6,271 nt of DNA from Prasinococcaceae sp. CCMP 1430. Lineage: Eukaryota > Plantae > Prasinodermophyta. Position numbers and translations under genes: made by a program. Where the stretch lies: contig RQSC01000966.1 of assembly GCA_013416795.1 (NCBI GenBank), positions 1 to 6,271 on the forward strand, written 5' to 3'. Positions 1 to 6,271 of the stretch are shown in pieces (positions within the stretch are counted from its first letter, which is position 1; each line of letters starts with the position of its first letter). The notes below the pieces were generated by a model. It saw nothing but the letters and a program-made list of their open reading frames with translations, did no database searches and had not been told where the DNA came from.

Positions 1-1
1 G

Positions 2-928
2 CAACCGACGCCAACGCCTCCTCCGAGCCCGCCTCCTCCCCCTCCCCCTCCTCCTCCGAGCCCGCCTCCGAACAAGGAAGAGAAGAAGACAAAGGTACGC
101 GCGCTGGTGCCTGCGCGCTTGCTCGTCGACACGGCGTGCCTCATCTGGCTGGCGCGAGCTGTATCGCACGGGGTGATGATGCTGACGCCAGTGCCAACGC
201 GCCGCGTGTTCTCTTCTGTGTGGTCTGGCCCTCCCGCGCTCACGCGTGCGCGCAAACGCTTCGCACGCCGCCGCCTGGTCGCCCGATCAATCGCACTTGC
301 GCGGCTGTGTCCTCCCCACCACGCACTGCGATGCGTGCTTGCCACCGCGGTCCATGCAAAACGTCAGAATACGAAGGACACGAAGGACACGAAGGACAAG
401 AAGGACAAGAAGGACAAGAAGGGCAAAAAGAAGCGCGAGATCGGCGAGAATGGCAACAAGGGCAAGAAGCGCTCGAAGAAGGACGTGAAGACTCCTCCAC
501 CGTCTTCTTCGAGGCCGCCTCTCCCTCACCCCCTTCCTCCTCCTTCTCCTCCTCCTTCTCCTCCGAGGCCGCCTCTCCCTCCTCCTCCTCCTCCTCCGAG
601 CCCGCCTCCGAAGAAGGCAGAGAAGAAGACAAAGGTACGCGCGCTGGTCCTTCAGCGCTTGCTTGTCGGCGCGGCGTGCCTCACCTGGCTGGCGCGAGCT
701 CTATCGCATGGGGTGATGATGCTGACGCCAGTGCCAACGCGCCGCATGTTTTCGTCCCCGTCGTCTGCCCCACCCACCCCCACGCTCACGCGCACACGCA
801 ATAAGCTCTCGAAGAAGCAGGTCAAGAAGCTCTGCAAGAAGGCAAAGAAGTCGAAGAAGAAGTGCAAGAAGGGCGACGCCAAGAAGAGCTGCAAGTTCAG
901 CAAGAAGAAGGGGTGCGTCCCCAAGTAG
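2..928 (+). CDS. Copy A: 5'-truncated nuclear gene for a Pro-rich (SPPP/SPPPP, extensin-like), Lys-rich protein with a C-terminal Lys/Cys domain; predicted exons 2-94, 368-634, 806-928
   Basis: Frame is open from 2 to TAG at 926-928. Spliced product: QPTPTPPPSPPPPPPPPPPSPPPNKEEKKTK / NTKDTKDTKDKKDKKDKKG...PPPSPPPKKAEKKTK / LSKKQVKKLCKKAKKSKKKCKKGDAKKSCKFSKKKGCVPK*. Lys is almost always AAG, typical of GC-rich nuclear genes. Both predicted introns are phase 0 with AAG|GTACGC donors. Function is inferred from composition only. Confidence 0.7.
   Translation, partial: QPTPTPPPSPPPPPPPPPPSPPPNKEEKKTKVRALVPARLLVDTACLIWLARAVSHGVMMLTPVPTRRVFSSVWSGPPALTRARKRFARRRLVARSIALARLCPPHHALRCVLATAVHAKRQNTKDTKDTKDKKDKKDKKGKKKREIGENGNKGKKRSKKDVKTPPPSSSRPPLPHPLPPPSPPPSPPRPPLPPPPPPPSPPPKKAEKKTKVRALVLQRLLVGAACLTWLARALSHGVMMLTPVPTRRMFSSPSSAPPTPTLTRTRNKLSKKQVKKLCKKAKKSKKKCKKGDAKKSCKFSKKKGCVPK
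95..367 (+). other. Predicted spliceosomal intron A1 (273 nt, phase 0)
   Basis: Donor AAG|GTACGC at 95; acceptor CGTCAG| at 367; no AG dinucleotide between 192 and 365. The first ~150 nt are homologous to intron A2. Amino-acid composition switches abruptly from K/P-rich at both boundaries. Confidence 0.65.
371..424 (+). repeat. 9-nt coding tandem repeat (A(C/A)GAAGG(A/G)C x6) encoding TKD TKD TKD KKD KKD KKG
   Basis: Six consecutive units read directly at 371-424. Confidence 0.85.
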
Positions 929-942
929 GCGCGCCAGCTGGC
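613..942 (+). repeat. 330-nt exact direct repeat, second copy at 5732-6061 (offset 5119)
   Basis: Base-by-base comparison by eye: exon end, intron, last exon and first 14 nt of the 3' UTR are identical. The first mismatch is 943 G versus 6062 A. Looser similarity continues about 50 nt further. Confidence 0.9.
635..805 (+). other. Predicted spliceosomal intron A2 (171 nt, phase 0)
   Basis: Donor AAG|GTACGC at 635; branch-like GCTCAC at 784-789; first downstream AG at 804-805 (AATAAG|CTC). An alternative in-frame acceptor CAG lies at 818-820. Confidence 0.7.
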
Positions 943-1139
943 GCCAAACAAACAGAAACACAAACAAACAATGTGAAACCGCACGCGAACACACGCCCTC
1001 AAAACGCCCAGCCAACCTTCGGTACCAACCAACCGCCGAGCGGAAGGGGAAGGCCGTTCACGGCGGCGGGCACATCGGGTTCGAATTTTGGCGAGGGGCC
1101 GCAGCGCGCGCGCGTGCGCGCGCCGCAGCCGCGCGGCGC

Positions 1140-1523
1140 AGAGTTTACAACAGTGCGCTGTCAACCTCCTTCACGCGGTGTCGCTGCATCAGGGTTTCCC
1201 CCAGTGTGCAAGATTCTTCACTGCTGCCCTGATTTCAGGTCTGAGCCCTTTTCAGTTCCAGTGTGGCTGATCATACTCTCATACCAGCGACGGATCATCG
1301 GCTAGGATGGGCACAAACCACCTACGACCTAATCCGAAACAGGACCCTCCAAAGGCGGATGCTTCCTTTCCAAACATTCGGGGGACTCTCTCCCTTGGTT
1401 TTTCCTTTGGGTAGTCTTCCTGTCTATTACTCACCCGGACGCCCTGAGCATTGCCCAGTCGACTTGCATGTGTTAGACGCACCGCCAGCGTTCCATCTGG
1501 GCCAGGATCAAACCCGTCCTTTC
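1140..1523 (-). rRNA. rns: Mitochondrial small-subunit rRNA, 5' ~385 nt only (truncated at about E. coli position 435 by the junction)
   Basis: Minus strand reads GGGTTTGATCCTGGCCCAGATGGAACGCTGGCGG...CTAACACATGCAAGTCG...GGGTGAGTAA...CAGCCACACTGGAACTGA...GGCAGCAGTGAAGAATCTTGCAC...GTTGTAAACTCT, collinear with bacterial 16S 5' domain landmarks. The 5' end is estimated. Confidence 0.95.
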
Positions 1524-1559
1524 ACGAATAGTTCTTTTTTCTGGTTTTTTCTCTTTTCT

Positions 1560-1703
1560 CCTGTGGTCGGAGAAGAAAGAAAGATTCAGAGTGGACCACA
1601 TAGAGTCTCTGAGGATCCTACTAGACCTTAAAGGGTCGTTGGTGTCCTGCGGGTGAAGATTCTTTCCCGCATAGAGTGGTCTGTTCGAAGGCAGCTTTGG
1701 TGT
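1560..1703 (-). mobile_element. 5' half of a group I intron inserted after LSU U1931 (P1, P3-P6, P7 5' strand, P3'; ends in the P8 region), no homing endonuclease ORF
   Basis: P1: exon AAGGU|A pairs with UGCCUU (1693-1688), with U.G at the splice site. GCU (1695-1693) fits P10 with the expected 3' exon start AGC. P3 GACCAC (1681-1676) pairs with GUGGUC (1599-1594). P4 UGCGGG (1671-1666) pairs with CCCGCA (1653-1648). P6 GGA/UCC; P6 hairpin GACC-CUUUAA-GGUC; R element UCAGAGACUCUA (1612-1601). The 3' boundary is approximate. Confidence 0.85.
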
Positions 1704-3550
1704 ACCTTAGTACTGTCAGTGATACAGCAGCCATTGGCCCGGTTTTCGATTTCCGGCAAACACCGGTCCTGTACAACGACGGGCATTGGGCACACGTCAG
1801 TCCCTATACGTCGTCTTTCGACTTTGCAGAGACCTGTGGTTTTAATAACCAGTCCCCGGCCACATTTTTCTGCGACTCCAGTCAGACTGGAGCCCTCCTT
1901 CTTGCGAACGTACGGAGTGAATTTGCCGAGTTCCTTAACCATGGGTCTCTCGACGCCTGAGTCTGTTCGACCCGCGCACCAGTGTCGGTTTAGGTACGGA
2001 TACAGGGTTTTTGAACTTTTCCTGGACCTTCTTTTCTCAGACCTTTCTTCCCAAAGAAAAAACCTCAAAGAAAGAAAGCCGTCCTTCAAAAACATCCTCC
2101 ATCAAAGTGAGACTTCTCTCATCTTCTTAGGATCCGTGTCTTCCACAGATGGTCAACAGTGCTGTGGAACCCGTGCGCATACGGCGACGGGGATTGGCTC
2201 CCCGAGCCTCGTTACTCATGTCAGCATGCTCACTCCCGAGTCCTCCAGAAAAAGTATCCTTTTTCCTTCAAAGGAACACAGGACGCTCCGCTACCAGAAC
2301 GAATCGTTCTCCGTCGTTTCGGTGGTGCCCTTCAGTCCCGAGTATGGTCGGCGCCAAAAAACTCATTCAGTGCGCTGGTACGCGATCATCATAGAACGGC
2401 TGCTTCCAAGCCCATCTCCTGAATGTCTCTGTTTTCTGACTTCCTTGCGCACTCAGGGCACACTTTGGGACCTTAACGGACGGTCTGGGCTCTTCCCCTC
2501 TCGACCCTGGACCTTCGCGCCCAGAGTCTGTACAGATACCCACCCTTTGTCGGCCTTCGGAGTTTTCTTGGACTTCGTAAAGGTTTGGGCTCCCGTCATC
2601 CAACAAGTGCTCTACCTCCGAAAAGGAGTCTGGGTCTAGTCTACCTACATAGATTTCGCGGAGAACCAGCTATCACCAGGCTTGGTAAGCCTTTCACTCC
2701 TTTCCACCCCTCATCCGAGAATTTTGCCACATTCACCGGTTCGGTCCTCCATCGAAAGACTTTCGACTTCAACCTGGAGATGGAAAGCTCGCCTGGCTTC
2801 GGGTCGTACACCCCCTATACACAGAAAAGAAAGAAAAAACCCTTATCGCATACGCTCAAGAGAAAATCCTTTCTTTGAAAACCAAGAAAGAAGCCTTTGT
2901 AAACTCGGGTTTCCTCCTGCCTCCACCTTTGGGCTCAAGCCTTGGTTTTTTTTTGTACAGGTGAATCTACACTCGCTGACCCATTATGCAAAAGGTACGC
3001 CGTCACCATGTCTGGCTCCGACCGTTTGATGTGCACCAGGATTCAGGTTCTTTTCAAGTCCTCATTCTTCGGAAGAAGTCTTCCGGATCGGTTCTTTTCA
3101 CCCTTCCCTCACGGTACATCCTGCGCTATCGGTTCTTCTAGGTATCCAACCTTCAGAGGGTGGTCCCCCTGTCTTCCATCGGTGTGATCCGATGTACTCA
3201 TTCTTTTCTCTGTCGACCCAGTCTTTCCTGTACAGGGCTTTCACCTTCTTTGGCCCGGGATTCCACCACGGTTCAAGAAAAGAAGAAGGTCGACCTTCTT
3301 TGGGGTTTTTCACCAAAAAAAGAGAGGTTTGGTCCGGGGTCGATCACATCTACTGCCGGAGTCTCGGTTGATCAGTCTTCCTCGGGGTACTGAGATGTTT
3401 CACTTCCCCCGGTGTTTGTTCTGTCTGAGCTTGTGCTCTTGGGAAATCAAAACTTTGTCGCGGTGTGCTAAAGTTTTGCCTTTCGTTTTGGTGTACGTCC
3501 CTTTCCTAGAAGACCAGGGCATCCCCCTGGTGCATCCTCTCTCTCTACGA
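1704..3550 (-). rRNA. rnl: Mitochondrial large-subunit rRNA, exon/module 1 (E. coli-equivalent ~1-1931); domains beyond 1931 are absent from the window
   Basis: Collinear 23S landmarks on the minus strand: GGATGCCCTGG, GGGGAAGTGAAACATCTCAGTACCC, GTACCGTGAGGGAAGG, CGTACCTTTTGCATAATGGGTCAGCG, GATAGCTGGTTCTCCGCGAAA, GGCTTGGAAGCAGCC (GTPase centre), AAACCGACACTGGTG, AAGGAACTCGGCAAA, H69, then CTAAGGT. The 5' end is estimated to within about 10 nt. Confidence 0.95.
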
Positions 3551-3573
3551 TTCCACGAATACTTTTTCAGCGG

Positions 3574-3646
3574 TAGCAGCGGTGGGGATCGAACCCACGG
3601 CCCTAGGAGTATGAATCCTATGCTCGTACCACTGAGCTACACTGCC
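3574..3646 (-). tRNA. trnM: tRNA-Met(CAU), probably elongator
   Basis: GGCAGTG/CGCTGCT acceptor stem, GCTC/GAGC D stem, TAGGA-TTCATAC-TCCTA anticodon arm, GTGGG-TTCGATC-CCCAC T arm. It lacks the three consecutive G-C pairs of initiator tRNA. A lysidine tRNA-Ile(CAU) is not fully excluded. Confidence 0.9.
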
Positions 3647-3651
3647 AAAGT

Positions 3652-3755
3652 GGAAAGCCCTCCATCGCGGTCCCAGTCTTCCGGTACAGCGAACCTTCAG
3701 AAAAAGACGGGTCGAAAAAGGATCGTGTAGGTTTTTCTGAATGCACTGACTTCCC
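3652..3755 (-). rRNA. rrn5: Mitochondrial 5S rRNA (divergent)
   Basis: Helix I GGGAAGUC/GGCUUUCC; helix II UUCAGAAAAA/UUUUUCUGAA; helix III ACG/CGU closing loop-C-like AUCCUUUUUCGACC; loop-E-like UGUA, with CCGG-AAGA-CUGG helix IV. Length ~104 nt; it lies in an rRNA/tRNA cluster. Confidence 0.75.
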
Positions 3756-3882
3756 TAGAGGCGGTCTATGAAGATCTTTCTTTTGTTTTTCTGTCTGCGA
3801 CCGGTTTAATGGTGACACTTTGTCCGGTCTCTTGAAAGGATTCTTTCTCTTTCGCTTTTTTCTTTAAAAAAGTCCGGTTTTG

Positions 3883-4659
3883 ATGCTCATCCTGTACACA
3901 CTTATGGTTTTCAGTCCTTTGGAACAGTTCGCCATCATTCGACTTCTCACCCTTCGGGTTGGAGGGCTCGATCTTTCCATCACAAACTCCTTCCTCATGA
4001 CCGTTTTGGGGTTGAGTCTGCTTTTGGGTGCCTATGTTTACACCCTTCAAGGAACAGGAGGAAAGCTTGTTCCGACCTACACCCAGGTCTGTGTGGAGTC
4101 TCAGTATACCTTTATCAAAGGGTTGGTTGGAGACCAACTTGGAAAGGAAGGGTATCCCTACCTTTCTCTTATCTATGTGGTCTTTACCTTGATTCTGGGA
4201 TGTAACCTTATCGGAATGGTTCCCTATTCCTTTACACCGACCTCCCACTTTATCTTTACCCTTGGATTGTCCCTTTCCCTCTTTATTGGGCTTGTGATTA
4301 TTGGGTTCTCACGCCATGGGCTTCACTTCTTTAGCCTCCTTCTTCCTGCAGGAACCCCTCTTGGACTTGCACCCTTCCTTGTTCTTCTTGAACTGATTTC
4401 CTATGTCTTTAAGGTGATCAGTCTTGGGGTTCGACTCGCAGCAAACATGCTTGCGGGACACTGTCTTTTGAAGATTCTTGCTGGGTTTGTATGGACTATG
4501 GTTCTGAGTGGGTCACCTTTGCTTATGCTTGCGGGAAGTCTTCCCTTTGGAGCCATTGTTATCTTGACCGGAGTGGAATTCGGAATTGCAGGGATTCAGG
4601 CATACGTGTTTACTATGCTTTTCTGTATCTACCTTCAAGAGGCTTTGAACCTTCACTGA
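3883..4659 (+). CDS. atp6: ATP synthase F0 subunit a (mitochondrial); ATG 3883, alternative ATG 3904
   Basis: N-terminal FSPLEQF, NLIGMVPYSFTPTSH, essential-Arg motif SLGVRLAANMLAGH, IQAYVFTMLFCIYL and C-terminal LNLH, then TGA 4657-4659. No frameshifts or internal stops. Confidence 0.97.
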   Translation: MLILYTLMVFSPLEQFAIIRLLTLRVGGLDLSITNSFLMTVLGLSLLLGAYVYTLQGTGGKLVPTYTQVCVESQYTFIKGLVGDQLGKEGYPYLSLIYVVFTLILGCNLIGMVPYSFTPTSHFIFTLGLSLSLFIGLVIIGFSRHGLHFFSLLLPAGTPLGLAPFLVLLELISYVFKVISLGVRLAANMLAGHCLLKILAGFVWTMVLSGSPLLMLAGSLPFGAIVILTGVEFGIAGIQAYVFTMLFCIYLQEALNLH

Positions 4660-4668
4660 GGATAGAAC

Positions 4669-4741
4669 GCGCCTATAGCTCAATGGATAGGGCGTCGCAC
4701 TTCGGATGCGAAGATTGAGGGTTCGAGTCCTTCTAGGCGTA
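4669..4741 (+). tRNA. trnR: tRNA-Arg(UCG)
   Basis: GCGCCTA/TAGGCGT acceptor stem; TCGCA-CTTCGGA-TGCGA anticodon arm; GAGGG-TTCGAGT-CCTTC T arm. Confidence 0.93.
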
Positions 4742-4796
4742 GACTCCTTTCCTTTTCCCAGACCCTCAAGTGTGTGCACCCTTTTCCCAGCCTTTG

Positions 4797-4869
4797 GAGC
4801 CTGTAGCTCAGTCGGGAGAGCGCACCCTTGATAAGGGTGAGGTCCGTTGTTCGAACCAACGTAGGCTCA
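4797..4869 (+). tRNA. trnI: tRNA-Ile(GAU)
   Basis: GAGCCTG/TAGGCTC acceptor stem; CACCC-TTGATAA-GGGTG anticodon arm; CGTTG-TTCGAAC-CAACG T arm. Confidence 0.95.
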
Positions 4870-4874
4870 GATTT

Positions 4875-4946
4875 GGAAGGATAGTTTCAATGGTAAAATG
4901 GCGGTCTCCAAAACCGGCGTTGGGGGTTCGAGCCCCTCTCCTTCTG
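4875..4946 (+). tRNA. trnW: tRNA-Trp(CCA)
   Basis: GGAAGGA/TCCTTCT acceptor stem; (G)CGGT-CTCCAAA-ACCG(G) anticodon arm with one G-G mismatch; GGGGG-TTCGAGC-CCCTC T arm. Confidence 0.9.
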
Positions 4947-4991
4947 AAGAAGGTTCTCAGAAAGAAACCCGTCATCTGACCGAGAAAGAAG

Positions 4992-5063
4992 GCTCCCTTC
5001 GTCTAGGGGTAAGGACATAACCTTTTCGAGGTTGAAACACGGGTTCGAATCCCGTAGGGAGCA
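4992..5063 (+). tRNA. trnE: tRNA-Glu(UUC)
   Basis: GCTCCCT/AGGGAGC acceptor stem; TAACC-TTTTCGA-GGTTG anticodon arm; ACGGG-TTCGAAT-CCCGT T arm. Confidence 0.93.
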
Positions 5064-5065
5064 GG

Positions 5066-5110
5066 AAAGAAAGGAAGTCTTTCTTTTTTCAGACTCTTTT
5101 TTCTGAAAAA
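5066..5110 (+). other. Two adjacent AT-rich hairpins just downstream of trnE (possible processing or termination signal)
   Basis: AAAGAAAG (5066-5073) pairs with CTTTCTTT (5079-5086), and TTTTTCAGA (5085-5093) pairs with TCTGAAAAA (5102-5110). Function is not demonstrated. Confidence 0.35.
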
Positions 5111-5197
5111 CTCAGTCTTTTTTCTTGTGTTTCCCTTTCTTTTTCTTTTGTACAGAAAGAAAGCTTCCACCAGTCTCCTTTTTCTTTCTTTGACTGA

Positions 5198-5272
5198 ATG
5201 ACACTTCTTACCTTTGTCTTCCAACTTACCCAGATTCTTGGTCTTCTTCTTCCTTTGTTGATTGCGGTTGCN
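5198..5272 (+). CDS. nad1: NADH dehydrogenase subunit 1, N-terminal 25 codons only, cut at the N
   Basis: MTLLTFVFQLTQILGLLLPLLIAVA resembles the hydrophobic Nad1 start that normally continues (Y/F)xTLxERK. It has the same T/C-rich codon style as atp6. It is short, so the assignment is tentative. Confidence 0.65.
5272..5272. other. Ambiguous base N, probable scaffold/contig join between the mitochondrial and nuclear sequences
   Basis: The only N in the window; it falls exactly at the switch from nad1 to the GC-rich 15-mer array. Confidence 0.8.
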
Positions 5273-5465
5273 GAGCCCGCCTCCTCCGAGCCCGCCTCCT
5301 CCGAGCCCGCCTCCTCCGAGCCCGCCTCCTCCGAGCCCGCCTCCTCCGAGCCCGCCTCCTCCGAGCCCGCCTCCTCCGAGCCCGCCTCCTCCGAGCCCGC
5401 CTCCTCCCAGGCCGCCTCCTCCGAGCCCGCCTCCTCCGAGCCCTCCTCCTCCGAGCCCGCCTCCG
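5273..5465 (+). repeat. 15-nt coding tandem repeat GAGCCCGCCTCCTCC, 12 full units plus a partial one, encoding (SPPPP)n
   Basis: Units 1-9 and 11 are perfect; unit 10 is CAGGCCGCCTCCTCC (RPPPP); unit 12 is GAGCCCTCCTCCTCC. Confidence 0.95.
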
Positions 5466-6047
5466 AAGAAGGCAGGGAAGGACACGAAGGACAAAAAGAA
5501 GGGCAAAAAGAAGGGCGAGAACGGCGAGAGTGGCAGCAAGGGCAAGACGCCCTCGAAGGAGGACATGAAGGCTCCTCCACCGTCTCCGCCGAGGCCGCCT
5601 CTCCCTCCTCCTCTTCCTCCTCCGAGCCCGCCACCGAAGAAGGCAGAGAAGAAGACAAAGGTACGCGCGCTGGTCCCTCAGCGCTTGCTTGTCGGCGCGG
5701 CGTGCCTCACCTGGCTGGCGCGAGCTCTATCGAAGGCAGAGAAGAAGACAAAGGTACGCGCGCTGGTCCTTCAGCGCTTGCTTGTCGGCGCGGCGTGCCT
5801 CACCTGGCTGGCGCGAGCTCTATCGCATGGGGTGATGATGCTGACGCCAGTGCCAACGCGCCGCATGTTTTCGTCCCCGTCGTCTGCCCCACCCACCCCC
5901 ACGCTCACGCGCACACGCAATAAGCTCTCGAAGAAGCAGGTCAAGAAGCTCTGCAAGAAGGCAAAGAAGTCGAAGAAGAAGTGCAAGAAGGGCGACGCCA
6001 AGAAGAGCTGCAAGTTCAGCAAGAAGAAGGGGTGCGTCCCCAAGTAG
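5274..6047 (+). CDS. Copy B: 5'-truncated paralog of copy A; predicted exons 5274-5660 and 5925-6047
   Basis: (SPPPP)n-KKAGKDTKDKKKGKKKGENGESGSKGK...PPPSPPPKKAEKKTK, then the same 40-aa Lys/Cys last exon and TAG at 6045-6047. Confidence 0.7.
   Translation, partial: SPPPPSPPPPSPPPPSPPPPSPPPPSPPPPSPPPPSPPPPSPPPPRPPPPSPPPPSPPPPSPPPKKAGKDTKDKKKGKKKGENGESGSKGKTPSKEDMKAPPPSPPRPPLPPPLPPPSPPPKKAEKKTKVRALVPQRLLVGAACLTWLARALSKAEKKTKVRALVLQRLLVGAACLTWLARALSHGVMMLTPVPTRRMFSSPSSAPPTPTLTRTRNKLSKKQVKKLCKKAKKSKKKCKKGDAKKSCKFSKKKGCVPK
5639..5824 (+). repeat. 93-nt tandem duplication spanning the exon end and 5' splice site (5639-5731 / 5732-5824)
   Basis: GAAGGCAGAGAAGAAGACAAAG|GTACGC...GCTCTATC occurs twice, with one difference (GTCCCTCAG versus GTCCTTCAG). 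Confidence 0.9.
5661..5924 (+). other. Predicted intron of copy B with two tandem donors (5661 and 5754) and acceptor at 5924
   Basis: 5754-5924 is identical to intron A2; 5661-5731 is a duplicated 5' part of the same intron. Confidence 0.6.
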
Positions 6048-6271
6048 GCGCGCCAGCTGGCACCAAACAAACAGAAACACAAACAATTTGAAACAGCACA
6101 CGAACACAAGCACTCTAGCTAGGGGGCTGGAAGATCCGACCCTGGTTTTCCTCCTTTTCTCTACTGTACGATTGATACTGTGCAAACCACACTTTGTTGT
6201 TCATTTGCGCGCGCGCCCTGACCACGGCAGCGCACAGCAGCCGCCGCCCGGCGCCGCCGCCCGGCGGCGGC

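Follow-up and report, generated by a model that had tools for sequence, protein, structure and literature searches.

Split group I introns described in mitochondrial rnl genes

The mitochondrial genome of Prasinoderma coloniale CCMP 1220 (KF387569) was described by Pombert, Otis, Turmel and Lemieux in 2013 (PMC3873408). [quoted passage not shown] The first of them, Pr.rnl.1, is split in L8 and has too few nucleotides on its 3' side to form a P9 helix (PMC3873408). In this unusually GC-rich genome, rns lies between rnl a and rnl b on one strand, the opposite strand carries rnl c, flanked by cob and rps12, and trnR(ucg) and trnI(gau) form a cluster (PMC3873408). RT-PCR followed by sequencing revealed a contiguous, ligated rnl RNA in CCMP 1220, and the published rnl/rns junction was confirmed by genomic PCR across rns (PMC3873408). 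The authors argue that help from proteins is likely, and they only touch on co-transcription (PMC3873408). The other described Prasinoderma mitogenome, that of Prasinoderma sp. MBIC 10622, is intronless (PMC7748750).

Site 1931 also hosts cis-spliced group I introns in LSU genes of both organelles and bacteria (PMC3873408). The first intron of the mitochondrial rnl gene of Nephroselmis olivacea and the I-CpaI-encoding chloroplast intron share this site and an IB4-type core with the intron studied here, and many cis introns at this site carry a LAGLIDADG ORF in L8, the very loop that is broken here (PMC3873408). Compared by description, these cis introns are continuous, possess a P9 and often code for a homing endonuclease, whereas the present one is split and has neither ORF nor P9. 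Other two-piece group I ribozymes (Table 3 of PMC3873408) are likewise broken in L8 or L9 and reassembled by base pairing. However, they are hosted by a protein-coding gene, at other sites and with halves that are usually dispersed, whereas here the host is an rRNA gene and only one gene, of the same strand, lies between the halves (PMC3873408).

The window (i.e. the whole stretch of DNA analysed here, 6,271 nt) carries at positions 1594-1703 of its minus strand a sequence that is best explained, its mosaic context included, as the 5' half of Pr.rnl.1, with a probability of about 0.9. This element is already known (Pombert et al. 2013), and as a discovery it is of little weight. The new facts are minor: the split arrangement also occurs in an oceanic Prasinoderma lineage, abundant and different from the sequenced strain, that is about 4% diverged in the atp6 protein, and the window is a mosaic.

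The likeness to Pr.rnl.1 of CCMP 1220 concerns the site, the break in L8, the gene order, the absent P9 and, at site 2500, a second split intron. The window itself shares with CCMP 1220 the adjacency of rnl-a and rns and the trnR(ucg)-trnI(gau) cluster. The window atp6 protein is 96% identical (247/258) to the ATP synthase F0 subunit 6 of P. coloniale (V9PAC7/YP_008999859) and falls in its 90% cluster; the two proteins differ at 11 of 258 residues. The RT-PCR primers of PMC3873408 for rnl-a match the window at 21/22 positions (primer 4) and 19/22 positions (primer 5), i.e. they are off by 1 and 3 positions, while primers 2 and 3, located in exon b, match three of the mitochondrial contigs described below (L004, L006 and L007) at 22/22 positions. 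Because of the 96% identity in atp6 and of these primer mismatches, the source of the window is, as judged from its sequence, very closely related to the published strain without being the same. In addition, the window copy differs from that of CCMP 1220 in that its context is non-mitochondrial and that it is cut short in rns and nad1.

The 5' half-intron at the end of rnl exon a

The bacterial LSU model of Rfam aligned continuously with the minus strand of the window, from position 3549 to ...GUACUAAGGUA, and the model call extends to about 1600. In a local Rfam alignment (1480-1800), the LSU match is genuine as far as CUAAGGUA and is noise beyond GGU. The U of GGU is position 1704 of the window and corresponds to U1931 of E. 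coli, which is the endpoint that a sequence-only reading of this DNA had proposed from the loss of similarity to 23S rRNA after CUAAGGU. With this end of exon a and with AGCGAAAUUCC as the start of exon b in related contigs, the intron is inserted between positions 1931 and 1932 of the LSU rRNA (numbered as in E. coli). The elements of this region are given below; nucleotide k of the intron is position 1704-k of the window.

1704-3549, minus strand: rnl exon a (RF02541, 992 bits), corresponding to E. coli 23S positions ~1-1931, with CUAAGGU as its last bases at 1704
1594-1703, minus strand: 5' half of a group I intron, assigned to Pr.rnl.1 from direct sequence reading, the minimum free energy (MFE) fold and a layout as in PMC3873408
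1708-1704 with 1692-1688, minus strand: P1, exon AAGGU with GCCUU, with the U1704.G1692 wobble at the splice site
1695-1693, minus strand: GCU guide (L1/P10), directly 5' of the P1 3' strand and complementary to AGC of exon b
1681-1676 with 1599-1594, minus strand: P3, GACCAC with GUGGUC, read from the sequence
1671-1666 with 1653-1648, minus strand: P4, UGCGGG with CCCGCA, within good P and Q consensus elements
Between the P4 strands and P6 in the order of elements, minus strand: P5, small, read from the sequence
1637-1634 with 1627-1624, minus strand: P6, GACC with GGUC, a hairpin
1612-1604, minus strand: R element UCAGAGACU with the P7 5' strand, read from the sequence
1581-1590, minus strand: P8 5' strand UCUGAAUCUU, complement of GAGAUUUCAGA in the 3' half of related mitochondrial contigs
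1540-1590, minus strand: stable local hairpin within the tail that ends the 5' half, the L8 remnant (-17.8 kcal/mol, z = -2.84)
1524-1539, minus strand: spacer ahead of rns, position 1 of the rns model aligning at 1523

P3, P4 (with P and Q), P6 and the R element are all canonical, and they are invariant in 15 contigs. Every element that had been read from the letters alone, namely P1 with its U.G, the GCU guide, P3, P4, P6 and the R motif, could be located on the minus strand. The unconstrained MFE fold of 1594-1716 recovered P1, P3, P4 and P6. The energy of the fold of the 5' half (z = -1.46) is not significant by itself, so that the assignment is supported by the agreement with group I architecture and not by thermodynamics. 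A search of 1480-1800 with the Rfam group I model RF00028 returned no match even at E ≤ 10; this model expects a whole intron and was given a half.

Between 1594 and the start of rns at 1523, neither Rfam nor reading of the sequence revealed a 3' strand of P7, a terminal G or a 3' exon. The alignment and the sequence thus agree with the earlier claim that the intron stops short here and that rns comes next. A tail of 70 nt separates the end of P3' (1594) from rns. The hairpin in this tail shares its base with the P8 strand, while its upper part is compatible with a P8 formed in trans, since the constrained cofold described below keeps the upper stem.

The 3' half beyond rns and the order of the mitochondrial genes

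Exact matching of atp6, together with a single metagenome scan for a 35-nt word of the intron, provided 18 contigs (Logan, Tara Oceans, JGI and ENA). The 231-nt stretch that includes the end of exon a, the half-intron, the spacer and the start of rns is complete in 15 of them, independent contigs from metagenomes or read assemblies, and the junction between rnl-a, the half-intron and rns sits inside otherwise normal mtDNA, in contigs of up to 35.6 kb. Because these 15 contigs hold the whole stretch, the rnl/rns adjacency is genuine mtDNA and not an accident of assembly. In contigs L007 and L009, Rfam identified on a single strand trnM, rnl-a, a complete rns and rnl-b, then a match to RF00028 (55.9 bits) directly after GGCACCU (site 2500), which is the second split intron, Pr.rnl.2. 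In both contigs rnl-c is on the opposite strand, between rps12 and cob.

These maps bear on the reading in which the rnl/rns adjacency is an artefact, due to a nuclear insertion of mtDNA (NUMT) or to misassembly, and in which site 1931 of the true mtDNA carries an ordinary cis intron. The window could suggest it, since it demonstrably combines nuclear-type with mitochondrial sequence and one of its junctions is marked by an "n". However, the breakpoints of the mosaic, at 1142 and 5271, are away from the intron, the same junction recurs in the 15 contigs from all four sources, and the published genome has it too, with PCR evidence (PMC3873408). The sequence-only reading had itself named an adjacency created by assembly or NUMT rearrangement as the case against it; the maps of L007 and L009 and the 15 contigs exclude it, and we consider that this artefact has practically no chance of being the explanation.

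In the longer contigs, the 3' half was found on the same strand, 626 nt past rns. It reads ...GACAGUCUUUCGGUGGAAAAACUGUC GAGAUUUCAGAUGG AAAAGCGC GUCC AUUCAACG / AGCGAAAUUCCUUGUCG, where the slash marks the start of exon b. Its parts are UUCAGA/GAGA (the partner of P8), AAAAGCGCGUCC (J8/7-P7'), 8 nt, the terminal G and then AGCGAAAUUCC. After rns, L007 and L009 have ...GAGAUUUCAGAUGGAAAAGCGCGUCCAUUCAACG / AGCGAAAUUCC. In L004, L006, L007, L009-L016 and L018, GAGAUUUCAGA..AAAAGCGCGUCCAUUCAACG / AGCGAAAU was found, with the P8 3' strand, J8/7, the P7 3' strand and the terminal G all present.

P8 consists of UCUGAA/UUCAGA and UCUU/GAGA with one bulged U. The S-like J8/7-P7' motif ends in GUCC, whose pairing with G[A]GAC of the R element has the canonical geometry with a bulged A. 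Exon b begins with AGC, the partner of the GCU guide in P10. No P9 helix was found, as only 8 nt separate GUCC from the terminal G; this departs from the general group I family and fits the published Pr.rnl.1. Even the most divergent contig (L018) keeps the final ~110 nt ahead of exon b, and its sequence diverges farther upstream. The break in L8, the position of rns between the halves and the three-piece rnl are all seen in the Rfam maps of L007 and L009 and in the text of PMC3873408.

The bipartite intron at L1931, broken in P8/L8, that had been proposed from the window is thus borne out by a 3' half, with its P8 complement, beyond rns. Two of the expectations that went with it held only in part. 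The rest of rnl was thought to be encoded elsewhere; a separate exon b does exist, but on the same strand and just downstream of rns. The predicted partner was found with its P8 complement, its J8/7-P7' ending in GUCC, its terminal G and the exon AGCGAAAU, but the P9 hairpin that was also predicted is replaced by 8 nt only. A split ribozyme and its partner could therefore be correctly inferred from raw sequence alone.

The assignment of P7 and P8 was made here and was checked against the text of PMC3873408. We also considered another candidate for P7', the AGUCU within GGACAGUCUUUC, which lies 50 nt from the 3' end and would give a P9 enough space. It was rejected because it lies inside a self-complementary hairpin (GACAGU...ACUGUC), because J8/7 would shrink to 1 nt and because PMC3873408 states that the 3' nucleotides are too few for a P9.

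Strength of the pairing between the two halves

In the model of the two halves built by hand, all pairs are canonical. The P8 duplex has an energy of -9.7 kcal/mol against a mean of -5.8 for shuffled sequences, of which 4% are equal or better (p about 0.04). Unconstrained RNAcofold did not form P8 in trans, and the gain from association was only -2.9 kcal/mol. When P1, P3-P6 and the trans P8 were enforced, the cofold reached -71.3 kcal/mol vs. -77.2 kcal/mol without constraint. The enforced model is thus ~6 kcal/mol above the unconstrained MFE, with P7, P10 and the tertiary contacts still uncounted; P7 and P10 were left out because of the P3/P7 pseudoknot. In this enforced model, P8 is flanked by one hairpin from each half, which is what a break in L8 should produce. 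RNAduplex, applied to the 5' tail and the full length of the 626-nt spacer, returned only sprawling, uninterpretable duplexes.

We also searched for covariation among the 15 contigs and found none, the core being invariant. Only two informative changes are present among the contigs: an A>G change in a loop, which lengthens P6, and UG>GA in L018. The latter is uncompensated and abolishes two putative extra pairs of P8 (CA/UG), which are hence unconserved.

The absence of P9 and the weakness of the trans pairing would also fit an LSU rRNA that is simply fragmented, like the scrambled mitochondrial rRNAs of the Chlamydomonas type, with unligated pieces base-paired in the ribosome and the intron-like part a dead remnant. 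The position of the break argues against this explanation, as it falls at the conserved and functionally central 1931/1932 site and not in a variable region. Moreover, both ends carry matching group I elements, which sets the locus apart from Chlamydomonas-type fragmentation. Intact and invariant among contigs with up to 4% difference elsewhere are the U.G at the splice site, the GCU:AGC pairing, the terminal G and the P, Q, R and S-like elements. Finally, ligated rnl was obtained by RT-PCR and sequencing in CCMP 1220 (PMC3873408). Simple fragmentation therefore seems to us very improbable, though less so than the artefact considered above.

Proposed splicing of Pr.rnl.1

From the anatomy of the two halves and the published RT-PCR, we infer that the intron would be reassembled through P8 and P7 and would then follow the standard group I chemistry. 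On the real mtDNA, the order on one strand is trnM, rnl exon a, 5' half-intron, rns, about 550 nt of spacer, 3' half-intron and rnl exon b. After exon b comes the first part of the second split intron, at site 2500, with rnl exon c on the other strand, between rps12 and cob. The halves of Pr.rnl.1 would find each other through P8 (UCUGAA/UUCAGA and UCUU/GAGA) and P7 (G[A]GAC/GUCC), while the exons would be brought into register by P1, whose U.G marks the splice site, and by P10 (GCU:AGC). U1931 would then be joined to A1932 by the usual two transesterifications. Protein helpers are probably needed, because P9 is absent and the trans helices are weak. For the lineage of the window, splicing is taken by analogy from the published strain, 4% apart in the atp6 protein, and should be read as presumed.

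The collinearity of the locus also suggests another way of processing. Pr.rnl.1 could be a cis intron of about 2.25 kb in which rns is nested in L8, transcribed as one precursor and spliced before, or independently of, the excision of rns. In every long contig, the five parts follow one another on one strand, and the opposite strand has no gene between them, and tethering in one precursor would help the assembly of trans helices that are weak alone. However, rns must leave as a separate RNA, after which the halves are apart. The poorly conserved spacer of ~550 nt before the 3' half could in addition hold a promoter, and the authors of the published genome class the intron as trans-spliced (PMC3873408). 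We regard this nested cis intron as unlikely, although it deserves far more weight than fragmentation of the rRNA. If it were true, LSU splicing and SSU release would be coupled in the processing of one precursor. Slightly more doubtful still is the related claim that Pr.rnl.1 may not be obligately trans-spliced, its collinear parts being able to act as a 2.25-kb cis intron.

The window as a mosaic of mitochondrial and nuclear-type sequence

The GC content is about 0.45-0.54 in the central part of the window and 0.57-0.70 at both ends. The parts of the mosaic, other than those given above, are as follows.

1-1141, no strand assigned: nuclear-type flank, GC-rich (GC 0.57-0.68), with repeated low-complexity coding units
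1142-5271, no strand assigned: mtDNA-derived block, 99.8% identical to contigs L001 and L002 and 98.4% to L007 over 4130 nt
1142-1523, minus strand: 5' part of rns (RF00177), the first third of the SSU, ending at 1142 together with the mitochondrial homology
3572-3646, minus strand: trnM, placed by Rfam
3883-4659, plus strand: atp6, an ORF whose identical protein is found on mitochondrial contigs
Within the mtDNA block: trnR(ucg), trnI(gau), trnW and trnE, making five tRNAs in all with trnM
5198-5271, plus strand: first 74 nt of nad1
5272-6271, no strand assigned: nuclear-type flank, with an "n" at 5272, then about 12 copies of the 15-nt unit GAGCCCGCCTCCTCC from 5273

The mitochondrial homology stops abruptly at 1142, in rns, and at 5271, in nad1, where every mitochondrial contig continues. 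The flank 1-1141 shows no homology to the mitochondrial contigs, and positions 613-912 are 100% identical to 5732-6031, so that the two flanks hold duplicated, near-identical units of nuclear type. The left junction is continuous sequence, while the right one consists of the "n" and the tandem repeat, a typical place for a contig break. Two ORFs spanning the left nuclear/mitochondrial junction were looked up in independent assemblies, and neither is on record there.

The block of 4,130 bp can be explained either by a recent nuclear insertion of mtDNA, i.e. a NUMT, which we somewhat favor, or by a chimera of the assembly (a chimeric mini-scaffold), to which we give a smaller but substantial share. 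In both cases, the intron finding reflects real mtDNA. The window copy is probably not the working, expressed copy, and if the block is a NUMT this copy would be inert. The 6.3-kb assembly piece is a mitochondrial/nuclear mosaic and should not pass for an organelle locus.

Two substitutions in the block, at 1245 and 4758, are absent from all the mitochondrial contigs. The one at 1245 changes an A-U pair of rns into A.C, in an rns alignment that was judged by eye.

Mosaic structure of the window

The mitochondrial block (window 1142-5271; 4,130 nt) is bordered on both sides by sequence of another type:

Window 1-1141 and 5272-6271: nuclear-type flanks, GC-rich, with units duplicated in tandem

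Both flanks have low-complexity coding potential (Pro/Ser/Glu-rich and Lys-rich), and positions 613-912 recur with 100% identity at 5732-6031. The single 'n' at position 5272 is directly followed by GAGCCCGCCTCCTCC, repeated in about 12 copies. The total length of the source sequence is only 6,271 nt, and the window is therefore a mitochondrial/nuclear mosaic (a NUMT or a chimeric scaffold). Across the whole mitochondrial block, only positions 1245 and 4758 differ from every covering mitochondrial contig. The first of these substitutions changes an A-U pair of rns into A.C (rns alignment, read by eye), a weak hint of relaxed constraint.

Split introns of rnl

Additional structures were found in both halves of the split group I intron Pr.rnl.1:

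Window 1540-1590, minus strand: stable hairpin (-17.8 kcal/mol, z = -2.84)
L007 (mitochondrial contig carrying the 3' half) 2385-2415, minus strand: perfect 6-bp hairpin GACAGU...ACUGUC

The former, located in the tail of the 5' half directly upstream of rns, is kept across all contigs and could be either a remnant of L8 or a signal that directs RNA processing at the 5' end of rns. The latter lies directly 5' of the P8 3' strand and is preceded by about 75 more conserved nucleotides, which exceeds the requirement of a minimal core.

A second split intron comes directly after rnl exon b, and exon c is found between rps12 and cob, on the opposite strand:

L007 1615-1848 and L009 4839-5072, minus strand: split group I intron at site 2500 (55.9 bits with RF00028)
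L009 2791-3184, plus strand: rnl exon c

Both placements agree with the published mtDNA of Prasinoderma coloniale (PMC3873408).

Gene order and oceanic distribution

Two arrangements were observed downstream of nad1, separating L009, L014 and L017 from L010-L013, L015 and L001. One reads nad5-nad4-nad2-cox2-cox3 on the same strand as nad1, whereas the other presents nad6, then cox3-cox2-nad2-nad4-nad5 on the opposite strand. A position of nad1 near the end of the large inverted repeat would fit these two orders, in which case the two repeat/single-copy junctions would have been sampled separately.

This mitochondrial lineage occurs widely in ocean metagenomes, L009-L018 originating from Tara Oceans (PRJEB4352/PRJEB1787), JGI and ENA marine sets. 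Its atp6 variant P0003 was found in 230 blocks of the collection index, in contigs of at most 35.6 kb. The protein differs by about 4% from that of the cultured strain CCMP 1220, which suggests an oceanic Prasinoderma distinct from this sequenced strain.
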